A stretch of 64,000 bases of DNA, taken from positions 62,001-126,000 of the forward strand of contig NW_005201202.1 in the NCBI RefSeq assembly GCF_000372725.1. Direction: 5' to 3'. The notes beneath the pieces were generated by a model. The model had not been told where the DNA came from, searched no databases, and worked only from the letters and a program-made list of their open reading frames with translations. How positions within the stretch are numbered: position 1 is the stretch's first letter; each line of letters begins with the position of its first letter. The position numbers and the translations under genes were made by a program. This stretch comes from Emiliania huxleyi CCMP1516. Its lineage: Eukaryota. Shown here one piece after another: positions 1 through 64,000 of the stretch.

Positions 1-891
1 CTCCTGCGCGATCGCCGCCGCTCGCTCCTCCTGCGCCGCACCGAGACTGCCTGGCTCAGCGCCACTGGCCGCCGCCTCGCCCTCCTCCTCTCGATCCCCG
101 CCGCAGTCACCGTCACTGGCAGCCTCCTCGCCACCTCTCCAGCCATCGCCGCCGCCGCCGCCGGCCCCGTCAAGCGCCGCGAAGAGGGAGGCGAGGTCGG
201 CCGGGTGGCACCCCGTGTGCCTTCGCACCCAAGCGGCGAGGGAAGCCAACCACTCGGGAGCGCCGCAGCGGGCGAGCAGAGCGGCGGCGGCGGCGTCACT
301 GGCCGGCAGCGAGACCGAGTGGTGAGTGACGCGGCCAGGGTCCTCGCCGCCGCTCCGCAGCAGCTCCTCGCAAAACTCGGCCGCGAAGAGCGTGCCGTCC
401 GCCACCACACAGATTGTCGCGCCGAGCGGCAGCGCCTCCTCGCAGACCCAGCGGCGGGTCGCCTCCTCCTCGAGGTGCGGCTGGAAGAGGCACAGGACGA
501 GGCGGCGGGGACCAGAGAGGCAGACCTGCGGCACCGGCGTCTGGAAGCGGCGAGCAAACTCTGCCGCGAGTCGGCCCGGCGGTGCCAATGCAGCGCCGAG
601 CGGCTCATCCCGCTGCAAGTATAGCCTCAGAGGCCCCTCCGGGTCCAGCGCCGCGATAGCGTCCCGCGCCGTCTCAGCAGCGCTGACACCGCGCACGATG
701 GCGACGCCCGGCGACGCAAGCCGCGCCGACAAGAGCTCCGCGTCGCGATCAGCCGGCGGGGCTGCCACGGGCAGCCGGGCGTTGGTGCGGGCGACGAGCG
801 AGTCGTACGACGTGGAGTGGCTGAGGTTGGCCGCGAGCGCGGCAGCAGCGGCCACAGGGACGGCGGCGGCGGCGGCGGCGGCGCGTCTCAT
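1..891 (-). CDS. Hypothetical protein, partial (runs off the window start)
   Basis: ATG at 891 (-) opens a frame (MRRAAAAAAAVPV...LRLYLQRDEPL...LVLCLFQPHLEEEATRRWVCEEALPLGATICVVADG...) with protein-like composition and no stop in the part I translated. Its absence from the ORF track fits a stop outside the window. Confidence 0.5.
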   Translation of the reverse strand, partial: MRRAAAAAAAVPVAAAAALAANLSHSTSYDSLVARTNARLPVAAPPADRDAELLSARLASPGVAIVRGVSAAETARDAIAALDPEGPLRLYLQRDEPLGAALAPPGRLAAEFARRFQTPVPQVCLSGPRRLVLCLFQPHLEEEATRRWVCEEALPLGATICVVADGTLFAAEFCEELLRSGGEDPGRVTHHSVSLPASDAAAAALLARCGAPEWLASLAAWVRRHTGCHPADLASLFAALDGAGGGGGDGWRGGEEAASDGDCGGDREEEGEAAASGAEPGSLGAAQEERAAAIAQE

Positions 892-923
892 TGGACAGCC
901 ACAAGGCGGAATCCTCACGCCAC

Positions 924-1784
924 GCTGAACACGAACCAGATTAGTCCTGTTTACGATAAACTAGGTCTAAACCTGGTATGGCTAATGGGGTTCCTCCCCC
1001 CCCCTCCCCCCCCCGCGTAGCGCGCACCTCCCCCCAGCTCCCCTGCTCTGTGACGAGAGAGATGCGGCTCTCAGCGGCACGCGCAAGCGTCAGCAGCCTT
1101 GCTTCTTCTCGCGCTGGTCGAGGTTGTGCATGGCAATCTTGACCGTCTCGAGGGTCCACGCGGCAGCGTCGAGGGATCTGCTTGCAGAAGCCGCTAATCT
1201 GACACCTGCGTCCTGCCGGAGCGCTTGCCCACAACGCCGACCGTAGTCTGCAGTGAGCGCGCCTCTTCCTTTGCAGAACTGTTGCAGAAAAGACGACGGT
1301 GACGGTGGCGCCCGCCTTGAGGCAGACTTTGGGCTCCATCCTCAGGCTTGGGAGTCGGGCGCAGGCTCTGGCCCGGGCTCGTTGCCCGCGCTGGGCTCGC
1401 CGCCCAGCACAGCCGATCGCCCTCCGGCAGGCGCTTGTCGTGCTCTGGGCCCGGCCTGGGGCTCCGTCGGGCCGGCCGCGCTCCGCCTCGGCGTCTTCTG
1501 GCACGTCCTCAGACTTGTCCTCAGAGAGCTCAGAAAGACGTGCCCATATCTCGGTTCTCGCGCTGATCGTCCTCGGCTGCCGGCGGGGAGAGAGTGCCCT
1601 CCTCCTCCTCAAGCCCACGCCAGTCAGTCTGCCTCTTCGCCCATGGCGCGGAGGCTCCGCGCTGCCCTAGAGGGGCGCCCTAACCGGGTCTAAACCTGGT
1701 ATGGCTAATGGGGTCCCCCACCCAGGCCGAGCCCTGTTTAGACCCAGTTTATCGTAAACAGGACTAATCTGGTTCGTGTTCAGC
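924..1784. mobile_element. Foldback/MITE-like element with 49-bp terminal inverted repeats
   Basis: 924-972 and 1736-1784 are reverse complements with 1 mismatch. Internal 28-bp direct repeat ggtctaaacctggtatggctaatggggt at 964-991 and 1687-1714. No clear TSD. Confidence 0.65.
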
Positions 1785-1871
1785 CGTGGTCTAAACTGGG
1801 TCTAAACATGGTCTAAACTGGTTCGCTTGGAACTCTCATAATCCAGCGGCGGCTTCCTACCCTATCCCACT

Positions 1872-2190
1872 GGAGCGGTGAAGGTGTGGTACTATATACC
1901 AACTAAATAAAGTGATGGTTGGTGGTACTCTCCTGTGCAACCACAGTCCTTCCTGTGACATGGCAGTCCGGAGCACTTGGAGTGCAGTCATTAACCGCAC
2001 ATCCAGGGCCGGGGAGCTAAGAAGCGCACCCAGCGGGCCGGATGATTGGCATCGGGTTACGGGCTTTTCCTTCCCTTACTTACTCGAGCACTTGGAGCAC
2101 TTGGAGTGCAGTCGGTAACCTCACATCCAGGGCCGGTGAGCTGAGAAGCGCATCCAGCGGGCCGGATGATCGGTGTCGGGTTACGGGCTA
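1872..2190. repeat. Dispersed-repeat modules
   Basis: 1872-1966 matches the reverse complement of 25058-25145. The module ttggagtgcagtc...catccagggccggggagctaagaag occurs twice here (~1978, ~2101) and again at ~15035-15093. Confidence 0.7.
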
Positions 2191-2904
2191 GAGAGCCCTG
2201 ACCCCTAGCTAGGGGGGTGCGCATTCGCAGGGCAAGGGCCTTAAAGTAAACACAGGTCTCCGAGGGTTAGTTCTGCGCTTTGGGTGTCCCCTAGCGGCGG
2301 AACGCCCCCTCTACTCGGAGCTAGTGAACACCAGACACTAGACACGAGCATGACGTACACTCTCACCCGACATCGCTGGAGATGTTTTCTTTCTTTTTCT
2401 ACTCGGAGCCAGTGAGACGAGAATACGCACATCTTACAAGAATACATACTGCCCCCACGGAGCACCTGCACTACTCGACGATAATACAAGAAGAATACGC
2501 AGCTTGGAAGTTGCAGACGCCTATAAAGAAAAAAACAGCCAGCTAAATTTCGGCGGCTAAAAAGCAAAGGACGGGCGCTTTTGATCGGCAAAGCAAAGTT
2601 GGAGTAACGGCGACCGCATCGCCACAATGCCAGTCGCCTGTCGAGCAGCCTTGGCGGCGCGCATGCGCCGCAGGGTTGACCGACAGCCGCGCGCCTCGAG
2701 CCTCTCGCTCCACTCGCGGCACGACGCGCCCCGCGCGCCGGTCAGCGCAGCAGGAGTATTGCGACATGCTGCACAACGCCAGTCCGAGTAATTCGTCATC
2801 TCGGCTCAGGGACGGACGAGCTGCTCCGTCAGCGACCCGACCGTGCGCGAGCCGCTCTGCACCGCGGCGGCCGCCGAAGCGACCGGACGGACGCTTCGGC
2901 TGGC

Positions 2905-5900
2905 ATGCTCGCCACCTTCCTCTCTGGCGCTGTGGCTGGCGCGGCTCTCGCCATGCTCCTCTCCCACGCCGGAGAGATCTCGGACGTCAAGGGGCATCGG
3001 CTGCCGACGTCTCTCGCCGACGCCTTTGCTCACATCCGGGAAGGCTGGGCTCATCCGACTCTGATGACGATCGCTCTGATGCGCCACCCGCTGCTCCTGC
3101 TCGTCACGCAGCTCCTACTGCTCGTCGTTCGCGCGGCATGGCGGCGCGTCGTGCTGCGGCGGCTGTGGTTGCACTGGCCGGCTGGCATCAAGGCGATCCT
3201 CGAGGTGCACTCGGCTCTCCTCGGCTTGGTGGTCGCGTGCCTGCTACTCGGCTCGGCTATCGCGCAGTCAACCGTCCGGTTTCCCGGCTGCGGAGCCGGC
3301 GCCAGTGCAGGTGGCGCCGGCAGCGGGTCGTGCCGGGAGCCCGCCTTTGACACCAGGGCTGCATTTGAGGACTTTGACTGGGCGCTGCATGGCCTCCTCG
3401 TCCAGACGTTGCTCCCCTTTTTCCTCCACCCAGGGCTGGCGCCGCGGCTGATCGAGGTGATCGCCGCTCGCGCACCGAGCCACGTTCGGGAGGGCCTCCT
3501 CGCCCTGCGCAGCTCGGCCCGCAGGGTGAGGGGCGCGGTGCGGCTGTGCTACGCATGCAGCCTCGTGCTGATCCTGCTGCTGCTCTTGCCACTCACCCTC
3601 GAGGCCGGCGTGCGGTGGTGGCGGCTCGAGCTGCTCCCTTCTCTCCCCGCCGTGGTCGCGAGCCCGCAGGCGGACGCGGCGGACGAGGCGGCGCTCGCGG
3701 CGGGCGCGGCGTCGACGTTGCGGCTGCTCGCGCTCTTTGCGATGCTGCGGCGGTTGGGCAAGACCATCGACCTGCAGCTGGGCCACTACTACGGCCACCA
3801 GGAGGAGCGCACCGCCCGGGCCATCAGCGTTGCGACCGGCGCGGCGAGCCGCCGCTCTGCGGCTGCAAGCGCGCAGCCCACAAACACGACGACCACCGCC
3901 CTCCGGGCTGTACACTTCAAGCATGTCCTCGTCCACCGCGTGCGAGCGGGGCGCTCGACGTCGCTGCTCCGGCTCCTCGGCGCGCCGCGCTGGCTCAAGT
4001 CGTTTGTGCGCTCGCTGCGCTGGCTCTGCGTCACCCCGCCCACCTACCTCTTCTGGGCCGCCCTCTCGGCAGAGGTGGAGGCCGCGTGCGGCTGGCGGAG
4101 GCTGCTGCTGCCGTGCCTCCTCTTCGCCGCAAACGAGTGCGGGCAGACGGCGCGGCTGCTCGCGCTGCTGGCCGTGCCCGAGAGCTCCACCGCAGCGCGA
4201 GGGCTCCACCGCAGCGTGAGGCTGAGATCCGCGTTTTGGCTCCACCGCCTCGAGATAGTCGCCGCGCTGCATTGGCTCACGCTCTGTGCCGCCGCCGCCG
4301 CGCCGGGCGCCTTCTTCGGCCCGTCGCCGCCCGTGGTGGGCGTGCTGCTCGCCGCGCTGCCCGCCGCCCTCGTCGGCGTGACGACCCTCGAGCAGCTGCC
4401 CGGCGACGCCTCCGAGCTCGCCGTGCTCCTCCGCTCCGCCGGCAGGGTGGCCGCTCCGGGAGACCTCCACCACCTCGTTGCGCAGGCGCGGCACCGCGGG
4501 CTGCTCCTCGCCCCTTCCCGCCCTCCACACCCCCTCCACACCCCCTCCACACACCCTCCACACCCTCCCCGCCGCGCACAGGCGTGGTACCGAGGGCTGC
4601 TCAACGCCGCCGTCGTCGAGCCCGAGGCGCTCGCAGGCACAGTCGGCCTGGCGGATGCGCAGCGACAGCTGCCGTGGTGGCTGCGGCCGCCGCTGCCCGA
4701 CGCGCGGCAGCTGCGCTCCGTGCCGCTGCTGCAGCCAAATCTTACGCCGATGACGCCGGAGCCCGGATCGAGCACGGCGCGCCTCCTCGGCTGGGGGTCC
4801 GCGGCCGCCACGGCCTTCGCCACTTCGGACTCCTTCGACTTTGCCTCGGGCAAGGAGCTGGGCCCGCCGCCCACCCGCGGGGCGAGCAGCCTCTTCCTGT
4901 CGGGGCTGGACCGCCTCCCCTCGACCCTCGGCGCGAGAGGCCTGAGCGTCGGCAACCTGCGCGCGCTCGCCCGCTCGACCCGAGAGATGCTCTCGCCCTC
5001 GCAGTCGCGGCTGGCCCTCGAGACGCCGCTGCAGGGCCTCAGGGCGGCCGTCCTCGCCGCGCTTCCCGACGACCTCGCCTCCTTCCTTGCCGACGGCGCG
5101 GACGTGCTGGTGCGGACCGTTTTCGACCGCGGCAAGCGAGGCACACTCGAGCGGCAGATCCGAGAGGTTCTCCGCGTGCTCGGCGCGGTGGCCTCGCACG
5201 CGACGCAGCGCGTGCTCTTCTCGTGGAGCGGCCGCCGCCGCCTCCTCGGCGGCCTCGCCACCCTCGAAGACATGCTCCACCTCGCCGGCGAGGCGCCGCC
5301 CGAGAGCAGCCGCACCAGCAGTAGCTCGCAAAGGGGGTCGGACGGCGTCTCCACCGACCCACTCCCTCGCCGCACGAAGAGCGACTCGAGCTGCTCGAAG
5401 AGCGAACGAGCCCCAGAGCGCACGGCGCTGCCGCCGTTGCTATCGCTGCTCGCCGGGCGCGAGCGGCGCTTCATGGCGCAGCTACGCGCGGCGGCGAAGC
5501 CGGTGGGGCGACACGGGACGGGCGGCGGCCGGGTCAACGCTAGGGACCCCTTTGCGTTCGGGTTTGACGGCTCTTGGGTGATCGACGAGCCCGGGGAGAT
5601 GTTTTTGATGTCCTTGCGCAAGCGTGGGAGCGAAGCGGACAACAGGGAGGGCAGCGGCGCTCGCAAGCGTGGGAGCGAATCGGACAACAGGGAGGGCAGC
5701 GGCGCTCGCAAGTGCGGGAGTGAAGCCGGCGGCAGCGAGGGCGGCGGCGCTCGCAAGCGTGAGAGCGAAGCCGGTGGCAGCGAGAGCGGCCGCGCCGGGG
5801 GCGAGGGCGGCGGCGAGGACGAGGGCCCCAGCCACCGCGAGACGGGTAGCGGTGGCAGCAGCGATGGAGGAGGAGACGACGGCGATGGCGTGTGCCTGTG

Positions 5901-7193
5901 GCCGGGCGGGCCACGGCTGCCGCGCGCCTGGAAACTTCCTCGTCTCGCGATGCCTCACCCTCCATGGGCGCCCAAGCCGCCCAAGCCGCCCTCCTCAGGC
6001 GAGCCGCACTCAACGAGGCTGGAGAGAGAGGAGAGAGGCTCACGTCGGCGACCGCACGCAGGCGGCTTGTTGGTGCAGGAGGCGGTGCCGCTCTCCGCGC
6101 TCTACGACCTCGCCGGCCACAGCTACGAGGGAAGGGGCGCCGAGCTCATCGCTCGCCGCGCGCACGCGGGCATCGAAGGCACTTCCGTGCGTGTGATGCG
6201 CTACCCTCCCTCGTGGAGCTGCGTGCCGCCTTCGCCGCGGCCTCGAGCCCCACACCACGTTGGGCCACGAGCCACGCTCGCCGGCCTCCGCGCCACCCGA
6301 AGCGAGGGGCCTGAGCCGCCGGAGGAGGATCTGAAGGGGCTGCCGCCCCTCTGGTTCCACGCGACGGTGACGGCGCGGCACCCCAAGGCGCCGGAAGAGG
6401 TGCAAGCGGTCGACCTCGAGTACAAGTTCTGCTGCCTCGAGCCGCGCTTTGGCGACAGCTGCGATACGACTTCGCTCAACATCTTACTGCCCGAGCTGTG
6501 CGTCGCGATCGAGGGACTGGCCGTCGACCTCATCGATCGCAGCAGCAGCGGGGTGGCGGCCACCAGCTCTCTCCCCGACGTCATCTCGGCGCGCTGGGAG
6601 GAGCCGACCGCCGCCGAGGGGCGAGAGGGACTCTTTGGGAAGCTCTCGTTTGTCCTGCAACGGCCGGTGCTCTTCCAGCTGGTGGCGGAGGCGCGGCGGC
6701 TCTCGGTGCGAGGCAAGAAGGCTCTGCAGGTGCTCAACCCGCTGATCGGCACGCGTCGCGAGATGCGGATTGAGGCAGACGTCGAGCTGGCACGTCAGTC
6801 GACAGCTCGGAGCGTTCCCTGCACCTTCTCACAATGTTCCCCTAGGCGGACGTTGAGCTGACGCGGCTGACGTACAGTCTCATCTTCCGTGAGGAGGAGG
6901 TTCACTGGTCCATCTCCGACATCCATCTGCAGCTCGCCCGGGATGGCTCCATCCAGTGCCGCTCCGCCGAGGGTGGGCTCGTCGAGTGGCTGCTGCGCGC
7001 CGTCCCCGCGAAGCTGCTCGAGATCATAAACAAGGCGCTGCAGGACAACCTTCGCAAGGAGCAGCCTCTCTTTTTGTGGCGCGGCGACGCGGCCGAGATT
7101 GGTGCGCTCGACGGCTTCTATCGCGAGCTTTCTCGCCTCGCGTGGCTCAAGCAGGAGGTGATGCGCAGCTTTCGAGACTCGGGCGCCAGCTGA
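2905..7193 (+). CDS. Large multi-pass membrane protein of unknown function (spliced)
   Basis: 1318-aa ORF with several hydrophobic segments in the N-half. Putative GC-AG introns at 4486-4581 and 6775-6845; splicing the second extends the frame (ADVELTRLTYSLIFREEEVHW...) to TGA 7191-7193. Coding tandem repeat RKRGSExDNREGSGA at ~5615-5790. Confidence 0.65.
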
Positions 7194-7969
7194 GGGGGTA
7201 CGAGGTGGTGGTGCCGTGGCGTCGGAGTGGACGCCACGAAGCGAGGCAGCGGTGGAGATGGTCTTGCCTTTGCATGTGGGTGGCAAGGGGTCGCTTGTAG
7301 TTGCGCGCCAGATGTACCATCGAGATGTGTTGCGCGAGCATTGGATGAGACGCGCTGTGGGTAACCTCATCCTCAAAGAAGTGTTGCGTTTGGTCGTAGG
7401 AGTAAAAAAAACCGAGGGCGGTGTCGTGTGCTGCCTTGTGTTTGGATACCTTGTCCTCCTCCTCCTTTCCCCTAAAAATAGAGCAGTCATCTCCAGGAGA
7501 GATGGGCGACGCACGAACACAGAGGCACAGAGCACAGTGCGCACCCCGCCCCGCTCACAGGGCGTGCATCACACAGGCGTGGACTGTGTGACTCCTCGGG
7601 TTTCTGGGACAGAGGTGTGCTAGTCGCTACAGTCGGACGGCTCCGGCACGTCTGATAGGCAGTTCGGGCTCGAGTGAGGGCCGCGGTCGCGGTCGCGGCC
7701 AGCGCGCGGGACTTCGCGCGGGGCCTGGCTGGGGCTGCCGGGAAGGATCTCGATCCACGCGCCGGAGCGCGCGTGGTGCTTGAGCAGCCGGGCGGTCGCC
7801 GCAGCCACCTCGATCGGCAGCTCGTCGAGCCACTCGGCAAAGGTTCCCTCCTCTTGCGCCTCCTTTCACCTCGTTTGAGTTGTCGTTCGGGCTCCATCTC
7901 TTTTTCGTATGACACAGAGTTCTTTTGTTTAAACTCTTTTTCGTACAACTTCGTAACGTACTCGAAACC

Positions 7970-9337
7970 ATGTCCGGCGCGTTTGCCGGCGAGGGCCTAA
8001 AGAGCCCGCGCTTTCGAGCCAAGGTCGCGCAGCAGCAGCGCCAGCGGCTCTCCCGGCACACGCCTTTGCGGCAAGAGGCCGACCTCGCAGCTGTCAGTGG
8101 TGCTCCGGAGAAGGCTGCCCGAACGGCAGCGCCATTAGAGGCGGCACACCGTTTCATTGGAGAGTACGCCAACACTGCGAGAGGGCCTCGGTCCAAATGG
8201 CCATCGGCAATAGCGGATGGACGCAGAGTGACGACGGGCATTGAGGGAGCAGACAGTCGGTCGGTGCCGGCGCCGACTCTGGCGCCGTCGGCTCCAGCGC
8301 CGCTGGCGCCACCGCCACTGGCACCAACACCGCCGCTCCCATCCCTTCCTCCGACGCCGCCTCCGCCGCCACCGCCTTCTTCCCACCCACCACAACAGCC
8401 ACATTCTGCCAGCACTCTGCCTCAGCTGTCACCTCGATCCTCTCCGCGCCACTCTCCGCTCGGCAGTAACGACGAGGCGAGGCACGAGGCGAGGCATGCC
8501 ACCGACCTGGCGTCGCGAGGGGGCGCGTTCCGGTCCGATGCCGTCCGGCTCGCCGTCACGGTCGCCGACGGGCTGGCTGTCGCCGAGCGGGAGGCTGGTT
8601 GCGGCCCGTCGGTGCAGGCTGCCCGCGCTTGCATGAGGCTCCTGGACGAGCTTGTTGGGGCAGTCGACCCTGCGGTGGCGCCGCTGCTCGCGCGGGCAGC
8701 GGCCGTCGCCGAGCGCTGCATCTTTTCGGATGAGGTGGACGGGTCCGCGTGCGGGGCGGCAGGCGTGCTGAGGGAGTCCTCGGGTGCATGGGAGACGCGG
8801 CTCCCCTTCTTTGAGATTGCGGAGAGCGTGAGCGCGTCGATGCTGGATGCGGCAGAGGCGCAGCGGAGAGAGGCATGCCGCGCGGCGGCGTTGGCGCAGA
8901 GGGAGTGCGCGGCGGCGGTGGAGGAGGGGACGGGCCACCTGAGTGCACAGCTCAAGCAGAAGAGCAAGCTCCTCGAGCGGCTCGAGGCGGACCGGGCGAC
9001 GCTGCGGGCAAAGCTGGAGCACGAGTACGAGGCGGCAGAGAGCAGCGAGCGGCGCTACCAGGCACCGTGCGCTGGGTGGCCCCTGCCGCAGCCTCGCATT
9101 GAGAGACGGCGACTCCTCCCGCAGGCGCTTCTGGCCGAGTCGGTTGAGGTGCACCGAGAGCGAATGCAGGCCATGCAAGCGATGCAGACGATGCAGAAGA
9201 CCAACGAGCAGCTTCGTGCCGCGCTCGTTGACGCCGAGGGCATGAACGCGAAGCACGAGACGGATGTCCAGCGGAAAGTCGTTCGCCGATTCTCCGATGC
9301 AGCAGGAGAGGGGAGAGGACCGCCGGCAGACGACTGA
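7970..9337 (+). CDS. Hypothetical Pro-rich/coiled-coil protein
   Basis: Long ORF with a poly-Pro stretch and a C-terminal coiled coil (LKQKSKLLERLEADRATLRAKLEHE). In-frame GC-AG intron candidate at 9062-9124. Confidence 0.55.
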   Translation: MSGAFAGEGLKSPRFRAKVAQQQRQRLSRHTPLRQEADLAAVSGAPEKAARTAAPLEAAHRFIGEYANTARGPRSKWPSAIADGRRVTTGIEGADSRSVPAPTLAPSAPAPLAPPPLAPTPPLPSLPPTPPPPPPPSSHPPQQPHSASTLPQLSPRSSPRHSPLGSNDEARHEARHATDLASRGGAFRSDAVRLAVTVADGLAVAEREAGCGPSVQAARACMRLLDELVGAVDPAVAPLLARAAAVAERCIFSDEVDGSACGAAGVLRESSGAWETRLPFFEIAESVSASMLDAAEAQRREACRAAALAQRECAAAVEEGTGHLSAQLKQKSKLLERLEADRATLRAKLEHEYEAAESSERRYQAPCAGWPLPQPRIERRRLLPQALLAESVEVHRERMQAMQAMQTMQKTNEQLRAALVDAEGMNAKHETDVQRKVVRRFSDAAGEGRGPPADD

Positions 9338-9614
9338 GTGAGAGAGCACGACACGTACATATATACGCTTCTCAGCGACACACAATTGCGCACATGGGGT
9401 TAAATATACGGCTTTTAGTTTTACCCGCAAAGTCAGTAATTTACTCACACGCAACTCGTTCGACGTTCCTTCGCGACACACTATGTAACTCCGTCGTTTG
9501 GAGCTGCACAGCAGCCTGCAGCCACACGTGTGTCCGCACGAGGCGGCTGCAGCCCTGCTGGAGGCTGCAGTCCGGCCGGAAGCACCGCGCCCGCCTGCAA
9601 TGCTCTCGCCCGTC

Positions 9615-11850
9615 TCACCAATGCGTCCGCTGCATTCTCCCGGCGAAGCTCGGCTGCCTACCAGCGGAGAGGACGCGGTCTGGGGGACGAACGCCCGGGG
9701 GCGTGCCGTCTGGCGGGGAGTGGGAAGCTTCCGCCTCGAGCTCGCCCAGTCGCACGTCCATGCTGGCCGGCGGCTCGCCTGCGCAATGCCGCAACCACAC
9801 AGCGCGCAACGCGTGCTCCCATGTGCGCGTCCAGAGGCGCGTGTCGAAGAGAGGCGCCGAGAGGCGGCGCGCCCACAGCTTGCGGCGGAGAGCGAGCAGC
9901 TCGACGCGGCGCGTGCCGAGCCTGACCGCCCGCTCGACGTAATCGCCGATCCCTCCGTCGGCGATCATCTGCGGGCCGCAGCCGACGGCGGTGCAGAGCG
10001 ACGCGGCGACGCGAGAGCACATAGCGTCGCCTAGGAGTGTGCAGGGCGGCGAAGGCGTGGACGCGAAGAGGCGGGCCAGGAGCGGTGCGTGCGCAGAGTC
10101 TGCCGGGGCAGGTCAGGAGCGGGACCCCCGCCCAGAGCGCGTCGGCGGCGGTGGTGTGGCCGTTGCAGAGCGGGGTGTCGAGGAAGAGATCCGCCTGCGG
10201 AGGCGTGCGGTGCCAGCCTCAGGGGCGGCCGCTCGCCCCGGGAGAGAGGGGGGGGGGGGGGGGGCTGGCGGCAAGAGGGGTCCACCTCCCCCTCTAGAGG
10301 GAAGCGGAGCAGCCACAGCACGGAGCCGGGCACGCGGCGAAGGATGGAGAGCCACGCGGCAAAGGTCGCCGGGTCCACCTTGTACAGCTGGCTGAAGCAG
10401 CAAAACACCACACCCAGAGGGGGCAGACCATACCTCCGCCGCAGAATCTCGCGCAAGCCCCACCCTTCGCCGCCCTCGCTGTCCCCGCCTCCGCCGCCGC
10501 CCTCGTCGCCGCCACCCGCTCCGCCTCCGCCGCCGCCTCGCAGCCACGCCGCCGAGACGGCCGTCGGAGGCAGAATGCCTGTGCACAGGTGCGGGTGCGG
10601 GTGCGGGTGCGTGTGCGGGCGTCCGAGTGGGGTAGGGCGGAGCGTGTGCGCGCCGCAGTGGAGGAGGGTCTGCGCGTGGTCGGTGACGAGGTACGAGGGC
10701 GGCAGCCGGAGCAGTGCCTCCGAGTAGAGATGCCTGTCGCGTGGCAGTGACGCGTCACTGCCACGTCGCGACGGGAGCGAGCAAACGCCTCGGGAGTAGA
10801 GGCGCTCGAGCTGCGGCGGCGAGGCGACGGCGTCGGTCGCGAGGTAGTCGAGGAAGGCGCCTCCCGACGAGCCTGGGTCCGGGTCCGGGGCGGGGTCAGG
10901 GTCCGTCGCGTGGCAGTCGAGGCCCCGCATGCCGCACACCCGGGAAGCCGAGCATCCCGACCTGCAGAGGCGCGGGCCGAAGCGCGAAGAGCTCCGTCCT
11001 CGCGCCGCTCGTGAAGCCGTTGAGGTCGACGCAGACGTGGATGCCGTCCGCCGCGATCCGAGCCGCGATCGCGGCGCTGTCGCTCGAGGAGACGTCCACG
11101 AAGTGCTCTGCTGCAGACTCGACAGCGGCGCGAGGCGCAGACCTGTCGCTCTGGCGCAGCGAGTAGCAAAACACCTCGAGGCGGCTGCGGTCGTGGAGGG
11201 CAAAGAGCCTACGGCGCAGCGCACGGGCGGCAGTCGGTGCGCCTGCGGCCACGGCGCCGAGCAGAAGGCCCATCGCGGAGCCCTCGTGTCAGGTGTGTCA
11301 GCGGGTGGTCGCCAAAGTCGGCAGACACGTACCCCACTCGGAGCCGCGTCGCGCCCGCCGCGCCGCTGCCGGCCGCCGCGTCGCGCGGCGGGTGGCAGAG
11401 GCCGCCCGGAGGGAGGAGAGGCCTCAGGCTTGCGGCGACGGCCTCGGCGGCCGCGGCGTGCGCCTGTGCGAGCCGAAGGACAAGCGGCAGCTCGAGCGGC
11501 ACCGCAAAGGCGTCAAAGGGCTGCAGCGCCGGGCAGGCACCCTCGTCGAGCTGGCGCACGAGGCTGGCTCGCACCGAGACGAGCGTCGCCTCGCGGCTCG
11601 ACCAATCGCAGATGGAGGACTGCGCTCTGGCGAGGCTGCAGAGCGCTGCCGGGAAATATGCCTGCAACGCCAGCGCCGCACGGAAGTGGCGCACGGCAGC
11701 GCCGACGCGGCCAGAAGCTTGGTGTGCGAGAGCGGCGTGGTAATGCGCCAGTGCCTGTGCCTCAGTGCTCGGGGCGGAAGGTGCCGTGGCAGTGAGGTCA
11801 CGAGGGCTGTCGGGCGCTTTGAGCGAGCCGATGCTCCGCGACGCGATTTC
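9615..11850 (-). CDS. O-GlcNAc transferase-like GT41 protein (SEC/OGT type), multi-exon, start codon not found
   Basis: Motifs across exons: [105 protein letters not shown]. Only about one TPR precedes the catalytic region. Confidence 0.85.
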
Positions 11851-12235
11851 TTGGCTGCACAGCTGGCGAGGACGCGTGTGTGTGAGAGAGTGACACACTC
11901 ACACTCACTCACTACTCACGGGCGAGGCCAGCGACGCGACGCGGCGAAATGGGCCTTTACCCCCGCTCTGCCACTGTGGCCCGGGGGGATCCAGTTTCGC
12001 ACGCCCCCCGAGGTCTCTTGGGTCGTATGGTACATGTATATAGGGTGCCCACAGGACCCAAAAGAAAATAGGAGCGAGCAGTTTGTTGATCGTGGAAAAA
12101 GAATTTCGCATGCGTACATGCCGTGCTGCCATCCCTCCACCCCTCCCGGCCTGTTTTCGTTCTTCTTTCTGCAAGGACACCCCCTGCTTTGAGAATTATT
12201 TGTATTTTGTCCACATGCAAACACGCGGCTGTCAG

Positions 12236-22774: not shown

Positions 22775-24766
22775 ATGCCTGTGTGCGACCGGCGGCAGTG
22801 TCGGTCATCGCTGCCCGGCCGGCCCGACGACTGCAACGCCAACGCCGCCGCAGGCGAACCGGCGGCGTGTGCAGACGGCTGGACTCCGACGCGGCAGCCA
22901 GTCTTATGGGCTCCTGTCGGCGAGGAGAACTTTGACTGCTGCGCGGCGGACGGCGGCACCGTGGCTGATTCGGCCGAGGCGGTGGCCTTTGCGGACGCCC
23001 TGGAGAGCTGCATCCGCGAGGCCGCCGAGGCGGTCTCTGCGAGCGTGCCTGCGTGGGCCGACCACTGCGAGTCGGTGTCCGCAAAGACTGCGCTGCAGCG
23101 GCGCGAGCTCGGCCGGACCCTGGACCCGCTCTTCGACGCGCACGGGTACACAGCCGCCCTCTGGTGCAGCATCTACTCGAGCGCTTGGCCGATGGGCTGG
23201 ACGGATGGCAACTGGTACGACATGTACCTCTGCCCGGCAGCTCGGGCGTGCTCGGGGCGCGAGGCGCTCGGGGAGGTCGACGAGGCGGTCGGCTCGGACG
23301 GCACCGTCGAGGAGGGCGAGACGGCCCCCGTCCGGACCATGTCGTGCGCCCTCTGCCGCCGGCTGCGGGCCCGGCTCGGCGAGGCGCCCTTCACCCTCGC
23401 GGACACCATCCCGTCCCGCGAGCGGCCGGTGCCTGGGCGGTACCCGACGAGTCGGTACCAGCGGATGGCGGCCGAGTATGAGGCTCGCCTCGGGAGCCGC
23501 GGCTACTGGGACCGGTGGGTTGGGTGGGACCTGCACCCGTTCGGAGTCTGGCTCGCAGACGCGGTGTGGCCGGCGCAGCTCGAGGAGAGGAGGCTGTGGG
23601 AGGCCGAGGAGCGGATCGCGCGGTACAGGCTCACCAACGGGGAGGTGATGCACGGGTTCGTCTGGCAGTCCCTCGCGCTGCTCGCAGAGCGGGCGCCGCC
23701 CCGCGACCCGTCCGAGTGGGTCTTCACGGCGTGCGACCCGACCTGGCGGTGGCAGAACGAGGGCACCAACCGAGGCACGTGCGCGCACGGGGCCGGGCAC
23801 GGGCTCTTCTACTACTACCGGCGCGGCGACTGCGGCTGGAGCTGCGCCGTCCGCGCCGCCCTGCCCGCCTGCTCGCGGGGGCCGCTGGGCGGGTGGGCCG
23901 CGGAGGGCAACTGGGCCGAGCTGTGCGAGGGCGGAGTCTTCCACTCTGCCTTCAACTCGCTGACTGCGCCGGACCTGCTCCGGCACGCGGCTCTGTCGCC
24001 CGCGTCCTCCCTCGCCGAGGCGGTCTGCGAGGCGGGCTGGCGCGGCTGCGCGGTCAACCTGGGCGCCGAGGAGGGCGAGGGGCGCTTCGCACTCGCAAAG
24101 GCGGGCTTCTGCGACGTCTCGGCGTGGACCTCGCGCATCGCGCTCCTCGACCCATCCCCATCCCCCTCTCCTCTGCCGCCGCCGCCGCCGCCGCGGTCCC
24201 TCCCTTCCCCACCCGCGCGCTCACCGCCGCCGCCCTCGCCGCCGCCGCCTCCACAAGTGACGTGGCTCCCTGGCCTCGGGGCACCCGCCCACGAGGCTCA
24301 CGAGGCCCTCTCCGGCGTGCCGGCCGAGCTCACCCGCCAGTTCTGGCAGCTGCCTCCGCCGCCAGCCGCCGCCCCGATGAGAGGCGGTGGCGCTGGCGGT
24401 GGCGGCCCTCCGCTCGACTCGCTTGTGGGCGGCCACGGCGAGGAGGCGGCTCTCGCCCTCGTCCTCGCCCTCCTCCTCGCGTCGGCCGTGTGCGTCTGCC
24501 GCCTCGTCTGCCGCGGTGCAACGCCGGCGGCGGAGCAACGCGCGGCGCAGCGCCCGCAGAGCCAGGGGCGGCTCCCTGCCGCCGGCCGCCGCCTCCGCGC
24601 GGCCGTGATGGGGAGAGGTGGTGGCGGTGGCGGGCGGGTCGCCCGGGCGGCTCCGGGAGGGCGGAAGCTGAAGTATCTCCGCGCCGGCACCGGCGACGAC
24701 GTCGACGACCGCGAGTCGTTCGTCACCGCGGTGGAGGACCCGTCGTACTTTGTGAGGTCCGTGTGA
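22775..24766 (+). CDS. Cys/His-rich single-pass membrane protein with a CxHGxGHG motif
   Basis: Intronless ORF with GEVMHGF, TCAHGAGHGLF, LCEGGVFHS, a Pro-rich stalk, a TM segment (ALALVLALLLASAVCVC) and a basic cytoplasmic tail. Confidence 0.75.
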   Translation: MPVCDRRQCRSSLPGRPDDCNANAAAGEPAACADGWTPTRQPVLWAPVGEENFDCCAADGGTVADSAEAVAFADALESCIREAAEAVSASVPAWADHCESVSAKTALQRRELGRTLDPLFDAHGYTAALWCSIYSSAWPMGWTDGNWYDMYLCPAARACSGREALGEVDEAVGSDGTVEEGETAPVRTMSCALCRRLRARLGEAPFTLADTIPSRERPVPGRYPTSRYQRMAAEYEARLGSRGYWDRWVGWDLHPFGVWLADAVWPAQLEERRLWEAEERIARYRLTNGEVMHGFVWQSLALLAERAPPRDPSEWVFTACDPTWRWQNEGTNRGTCAHGAGHGLFYYYRRGDCGWSCAVRAALPACSRGPLGGWAAEGNWAELCEGGVFHSAFNSLTAPDLLRHAALSPASSLAEAVCEAGWRGCAVNLGAEEGEGRFALAKAGFCDVSAWTSRIALLDPSPSPSPLPPPPPPRSLPSPPARSPPPPSPPPPPQVTWLPGLGAPAHEAHEALSGVPAELTRQFWQLPPPPAAAPMRGGGAGGGGPPLDSLVGGHGEEAALALVLALLLASAVCVCRLVCRGATPAAEQRAAQRPQSQGRLPAAGRRLRAAVMGRGGGGGGRVARAAPGGRKLKYLRAGTGDDVDDRESFVTAVEDPSYFVRSV

Positions 24767-25239
24767 GCGTTATGGCGCGCATCGTGTGTCGTTGTGGCTG
24801 CGTGGCCAGCATATACACAATTCCTTTACCGTGGTACACAGGTGCGTGTATTATTTTTGCTTGGGGCGGCACTCATGACGGGGTAGGTAGGGGGGGTAGG
24901 TCTGGCTCTGGGCCCCCTTCCCGTCGGGTTTTCCCTCTCTTCACGCTGGAATTTTCACATCAGAGAAAAAGAATTTTTCCGCGGAAATCACGATGTCAAC
25001 CCCTCCCCATGTCCCCCCAAGTGAGGTGATCTGGTGCTTGTAGGGCTTGAGAGTGGCCTGCCATGTCACAGGAAGGACTTATGGTTGCAGAAGAGTACCA
25101 CCAGCCATCACTTTAGTTGGTATAGTACCCCACCTTCACCGATCCGGTGATTTCTTTAGTTTCGCAAGGTAGGTAGGTAGGGTAGCGGAAGAGGTTGTGG
25201 GCCGTGAGTTGACGGAAATCGAGGGACGCGACCCGCTTC

Positions 25240-25558
25240 AATGCGTGTGGTTTTTGCCCATGCACATTTTTTGCATGGGCAAAAACTGTTGCATATGTTG
25301 CATATCACACATATCATGGCATTTGAACGCATTATTGTGCATTCAAGACTGCATTCTGCATTTTCTGCATTCGGTGGGCAACTGCATTTCTGCTGCATTT
25401 CTGCATTCTTTGGGCAACTGCATTTCAGCTGCATATGCGGCGGGAAACTGCATTTAGTTGCATGGATTCACTGACACACGGCCTCCATTGCGTGTGCACC
25501 TAATCCTCCAAAAAGACGAATGCGAAAATGCACTGCATGGGCAAAAACCACACGCATT
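25240..25558. mobile_element. MITE-like foldback with a tgca-rich interior
   Basis: Perfect 25-bp inverted repeat aatgcgtgtggtttttgcccatgca at 25240-25264 and 25534-25558; AT-rich interior with repeated tgca. Confidence 0.6.
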
Positions 25559-25624
25559 CGTGGGCAAGAACCACACTTATTCCGCAGGGCAGGGGGCGGC
25601 CAGGTTTTTGCAGAATTTCATCAT

Positions 25625-26525
25625 AAATAAATAAATAAAACGGACACCTCTACTAGGAGATGGGTAAAAAGGAACAGGTCCCCGCCCTTGCGATCTTTGT
25701 GCAGGGTTCTTTGTGGGTGTGGTCGGCGACTAGCCGGGGTCGTCCTCCCGATGGGGGACTAGCACTAGCCGTCTTCCACATGGTCCCTCGGGTCCCTGCT
25801 GCTCCTAATGGAAATCTCTTCGTAATCCTCCTGCTTATTTCCGCAACGTCCTGCTCCCTCCCTCGTCTCGCCCTGCGCGACTGCTCCGCCTCACCGTCGT
25901 CTGCTCTGCGTCGTCTGGTGACGGGTCCTCCATAGTCGGTTGAGGTCGCCGCCCTCCTCGTGCCTCTTCCCAACGTTCCCTCGGCGGCCGATGCCGTCCG
26001 CTCCGGCTCCCCAGTCCCCGGGTCTGTCCTGCTCTCTTCTGCGCTAGTTTCTGTTTCGTCCTCACCGGCGTCCCTCCTCTTCTTTCTCCCCTTCTTGTAT
26101 GCTTTGTACATCGCGTCGATTCCGTTTCGCGTGAGCACCATCCTGAAGCCCGCCCAGCAGCTGAACCGCTCCCTAAGTCGAAGGAGCATCATCAGTCTCA
26201 CCCACTTCGCTCGCTGCCCACCGTCTCCGCTCCCTCCCGCTTGAGCCGCCGTCGCGGCCCTCGTTCGTCCCACTGGCTGTTGGCCCGTCGCCTGCGTTGC
26301 TTGCGTTATCCCTCCTCCTCCGCGACTCCCTCAAGGCCGGCCGGGCCTCCTTCCACCCAGTGAAGAGCTTCCTCAGCCACTCGATGTGTTCCTCTCTCTT
26401 CATTATGCGCGCCGTAGCCTCATCATTGAGCTGGATCCACCTCTGCACCGCTCCCGTCGCCGCCTCGGCCACGACTTGCAAGTTCCGCCTCGTGACCCCG
26501 GCGCCAAGGTCCCTCCGACTCTTAT
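25625..26525 (-). mobile_element. 5'-truncated non-LTR retrotransposon copy
   Basis: (TTTA)n tail at ~25625-25640, 13-bp TSD agaatttcatcat at 25612-25624 and 26526-26538, and broken ORF remnants. Shorter copies of the same 3' end occur at ~53585-53679 and ~49463-49516. Confidence 0.8.
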
Positions 26526-26828
26526 AGAATTTCATCATGAGTGCCGCCCCAAGCAAAAATAATACACACCTGTACTACACAGAAACGACAAAGTGTTGAG
26601 TGTGTATAAGTTTAATTATATGCGTGAGACAGAGAGCGGGTTGGGGATTGCGATATTGAGTTGAACACATGTATCGGCGCAGAGGAGCCAGAGGATTTGA
26701 TGTGCTTGTGGGGGTCCGGTTATATCTCACGCCGACGGCGTTTGGGGCTCCTCCCTCCGGGCGGCTCCGTTGAGCGCTTGGGCGTGGTGGGCTTGAGCGG
26801 GCTGTGACGACGGCTGGCCCCTCTACAC

Positions 26829-29630
26829 TCAGCTCGGGAAGGAGGGCTCCACCTCGACCACATCAAAAGTGACCCCGTCGCGCACGAGCGTGTGGGTTAC
26901 GCCGGTGGGATGCATGTACGTGAGGGGCGGGTACAGGTACTCCTTCTCGTGCGGGAAGGCGGAGAACTCCGAAATGTCCACGCCCATGTTCATGAACGTT
27001 GAGCTTTTGAGCCGGAAAAGCAAAGCGCGCTGCTTGCCGGCTGCGGACGCGTAGCGCGCCGCGACCTCGAGCCTCGAGGTCGTGCTGCAGCAGGCAAACT
27101 CGGTGCCGCCCATCGACAGGAAGCGGGGCGGAGCGCGCAGATCACCCATGCCCCGCCAGAGGATGCGCCCCTCCTCCTGCTTCGCCGGCCGCGCGCAGCC
27201 GAGCGCCCGGACGGCAGCTCGCAACCATCCGCCGTCCGCTGCGTGTGCTCCGTCGCCGTCCACCTCCTCCGCCCACCTCTCACCTCCCTTCTTCTCGTCC
27301 GCCCCGACGCCAGAGACCAAGCTCTCCCGAACAGTAGCCCGCCCCTCCTCGATGACGCTGCTCTCCTCGTCGCCGCCCTCCTCCTGGATGGGGAGAGCAA
27401 GGCCCTCCTCGCATCCCGCCAGCTCTGACCGCGCCTGCCGTAGCGTGCTCAGGCTGAGCTCGCCGGCCACCGCCAAGGTCTTGAGACCCTGCTCCTCCAG
27501 CTCCTGGCCAGCGAGGTCGACCGACGTCGCTGCGGCGACGGCGCGCATCCGCTTGAGCGCCTCGTAGATGAAGGCCATCGTCACCGGCTGAGGGTGCGGC
27601 GCCGCCAGCTGCGGAGGCTCGAGTGGCAGGGGGCTGCCGTCCTCGCCCTTGCGGCAGTGGCTCATCTTGAGGTTGCGCATCGGCCCATTGAGCGCGCGGA
27701 AGGCGGCGGTCGAGTACAGACGCAACGCGACCACGTGTGCCTCTTCAAGCTTCGCCCTGCGCGCCACAGGCAGGGCCACAAAGTCGGCCAGTACCATGCC
27801 CTGACGCCCTCCAAGCCGAGAGCCATCCGGGGCTCGGTCGCGCCGCCAGCCGTTGTGAAAGCTGGTGGCACTCGAGCCGGCCGAGGCGTCGAGGATGTAG
27901 CGCAGGTTCTCGAGCACCTCCGGGTCGTCGAGCGCCTCCGCCTCCTCGATGATGGCGGCGGTGCCAGTAGCCATCTTTTCTCGCAGGTACGCCTCCTCGT
28001 GGCCGATGATCCCGTACAGCCCCGTTGCCGCTTCCTCCGGCTGTCCCGTGACGAGCTCCTTGGCCGAGCCGGCGAACCGATCGGAGGCTCCCTCCGCGTT
28101 GGACGTTAGCAGCCCATCGACGCTTGGTGCGCCGCATCGAAAGGCCGCTGCGAACTGGCTGCCACCGGGGATGGCCTTGATGGCCTTGACAGCCTTGCAG
28201 CCACCGGGGATGGCCTTGCGCCCCGCAGCCCTTAGCAGCAGCGCCAGCGAGACGGCACTGAGGAGAAGGCTCACGCAGCCCTGCGCGAACAGCACCCAAG
28301 CGATGTACGGCGCGTTTTCTGGCTGTACCGCACGCAGGAAGGTGCTGCAGACCTTGCCCTTCGTCGGGTAGACGTAGCCACCGATCGACTCGACGCCCTC
28401 CTTCGACCCGATGAGCTGATCGCATTCACTGACAAACCACATCTTCTTGACAGAGTCAGATATATCGCCCACTAGGTTCAGGTGTTGATTTACCCCGCCG
28501 TAAGTCAGGCCCCAGCTGGCGAGGAGCCAGGCGCCGTAGACAAGGCCGCTAACGGCCCCGAAAGCGAGCCAGAAATACCGGGACGGCCTCGACTTGACCC
28601 ACGCTGCAAAGTTCAGGTTGCTCCTCGAGAGGGGGAGCGCGACGGGAATGACCACCCAGGCGGGCAGCCAGGGCAGCAGCAGGATGGCCAGGAGCACCAG
28701 CGTGCGAGCGATCCATCTCGTGTGGCGCACGGCGACGCGCACCTCCGCCTCCAGGAATCGTCTCTGCTTCTTCTCCACTTCGATTGTGTTTAGAGCGCGC
28801 TCCAGCTCTAGGAGGACGGTAGATGGCCGAGAGCATGCTCGTCGCATAGCAAGCGCGGGCAGGAACAAGACGGTCGCCCAAATTGGCAGCAGCCAGAGAA
28901 GCATCCAGACGACGTCGACACTGCGCCAGGGCGACGACACTCGCCAGTCGTCGTCCACGACTCGCACCGCGACGAGACTGACGCCCGTGTTCCGGCCAAG
29001 ATCATACAAGTTTATCTTGAGGTAGCCCCCATCGCCTTTGGAAGGGTAGCAGACAGCAGGACCCAAGAATTGTCTGCATTCCGCCAGGTCATTGCCGGTA
29101 TAGCCTCGACAGAATCCATCAATCAAAACGTCGCAGAGGCGATGGAGGAGGGACTGCCCTGGCGCGTGGTCGACAAAATCCACGAGCGTGACGGACACAA
29201 CTTGCACGGTATCATCGGTGGCGACGAGCTTGGTTTGGTCGACAAGCTCTGTGCCAGGAGCGGTCTTGACAAGGTCGTCTGTGGACACTTCTCCCAGCCT
29301 GCTCACGCGGCTGTCATCAGCTGACAAACTCAGGTCTACTTTGCAGCCATCGGTCGAGGTGATCAGGACGAACGGCGGAAAGGCCTCGCTTCCAGAACCA
29401 ATGTTATCCGCCAGTATCTCTCGGAGGTCCGATGTGTCGATGCTGCTTGACTGGGACAACTGGCTGGCAGTTGCGCCCACCTGCGTCCGGTTGACGGCCA
29501 CGCACATTGTTATGGCCTCCTTCAATTTCTGCGGCAGCGGCGGCGGCGCCGGAGGCGACGGCGACCAGGGCGGCAGCGACGGTGATGGCGGCGGCGACGG
29601 GAGGGCGTGGGCGAAGAGAGCGGCCCACAT
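26829..29630 (-). CDS. Membrane-anchored mono-ADP-ribosyltransferase (R-S-E clade)
   Basis: Several TM segments, then AHVVALRLYSTAAF..LN, LWRGM (R), CSTT (S), FSAFPHEKEYLYPP (ExE). Single long ORF. Confidence 0.85.
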   Translation of the reverse strand: MWAALFAHALPSPPPSPSLPPWSPSPPAPPPLPQKLKEAITMCVAVNRTQVGATASQLSQSSSIDTSDLREILADNIGSGSEAFPPFVLITSTDGCKVDLSLSADDSRVSRLGEVSTDDLVKTAPGTELVDQTKLVATDDTVQVVSVTLVDFVDHAPGQSLLHRLCDVLIDGFCRGYTGNDLAECRQFLGPAVCYPSKGDGGYLKINLYDLGRNTGVSLVAVRVVDDDWRVSSPWRSVDVVWMLLWLLPIWATVLFLPALAMRRACSRPSTVLLELERALNTIEVEKKQRRFLEAEVRVAVRHTRWIARTLVLLAILLLPWLPAWVVIPVALPLSRSNLNFAAWVKSRPSRYFWLAFGAVSGLVYGAWLLASWGLTYGGVNQHLNLVGDISDSVKKMWFVSECDQLIGSKEGVESIGGYVYPTKGKVCSTFLRAVQPENAPYIAWVLFAQGCVSLLLSAVSLALLLRAAGRKAIPGGCKAVKAIKAIPGGSQFAAAFRCGAPSVDGLLTSNAEGASDRFAGSAKELVTGQPEEAATGLYGIIGHEEAYLREKMATGTAAIIEEAEALDDPEVLENLRYILDASAGSSATSFHNGWRRDRAPDGSRLGGRQGMVLADFVALPVARRAKLEEAHVVALRLYSTAAFRALNGPMRNLKMSHCRKGEDGSPLPLEPPQLAAPHPQPVTMAFIYEALKRMRAVAAATSVDLAGQELEEQGLKTLAVAGELSLSTLRQARSELAGCEEGLALPIQEEGGDEESSVIEEGRATVRESLVSGVGADEKKGGERWAEEVDGDGAHAADGGWLRAAVRALGCARPAKQEEGRILWRGMGDLRAPPRFLSMGGTEFACCSTTSRLEVAARYASAAGKQRALLFRLKSSTFMNMGVDISEFSAFPHEKEYLYPPLTYMHPTGVTHTLVRDGVTFDVVEVEPSFPS

Positions 29631-30419
29631 ATCTCGCGGAGAACGAACAGCAAGGGGCCCTTCCAAGGGCGACCGCTGAAGCCTTCACAAGGGCGCGCCT
29701 TTTAGAAACAAAAGAAATCGACGCCCCGCTGTCAGCCCATTTGTCCAGTGCCGCCAGTCCCGTGCACAGTGTCGTGCGATGCTTCAATTCTTTCCCTCGG
29801 TGATACGGTGAGAAAACGGAGACGCCAAAACGACGAATGGGAGAAGGACAGGGTCCCCACCTGCACGTCCTGCACGAGCAGGATCTTGGAAGGACAAAAG
29901 AAAGAAAGAAAACACACAAGGCAGACGAGGGAGGATGGGGGGAGGACAGGGTCCCTACCTGCACGAGCAGGATTTTGGAAGGACGATCAGCATCAGGGAC
30001 ACAGGGGAACGGGAGTGGGGAGCGCATCGCGACACGGAGGGGGGCTGGGCAGCGTTCACCCACACGACAAATGACGTGTGATATGCGCGTCATCTTCAAA
30101 CACCCCCCCCCACGCACCTGGGGACCCCCCTCTAGGTCGACGGTCTGACCAGGTGGAGGTGGGGGGGGGTAGCTACACCCCCCTGTCGCTCAGCGGTCCC
30201 GAGCCAGCGGCAGCTGACCCCCCCTCCGGTAGCTTACCCCCCCCTCGGTCCCGCCCCCTCGCCAGCTTGCGGAGCTGACCCCCCCCTCGGTCAGCTAGGG
30301 TCCGGGGCGGAGCCCCGGCGGGGTGCGGGGCGGAGCCCCGCGAAGAAAATTTTGCGTTTTTTGCAAAATATCGGTCGTCGGCCCTTGTGCTTGAAGACTT
30401 GTCGCCTGTGCCACCGCCG

Positions 30420-32172
30420 CGGCCGCCCTGCTCCCGGTGGCAGATAATAGCCCAGGTCGAAGAGTGCGCCCAGCTCTCGGTATCTGGGTGGCAGGCGGGA
30501 CTAGAGAGGCACGCTGGTGCACGGTTGGGGGCGAGAGCCGCCATCTTGGACCGTCAGGCGAGTATTTGCAACCGGGAGCTCGCCGCCGCCCCTACTCCGC
30601 CGCCGCCGCCCTCCCGAGGGCAGATAATAGCCCAAGTCGAAGAGTGCGCCCAGCTCTCGGTATCTGGGTGGCAGGCGGGACTTGAGAGGCACGCTGGTGC
30701 ACGGTTGGGGGCGAGAGCCGCCATCTTGTACCGTCAGGCGAGTATTTGCAACCGGGAGCTCGCCGCCGCCCCTACTCCGCCGCCGCCGCCCTCCCGAGGG
30801 CAGATAATAGCCCAAGTCGAAGAGTGCGCCCTGCTGTCGGTATCTGGGTGGCAGGCGGGACTTGAGAGGCACGCTGGTGCACGGTTGGGGGCGAGAGCCG
30901 CCATCTTGTACCGTCAGGCGAGTATTTGCGACCGGGAGCTCGCCGCCGCCCCTACTCCGCCGCCGCCGCCCTCCCGAGGGCAGATAATAGCCCAAGTCGA
31001 AGAGTGCGCCCTGCTCTCGGTATCTGGGTGGCAGGCGGGACTAGAGAGGCACGCTGGTGCACGGTTGGGGGCGAGAGCCGCCATCTTGGACCGTCAGGCG
31101 AGTATTTGCGACCGGGAGCTCGCCGCCGCCCCTACTCCGCCGCCGCCGCCCTCCCGAGGGCAGATAATAGCCCAAGTCGAAGAGTGCGCCCTGCTGTCGG
31201 TATCTGGGTGGCAGGCGGGACTAGAGAGGCACGCTGGTGCACGGTTGGGGGCGAGAGCCGCCATCTTGGACCGTCAGGCGAGTATTTGCGACCGGGAGCT
31301 CGCCGCCGCCCCTACTCCGCCGCCGCCGCCCTCCCGAGGGCAGATAATAGCCCAAGTCGAAGAGTGCGCCCAGCTCTCGGTATCTGGGTGGCAGGCGGGA
31401 CTAGAGAGGCACGCTGGTGCACGGTTGGGGGCGAGAGCCGCCATCTTGGACCGTCAGGCGAGTATTTGCGACCGGGAGCTCGCCGCCGCCCCTACTCCGC
31501 CGCCGCCGCCCTCCCGGTGGCAGATAATAGCCCAAGTCGAAGAGTGCGCCCTGCTCTCGGTATCTGGGTGGCAGGCGGGACTAGAGAGGCACGCTGGTGC
31601 ACAGTTGGGGGCGAGAGCCGCCATCTTGGACCGTCAGGCGAGTATTTGCGACCGGGAGCTCGCCGCCGCCCCTACTCCGCCGCCGCCGCCCTCCCGAGGG
31701 CAGATAATAGCCCAAGTCGAAGAGTGCGCCCTGCTGTCGGTATCTGGGTGGCAGGCGGGACTTGAGAGGCACGCTGGTGCACGGTTGGGGGCGAGAGCCG
31801 CCATCTTGGACCGTCAGGCGAGTATTTGCGACCGGGAGCTCGCCGCCGCCCCTACTCCGCCGCCGCCGCCCTCCCGAGGGCAGATAATAGCCCAAGTCGA
31901 AGAGTGCGCCCTGCTGTCGGTATCTGGGTGGCAGGCGGGACTAGAGGCACGCTGGTGCACGGTTGGGGGCGAGAGCCGCCATTTGTACCGTCAGGCGAGT
32001 ATTTGCGACCGGGAGCTCGCCGCCGCCCCTACTCCGCCGCCGCCGCCCTCCCGAGGGCAGATAATAGCCCAAGTCGAAGAGTGCGCCCAGCTCTCGGTAT
32101 CTGGGTGGCAGGCGGGACTGGAGAGGCACGCTGGTGCACGGTTGGGGGCGAGAGCCGCCATCTTGGACCGTC
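30420..32172. repeat. 180-bp tandem repeat, about 10 copies
   Basis: cagataatagccc recurs at 30441, 30621, 30801, 30981, 31161, 31341, 31521, 31701, 31881 and 32058; the copies are near-identical. Confidence 0.97.
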
Positions 32173-33099
32173 ACTGCCGCTCGATCAGATCGTCGCCATG
32201 CTCACGCCCCGCGACATTGAGTACTTTGCGACTCGACATGGTAAGTTCCTCCACTACGCGACCATGCTCAAGCTGTGCCCCAAGGACTCACCCGAGTGCG
32301 CTAGCTGCTGGTACTGCTCCCGCTTCGGGCAGCGGCTTCTGCCCCCTGAGCTGCAGAAGCACTTCCTGCCGGTCTACCCCACGGTGGGCAGCACTGGTGA
32401 GTTTACTCCGTTTGCCACTCGATGGGAGGAGACGCTTGCCGGTCGTGGGCAGGCCTATGTGTCTGACACCTCGCTCGTGTCACGCGTCGTCTCTTCCGCC
32501 TACGCCAAGCACAGGCTGCGGCGGCGGTGGAGGCAGAGAGGAAGGCGGCGGAGGCGGCGGCTGCTGCGGAGGAGGCTGGGGAGGAGGCTGTGGCGGAGCT
32601 AGACGCGGACTCAGCCCAGGCTGAAGCAGCAGCGGCCTCGGCAGCGACGAAGGCGGACGAAGCGCGAGCGGCCAAGGAGAGGGCGGCGGCGGCGCAAAAG
32701 GCGGCCGAGGTGCCTCCGGATGCGCTAGTTGCATCGCTTGCAAAGGAGACGCTGCTTCAGCCTGGGAGCATACGCTCACTGTTCAAGAAGCACTACTCTC
32801 AGAAGAAGAAAGCGGCACAGTGGGAGGCACCGCATCAGGCCACGGGCGCGGGAGGGGATGCTCAAGCAGCTGCCGTGGAGAACGGGTCCCTCAAATATGA
32901 CGCGTCACTAGTTGGCCGGCGCTGCACGGTGTTGTGGTGCCCTGAAGACGGCGACGAGGAGGACGAAGACTACTATAGCGCTACCATTGTTGCATACAAT
33001 AGCCGCTGTGCCCCCCGCAAGGGACGCTTCCTCCTCCACTTTGATTGCGGCCTGCGCAAGCGCGTGCAACTGCCAGCCGTGAAACAGTGCGTATCATGA
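32173..33099 (+). CDS. Transposon-borne ORF: Cys-rich segment, Ala/Glu helix and Tudor/Agenet-like domain
   Basis: CPKDSPECASCWYCSRF in one frame. After a probable splice (cacag|gct at ~32515) the frame reads LVGRRCTVLWCPED...YYSATIVAYNS...FLLHFDCG, a Tudor-like pattern. Confidence 0.5.
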
Positions 33100-34272
33100 C
33101 GAGGCGCGTCTCCAGCTGTAGCTGCCAGAAGTCACCCGGCGGTGTGGCTGGCTGCTGCGAGGGCACTGACGGCTGTGAGGAGCTGCCGCGCCCATGGGAG
33201 GCGGAGCCGAAGTAACCACACGCTGGTTGGTGCTGTTATTTGCGTAGCTAGGATGGCTCGCAGTGTGTGTCACACATGAGTGAGAGACATACGATACGTG
33301 ATAGAGTACTTTGCATGTTCATACTCATTGTTCATACACACACGGACACACGTGTTTCCTACCACCACTCAAACGTTCGTCCGTTCCGCAGTTCTCGTAC
33401 AGCTCTTCGAGCTCCACCCAGCGTGTGTCGGTGAAACCCGAGAGTCGTGTTCATCCTCTCCAAACTCACCGCGCGTGAGGTAGCAAATAGTGTGTCGGCA
33501 GCAGTCAGCTTGTTGCGCCGCTTCTTTCCGATCAGTTGATCGGGGTCGCACAAGCGCATGCGGAGCACCGCCTCGATCTTGTAGCAGAATGTTGGCACGA
33601 CCGCGTCGTCCGCACCGCCGCCTGCAAGCCGTGCCTGGCGCCGATGCTGCCTTTTGCGTTTTGGCACTTGTAGCGAGCACACATGGTGCGGTGCGCGTAC
33701 TTGAGCAGGCGGTGCGCGCCGCAGTTGGCACAGGGGCCCTGGGAGTATGGCGTGCTGCGGCATGTGGACGCGCGTCCAGGTATTTTTCGGGTAAACCTGG
33801 ACTTTCTCGGGTATACCCGGGTTTTACCTGGGTCTTGGGCAGGCACCCCCCTGTCGGTCGAGCAGTCTTGGCTCCCGCGAGGTGTACCCCCCTCTCGGTC
33901 AGAGGCCTGGCCAGGGGCACCTGTAGGGGGGTACCACCACCCCCCTCATGCTCACACGTCTTGCGAGAATGGGGGCGGCTAGGTGCGAGGGGGGGGGTGT
34001 TTGAAGATGACGCGCATATGAGTGTTAGATTTGTTTGGTATTGCTAAAAATCTCTCCCACACGACAGGGTCCCAGGGATTCCCCTCTCGTATAGGACAAG
34101 TTGCACCGGCGGCACGGGGGCAGGCGCGGGCCTCCTACTGGTTGCGCTCTCCTAGTTCTCCTGCTCCTGCCTGACAAGGGACAGCGAAGGCTCGCAGCAC
34201 GGTGGACGGTGCTCCCGCGGGTTTCTTTATCGGGTACCCATCCACGACGGAGCTCGGCTCCACCACGAGCCG

Positions 34273-37073
34273 ATGGCAGCCCGGTCTAGCCGGCCTGTCG
34301 ACTACTATGACGGCAAGGCCGTCTCGCTGGACATCCCGGAGGCGATCCAGCGCCGCCTCTCCGTCCGCTCCTCGCTCACGCCTGATTCGGCGAAGCTTAT
34401 CCTGGTGATGGTCGGCCTTCCCGGCCGCGGCAAGTCCTTCATCGCGCACAAGCTCTCGCGCTTCCTCAACTGGACGGGCTACCAGACCGAGATCTTCAAC
34501 GCCGGCCAGAACCGGCGCGCCAACCACTCGCCCACCAACCACTCGCGCGCCGGCTTCTTTGACCCGAGCGACGCGGAGAGGAAGGCAAAGCGCGAGAGCA
34601 TCGCGATGAGCACGTTTGAGGAGCTGCTCGAGTGGCTGGCGGGCGGCGGCGAGATCGGCATCTTTGATGCCACAAACTCGAACCCGCAGAGGCGCGCCCT
34701 CCTCGTCTCACGCGCGGCCGAGTGGAAGGGTTGGAGGAGCGGAGACGCGAGCCCTGCCGCTGGGGGCGCCGGCGCGGGCGTCGCGGGCGGAGGCGGTGCC
34801 AGGTTCGGCGTGTCGATCGTCTTCATCGAGTCGATCTGCACCGACAAGTCTATCCTCGAGGCCAACATGCTCTCCAAGGTGCGCGCCTCGCCCGACTTTG
34901 CCGGCCTGAGCGAGGAGGAGGCGCTCTCCGACCTGCGGCAGCGGGTCTCGCACTACGAGGCGTCGTACGTGCCGGTGGCGGACGAGGAGGGGGCGTACAT
35001 CAAGCTCTTCGACCTCTCCTCCAAGGTGACGGCCCACCAGGTCTTCGGCCGCATGACGCAGCGCGTGCTTCCCTACATGATGAGCCTGCACATCTCGCTC
35101 CGCCCAATCTTCCTCGCCGCGCTGCCGCCCGGATACGGCGACGCCTCCTCCCGCGGTGCCCCGTGCACGCCACGCGCACGGCACGCGGCTGACGCGTCCA
35201 CGGACACGCGCAGGCGACCTCTCCTGCGAGGAGGGCGGCTGCTCCTCCCCCAACCAGTCCTTCGCGCTCCAGCTCGCCGGCTGGGTCGGCAGGCACGGAA
35301 TTAATTAAATTAAGTAAGTAAGAAGTAAGTAATCACAGCTCGCCGGCTGGGTCGGCAGGCACGGAATTAATTAATTAGCAAGTAAGAAGTAAGTAATCAC
35401 AGCTCGCCGGCTGGGTCGGCAGGCACGTAATTAATTAAATTAAGTAAGTAAGAAGTAAGTAATCACAGCTCGCCGGCTGGGTCGGCAGGCACGTAATTAA
35501 TTAAGTTAGCAAGTCCGTGATGAATGAATCACAGCTCGCGAGCTGGGTCGGCAGGCACGCGCCGTCCTCGCCCCTCCGCCTCCTCTCGTCGACGCAGGCG
35601 AGCGCGGTCGACGCGGCGAGGGTGGTCGCGCGGGACGTGCGCTCACCCGCCACCCGCCCCACACGCCCCACACACCCAAGCCACCGCCGCGCCAAGGCAG
35701 CCGCCACGCTCAAGCCCCTGCACTGCCCCGCTAGCCCTCGCCGCACCCCTCCCGCACACGCCGCACCCCTCCCGCACACTCCCGAGCCGACGCCGCGCTC
35801 GGCACCCGAAGGCCGCACTCCTCTCGCAACCCGCTGCCCCAGATGCGGCGGCGCGGCGTCGGCTGCTCTGTGACAAACGTCTCCTGCCTCAACCCGCTCG
35901 ACCGCGGTATAGTACAGTATAGCATAGCATAGTGTGGTGTAGTATAGTATAGTCTCCTGCCTCAACCCGCTCGACCGCGGCGCGAGACGCGCCCGAGACG
36001 CCGAGATTGCCAGAGATGAGCCGAGAGGAGCCGAGATTGCCAGAGATGAGCCGAGAGGAGCCGAGATTGCCAGAGATGAGCCGAGAGGAGCCGAGATTGC
36101 CAGAGATGAGCCGAGAGGAGCCGAGATTGCCAGAGATGAGCCGAGAGGAGCCGAGATTGCCAGAGATGAGCCGAGAGGAGCCGAGATTGCCAGAGATGAG
36201 CCGAGAGGAGCCGAGATTGCCAGAGTGAGCCGAGAGGAGCCGAGGTGATTAGCCTCCACTTCGTGCGTCCGCCTGCTCGAGCGCGGCGCGAGGGGGCAGC
36301 GCTGAGGCGGCGTCTCACCCTGCCGCTCGCCCACCTCGCCTGCGCGCCGCCTGCCGCAGGCTCCGAGGCGGGCGAGGACCAGTGGGCGACGCAGCGGCTC
36401 GCTTCGATGGGCTTCTCGCAGCGCTACCCGGGAGGCGAGTCCTTCGCCGACCTGGTCCGCCGCCTCGAGGCGCCGAGCAGTAGCCAGCTGCGAGAGCAGA
36501 AGCTAGGAGGTCCGGAGAGGACTCGCCTCACCTGGCCACCGCTACTCCCCTCGCAGCTAGCTTCTGCTCTCGCAGCCAGCTCCTGCTCTCGCAGCCAGCT
36601 CCTCCCCCTCCCCCCCTCCCCCCCTTAGGCGTGCGTCCTCGAGGTCGAGGCCTCGACAGAGCCGGCGACCGACCCCCGGCCGCGGACAGCGGCGCGATGC
36701 GGCCGTCCTCACCTCGCCCTATGGCGGCGCTGGTAGGTGCTCATCGTGGCGCACGCGACGCCGTGCCGCGCTCTGCGCGCATATTTCCTCGGCTTGCCGG
36801 TCGCGGAGTGCATGTGCGCCGCGTCGAGCCGACGCGGCGGAGGCGACCCTCTCCACGGCTGTGACGCGTCCATGACACGTCCATGCCAGGTGCCCGGCGT
36901 CGAGCCGCGCGGCGGAGGCGCTGGCGAACGCGTCGCGCTCCGTGGTCGAGCTGCTGCCGGCGCTGTTTGGCAAGTGGAGTGAGGAGATCCACACGCTCGA
37001 GGAGCGCGGCGAGAACAGCGAGGTGCTCAGTCTCGATGACGCCGTCTTCAGCCTCGAGGGGCAGGTGGGATGA
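34273..37073 (+). CDS. 6-phosphofructo-2-kinase/fructose-2,6-bisphosphatase family protein (multi-exon; phosphatase RHG absent)
   Basis: VMVGLPGRGKS, FNAGQNRR, IFDATNS, FIESICTD, SPDF, YIKLFD, RYPGGESFADLVRRLE, VLIVAH; stop at 37071-37073. Confidence 0.88.
35270..35560 (+). repeat. ~65-bp tandem repeat of an exon-like unit plus AT-rich spacer inside the PFK-2 gene
   Basis: cagctcgccggctgggtcggcaggcacg repeated 5 times (last copy variant), separated by aattaatt/taagtaag tracts. Confidence 0.9.
35995..36245 (+). repeat. 30-bp intronic minisatellite
   Basis: ccgagattgccagagatgagccgagaggag repeated about 8 times. Confidence 0.95.
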
Positions 37074-37421
37074 GCGCGCTCTTGCGCCCTGTTTGACCAG
37101 TACTAACGTATGTGGTACGTACAGGTGCTTCCATGCGGTGGTGTGCGCGGCACGTGACACTGGTCCGCGACGGCACGCGCGTTATTTGTGTGCCGCACAC
37201 ACCTTGTAGTTGTACCTTCTCGTGCTGTGGTGTGTGGAGCATGCTCTTTTTCGGGGGAGATTTTTTCGCATTGACCATTGTCGATTGTGTCGATGATTTT
37301 GTGTTTTTTCGCCACACAAAGTGCCACACACGCGCCTGTACGACGGCTTTTTTTATCGTGAGGCTGTAATGTGTAACATGTCGTAAACAAGCTCGGTGTA
37401 TTGAATTGTGGAGCTGGGGGG

Positions 37422-38135
37422 CCGAGCGTTTTTGATCTATCTGCACTCCCTGGGTGATTGGGCGCCCGCCCACCGCCTCTGAGGGGGTCGGGCCCCCTCT
37501 AGACTGAAAACAAAAACAAAATCGAGAAACAGTAAAAAACAACCTGCGAGAGCGGCGCTGCGCGCCGCCTACTAGCTGCTTCGTGACTGAGATCTGAGTA
37601 TCTAGATAACCCCAAACGGCATCCCAAAAAACGTGTAACAACCGAGACCACATCAGAGGCGGATGGGCGCACGCACCCGCGCAGCGCCGCAAAGAAGCTG
37701 GCGACGGCAATGCGCTTCATGATGAAGGAGCTCAACCGGTTCGAGGACGAGATGACATCGAGGATGTCATGTTGCGCGACGGCGTCATCCATTTCGTCAA
37801 GCCACATTCATCGTGACCGTCGCCACCCTCGCCGCCGTCTCGCCTACGTCGCCGCCGTCGCCATCATGGGCCTCGCTGCCGAGACGGTGCTGTTGCATCT
37901 GACTCAACTCTCCCACCCCCCCTGGCTCCTATGCCGACGTGTCCCGTGCTCCCCCGTCCGCAGATGTCTCTGCTGTGCCGCCCGGCGGAGCTCTGCGGCG
38001 GGCCCTGGCCTCCTCGCCGCCTTCGCTGCTGCTGTCTGTTTTCTGTTTTCTGTTTTTCAAAACGCCCGCCCGCCCGCCACCCCGACGCCCGAGGCGGCTC
38101 GGCCCCCCACTCAGCCAGAGATCAAAAACGCTCGG
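37422..38135. mobile_element. Possible foldback element
   Basis: 17-bp perfect inverted repeat ccgagcgtttttgatct at 37422-37438 and 38119-38135, with inverted A-rich/T-rich subterminal tracts. Confidence 0.4.
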
Positions 38136-38262
38136 GGCCAGGCCCGGGTAAAAAATTAAAAGGGGGTATAGCGTATACGTACATCTGACATGCACATGCA
38201 CATGTCCATGTCCATGTGCATGGTTGTGCATGTGCATGGACCAGGAGTGAGCGCTGTAATGA

Positions 38263-39336
38263 TAGGGTGCCCACAGGACCCAAAAAAAGAAAAGAAAAAG
38301 AAATGGGGCAACCCCGATCGCAGCACTTCGTGTTGGAGAGTCGAGATATTGAGAGTGTGACTAGGAGGGAGGGACGCTGGGGATTCTCAAAGGTATACCC
38401 TTGGAATGGCCGGATCCAGCCTTAAAAGTACGTGTACGAGATCGCGCGCGCTTCACGCACAGCACCGCCTGTTCTCCGCGGTTGTGTGACGACGCGTGCC
38501 GTGTGCTAGCAGAGTTGGGCGCGTCGCGGCGCGACGGCGCCCGCGAGGGAAGGCGCGGGTGCAGCGGCCGCCGGCGGCCGTACCGCCCGCCAGCCGGCGC
38601 AGCAGCGGCCAGCGCAGCGGCCGCCGGCGCAGCAGCCAGAGCAGCCGGTGCGCGCCTCTTGCGAGGCGAGTACTGCCGTCCGGCAGCCTTGAGGCGGCCG
38701 GGCGAGGCGGCCGGGCGGCAGTACTCGTTCGAACTTTGCGAGCCGTGCGCGCGCCGAGGCGCGCGCGGCGCGCGCCCGCCCGGCTGCCAGTAGGGGGCGG
38801 CGCAATATGGCCTATAGTACAGCCCTGAGGAGAAGGAAGAGGCTGGCTGGCAATGCTGTATGCCGCCGAGGGCCATTTTTGGGGTGCTGACCCACGCCCA
38901 GGGGGCTTCAAAAAGGGGTCCCCAAGCCGGGAAAACCCGCCCCCCCCCATCCGAGGCCGGTCGAAGCCCACTTGGGCACAGCCATGAGGAGTCCTCTTGG
39001 TGCTCCTCGCGGCCGTTTGAACCTCGGGCGCGCGCCGATGGGGGGGGGGGGGGGGGTCTTGCTTGCTCCACACCGAGCGCCATCGGTCCGGACCGGCCCG
39101 GCGTGCCCACCGAGGGTCGGCTTGCACAAGGTCTGAGCCGCGGGCGCTCGGCGCCAAGTGCAGTGTCACGCTCGCACTGGAGCGGGTCACAATGGGAAAC
39201 CCTCGTTTCCTATGTACTCGGTCCCCCAACGGAAGAGGCCTCGCTCCTATTGGAACACTCCCAACATCAGACGTTGCCTCGTGCGTCCCTTTTTGAGGCG
39301 GAAAGCTATTTTCTTTTGGGTCCTGTGGGCACCCTA
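38263..39336. mobile_element. Non-autonomous DNA transposon with 23-bp TIRs and a 7-bp TSD
   Basis: TIR tagggtgcccacaggacccaaaa at both ends; TSD gtaatga at 38256-38262 and 39337-39343; solo TIR copy at ~12041. Confidence 0.85.
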
Positions 39337-39621
39337 GTAATGAGTGCGTCTGATAAAAGACAGACCCGCGGAGACCCGCGCCCACATCGGATCGCACTGT
39401 ATCCGTCACCGCCACAGACCCACCGCCACTCGACTACGGCTCTCTCTCTCGAGGAGGACCGAGAGAGAATGCGGAGTGACGGAGCACAAGAGACATCACA
39501 GTAGAGAGGGAGAGGCACAGAACAGGGAGAACCAACGAAACATGGAAACATGGACGACGCGAGGGGAGCAGGCAATCGCTCCCTCGACATTGGTCATTGC
39601 GACGGCAGCGCAACGCGCGCC

Positions 39622-42600
39622 TTAGTAGCAGTCGGACTGCCCCGACCAGCCAGCAAACGGCATCGGCGCAAAGACGGATCCCGTGGCCTCGTCCTCGGTG
39701 AGGACGAGGATGCGGGCCACCGCCTTCATGTGCTCGGTGCTGAGGGGCGTGCCGACGCCAAAGTAGTAGCGCAGCTGGTCCGAGTCGGGCCGGTAGCCCG
39801 GGTAGAGGGCGAGCGAGTTCCAAAAACAGTCCTTGGCGCCCTCGTTGTACATGTTTGCGCGGATGGTCGCCTCGCGGCGCAGCGCGCTCCGTATGCGCTC
39901 GACGCACAGCGGGTCCGTGGACGGCGCCTGCAGGAAGCGGCAGTTCGTGCCGAGCACCTGCGCCGGCTTGAAGCCCGTGACGCGCTCGAAGCCGCCCGAG
40001 AGCCACACCAGCGGCTGGTCTGCAGCCGCCATGTCGACGAGCGTGACCATCAGGTTGAGCGAGTGCAGCGCCGCCACCATCGCAACCTCGAAACCGCGCC
40101 CGTTGAACCAGAGCCACGAGCGGGGCGCCTGCGTGCGTGCGTGCGTGCGCGGCACGCGCGTGAGCGACGCGGCGAAAGGAGGGGCGCGGGGCTGGCGCGC
40201 GCGCCCGGTGGTGGTAGAGCGAGCACAAGTCTGGCCCCCCGATCTTGGGAGGCCGCGCCGCGAGCGGCGCCTGCGGCCAGTTCATGTCATGCAGCAGCGC
40301 CGCGATGTAGGCTTTCGACTCGTAGATGAACCGCGAGAGCGAGAGCAGCAGGCAGCGGTGGCGGCCGTCCGCGCACTGCACGTGCAGCGGCGTCGTCGAC
40401 GGCTGCCCCTGCAGCGCCGCGCGAATGGCGGCGAGCGGGTCGATGGCAGCCCCCTCCGCCTCGGGGTTGGGCGTCGACCAGTGGCCGTCCGCCTCCTCCT
40501 CCGGTTGCACGAGCAGCGAGCGCAGCAGCGGCTCGAGCCTGCCCTTGAGCACCGTCTGGCCTACGGCGCGGCGCAATCAGACGTCACCGCCCCCGCCGCG
40601 GCAGCCTTTCCTCGAGAGCCGCGAGCCGCGCCCTCCACCCCGACCAGCGCCGCGAAGGTGTCCGAGCAGAGCATCACCGGCAGCGCCTCGCCGCCGCCCT
40701 CGTCCACCGCCTCGCACAGCGCCACGCCCTCGCCGCGGCAGTAGGCCAGCTGCGAGAGCACCTTGCGCTGGTAGTGCGCCTGCATCTCCCCCTTGAGCGC
40801 CACCTGCCCGGCGCGGAGGAGGCGCGGCGTGGGGGCAGGGGCGGGGAGGCGCTCTCGCCGCCTGCTTCGGCGCCGCCTCTTCACTCGCCGGCGTCGACAC
40901 TCCAAGTGCCGCGACGACGCGGATAAACTTGTTGTCTCGCCAGCGCCCCATGACCGAGAGCCGGAGCCGCACCGTGGCGGGGCCCGCGTCGGCGGGCGCG
41001 GGCGTGTGCCGCGTGCCCCGCCACTGCTTGCCCTCCCCTTGCGCGAGCAGCTGCATCCGCAGCGCCTCCTCGTCCCAGAAGCACACGTGGTCCACGACCT
41101 TGCCGCCGCGGATCGTGTCGACGGCGATGCCTGCGCAGCGGGAGGCCCGCGGTGAGCGGGCGCGAGGCGGAGGAGGCGCCGCCCATGGCCTCGGCCCCGC
41201 CCGCCTTGCGTGCGGACGGTCTGGTACGTCGGCGCGAGCGCGGCGTACGACCCGTCCGCGAGTCGCGTGTGGTAGTCGCCGCTGTGCGAGCCGGTCCACT
41301 GCCACGTGGTGATGACCTCGTCCGCCTTGCAAGTCTGCTCCAGGATCTCGAAGCGCAAGTCTCCAAAGGCGAGGGCGAGCAGGCCGCGCGAGTCGAGGAA
41401 GGCCTCGAGCCCGTTCGCCTGCGCCGCGCCGCGCGCGTGCTCGGGGAGGGGGCGGGGCGGGGGCGGGCCGAGGCGGAGTGCATCTCGGGCGGATTCCGGG
41501 TGCACCCCGGGGTGCACCTCGTCTGGATCTCGTCTGGATCTCGGGTGGATCTCGGGTGGATCTCGGGTGCGGCTCGCCGACGCGAGCGACTCGGAGCAGG
41601 GGCAGCGCGGGCCCTTGTGCGCGAACGAGGCCATCGGCGTGAAGAGGGAGCGCAGCTCCGCGTCGTCGGCGCGCGGCGCCATGTACGCGTACTCGTAGAG
41701 GCGGCGCGCGGCCGCCTTGCGCCGCTCGCTGCTGGTGACGTCGCGCATCGTCATGGTGATGAGCACCTCGCGCTGCAGCGGCGTCGATGGCGTGCCCGCC
41801 TGCTCCTGCGGCTTGAGGGCGTCGAGCGTGCNNNNNNNNNNNNNNNNNNNNNNNNNNNNNNNNNNNNNNNNNNNNNNNNNNNNNNNNNNNNNNNNNNNNN
41901 NNNNNNNNNNNNNNNNNNNNNNNNNNNNNNNNNNNNNNNNNNNNNNNNNNNNNNNNNNNNNNNNNNNNNNNNNNNNNNNNNNNNNNNNNNNNNNNNNNNN
42001 NNNNNNNNNNNNNNNNNNNNNNNNNNNNNNNNNNNNNNNNNNNNNNNNNNNNNNNNNNNNNNNTCCAAACTACATCACACTTTCTTCTATGAATAATAAA
42101 TGGGAGAAGGAGGTGCTCCAGGGGGGGGTCAGGCGAGGGCAGAGGAGGTGTGTGTGTGTGTGGTCGGTGAGTGTGGCCGAGTCGCTCCTCCGAGGCGAGC
42201 CGGTCGAGGAGCGAGTGGAAGGCGGCGGCGAAGCGCGGCCGGTCGTCTGTCTCGATGAAGGAGTCGTGCGAGAGGAGGTTGAGACCGAGCAGCACGTGCA
42301 TGCTGCCCGACGAGTGGCCGAGCAGCTGCAGCAGCCGGCGCGAGACGGACCAGATCGTGCCGTCGGGCGTGATCTCGAGGGAGAGGAGGTAGTTAGCGCC
42401 TACACTCGCGCCAAAGCTCGCGTCATCTCGGGCGGTGCCGGGCGGGCCCAAGCCGAGGCGGCGCTTGCGCCATCGCTCGGCGAGACGGGAGACAGGGCGA
42501 AGTTAGCGGGAGACCCCCCCCCCTCGGCCGGCGCCAGCCTCGCCGGCTCGCTCGGCGGCCTCCTCTCTCCGGGCGCACGCCACGGCGTGAAGACGTCGCG

Positions 42601-44233
42601 GAAGACGTCGTGCCTGACGAATCAAAGTTCAAGAACGAATCATGAGAAGAAGCAGAAGAAGAAGACACGCCCCTGCAGACGTCGCGCCTCCTCGCCGCCT
42701 CAGGACCGCCCGTCGGCGAGCCGTTGCTCGCTCCGTCCGGCGCGACCGGAGAGCCGTCGCGGTCCCGGGCGACGGAGAGCACGCACGGCGCGGGGATCTG
42801 CTTGGCGAGGAGGGCGTCCCAGCTGAGCCCGTCGAAGAACGGGTGCGCCTTGACCGCCGCGGGACCGCCGGTCGCACCGCCGCCTCCTCCTCCGCCGCCC
42901 GGGTCGGCCGCTCCGGCGGGCTGCGGCGCCGTCGAGCCGAGGCGGGAGGAGGGCTGCTTGGCGAGGAGTCGCGAGACAAGGCTGTCGGCCTCGGGGCTGC
43001 GGGCGGGAGGGAGGGAGGGGCAGGGAGGGAGGGAGGGAGGGAGGGGGTGAGGGAGGGAGGGAGGGAGAGGGGGGAGGGAGAGGGAGAGAGGAGAGAGGAG
43101 AGAGGAGAGAGGAGAGAGGAGAGGGGGAGGGGGAGAGGGGGAGGGGGAGAGGGAGAGGGAGAGGGAGAGGGAGAGGGAGGGGGAGAGGGAGGCGCAGCGG
43201 GCGGGACCTGCAGCTGGGCGGGAGCCGGACCTCCTCGCGGGTGATGCGACGCATCATCACGTGCAGACTCTCGTCGCGGAAGGCGGACTCGCCTGCCCGC
43301 AGAGAGGGAGGGCTTGAGGCGCCGCATGTGTGCCTCGCGGGCTGCTGGTGGGCGGGAGGCGGAGGGCGGGAGGCGGAGGGCGGAGGAGGGCGGAGGAGAG
43401 GTCGCCGGTGAGCATCTCAAAGACGAGGCAGCCGAGGGTCCACCAGTCGACAGAGGAGTCGTACTGGCTGCCCTGCAGCACCTGCTCGCACAGTCGAGCG
43501 CGGGGGGCTCCGGCGTCAACTCACGGGCGGGGCGGGGCGAGGCGGCGTGGGGCGGGGCGGCGGGGCGGCGGGGCGGCGGGGCGTGGCGGCGTGGCGGCGC
43601 CTCCGGCGCGATGTACTCTGGCGTGCCGCAGATGGTGCCGCAGAGGGCGGGGCGGCCACCCTCGCCGCCCGTCTCCTTGGACATGCCAAAGTCTGTCAGC
43701 TTGAGGTGCCCGTCGATGCCAACCATCACGTTCTCCGGCTTGAGGTCGCGGTACACCACGCCCGAGCCGTGGACGTGCTCGAGCGCGAGCACTATCTCTC
43801 CGGCGTACACGCGCGCCCACTCCTCGGGGAAGGAGCCCTGCTGCTCGAGCAGCGTGAACATGTCGCCACCGCCCACGTAGTCCATCACCAGGTAGAGGTG
43901 GTCCACGTCCTGGAACGCGAACTGCAGCGACACCACAAACGGGTGCGGCCGCGACGCCATGTGCTCGAGCACGCGCTTCTCGGAGAGCGCCTGAGCGACG
44001 GACTGCTGGCCCTGCCGCAGCAGCTTCTCTTTAAGCACGCACTTCATCGCGTAGAGCTGCCGGTTCGCTCGCCGCGTCACCATCATCACTCGGCCAAACT
44101 GGCCCTCACCGAGCATGCCGTGGACTTCAAAGCTGTCAAGCGAGATGTCGTCCAGCGCACGTGGAGAGGAGGCCGTTGGACCCGTCGACGAGCCAGCAGG
44201 CGAGGTCGTCCTCACCGGAGGGAGCTCCGACAT
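39622..44233 (-). CDS. Multi-exon AGC-type Ser/Thr kinase - PAS - SnoaL-like - PAS-like - LOV protein (candidate photoreceptor kinase)
   Basis: Kinase motifs LGEGQFG, YAMK, YRDLKPEN, DFG, GTPEYIAPE, DWWTLG, HPFF. PAS closing motif RDVT. SnoaL-like AFGDLRFEI...WQWTGSHSG...GIAVDTIRGGKVVDH. LOV GTNCRFLQ at 39928-39951. The model crosses an N gap. Confidence 0.7.
41832..42063. other. Assembly gap (232 N)
   Basis: Run of n characters. Confidence 1.
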
Positions 44234-44444
44234 GCGAGCCCGCCAGGATGCAATCGGAAAGTTTTTTTTTCAGAACATCGCTGACGATGCTTTTCGAATG
44301 AATGGGCGGGGTGTGCTTTTGTGTGAACGCAGACTAAGGAATCACTTTCAAGCGTGACGCCTAGCTAGAGCTCACACTCGATAGAGGCCGTCATCGCATT
44401 CCCAGATTCCCACAAGAATCTCAAACAACAAAAAACTCGACAAC

Positions 44445-44790
44445 ACATCCTACGCCTTCGGCAACACCGAAGAGAAGGCCCGCCGCCTAAACATGGGCTG
44501 CAAGGCGCGCGGGCAGCCCGGCCAACCCTTCTCCCACAAGACCGGCCACGGCTACGTCAAGGCGCATCGCGGTTTCTTTCTACCACGACGCGATCTTTGT
44601 CAAGCGCAACAACTTCAACCTGCTGCTCCACGAGACGTTCGGCGGCGGCTTCTCGCCCACCGCCGTTGCTCAAGCTGCGCCGCCTCGCGCGCAAAGTCGC
44701 GCGCGGCAGCGTTGACCGCACAGCCTACTCGCCCAAGTACTCTCGCTCTCTTTTATGTCCCACCATGCAGAGCGCATCTCTCCTCTCTGT
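44445..44790 (+). pseudogene. Frameshifted remnant of a non-LTR retrotransposon C-terminus (restriction-like endonuclease region, CRE/R2-like)
   Basis: Broken frames give GNTEEKAR...LLLHETFGGGFSP..LRRLARK...DRTAY...HHAERIS, resembling the E..K...ET.G...L..LA...RLS pattern of RLE-type elements. Confidence 0.45.
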
Positions 44791-44892
44791 TGTGCCCCCC
44801 CCAATGAACACACCAGTGAGGGAGGGCGAGACGATCGAGGGGTCCCGTACCATGCGGAATCGACCCTATCCAGTGCTCAAGTGCTCTGTTGT

Positions 44893-45118
44893 GCGAGGCG
44901 TGAACCGCGCCATTCGCTCTCACCTGGCAACCCTGTCGGAACGTCTCGCGCGCGCGTGAACAGGGCAACCACCATAAAGATCTATCTGCAGGGGCAGCTT
45001 TTCTCTTGCAGATTACTACATACCACACAATCCAAAAACAAAATGCGAGGCGTGAACCGCGCCATTCGCTCTCACCTGGCAACCCTGTCTGCACGTCTCG
45101 CGCGCGCGTGAACAGGGC
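44893..45118 (+). repeat. ~73-bp direct repeat, 2 copies
   Basis: gcgaggcgtgaaccgcgccattcgctctcacctggcaaccctgtc...cgtgaacagggc at ~44893-44966 and ~45044-45118. Confidence 0.9.
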
Positions 45119-45484
45119 CCGTTGAGGTGTCCATCTTATGTGCAGGGGGGCTACAACTGTAGCGCGTCGGCAGGATCCCCCAAAACCGTCGTAAACCCCC
45201 CCAAATTGAATTCGACCGCCCCGTCGCGAGCACGCCGCCCTCGCCCCCGCCACCTTCCCCCCCGCCGCCATCCCCACCGCCGCCGTCGCCGCCGCCCCCG
45301 TCACCGCCACCGCCCTCGCCGCCCCCTCCATCGCCCCCGCCGCCGTCGCCCCCTCCGCCTTCCCCGCCTCTCGACCCCGCCTCCTCCATCGTTAGTTAGG
45401 AAGGTGAAGAACAGCCAGGCTCGGACTGGACACCAACGCGGTATGGGTGGACGCTAGTGGCTAGACAGATGATGCCGGAGCCCA

Positions 45485-45583
45485 GAAAGAAAGAACACAG
45501 ACAACCCAAGGGAGGGATGGGAGGACGGCACGCCGCCACCACACAGGACAAACAAACAAAACAAATCTCTCTCTCTCTCACAG
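45485..45583 (-). mobile_element. ~100-nt retro-tail micro-insertion
   Basis: Dispersed module cccaagggagggatgggaggacggcacgccgccacca with a (TTTC)n-type tail, flanked by the 14-bp TSD gatgccggagccca at 45471-45484 and 45584-45597. Confidence 0.75.
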
Positions 45584-45903
45584 GATGCCGGAGCCCATAA
45601 ACAAATAGAGCAGTCAACCCCTTGGTGGGATTAGGGCAGCAACTCGACGGGCAGACCCCGCCCCGTTCGGAGGGCGTGCACCACACAGCACACAGACTTA
45701 TCTAGGCACTGCACGGCTCCTCGGGATTTCTGGAGCGTCCTGAAATTTCTTTTGCGCCTTGCCGGGAAATGGCGTAGCTGTGAGCGCTGTCAGAGCGGTG
45801 TTTCGACACCGATATCGTTCGAGGTTTTGCGCGATCGGGCCCCACCACTGTCCACGGCCACTCATATCTCTGGGCAGAGCGCGATCGCGAACACCCACCT
45901 CCC

Positions 45904-48155
45904 ATGCTGACGACGCTGCAGGCCCTCTCTTTGGCACCGGGCACTCCTCGCGAGAGGCATGCACAACCAGCGCGAGGCATGCTGCCACCGGTGGCATCGG
46001 TGCAGCAGGCTGCTGTCGCTGGTGCCAGCGCACGCGTGAGTCAGCCGGACCGCTATGCGAGACGCTGGGAGCTGCTGCTCCGGCTCGAGTACAGGGAAGC
46101 CGCAAACGAGCTGCGGCTGCGGCGTGCAAAGTGGCCTCGGTCCCGGCTCGAGGCGAGCGGATCGGCCGTCTTTGACGCGACGGCGAGCCCAGACACGGAC
46201 CTGTTCGGCGAGAAGGTTGTTCGCGTGGGCAAGCCTGGCGAGACGAGGCTTTCGGACCTCTTCTCGCGCGGCGACATCCTCGTCCTGCGCCCGGCCGACC
46301 GCTCGGCACCGTGGGGCGGCGCCGGGGAGGGCTTCCCTCCCAGAGAGTGCTGCGTCGTCGACAGCGGCAAAGACTGGATCACGCTTGGCGTGGGCCAGAG
46401 CTGGCCCAACGGGCTCTGGGAGGCGCGCCGGCGGCCGGACTCGTTTCGCGTTGCGCTTGAGCGAGCAGCACCGCAGGCGCCGCTCAAGGCGCAGCAGGCG
46501 GCGCTGCACCGGGCTGCCAAGGGAGAGGCGGGGCTCGCCGCAGCGCTGCTCGCGGCGGAGGAGGCGGCGGTGCCGGAGGCGGCGGCGGAGCCTCCGCCGC
46601 GCCTGTGCGACTCCTCTGCAGCGGGCTCCTCCGTGACTCCGCCGCGCCCCGTGGACTCATCTGCTGCGGACCCATCGAGGGTCGACGCCGCCGTCCGCGC
46701 CGCCCTGCAGCAGGCGGTCGACGTCGCCGGCGCTGCTTTCGCGCCAAACGAGTCGCAGCAGGAGGCGGTCGCTTGGGCGCTCGGCCGCCGGCTCTCGCTC
46801 ATCCGCGGACCGCCCGGCACCGGCAAGACGAGGACCGCGGCGCTCCTCGTCCTGGCCGCGCTCAGGATCCCCTCGCCGCATGCCGCTGCCGGAGGCGGGG
46901 AGGCTGGCGGGGAGGCCTCGTCGCCGTCCCCGCCGCCCCGCGCGAGAGTGCTCGCCGTCACGCACAGCAACTCGGCCGCAGACGTGCTCCTCGCGGCTCT
47001 GCTCAGGCTGGGCGTGCCCGCCGTGCGCGCGGGTCGCCCGGCCGCGGTCAGCCCGGCTGTGCGGCGACGGACGGCGGTCGCGCTGGCGCAGCAGCACCCG
47101 GAGGTGGTGGCACTGAGGGCGCGCGCACGCAACGCGTCGCTTCCCGCGCACGAGCGGTCTGCCGCCGCCTCCGAGCTGCGTGGCGTCGGCGAAGCGGTGA
47201 GCCAGCTGATCCTCCGCACCGCCCCGGTCGTCGTCTCGAGTTGCATCAGCGCGCACCAGCTGGCCGAGGAGGGGGCGCCTTTCCCCCTCGTCGTCCTCGA
47301 CGAGGGGTCGCAGGCCCGTCGGGAGGGACGGTCGCCGCTCGACTGCCCGAGGCCACCCGAGGTCACACCGAGACCACACACTAGGCGACGGAGCCGGCCC
47401 TCGTGTGCGCTCTTGCGGCGGCGGCGGCGGAGCAGCTCGTCATCGTCGGCGACACGCGCCAGCTCCCACCGACCGTCGCTTCGGGCTCGCGGCGGCTGCG
47501 CCAGGCGCTCGGCGAGTCGCCGATGGCGCGGCTGGAGGCGCTCGGGGTGGCGCAGAGGACGCTCACGGTTCAGTACCGCATGCCGCCCGTCCTGCTCGAG
47601 CACCCGTCGAAGTATTTTTACGACTCGCTCGTGTCCTGCGCCGAGAGCCGTCGGCGGGGAGGGCGGCCGCCGAGGGGCTTCGCGTGGCCGGATGGCCAGC
47701 CTCTCTGCTTCGTCCACTGCGGCGGCGACCTCGAGGAGAGTCACGCTGGCGGCGGCAAGAGCAACCCGGTCGAGGCGGCGCTGGCCGCCCGGCTGGTCGC
47801 GTCCGTCCTCGAGGCCGGCGACGTGTCGCCCTCGAACGTTGCCGTCCTCACTCCCTACTCGAGCCAGGTGGACCTCGTCCGGAGGGAGGGGACCGCCTGC
47901 CGCGTCAGCACAGTGGACTCGTTCCAGGGCCAGGAGACGGACCTCGTCGTGTTCTCCGCCACCCGCTCCAACGGCGTCGGTGATCTGGGCTTCTGTCGCG
48001 ACCCGCGGCGGCTGTGCGTCGCCATCACGCGGGCGAGGCGTGGGCTGGTACTGATTGGCGATGCCCGGACGCTCCGCAGCTCACACCATTGGGCGGCCCT
48101 GATCGAGTCGTGCAGAGCGAGAGGGCTCTTTGTTGACAGCCTCTCACTCGCTTGA
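45904..48155 (+). CDS. SF1B helicase, UPF1/IGHMBP2 (DNA2/NAM7)-like
   Basis: NESQQEAV, LIRGPPGTGKT, HSNSAAD, DEGSQ|ATEP (intron 47314-47384), VGDTRQLPP, LTVQYRM, VLTPYSSQV, TVDSFQGQE, RLCVAITRARRGL. Confidence 0.9.
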
Positions 48156-48402
48156 GAGGGGTTCTGAGCGCACTTGAGACTTGTAGAGGAGGGTGCACTT
48201 GGAGCACTTGCGACTTTGAGTGGTCACGTGAGTGAGGATTCTTGGTACAAAACCACGACGCACACCAGAAAGAAAGAAAACGGGCAACCCAAGGGAGGGA
48301 TGGGAGGACGGCACGCCGCCACCACACAGGGATCTAACGGAACTCGATTTCTTTTTGCTCGCACTCGTTGTTGCCCCTCGTTGCTCCGGGTGCTCCACAT
48401 AC

Positions 48403-49414
48403 ATGAGCGCGAGCTGCTTCTTCGACGGCAACCGCGTGGAGTACACACGGCTGGAAAAGCCCAACGTCAAGCGTAAGGCAACGATCACTTGCGTTCCCGC
48501 CGGCGCTGCGCCGCCGTCGCACGTGCGGCGGCGGCGAAAGCAGGACCGAAACGTACTCCACCTCTCGATTGAGCGCGATGGCGGCAAGAAGCGGGAGCGG
48601 TGGACGCGCGTGTCTCAGCTGCTGAAGCGCAAGGTCAAGGTGCTCGAGGGGTCGGGCCTCAAGCCCGGCGTGGGCAACTACAGCGAGGACGAGGAGGCGG
48701 CGATCAAGCGGCGGAGGACGGGAGGCGAGGCGTGGGGCAGCATCGCACGCTCGCTGGGGCGCAGCGTGAACGCGGTCACAAACCGAGGCCGGCAGCTGAT
48801 GAATCCAAAGCTCGCGCCGAGAGGCCAAGGGCATGCTGGCGTGCCGGAGCATCAACTGGGTAGACGAAGTCGCCAGCGCGATGCAGCGGCTGCCCAACCA
48901 GCAGGGCACCGCTTACGATGTGATTGCCGTGCTGAAGGAGATGGGCCACGTGTTGGACGAGAGCCCTGTTCCGGGCACATGGAAAACCAGGGGCTTCTCG
49001 CTTGTCAGCAACACCCTGTCCAATGCAAGGAACCCGCAGTTTGCAGCACTCCAGCGCCCCGCTCGCTTGGGCCAGTCCGGCACGGTGGTCCAGGTCACGC
49101 ATGGCGGACAAGGTCACAAGGCGTCGGTGCGGTTCCAGAACGGTGCCGTCGAGTTGTTCAGAGTCAGCAGCCTCGCACTGGCCGCCTCGCCTTCGGCGCG
49201 CCAGATCGCAGCCGGCGCCTCCGTCACGGTCACGAAGGAGGAAGGAGGAGTTGTGAAGGTGGAGGCGGGCCCGCGTAACAAGCCCTGCACCGTCTACAAG
49301 TACAGGCCGGAGCTGACCCCGGTCAAGGCCGTCAAGTCGCCGGGGACGCGCAAGTGGCTCAACGCCAAGGAGAGGAAGAAGGGCTTAGACGGCGTAGCGC
49401 AGAAAAACGGATAG
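48403..49414 (+). CDS. Myb/SANT-like DNA-binding protein with a second helical domain
   Basis: YSEDEEAAI...WGSIARSLGRSVNAVTNR is Myb-like. A frame switch near 48830 (intron or frameshift) leads into WVDEVASAM...GTAYDVIAVL. Confidence 0.55.
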
Positions 49415-49616
49415 GCCGCTCAGAGTGGTGAGACAGTACGAGACAGATCTGTCGTGCATGCAAAATAAATAAATAAATAAGCAGGGAGCCGACTGTGAGA
49501 TGGGTAAAAAGGAACATTCGTTACGTGTTCTCGCGACACGAAAGGTGCAATTTCTTTTTTGCGCTCGCGCGCCGGGTACCGCCTCCGCCCTCTTGCCGCT
49601 TCGCCTCTAAACCCAC

Positions 49617-50710
49617 ATGCGACCGCGGCGGACGTCGACCCGCCTCGTCCTCACCGCCGCTGCGCTCGGCGTCCGCGCTGCAAGCACCGCTCTTCCTGCG
49701 GACGCGCTCCGCCTGGCGTCGTCGCTCTACATGCTCAGCTCGCCGCCGCAGCTTGTGGCGCTCGTGACTGGCGGCGGCGCGCAGCTCGCACCGTGGCTCC
49801 TCGCGACGCCCGGCGCGTCCAACTCCATCCTCGAGTTCTCCGTGCCGTACGCAAAGGCGTCGCTCGCCGCCGTCCTGGGCCACGACCCGCCGCAGTCGGT
49901 CAACGCCGCAGTGGCCGAGAGCATGGCCGAGCGGGCGTATGAGCGGTCGGTGGCGCTCGGCGGCGGCGAGCGCTCGGTCGGGCTTGGTTGCACCGCCGCG
50001 CTCCGCTCCGAGCCGATGCGGCGTGGGGAGCACCGCTGCTACATCGCCGTGCGCTCGGCTGCAGGTGTGTCATGCTGGCCCGGCGCACACACCACCTTCT
50101 CCGGGAGCGCGCGCCTGCCCTCTCGCCCGCCATTGGCTGTCCGGCAGCCGCCGCCGCCTCACGCCTTCCCGCGAGCCGCCGCAGGCGTGCACTGCCTCGC
50201 TCTTACCCTTGCTAAGGGCGCGCGGAGTCGCGAGGCGCGCGCCCGGGAGAGCCGCACGGAGAGCGGCGGGAGAGCCGCACAGAGAGCGGCGCGGGACACT
50301 CGACGACAGCGCCCACCTCCGCGCGCCAGGCGGAAGACGCGGTGGTCGCGCGGGCGGCCCTCGCCACCCTCGCGCGCGCGTGCGGCGTCGACCCTCCGCC
50401 GCTTCCGGGCGGCGGTCCGTTTTGGAAGCTGGCAGCGGCCGTCCTAGAAGTGACACCAGCGACACCGCCATGGCAAGACCACGCCCGGGTTAGCACAGCC
50501 CGCGAGGCGCCGCCCCTCCCCGCCGCCTTGCCCTCTGCCGGTGCCGTCAGAGGCGCGGGGAGGGCGGGGTGCCACAGCGTGGCTCACTCGTTACTGCGCC
50601 CCGACCGCCCTGGCCCCTGCGCGGCATCAGGCGAGCGACGATCCTCTGGCGCCGGAGGTGGCGGCGCGCCTCGACGCGGAGCACGCGGACGAGACGTTTG
50701 TGGCCACTTA
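49617..50710 (+). CDS. CinA-like domain protein (resembles the N-terminal domain of plant nucleotidylyltransferase-family proteins), multi-exon
   Basis: VTGGGAQ..WLLATPGASNSILE..VPYA..SL, AESMAERAY, GLGCTAAL.S....RGEHRC, LTLAKGARSR..ED; stop TAA 50708-50710. Confidence 0.65.
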
Positions 50711-51040
50711 ACGATAAGTGCGAACCTTTGTTTACGACCAAAACGAGCAGCTTCCAGCTAGATTTACATTTTCGTGCGTACTGCGCGTTGGCGCATGACC
50801 ATGAGGGGCTCGCAAAAAATAGGAGACCCCCGCTCCTGCCGGACGACTGCGCCGGTGTCGTACCATGTCATAACATTGATGGTGAGTGAGCAGAGAGTGA
50901 GCTCCTAGCAATGAGCGACGCCCATGCGGGTTGGTCATGCTGCGCGGCAGCGGGGGGACAACTTAAACCCCCAGGGCGCGAGGAGTGCCGAGACTATTGC
51001 TGCCGGGGTGTGGCGCCGGTCCCCACGCGCTCCTGCCGCT

Positions 51041-52701
51041 TCAGCTGACGCGGTGGCGCTCGCCCGCGGTGCCGTCACGGTGCGCGAGGTCGACGAGCCG
51101 CTGGTGCAGCTTGGCGGACGCCTCCTTGCGCAACGGCGGCTGGCCGGCGCACCTGAAACAGAAAGCGCGACGCGTTCCAACGGGCGGGTGTGAGCAAGAC
51201 GTGGCGCCGGCTGAGAAGGCAAAGTGAGGCACGCGGGAGCTGCGGCGGTGGCGGTGGGGGAGCCGGAGCGCGGCAGGCGAGGTAGCCGCGTCTCGGACGT
51301 GTCTCGGAGGCGTCTCGGACGTGTCTCGGACGTGTCTCGGAGGCGTGTCGGAGGTGTCTCGGAGGCGTGTCGGAGGCGTGTCGCACCGGACGAGCTTGAA
51401 CTTGAAGACGCCGTGCTGGCGCGCGCCGACCTCGTACTTGTAGTCGGTCACCTGCTCACAGCTTCAGGTGTGAAGAGACGCCGTCCACAGCGCCGGCCTG
51501 TGCGTGCACTCCGTCACCGCGTAGAGGCCGTCGTAGATGAAGAGGCGCTGGGAGTACGACCGCTCGGGCGGCACCTGGTGGGTGGGGGTCAGGGGAACTT
51601 CTCCACGCACACAAGGCTGGGGCGAGGGCCAAGCAACCCTCCCGACTCCACGTCCGAAGGCAAGACCGGAGCTGGCACGGCGTTGAAAGTGCAAGGCCCG
51701 GTGCGCGTGGGCGAGCGGTGTGTGTGGGTGGGTTGGTGGCAGCGAACCTCTCCCACGTACCGCAGCAGCCGGACCGGCGTGCCCCTCTCGAGGTTGTTCT
51801 TGAGCGCGAGGTTGCCTATGGGCACACTCGCTCCGTGGGTCAAGGAGGAGGAGCTGGCTGATGGCCCCCTTCGCTCGAGCGCGACGTCTGCCCTTCTCGA
51901 GCTTCTGCGCGCCCGTCTGCCGCCGGCTGCTCAGCAGGTCGTTCCCGCCCGAGCCGGTATACCACAGCTCGTCGCCGTCGTCCTCGTCGTCCTCGTACCC
52001 GCCCGACGAGACGACCGCCGTCGCGACCGCCTCCTCGCCGTCCTTGGCCGGCCGGTAGTCGATGCCCGACAGCCACTTGCGGTGCATCCCGCACACCTGA
52101 GGGGTGTGTCAGGCGGGGCGTGTCAGCGGGAGGTGTCAGCGGGGTGTGTCAGTGTCAGTAGACGTGTAGCGACGGCGGCGCGAGCAGAGTGGAGGCGGAT
52201 CGAAGGGGAGGTGGTGGGATATCTCGGAAGCGTCTCGGAAGTGTCTCGGCACCTGCATCTCGGCGCGGTTGTGGAACTCGGTCCCGGGAGGCATGCCTGC
52301 GTTGCGAAGCAACAGAAGTCGTCAAACGGCGTTGAATGCGGCTGCAATACAGTCGAATGCAGCCGGCGTGTCATTTGGAGTGCTCGCTGGGACCGCCGGC
52401 AGGTGTGCTCTAGGCTGGCATGCCGGGCAGGCTGCCGACGTGCCGCCCCTCGCAGCACTTGAGCCCCAAGGCGCCGACTTCGCTCATCGCCTTGAGGTCG
52501 GCGCGGCCTCCGCCCGTCGCCTGCTTGATGCGCACAAAGCACTCCTTGTAGAGGGCCCTCGCCTAATTAAAGTGAGGTGCGGCTGAAGACATCTCCGCAC
52601 GAAGGGGTGGCAAGGGCAAGACGGCGACCTCGCGACTCCACGTCCAAAAAGACACGAGCTGGCGCCGGCAGTGCAAGGCCCAGTCCAAGTGGGTCCATTT
52701 T

Positions 52702-52732
<31 letters not shown>

Positions 52733-53361
52733 CGTGCGTGCGTGCGTGCGTGCGTGTGAGCGCGCGCGCGCGGCGCGCCTCTTGCAGCCGGGCCACCTCC
52801 TCCTCCTCCGAGGGGGGCGGCGGCGGGAGCACGGCCGGCGCGCCCGGGTCCACCAGCCGCCTGGCGCGAGGAGCGCGCCGCGCCGCCGGCACGTCGAGCG
52901 CCGTGCCGGGCGGCAGCAGACTGGCCGCGCCGAGGCTCTCCTACACAGGAAGGTTCCGGGAAGGCTCAGAGAGCGTTTCCGAAGTAGAGGAGCAGGCTGC
53001 GCCCGAGGCTCTCCTCGGCATAGCTCTTGCGCGGCCCGCCCTCGAGCCGCGAAGAGCGGCGGCTCGCCTCGGGCAGCGGCTCGCGCGGCTTGCGCGGCTT
53101 TGGGGGCGCCCGTGCCGGCTTGAGGCGCGTCGAGGCCAGGTCGAGACCGAGCGCCGCGAGCTGCTCGTGGTTCTTGGCGATGTTGGCGAGGCGCTCTTTC
53201 TCGTACTCGGACAGCGCTGGCGCGCCGGCCGGGGCGGGCGGCGCGGGAGCGGTGGGCGCGCCCTGCGCAGGGGCTGCCGGCTCGGCTTGGCGCGCCCGCT
53301 TTTGCCCGGTCGTGGGTGATGCAGCGCGCTTCGAGCGTGTTGAGCGAGGGGAGAGCTGCAT
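51041..53361 (-). CDS. SRA/YDG-domain (methylcytosine-reader) protein, multi-exon
   Basis: GMHRKWLSGID, AVVSSGGYEDDEDDGDELWYTGSGG, QKLEKG|NLALK..GTPVRLLR, FIYDGLY, VFKFKLVR|CAGQPPL; N-terminal LSEYEKERLANIAKN motif. Confidence 0.85.
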
Positions 53362-53676
53362 GTCGATGATCTCGATGTAAAGCCACAGACCACAGCACTC
53401 CCGCCCGTTTCTTTCCCGCTTGCGGAAATAAATAAATAAAATGGGTCGATTCCGCATCCTCCCTCTCTTGCGTTCTTCCACGTAATTAATTGAATTCCTA
53501 ATTAATCGCTCAGAGTCACTTTTGGACTTTGGCTGTTAGGGTTAGTGCTGTTGGCACTTGCAACTTGGCTCTTGGGGCGGCGGGACAAAGAACCCTGCAC
53601 AAAGATCGCACGGGCGGGGGCCTGTTCCTTTTTACCCTATACCCATCTCACAGTAGAGGTGTCCGTTTTTATTTGT

Positions 53677-55870
53677 TTACCCGGGGCGGGACGTATCTCG
53701 TATGATCTCCCCGTCCCCCCTGGCCGGCTGGTGCGCACAGAGAGTCTCTCGCGCCTCCTCGAGGGAGGGAGGCTCGGCGCCAGAGCCGGCCTCGAGTTCC
53801 GTCTCGGACGCGGTGCGCGCCGAGTCGTCCTCCTCCTCATCGTCCGCCTCAAAGTACGCCGCGTCGAGGGCGGAGCGGAGGCGAGGCACGAGGGGCGGCG
53901 GCAGCCTGCCGGCCGCGAGGCTCGCGGCATCCATGGCGTCGGCCTTTGGGAAGGCGCCCGCGCCGAAAAAGGGGTGCTGGAGCAGCGCGGACGGCGAGGG
54001 GCGCGCCGTTGGGTCGCGGCTCAGCAGCGCCATCACGAGGTCCTTTGCAGCCGCGCAAAAGAGGAAGGGCGAGGCCGGGAAGTGAGGCGCACCTGCAAGC
54101 CGCGCGAGGGCGGCGTCTCGGGCGCGCGGGAGCGGCGGCGGAGTCTGCGGCGACGGGGGAGGGAGGCGGACCGCGCAGCGCTGCGGCGTAGGTGGCCGTG
54201 GGGTCGCCGCCGCTGCCGAAAGGGAGAGCGTCGAGGAGGAGCTCGTAGCTGCGCGTGACCGGGGGTTGGGGGTCGGCAGACAGAGCGGGGCAGGGTGGTC
54301 CTGCTCGAGCACTCACAGGGTTGCGCCGAGTGCCCACAAGTCGACGCGCGGCCCGTGGCCCTCCCGCAGGAACATTTCGGGCGCCAGGTAGTCGGGCGTG
54401 CCGAGCAGAGAGAAGGACCGCCCCTCGCCCTCGCCCTCGCCCTGGCCCTGGCCCTGGCCCTGGCCCTGGCCCTCGCCCTCGCCCTGGCCCTGGCCCTGGC
54501 CCTGGCCCTCGCCCTCGCCCTCGCCCTCGCCCTCGCCCTCGCCCTCGCCCGCTCCGCGGCCAAAGGAGCGCGCGAAGCCGAAGTCGACCAGCGTGCAGTG
54601 GCCGGCGGAGGAGAGGCAGAGGTTGTCCGGCTTGAGGTCGCGGTGGCCGACGCGGCGCTCGTGCAAGTGCGCGAGGCCGAGGGCGGCCTGGCCGACGTAG
54701 AAGCGAGCCGCGCGCTGGCCGAGCGGGCCGGTGCGCCGGAGGAGGGCCCCGAGCGAGCCGCCGGGCAAGTAGTCGAGCAGCAGGGCGCAGAGCCGCTCGC
54801 CGCAGAGCCAGCCGCGCGACCGAACGACGAAGGGCGCGCCGCGCAGGGCGGAGGAGGCGAGGAGCTTCGCTTCGCGCGCCGCCCGCTCCGCAGAGCTCGC
54901 GCACCGGCGGCCGCCGAAGCGCGTCCCGTCGGCGGCGCGCCGCGTCAGCTTGAGGACCACAGCCTCGCCGGCGCGCGAGCAGAGCAGCACGCTCGAGCGA
55001 CTGTCCGCCAGCAGCGGCCGCTCGAGCCGAAGCTCCGACAGGACCAGCGACGGAGGCTCGTCGGCGATGCCTCCGCCGCCTTCAGGTTTGGCCTCGCCTC
55101 CTCCCGTGCCGCCTCCGTTGCCCTCACCGCCGCCCTCCTCGCCGCCCTCCCCACCGGCCGCGGCGCGCCTCCCCTCCCAGCCGGGGACGATGGAGCGGAA
55201 GGTGAGGGAGATACGGTGTCCGTCCGACGGCCGGAGCGGCAGCTGGTGCTCGAGCAGCTCCTGCACGGAGGGCCCGAGTAGGCTCACGGAAGGGTCTGGC
55301 GGGAGCGGACGAGGGCTCGGGCCGCGCCTGCGTGCCGCCGCTCATCAGCACCACGTCGCCCGGCCGCACCTCCACCTCGCACAGCACCTCGCGCTCGCCC
55401 TCCGCCGCCGCCAAGGCAGCGCCGGGCCGGCGGCGGATGCGGAAGAGGCGAGGCGCGCCGAGCGAGAGCGAGGCAACGGCACGAAGCTGGCCGTGCGCAC
55501 GCACCTCGTCGTGGTGCCACGGGATATGGCCCTCGCCGTCCGGGTAATTGTTGGCGAGGCAGGCGGTGAGTGCTCCTGGCGCCAGACCGCACGCCTCCTC
55601 GACCAAGGCTCTCAGCCGCAGCAGCGCTGGAGTCCACGGACGCGGACTCAGAGCGAGGCCGCAAAACGCGAAGACGCAGTCGGCATCGCCAAAGTAGGCC
55701 GTCTTCCGATCGTGCAGCCCAAACTCGTCCGTCTCCGTCGTCCACGGCAGCTCAGACGCCAGCGTGGAGAAGGCGGCCGCTGCGGCATCGCCGCGCACCG
55801 CACCGCGCAGGAGCGTGCAGCGCGATCCTAACGGTAGAGTCGCAAGGTCTTCCGTCGCGAGGCCCTCCAT
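53677..55870 (-). CDS. AlkB (ALKBH2/3-like 2OG-Fe(II) dioxygenase) fused to an AGC-like Ser/Thr kinase
   Basis: AlkB motifs RKTAYFG, CLANNYPDG..HIPWHHDE, ASLSLGAPRLF, MSGGTQ|..EHQLP, RISLTFR. The same ORF continues into VVLK, HRDLKPDN, DFG, GTPDYLAPE, DLWALG, and a later exon gives HPFF. Confidence 0.8.
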
Positions 55871-56384
55871 CGAAGGCGAACCGACGCCAGAGACTCTCCA
55901 GTCTCAGCCCGTCCTGTGAAAAGGTGAGGCGTGGTCTGTCTCGCCAGCCAGCCCGCGCCCCGCCGAGGAAAAAAAGAATTTTCCACCCGGCGGTCGCACG
56001 ACACGATTCACGCGACAGGCGAGGCGCTGGCGACAGCTTCCTCAGAAGCCGTCGCCCGCACGCAAAAAAGAATTAAAACTGCCAAGTGCGCCGAAAAAAG
56101 GATTAAACGCCCCGACACTAGGCTCCCTCCCTAAATAAATAAATAAATAAAACGGGCACGCCAAACGAGGGGTGGGAGAAGGACAGTCTTTTCCTTTGTG
56201 TTGTGTGTTTTATTTCTTTCTTTACTAGGCACGGGACTGGCGCGCACTGGACAACTCGCAAGAAAGCAAGAACCTCAGTTGTGAATGGTTCGCGGAGTGA
56301 ATTCTTCTTCAAACCATATCACAACTACGTACGTTCACCAACCAAGAGCAATCGGCATCAAAGCAGCTAAACATACCGCGCGCA

Positions 56385-57437
56385 GTGTCCACGTCCGCCG
56401 TGCAGGCTGACGACTGGCTGGCTGGTGGACCAGCGGGCAACGGCACCTCCTCCGCCGTCCTCCGAGTGCTCTGCTTTGGCCGAACCAGGAGACAGCCATT
56501 GCACTTTGGCCGGGTCAAGGGCGGGTTCTTTGCCCAGCTCAACTCCATTGCTGACGCCGTCCTTGGGGAGGTGCTCCTTGGCTACAGCCCGGGCGCAACC
56601 TTCCATGAATCGACACTCCTTGTCGGTTACGGTAACAGGAGCCTTGCTGATATCTTCGTACCGCTCTCGAAACGGTGCGGGCGGCTCGCCCACGCTGGAA
56701 ATCAGCGCCTCCGTGAGCTGCGGCATTCGCCTCTCTTTTCCGTCGCCACCGCGCTGCTGCGCTGGCTATACCAGTGGAGCGGCGTCTCTTTGGCACCCCA
56801 CCTGAGCTATGCGGCGGCAGTGCACGTGCGCCGCGGCGACAAGATTGCCGAGCGTTCACCAGCAGACAAGATTCGGCGCTGGAGCGAGACGGATCTGACA
56901 GACAAGATTGTGTCGCTCGTTTTGCCGGGCGTCGGGACGTCGGTAGTACCGTCGCCGCCCCGAGTGGTGCTCGCGAGCGACGACAACGCCTTTGCGCGCG
57001 CGGTCAGCCGTCGTCTCGAGAGAAGGGGGGTGCGGGTGCGGCTACTGATCAACGGGGCAGACGGCGGCTCGCGCTCGGGACTCGAAATGTGTCAGCATCG
57101 ACCTGAGTGCGTTCAGGAGCTGCTAGAGCTTGTAGAGCAGTTCAGCAGGGCGCGCCTGCTCCTGCTCTCCTCGCGCAGCAACGTCGGTACCTTCCTCGCT
57201 GGGTGGTGGGGCGCCATGCACTGCGTGCCGCCATCCTTCGCCGACCTTGACGGCGCGATCGCACCAGGTGCGTTTGTCAGCGGACACTTCTTCTGCGAGA
57301 TGGCGTGGGGCAGCCGAAAGGGCCTCTGCAGCATCGAGCAGGCTCTCTTGCGGCGGTTCGGCCCTCTGGCGCGGATGCTGCTGCGGCGGGGCGCAGGGCT
57401 AGGGGCCAGGGGCAGGGCGCCTCCGTCGCTCTGGTGA
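56385..57437 (+). CDS. Alpha-1,6-fucosyltransferase (GT23/FUT8)-like protein; start uncertain
   Basis: GFFAQL, AVHVRRGDKIAE, VVLASDD and SNVG motifs. Confidence 0.7.
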   Translation: MSTSAVQADDWLAGGPAGNGTSSAVLRVLCFGRTRRQPLHFGRVKGGFFAQLNSIADAVLGEVLLGYSPGATFHESTLLVGYGNRSLADIFVPLSKRCGRLAHAGNQRLRELRHSPLFSVATALLRWLYQWSGVSLAPHLSYAAAVHVRRGDKIAERSPADKIRRWSETDLTDKIVSLVLPGVGTSVVPSPPRVVLASDDNAFARAVSRRLERRGVRVRLLINGADGGSRSGLEMCQHRPECVQELLELVEQFSRARLLLLSSRSNVGTFLAGWWGAMHCVPPSFADLDGAIAPGAFVSGHFFCEMAWGSRKGLCSIEQALLRRFGPLARMLLRRGAGLGARGRAPPSLW

Positions 57438-57619
57438 CTGGTGCGGGTCGTAGAAGAATGAATAAAAAAGGTGTCTGTCACGCGAGATGGGTAGGGCTAC
57501 AGCTTCGTCCTCTAAAGCCCGTTCTTGCAGTGAAGGATCTCTTCACAGTACTCTCATCGAAACGTTAAAGCGTGTGTAAGAATTGAAATAAAAAGTCAAA
57601 TGCAGCAGGAGATCCTCGC

Positions 57620-58330
57620 AGACATGGGTGCGAAACAACGACAAGACCAAGGCACGGGCAGAGGAGCGAGAGAAGAATTATCCCGTGCCCAGTGTTGTGC
57701 GAGAGAAGAATATAGGATGGATAAAGCGCCTGTTCACGGCATGGAGGGTGAGCCACGCTGAACGTGCCGAACGTAGAGCCGAACGGGAGGAAGCCGGGGA
57801 AGACGACTCCGAGGAGGACGAACCAGTGGAAATCCCGTTGTCAGCTGTCATGATGCACCCGAAGGGGACCCCAGCGCCAGCATCATCCGTGAAGGCACAA
57901 GTGTTCGAAGAGAGAGTGGACCTGAGCAATGATATGACTTGGCGGCAAATGATCGCAGTGGGCGTCAGAAGAGTCGTCCTCGCGCGAGGAGAGCTCGATA
58001 AACTCGATCGAGGGGCCAAGATATGCTGCGAGGAGGGCGGAGTTTGCCGAAAGGCGAAAGAAGCCGCGAGAACAAGGGAACGGCACAGGCGGCGGCGGCG
58101 TCGCAGAACGAGGCAGAGGAGAGCGACGCGACAGAGGAAGAAGCGAGAAGAGAGAGAACGACGAGAGTGGGACGGCCGCGAGGTGGCATGAAGGCTGCAG
58201 CGAGAATCGGCGAGAGACTGCGAAGAGAGATAGGAAGAGGCGGACATGGCCAAGGGTGGGCGACGGCAGCGCACCACACCCCTAAACGGCGTTCCTGTCA
58301 GTACTGACAGGACGGCCATCGTATTTTATT
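57620..58330 (+). mobile_element. Probable non-LTR retrotransposon 3' fragment
   Basis: The ORF segment IGWIKRLFTAWR resembles IEWLRKLFTGWK in the TSD-flanked copy at 25.6-26.5 kb; lower GC, purine-rich. Confidence 0.4.
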
Positions 58331-60118
58331 CCTTTGCAGGACGGCGTATGGTTCTTGCACTTGTGCAAGATTGGGCGTCTTCTGCCGCAGTCCCTTTGAT
58401 GGGAGGCCCCAGGGTGGGGGCCACCTCGAACCCCCGGCCAGGGATTCGAGCGGAGGGTGCCCCGGATTCACCTATCCGTTGGGCCCCGGTACATTCATTA
58501 GAACTGATCACTTTGCCAGCAGCCGTCCCTTCGCCGACTGGACGGCAGTGCGCTGCGTTGTCGCTCTGTCGTGCACGCTCTCGTGCCTCGTTGTTGTGAA
58601 GTGTCTTCGGCTCACGCCAGGGCGCTCGTTGCTCCTCCGTCTCTTTGTATCTTCCATACTGCATTTATCAGAAGACTGGTCGGAGCGACGGCCGATCCAG
58701 CAGTCGTCTGCGACATGGCAGTGGCCCCGGGTCATGTGCAGCTGGTCCCGAGCGGCTCAGGTCCCAGATCGAATCTCGGACCCACAGATTCTAGATTCCT
58801 TTAGATTCCCTGGATTCCCGCAACAACGATCTCTTAGCGGCGGCAAACAGAGGCGCAACTCTGCCAGCAGCGAGGAGGCTCCTGCTGCTCAGCTACCGAG
58901 GCCTGGTGGCGTCGGCTGCTGCGTGGAGAAGACAGCAGCACTGTCCGACCTCAAAACATGCACAACAAGCGGGATTTGTGACTCTGTCCTCGATTCTTCA
59001 GTCGCTCTGCCGGACGCGCTCGCTTTGTCGCGAGGGTCACCGGTGCAAGCCGTGTGGACGCCCAGAATAGCCTCCCCTGGCTTAGCTAGAGTGAGAGATA
59101 TTGTGCACGTGGTCAGCCTCTACAATATATACACTGCACTTTACCTCCCAGAGCTCGTCTAGGTCCGCCACGGCCATCCTCAGCCTCCAGAGGGCCCCCG
59201 GCCGCGGCGCGGTGCGGCGGCGTCACAAATCCGACGTCAGTTCACCGGGACGCGATCGGGCGATCTGAAGCCCAACTAGGCGTATGGATTGCCCGCCCAG
59301 GGCTATCACCTGGACCCCTCAATGGACGCCTGCGGTGCCGCCCCCACGAGGTGTTGTTCACACCTGTCCAACCATTCGTGCAGCAGGAACGCGCTGTGTG
59401 TGGCTGGCAGCAAACTCAAATGACGACGGGTTGCAGCCTCGTAGCTCAACGGCAACATTGTGCATGAGGAAGGCTGATGGAAGTAGCACCAGCCACACAA
59501 CCAACAGCTTCTGGAGAGTATGCGGAGCGCAAGCAGCCGGTGATCAAAGGCGTGTTGCTGTCGGTGGCAGATTGCCAGAGGGACGCCGGCGCTTCGGTGC
59601 GTGGCTTCGTCACAATTTTCCACCGCTCAACTTGGAGGCAGTGTGTCTAGTAGCGTGCTACACCTATGACAGCGGACCTCAGGGGCGCCGACGTGCGACG
59701 ACCGTCTGGGATCGAAAGACGAAACCGCGTCCCAGGAGCTCGTGCAGACGCGCTCCGGAGCTCTGTGGCGGAAAATTTGAAGGGAACGTGGTGGCTTCCC
59801 ACCGCCTCTGTATGTGCCCAATAAAGTACTAACACGACCCTCGGGCAGCAGGGGGTATGTGGCGAGCGCACGGAGGCACAGTTAGGCCGCCGTGATATCG
59901 CCCTTCCGGGCACCCCGTTTCGGTAGCCGTTTAGGGGTTAAAATCCCTGTGTGGTGGCGGCGTGCCGTCCTCCCATCCCTAGCCCCCGGGTATTATGATG
60001 TGAAGTGTAGGGTTTTCGTACATCATAGTAGGTCAATTATAGGAAAACTCTTCCATGTGGTATGCCGCGCGTCTGGGCGTCTCGCGTGGAACATCTCGTG
60101 AGAGCGCAATGCGCCGCG

Positions 60119-61734
60119 TCACCTCGGACTCCTCGCGGGCTTTGGCCCGAGCAAGCCGCCGGCGCCGCACGAGCCAGCCTTCTCCGCCCCGCTGGTCGGG
60201 AGTGGCAGCGCTTGCGCCAAGGCGAGGAAGGCTGTGAGGCCGCACACATAGGTCGCGGCTCCGGTGCTGAAGACGCGCACCCAGCCGGCGGCGGCCGTCG
60301 GCGCGGCGGCGAGGACGCGGCCGGTGACGACGTTGGCCGCGATGCCGGGCACGGTTCCGATCGTGTTGACGACGCCCCACATCTGAGCGGCGGTCGCCGC
60401 GTCGCCGCCCGCCAGGTCGAGGATGTTTGCCGCGTAGCCTGCGTGCGACCAGGAGGAGGCGGCGATGGCGGCGGCGAGCAGCGCCGCCGCGCCGCCGGCC
60501 GACGTGCTCCCGCAGAGGAGGAGGAAGCAGCCGCACGGCACCAGCATTGCCACCGCCTGCATGCACTTGCGCGCGTGCAGCAGCTTGAGCCGGCAGCGCG
60601 AGAGCAGCACCTCGTCCGCCACCCACCCGCCGACGTTGTCCGCCACGATGGCGACGGCGTACGGCGTGCTGAAGAGGGTCGAGCCGTCTGCGAGTGTCGC
60701 GCCTGCGGGGTTTAAACGCGGGGAGCCTGCGGCGGGCGGCGGGAGGGGAGCAGCCTGCGAGGCCGTGGCCGCGGCGCCGAGCGAGGTGAGGTACTTTGGC
60801 AGCCAGGAGAGGAGGAGGTACGCGCCCCAGTTGTTTGCGAAATGCGCCGCGCACACGGCGAGGAAGGCGGGGTGCGCGAGGAAGGAGGGGCGGGCGCAGC
60901 GCGGCGCAGAGGCGCTGCAGCGCGGGCTCCCCGACCCGTCAACAGCAGAGATGAGGCCCAGCTCCTCCCCCGCCGCGCCTTTTCCGGCGGAGGCGCCTGG
61001 CGAGGAGGCCGGGGCGAGGGCGGCGAAGACGAGGCACCAGACAAAGCCGAGCCATCCCCTAGAGAGAGGGGCGCGGAGGGCGGTTGGCAGGCGCAATCTC
61101 GCCCTCCGCCACCCTGCGGGGGCGCGCGGCGGCGCCAGAGCAGGAAGATGGAGGGCCACCACCACTCCGCCAGCGGCGAGCAGGAGAGGGCGCAGATGGT
61201 CCCCACAAACTGGCCGCTGAAGATGAAGGAGAGGGCGCGCGCCCGGCCTTGCGGAGGGACCCACGCAGCGAGGAGCGCGTTGCAGCACGGGATCTGGACG
61301 CCCTCGGCGAGGCCGACGACGACGCGCGCCTAGACTAGATTGACCGTCCTCCAACCGTCAGGCGCCGCGAATGACGTACTGGCGGAGGGCGCAGTGCGCG
61401 CCGCGAGGGCAGCGTCGATGGACTGGCGTGCGGCCCACGGCGTGAGAACTGTTGCCGCAGACCAGACTACTGTACCGATCAGCAGCACTCCCTTGGCTCC
61501 AAAGCGAGCGGCGGCGAGGCCGGCCGGGATCTGCGTGAGGACATATCCGCAGAAGAATGACGCGAGCAGCGTGCCGGTGCTCGCCTCGCCCCAGCCGAGC
61601 TCGCGGCTCATCGCGATGACAGCCACCGAGAGATTTGTCCTGTCTGCGTAGCCGAGCATGTTGTTGAGGAAGAGGAGCTGCAGCAGCGTGAAGGCCTCGC
61701 CGGAGCAGTCGGATGTGTACTTGCCGCGCCGCAT
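60119..61734 (-). CDS. SLC17/PHT4-like anion:cation symporter (MFS), spliced
   Basis: YADRTNLSVAV..M..E.GW.....G.LLASFF.GY.LTQIPAG..A.RFG.K, GLAEG, AHFANNWG.Y.LLSWLPKY, N.LDLA, WGVVNTIGTVPG. Confidence 0.88.
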
Positions 61735-64000
61735 GGCTGGACTGGACTCGGTCGCGGCGTTTGCTTGCGCGTCTCGACTGGTGGCGGCGAGTAAGATTGG
61801 TGGTTGGGTAATGTCGAATTGGGCGGCGGACCGATCGCTCCGGCGAGGCCTTCACGTGCGCTTTCCACTAGGAGTCCAGCGGATTTCAGACTTTGCGTGA
61901 CGTTGGGTGACTGGTATACTGGCATCGGCTTTGCAAGCCTGGGCTTGCGAAATTGACGACCAATGCGCTTCACCGCCTCATATAGTACCATTTTATTGCT
62001 TCAGCACCAACGCCACGCTACGTTCTAGGGACGCAGAGCGCGCACTGAGAGACCACTCATACATATCGCTGTTGCGGGGCGGCAATGTGACTGGACTCGC
62101 CGTGCGCGCCCAGCTAACCCTAGCCACCAGCCTTCGCCATACCCAGGTACGGTCGTACCTGTCTCCCCACCTAGTCATCCCAAATCCTCGGGCGACCGCG
62201 CGGCTGCGCTACTCACAGGCAGTCTCCCTGCCGTAGCTGTTACAGGCACCACCCACCGACCAATCTCGACGACGAGCCGTGGCAGGGCTCGCTGCGCCAG
62301 CTGCACAGCAGTACGCCACAACACAACATATTATATTATCCAACATAACCTCTCCCTGAGTGCCCTACCCTTGCGGGCTCAGTTGCCGCATTAGGAGCCT
62401 TCGCACCGCGAGTGGGCTCAGGTGGGATCCACACAGAGAGAGGTTCAGTACAGAGCCGCACTCTACACACCTTATCCCCCTACTCGGGCGGCATCGTGGT
62501 GAGACCCTGGGCAGTCAGAGAGGCTGGCAGTAAGTGGCGGGCTATGAAGTCGGGCCTCTCCCGACCCGCCATCGTTGCCTAAGGGAGGATCCTATCGGCC
62601 ACTAGACCATGACAGATCAGAGGCGCACATGCCCTGTCCCAGCTCCCCCACTCCTCACACTGGGTTTGCAGTGCGCGGCCTCACCACCTCCCTACCAGGG
62701 CAAACCCCCTCTCTCCCCCTAGGTGCTGCACTGGACGCCCATAGAAGGCGCGCGGCAGAGGCGGGAGCACGATGACACAACGCTTGAAAAACCATTCTGA
62801 CGAGCCTCCGAGCATACTTGTGTGGACGTTTCGGGCTCCCATCCCCCGCCCCGGATCCGTGGGCGATCGCACACGCGGCTGGGGGGCACGGCGCGAGGTG
62901 CCAGGTGGCGCTTACCACTGAAAAGGAGGTTTTGGAGCCCCTAAAAGCGTCATAATAGCCGCACGTTTGCACTCGCCGTGCCTTGCCATCTCCGAGCCGC
63001 GCCCCCTCCTTCAGTTTTAAGGCGAATCGGGTGCCGAACTCGGCGTCGACAGCTTTGGCTCGACATCTTTACCATTTTGGCGAGAAACGCATAAGCCGCC
63101 CCAGCGAAATGGCCGATACGGCCGGAATCGGAGGCGGCGCCGGGGCGGCTTATGCGTTTCTCGGGGTCGTGTGGTTTAGCCGGATATCGACCTGGTGTCC
63201 CGTGGGGAAGGTATTGAACTGCCTTAAAACGGAAGGGCACGTCCTGTTCACGCGATGGCCAGCCGTGGTGTGAGCCCGAAGGGTCGGCGAGTCGGCAGAC
63301 AGACAAAATAACCTCCAACTCCCTCAGTTTCTAGGACTCCCCTCTCAATGACCACCTCTATACACATTCGAGGTGGCCTTATCTTATGGAGGGAAGTGCT
63401 AGAATCATCATCTAGGAGGGAGGGGCCCCCCCGCCCGACCCGCGGATACTCCCTCTCGCGCCGGTTCGGCACGCGGGAGATTGCCACGTGGACGGAGGGG
63501 TTATTTTGCGAGGTGGAGGCCGACCTCTCAAGCAAGCTCGAGAGGCTTCGGATACCGGGGCTATCCGCAATAGATGTATTACGCCCTTTCTCCTCAACGG
63601 CTATCCCTGCTTCCCTATTGGGATTTCTTTTGCAGGTGCTGCGCCCTGCGTGGTCCCCGGTTTTGGACCGGGAGGGGAATTTTTTTTTGGGTGATGGAGA
63701 CGGTTCTGCGCCCGCCCTCAGTGTCGGTTCTGCGCTCGACTTTTTTTTTGAGGAAGGGAATTTACTGCGTTCTTCCCGCTCTTCCGGGGGAGTTGAAATG
63801 AGAATTTTGAAGGCCCTTTCGGGAAATGGTGCGCCGCAAAGGCGGGCTTGGGTCTAATAACTAGGTGGGCTGGGGACATGGGGCCCTCAGAAGGGTAGGG
63901 GTGGACTGTGCATGAAGGAGGATCAGACATGTACGCGTACACCGGGGGGGGGGGGGGGGGCAAAAGGGGGTGCGGGAGTGCAGACTGTCTCTTGAGAGCA

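Follow-up and report, generated by a model that had tools for sequence, protein, structure and literature searches.

A kinase-first gene carrying a C-terminal LOV domain in Emiliania huxleyi: a putative blue-light-regulated kinase of a haptophyte family

The window, a stretch of 64,000 nucleotides from the genome of Emiliania huxleyi CCMP1516, encodes an AGC-type kinase and a LOV domain on the same strand, with further modules and an assembly gap between them. Do these modules belong to one protein, and may light reach the kinase within it? A sequence-only reading had proposed a single new photoreceptor, a 'reverse phototropin'. We find that the kinase, PAS-like, SnoaL-like, PAS/LOV and LOV modules are one gene and one protein (Table 1).

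Table 1. Features of the LOV kinase gene, in positions of the window
Feature	Position	Strand	Remarks
Whole gene	39620..44233	-	12 visible exons and exon sequence concealed by the N gap; 1,203-aa product
Exons 1-6	44233-43601, 43481-43406, 43292-43208, 42996-42688, 42613-42471, 42399-42186	-	5' of the gap
AGC-type Ser/Thr kinase, aa 35-335	42788..44131	-	exons 1-4; Pfam, PDB sequence and fold matches
Kinase-tail motif FRDVFTPW, aa 372-379	42580..42603	-	family pattern L/F-x-x-x-F-T-x-W/F
Predicted PAS-like domain A, first half, aa 416-486	42186..42399	-	model pLDDT about 85-95
Assembly gap of 232 N	41832..42063	.	codes Ser/Pro-rich insert (aa 487-598) and start of second half of PAS-A
Exons 7-12	41831-41578, 41418-41205, 41130-40877, 40803-40632, 40560-40205, 40128-39620	-	3' of the gap
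Predicted PAS-like domain A, end, with RDVT (aa 648-651)	41731..41831	-	strands in model
SnoaL-like (NTF2-fold) domain, aa 653-805	41039..41730	-	exons 7-9; Pfam PF07366
Beta-hairpin predicted between SnoaL and PAS-B, aa 829-852	40898..40969	-	low confidence, pLDDT about 50-60; alignment
Degenerate PAS/LOV-like domain B with leading helix, aa 860-1010	40280..40803	-	no cysteine motif
RSWLWF motif and long helix preceding LOV, aa 1038-1058	40060..40122	-	model
LOV core, aa 1060-1165	39739..40056	-	PDB LOV matches to E 9e-19
GTNCRFLQ with Cys1098	39951-39928	-	in LOV core
Gly1161, at conserved Gln position	39753-39751	-	in LOV core
Predicted helix after LOV, aa 1166-1179	39697..39738	-	J-alpha position; structure model
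Stop codon TAA	39622-39620	-	end of last exon

Gene model across the assembly gap

The minus strand carries all five modules in one reading frame, close to where they had been placed, and they form a single spliced gene of Emiliania (Gephyrocapsa). Contigs of four runs were compared (X1, X3, X7 and X13); the runs were taken as RNA, which is a guess, and their contigs skip introns. Seven introns and the gap appeared as joints in all four, and each of the seven introns can be read as GC..AG. Three introns within the kinase were predicted, two GC..AG and one GT..AG, and were confirmed by the database protein P0010. In X1, X3 and X7, which come from three studies, single contigs of 3,835-3,872 nt linked exon 4 of the kinase with the LOV domain; in X13 two contigs covered this span. 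Separate transcripts for kinase and LOV were not observed, and the modules are joined by introns as the sequence-only reading had supposed. In the transcripts 395 nt lie between 42186 and 41831, against 232 N in the assembly. Among the gap lengths tried (232, 393-397) only 395 gave a stop-free frame, 393 and 396 failed; a stop or misjoin inside the gap was not found. When the transcriptome protein P0010 (1,203 aa) was compared with the exon model over 1,070 positions, 1,066 were identical and none was a stop; P0015 and P0020 (1,166 aa) are also uninterrupted. Long antisense ORFs across the gene were dismissed, since they are expected in DNA of 67 % G+C.

A fusion artefact, in which the gap or a chimeric assembly would have merged a kinase gene with a neighbouring SnoaL-LOV gene, is barely credible. 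A kinase is missing from the public model EMIHUDRAFT_452932 (P0002, 468 aa) and from P0001 and P0022, both calls of 604 aa, and a contig spanning two genes is not by itself proof of one transcript. However, P0001 was found on contigs of up to 3,980 nt, enough for the entire transcript, and an artefact is contradicted by the in-frame bridge in four studies, by ORFs of full length in two types of source and by distant relatives sharing the domain order.

The modules and their conservation

The N-terminal module is an AGC kinase with intact catalytic motifs, in agreement with the sequence-only reading. Pfam Pkinase matched the full protein at 35-286 (E 2e-65, above the curated cut-off), Akt and PKA were the best matches in a PDB sequence search, and a fold search returned PKC, PKG and Akt with Z up to 28.6. 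Alignment to Akt2 revealed the Gly loop (GEGQFG, 42), the beta3 Lys (AMK), the alphaC Glu, Asp-x-Lys-x-x-Asn (YRDLKPEN, 161), DFG (181), the activation-loop Thr (Thr200-ICGTPE) and APE, as in an active AGC kinase. The gene retains 85 of 98 family-conserved kinase columns, and an activation-loop Thr or Ser is present in eight of nine relatives. The tail motif FRDVFTPW resembles an AGC hydrophobic motif; its Phe and its Thr were each found in 8 of the 11 relatives having a letter at the site, and its pLDDT in the structure model is below 50. In this model every domain has a confidently predicted fold (mean pLDDT 71.8, pTM 0.58); a model from the single sequence reached a pLDDT of only 34.8. In both fold searches of the model the matches listed were all to the kinase.

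After the kinase follow a split PAS-like domain (PAS-A), the SnoaL-like domain, a degenerate PAS/LOV-like domain (PAS-B) and the LOV domain. PAS-A is predicted to be PAS-like from its order of strands and helices in the model (pLDDT 85-95) and its terminal D-V-T. Fourteen columns of the first half are at least 80 % conserved among 14 relatives, and the same holds for D649, V650 and T651 among 19 relatives. Pfam matched PAS-A in none of five members, a PDB sequence search gave no match, and the HHalign match to PAS-B was weak (probability 8 %, E 0.004). A low-complexity Ser/Pro insert of 112 residues interrupts the domain; it is long in some family members and short in L003, L004, L006 and L008. 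Of the earlier proposal, a PAS domain ending in RDVT across the gap, the RDVT and a predicted PAS-like fold were recovered, support from Pfam or PDB sequences was not, and the insert within the gap had been missed.

The SnoaL/ester-cyclase-like assignment was confirmed by Pfam PF07366 at 702-802 (E 8e-12; 45.6 bits, cut-off 28.4). The model is a helix-plus-sheet structure in line with the NTF2 fold, and the family profile had 11 PDB matches, all SnoaL-like, including 3f9s, 8r20, AclR, SnoL and IdmH. Conserved polar residues are Arg714, Glu730, Gln731, His748, Asp779, Asp788, His789 and Asp794. The matches to a hydroxylase, AclR, SnoL and IdmH would suit an active enzyme, in which case light would control a tailoring enzyme to which a kinase is attached, and polyketide-cyclase-like domains with LOV were raised in PMC13737086. 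We regard this as very improbable: the profile matches are weak (best E 2e-7) and mostly to uncharacterised proteins, it lies buried with a PAS domain on either side, and the six nameable flanking frames with Pfam matches are not biosynthetic except for one 2OG-Fe(II) oxygenase 11 kb away.

PAS-B, also foreseen as a degenerate PAS, matched the family LOV in HHalign with a probability of 91 % (E 1e-6) and outside LOVs with 80 % (E 1e-5), against E 0.06-0.79 for unrelated-domain controls. PAS_4 was the best stretch for PAS-B in P0027 and L002.

In the C-terminal LOV domain Pfam PAS_9 matched at 1071-1130 (E 1e-8, above the curated cut-off). The GTNCRFLQ reported earlier stood, with its Cys1098 and the flavin-contact residues Asn1130, Asn1139, Arg1099, Gln1102 and Arg1115, the latter three being the phosphate/ribityl contacts labelled R451, Q454 and R467 in AsLOV2; the conserved glutamine is absent. 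Gly1161 aligned to the Gln of 4r38 and 4gcz, the signalling Gln of LOV domains (AsLOV2 Q513). Among 27 relatives the cysteine is present in 26 and the Gln in 19; Asn at the position of N492, which with N482 forms the flavin-contact pair of AsLOV2 (published numbering), occurs in only 11. The window copy retains 23 of 26 family-conserved LOV columns, and dN/dS of the domain is 0.06-0.18 (three pairs of close relatives). Degenerate LOV motifs were found in P0043, in Pleurochrysis (GAHRSFWFR) and in a Gephyrocapsa row (motif cell GTPMYNEGA). The four Gly-bearing rows form one small clade (support 98/94), thus the Gln-to-Gly change is inherited and does not reflect recent decay. Each of the 19 possible substitutions of the LOV Gln has been tested in YF1; PMC9098866 (section 6) names just five of them, Pro, His, Trp, Tyr and Arg, as unresponsive, and the Gln is reported as dispensable. 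A 'LOV-NTF2' is mentioned in the bioRxiv preprint 10.1101/2025.06.20.660589, as is a 'LOV-UFD1' of E. huxleyi that has the Gln-to-Gly change; UFD1 had no match in the 142 flanking frames of at least 110 aa.

The haptophyte family and known LOV systems

Judged by its relatives, the protein belongs to a haptophyte-wide family with paralogues, conserved in several haptophyte orders, and is not a one-off. The relatives were recovered by a HMMER search; a word-index search gave only three unrelated PAS proteins. Kinase, SnoaL and LOV occur in the same order on 6 of 26 environmental loci, on four of these in one open frame (L003 with a partial kinase, L004, L005, L008; identity 32-37 %). One further locus, L007 on a single contig, encodes kinase, PAS-A, SnoaL and the family C-terminal tail and skips PAS-B and LOV. 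Motif scans, by which close motifs only are detectable, yielded no confirmed relative among 49 candidates in prokaryote genomes and 17 in viral contigs.

Some evidence would favour a metabolite- or redox-gated kinase with the SnoaL pocket or PAS-A as main input and LOV as an accessory, lost or degraded in some copies: SnoaL is the most conserved non-kinase module of the family (mean pairwise identity 0.49 versus 0.43 for LOV) and has conserved polar residues, its PDB relatives are polyketide-tailoring proteins, L007 is without PAS-B and LOV, and some relatives have degenerate LOV motifs. This reading is rather unlikely in view of the nearly invariant LOV cysteine and the low LOV dN/dS; moreover, in the window copy SnoaL, on the longest branch of its tree (1.19), retains 33 of 46 family-conserved columns and is more diverged than LOV.

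Members of the family are contained in LOV clade C.4 of Coesel 2021 (PMC8017926, Datasets S3C and S6A). The kinase comes first in 7 of the 20 rows examined in Dataset S3C (Isochrysis, Phaeocystis, Gephyrocapsa). A Gephyrocapsa oceanica entry of 1,225 aa is near-identical across the approximately 400 residues shown, with Pkinase at 36-286, NTF2-like at 728-824 and further matches. The C.4 entries of the three genera are labelled just 'LOV'; in the main-text passages and section 8 the architecture is not discussed, the four mentions of 'kinase' concerning other proteins. The 'LOV-pKinase' type of the same study also combines LOV and kinase in these algae, e.g., in an entry from E. huxleyi whose kinase spans 764-1023. 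Those proteins are distinct from the present family, as their kinase is late in the chain and an NTF2-like match was not seen for them. For clade C.4 transcripts, none of the six haptophyte rows passed the diel cut-off used by the authors (P<0.001); Prymnesiales came closest with P=0.0018, and Isochrysidales, where counts were low, had P=1. Phototaxis and expression of LOV transcripts are known from haploid cells of E. huxleyi (PMC2784329); no EST of von Dassow 2009 was mapped to the present gene. 'SnoaL (PF07366) + LOV' was named in 2026 in a single sentence of PMC13737086 as uncharacterised, without kinase or PAS domains, for one Phaeocystis metatranscriptome sequence with LOV at 501-661, which very probably belongs to the kinase-first family; the 12 Pkinase rows of the table in that paper are all chlorophyte. 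A description of the kinase-bearing architecture was not found in the literature searched, the LOV catalogue of Glantz et al. 2016, which may list it, being outside this scope. Within these papers the suspected novelty holds for the whole architecture, but not as a one-off; the supplementary table of 2021 already contains full-length members with kinase, NTF2-like and PAS matches.

Like phototropins, the protein unites in a single chain an AGC-group kinase and a LOV domain bearing the GxNCRFLQ cysteine, and it has a tandem PAS/LOV-like pair. Phototropins of green plants and green algae, however, have the order LOV1-LOV2-AGC kinase, whereas here the kinase is first, only one cysteine LOV is present, and SnoaL-like and PAS-like domains lie between. 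DFG and APE are 31 residues apart, against a 57-residue loop in phot1 (PMC8086140), and phototropins were not recovered from haptophytes (PMC4532919). Because of the short activation segment and the likeness to Akt, PKA and PKC, the protein is not an inverted phototropin by descent; of 'reverse phototropin' the inverted order stands, and the name is an analogy only. Aureochromes (bZIP-LOV), which are stramenopile proteins, share the effector-first, LOV-last order and flanking helices and are among the closest solved LOVs; here the effector is a kinase, and no bZIP was matched by Pfam in the full protein at E up to 1. Metazoan PASK (PMC11962487) joins several PAS domains to a Ser/Thr kinase; in one of them an unstructured linker separates the PAS fold from the PAC motif, as predicted for PAS-A, but its PAS domains precede the kinase and it has no LOV or SnoaL. 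A PASK-like assembly switch was rejected as a general mechanism, since the insert is short in several members.

Proposed function and significance

We consider the protein to be, probably, a blue-light-regulated Ser/Thr kinase. In favour are the single frame and family-wide domain order, the intact kinase motifs, the retained LOV cysteine with low dN/dS, and the phototaxis of haploid E. huxleyi cells in a group from which phototropins were not recovered. The C-terminal LOV would bind flavin and, when exposed to blue light, form a cysteine adduct. The resulting change would travel via the flanking helices into a helix-linked block of PAS-B, SnoaL and PAS-A, which may set kinase activity through the kinase C-terminal tail, in which the conserved F-T-x-W/F motif stands about 40 residues ahead of PAS-A. 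The SnoaL-like domain may serve as an oligomerisation surface or as a pocket for a second, small-molecule input. Gly in place of Gln would lead to a weaker or slower-recovering response, not to none. Against light control of the kinase stand the distance of about 720 residues plus a disordered insert between kinase and LOV, as well as L007, the degenerate LOV motifs, the Asn at the N492 position present in a minority of relatives, the diel threshold missed by clade C.4, the low pLDDT of the tail motif and the diverged SnoaL of the window copy; in phototropin, the characterised LOV kinase, LOV directly precedes the kinase (PMC8086140). The long distance would also fit light sensing that controls dimerisation, location or partner binding, with the kinase switched by AGC phosphorylation at Thr200 and the tail. 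The conventional activation-loop Thr/Ser points the same way, and aureochrome LOVs, among the closest PDB matches, are reported to act by dimerising (PMC8184817). Such a separation of kinase and LOV is unlikely: the order of kinase tail, PAS-A and the remainder is fixed across the family, and the pTM would suggest a large ordered block.

A more specific form of the blue-light kinase is tentative: an independent haptophyte two-input gate, in which light at the C-terminal LOV and a small molecule in the SnoaL pocket, borrowed from bacterial polyketide enzymes, would both act on the Akt/PKA-like kinase via its C-terminal tail. If true, this would add to eukaryotes a second LOV-gated AGC kinase, unrelated to the first, and would supply a candidate for the missing receptor behind light responses of the bloom-forming Emiliania and Phaeocystis. 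Control of a kinase from its C-terminal side would give LOV signalling a new allosteric layout and might provide an optogenetic part, and with the naturally occurring Gln-to-Gly clade glutamine-free LOV signalling can be examined in a eukaryote. The family was likely overlooked because the public E. huxleyi model lacks the kinase and skips the SnoaL exon. Haptophytes are major primary producers of the ocean, reported to be without phototropins and with poorly known light receptors; this conserved, expressed, multi-copy LOV kinase family is a concrete candidate for a haptophyte light receptor.

A spliced gene across the sequence gap

The gene on the minus strand is GC-rich and contains introns. 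Run contigs of four studies (X1, X3, X7 and X13; the RNA type was guessed) were aligned to window positions 38800-43000. All four runs shared the same seven intron joints, every one readable as GC..AG, and 395 letters spanned the gap of 232 N. Since these exon bases outnumber the N, the true gap is larger. Together with the exons they form a frame of 1,203 amino acids without internal stops; a stop in the gap had been considered in the sequence-only reading, the bridge holds none and encodes an insert of 112 residues (60 % Ser/Thr/Pro/Gly/Arg). The stretch from kinase exon 4 to past the stop codon lay on one contig of 3,835-3,872 nt in each of X1, X3 and X7 and on two contigs in X13, a contig by itself being no proof of a single transcript. 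Upstream of exon 4 the contigs carried 724-819 letters, versus 794 predicted for kinase exons 1-3. An MMETSP protein of the same protein cluster (P0010) has exactly 1,203 residues, with 4 differences from the exon model over 1,070 compared positions; two further cluster members from other assemblies have 1,166 residues. The in-frame bridge in four runs and the full-length P0010 bear out the claim of one gene and one protein. The gene is real, transcribed as spliced RNA and conserved. At 41690-41691 none of the four runs agrees with the window: Tyr666 is Arg in three and Cys in one, through either an allele or an assembly error in the window.

The LOV exon is 99 % identical to the E. huxleyi NCBI model EMIHUDRAFT_452932, a protein of 468 residues without the kinase, in which the SnoaL exon is left out. 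Nine of ten fully visible introns read GC..AG and one GT..AG, which may have caused the faulty public model.

Features of the window around the kinase-LOV gene
Feature	Position	Strand	Remark
Kinase-LOV gene	39620-44233	-	
232-N gap	41832-42063		must hold 395 exon bases
Two 75-nt copies	44892-44966, 45044-45118		97 % alike, 152 nt apart, upstream of gene
15-nt tandem repeat	45220-45383		GGGDG/GGGEG repeats in minus-strand reading; frame without Pfam match
Upf1-like helicase domains (AAA_11, AAA_12)	45784-48152	+	divergent neighbour
6-phosphofructo-2-kinase domain	34156-35301	+	
SAD/SRA domain	51467-52108	-	
Second protein kinase	54316-55341	-	
2OG-Fe(II) oxygenase	55127-55903	-	

Modules of the protein

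Pkinase, SnoaL and PAS_9 were above the Pfam cut-off, and the four modules proposed as an AGC kinase with intact motifs, a SnoaL-like domain, a degenerate PAS and a cysteine-bearing C-terminal LOV were recovered. The kinase has all catalytic motifs; among solved proteins it comes closest to Akt and PKA in sequence and to PKC, PKG and Akt in fold. Each of the 11 PDB sequences matched by the SnoaL profile is SnoaL-like (best E 2e-7). PAS-B aligned to LOV profiles with a probability of 91 % (E 1e-6; controls E 0.06-0.79) and is, judged by its profile, probably a degenerate LOV.

A model built with AlphaFold2 on a 46-row alignment (mean pLDDT 71.8, pTM 0.58) gave PAS-A a PAS-like strand and helix order, divided by the disordered insert; it was followed by a SnoaL domain of NTF2 type, a hairpin of low confidence, PAS-B and a LOV flanked by one helix on either side. 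PAS-A had no match in Pfam or PDB sequences, and its profile was linked just weakly to that of PAS-B (E 0.004); this PAS-like domain therefore stays a prediction.

The LOV domain matched 127 solved sequences (best E 9e-19) and has Cys1098, the two Asn that contact the flavin and the Arg and Gln contacts; the signalling Gln is replaced by Gly1161. Relatives' LOVs keep Cys in 26 of 27 cases, Gln in 19 and Gly in two, counts inflated by near-duplicate rows (L008/P0037, L002/P0044, L003/L004). Both Gly-bearing relatives cluster with the window's copy (support 98/94). In the accessible part of Dietler et al. (PMC9098866) the signalling Gln is dispensable, and Gly is absent from the five replacements named there as unresponsive. 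On small counts, dN/dS in three closely related pairs of environmental sequences, all belonging to another subfamily, was 0.06-0.18 for LOV and 0.04-0.57 for the other domains.

The haptophyte family and its probable working

A HMMER search over 1.84 billion representatives returned, among the best 150 matches considered, relatives at 30-47 % identity. Pfam detected SnoaL in 13 of 28 scanned, with PAS_9 above cut-off in six of these 13 and a kinase in two; the database proteins P0032 and P0036 start with the tail of the kinase. Among 26 metagenome loci, six (L001, L003, L004, L005, L008, L013) have a kinase followed by SnoaL and then LOV, and in four of the six all three share a single open frame; L020 stops short of the LOV, no kinase was seen upstream in L006, and 17 are fragments or begin downstream of the kinase. 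In the accessible part of Coesel et al. 2021 (PMC8017926), 20 rows of the LOV clade C.4 were examined, their sequences cut off after about 400 letters, from Chrysochromulina, Imantonia, Isochrysis, Phaeocystis, Emiliania, Gephyrocapsa, Scyphosphaera and Pleurochrysis. Seven start with a kinase, all are labelled 'LOV', and the clade dataset holds at least one additional E. huxleyi paralogue. LOV-listed dinoflagellate proteins with an early kinase were seen in the same source (Dataset S6A): Alexandrium (kinase 68-339) and Azadinium (79-377).

Outside the kinase, SnoaL is the best conserved module of the family, but the window's copy diverged in it. Across haptophyte orders the intact kinase and the cysteine-bearing LOV stay together in fixed order. 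The kinase tail carries a conserved L/F-x-x-x-F-T-x-W/F motif, which we take to resemble the activating hydrophobic motif of AGC kinases. We lean towards a mechanism in which formation of the flavin-cysteine adduct would shift the helices around the LOV, and the helix-linked PAS-B/SnoaL/PAS-A block would pass the signal to this tail; SnoaL would contribute oligomerisation or a second input, from a ligand. The main rival, an unlikely one, is a ligand-gated kinase in which the LOV is accessory. It would suit locus L007:11-3619 (+), where about 350 additional low-complexity residues precede the kinase and the post-SnoaL hairpin runs straight into the C-terminal tail without PAS-B and LOV, a deletion, isoform or misassembly. 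LOVs that have degenerated in some relatives point the same way, as does clade C.4, in which no clear diel signal was seen (none of six haptophyte rows under P 0.001); the joint retention of kinase and LOV points to the light-driven relay. That light controls assembly or location only is less probable still.

Relation to described LOV receptors

'SnoaL + LOV' was named from one Phaeocystis sequence, kinase not included, in the accessible part of PMC13737086, the sole paper found in the literature searched for this combination. The table of a 2026 algal light review, as far as accessible (PMC13436692), has no such receptor. The accessible texts mention E. huxleyi LOV ESTs (PMC2784329) and, in a 2025 bioRxiv preprint, LOV-NTF2 as well as an E. 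huxleyi LOV carrying Gln-to-Gly. The sequence-only reading had not recognised the kinase-PAS-SnoaL-PAS-LOV architecture, and the literature searched (Glantz 2016 outside its scope) gave no description of it; family sequences are already public and partly auto-annotated, the whole architecture is apparently undescribed.

The accessible part of PMC4532919 reports no phototropins in haptophytes. The DFG-to-APE segment of the window kinase has 31 residues, whereas the phot1 activation loop has 57 (PMC8086140, accessible part). From the name 'reverse phototropin', kinase and LOV in one chain stand; the protein is not a phototropin. By its domain content, it is a new, putatively light-gated form of the LOV-regulated kinase theme.
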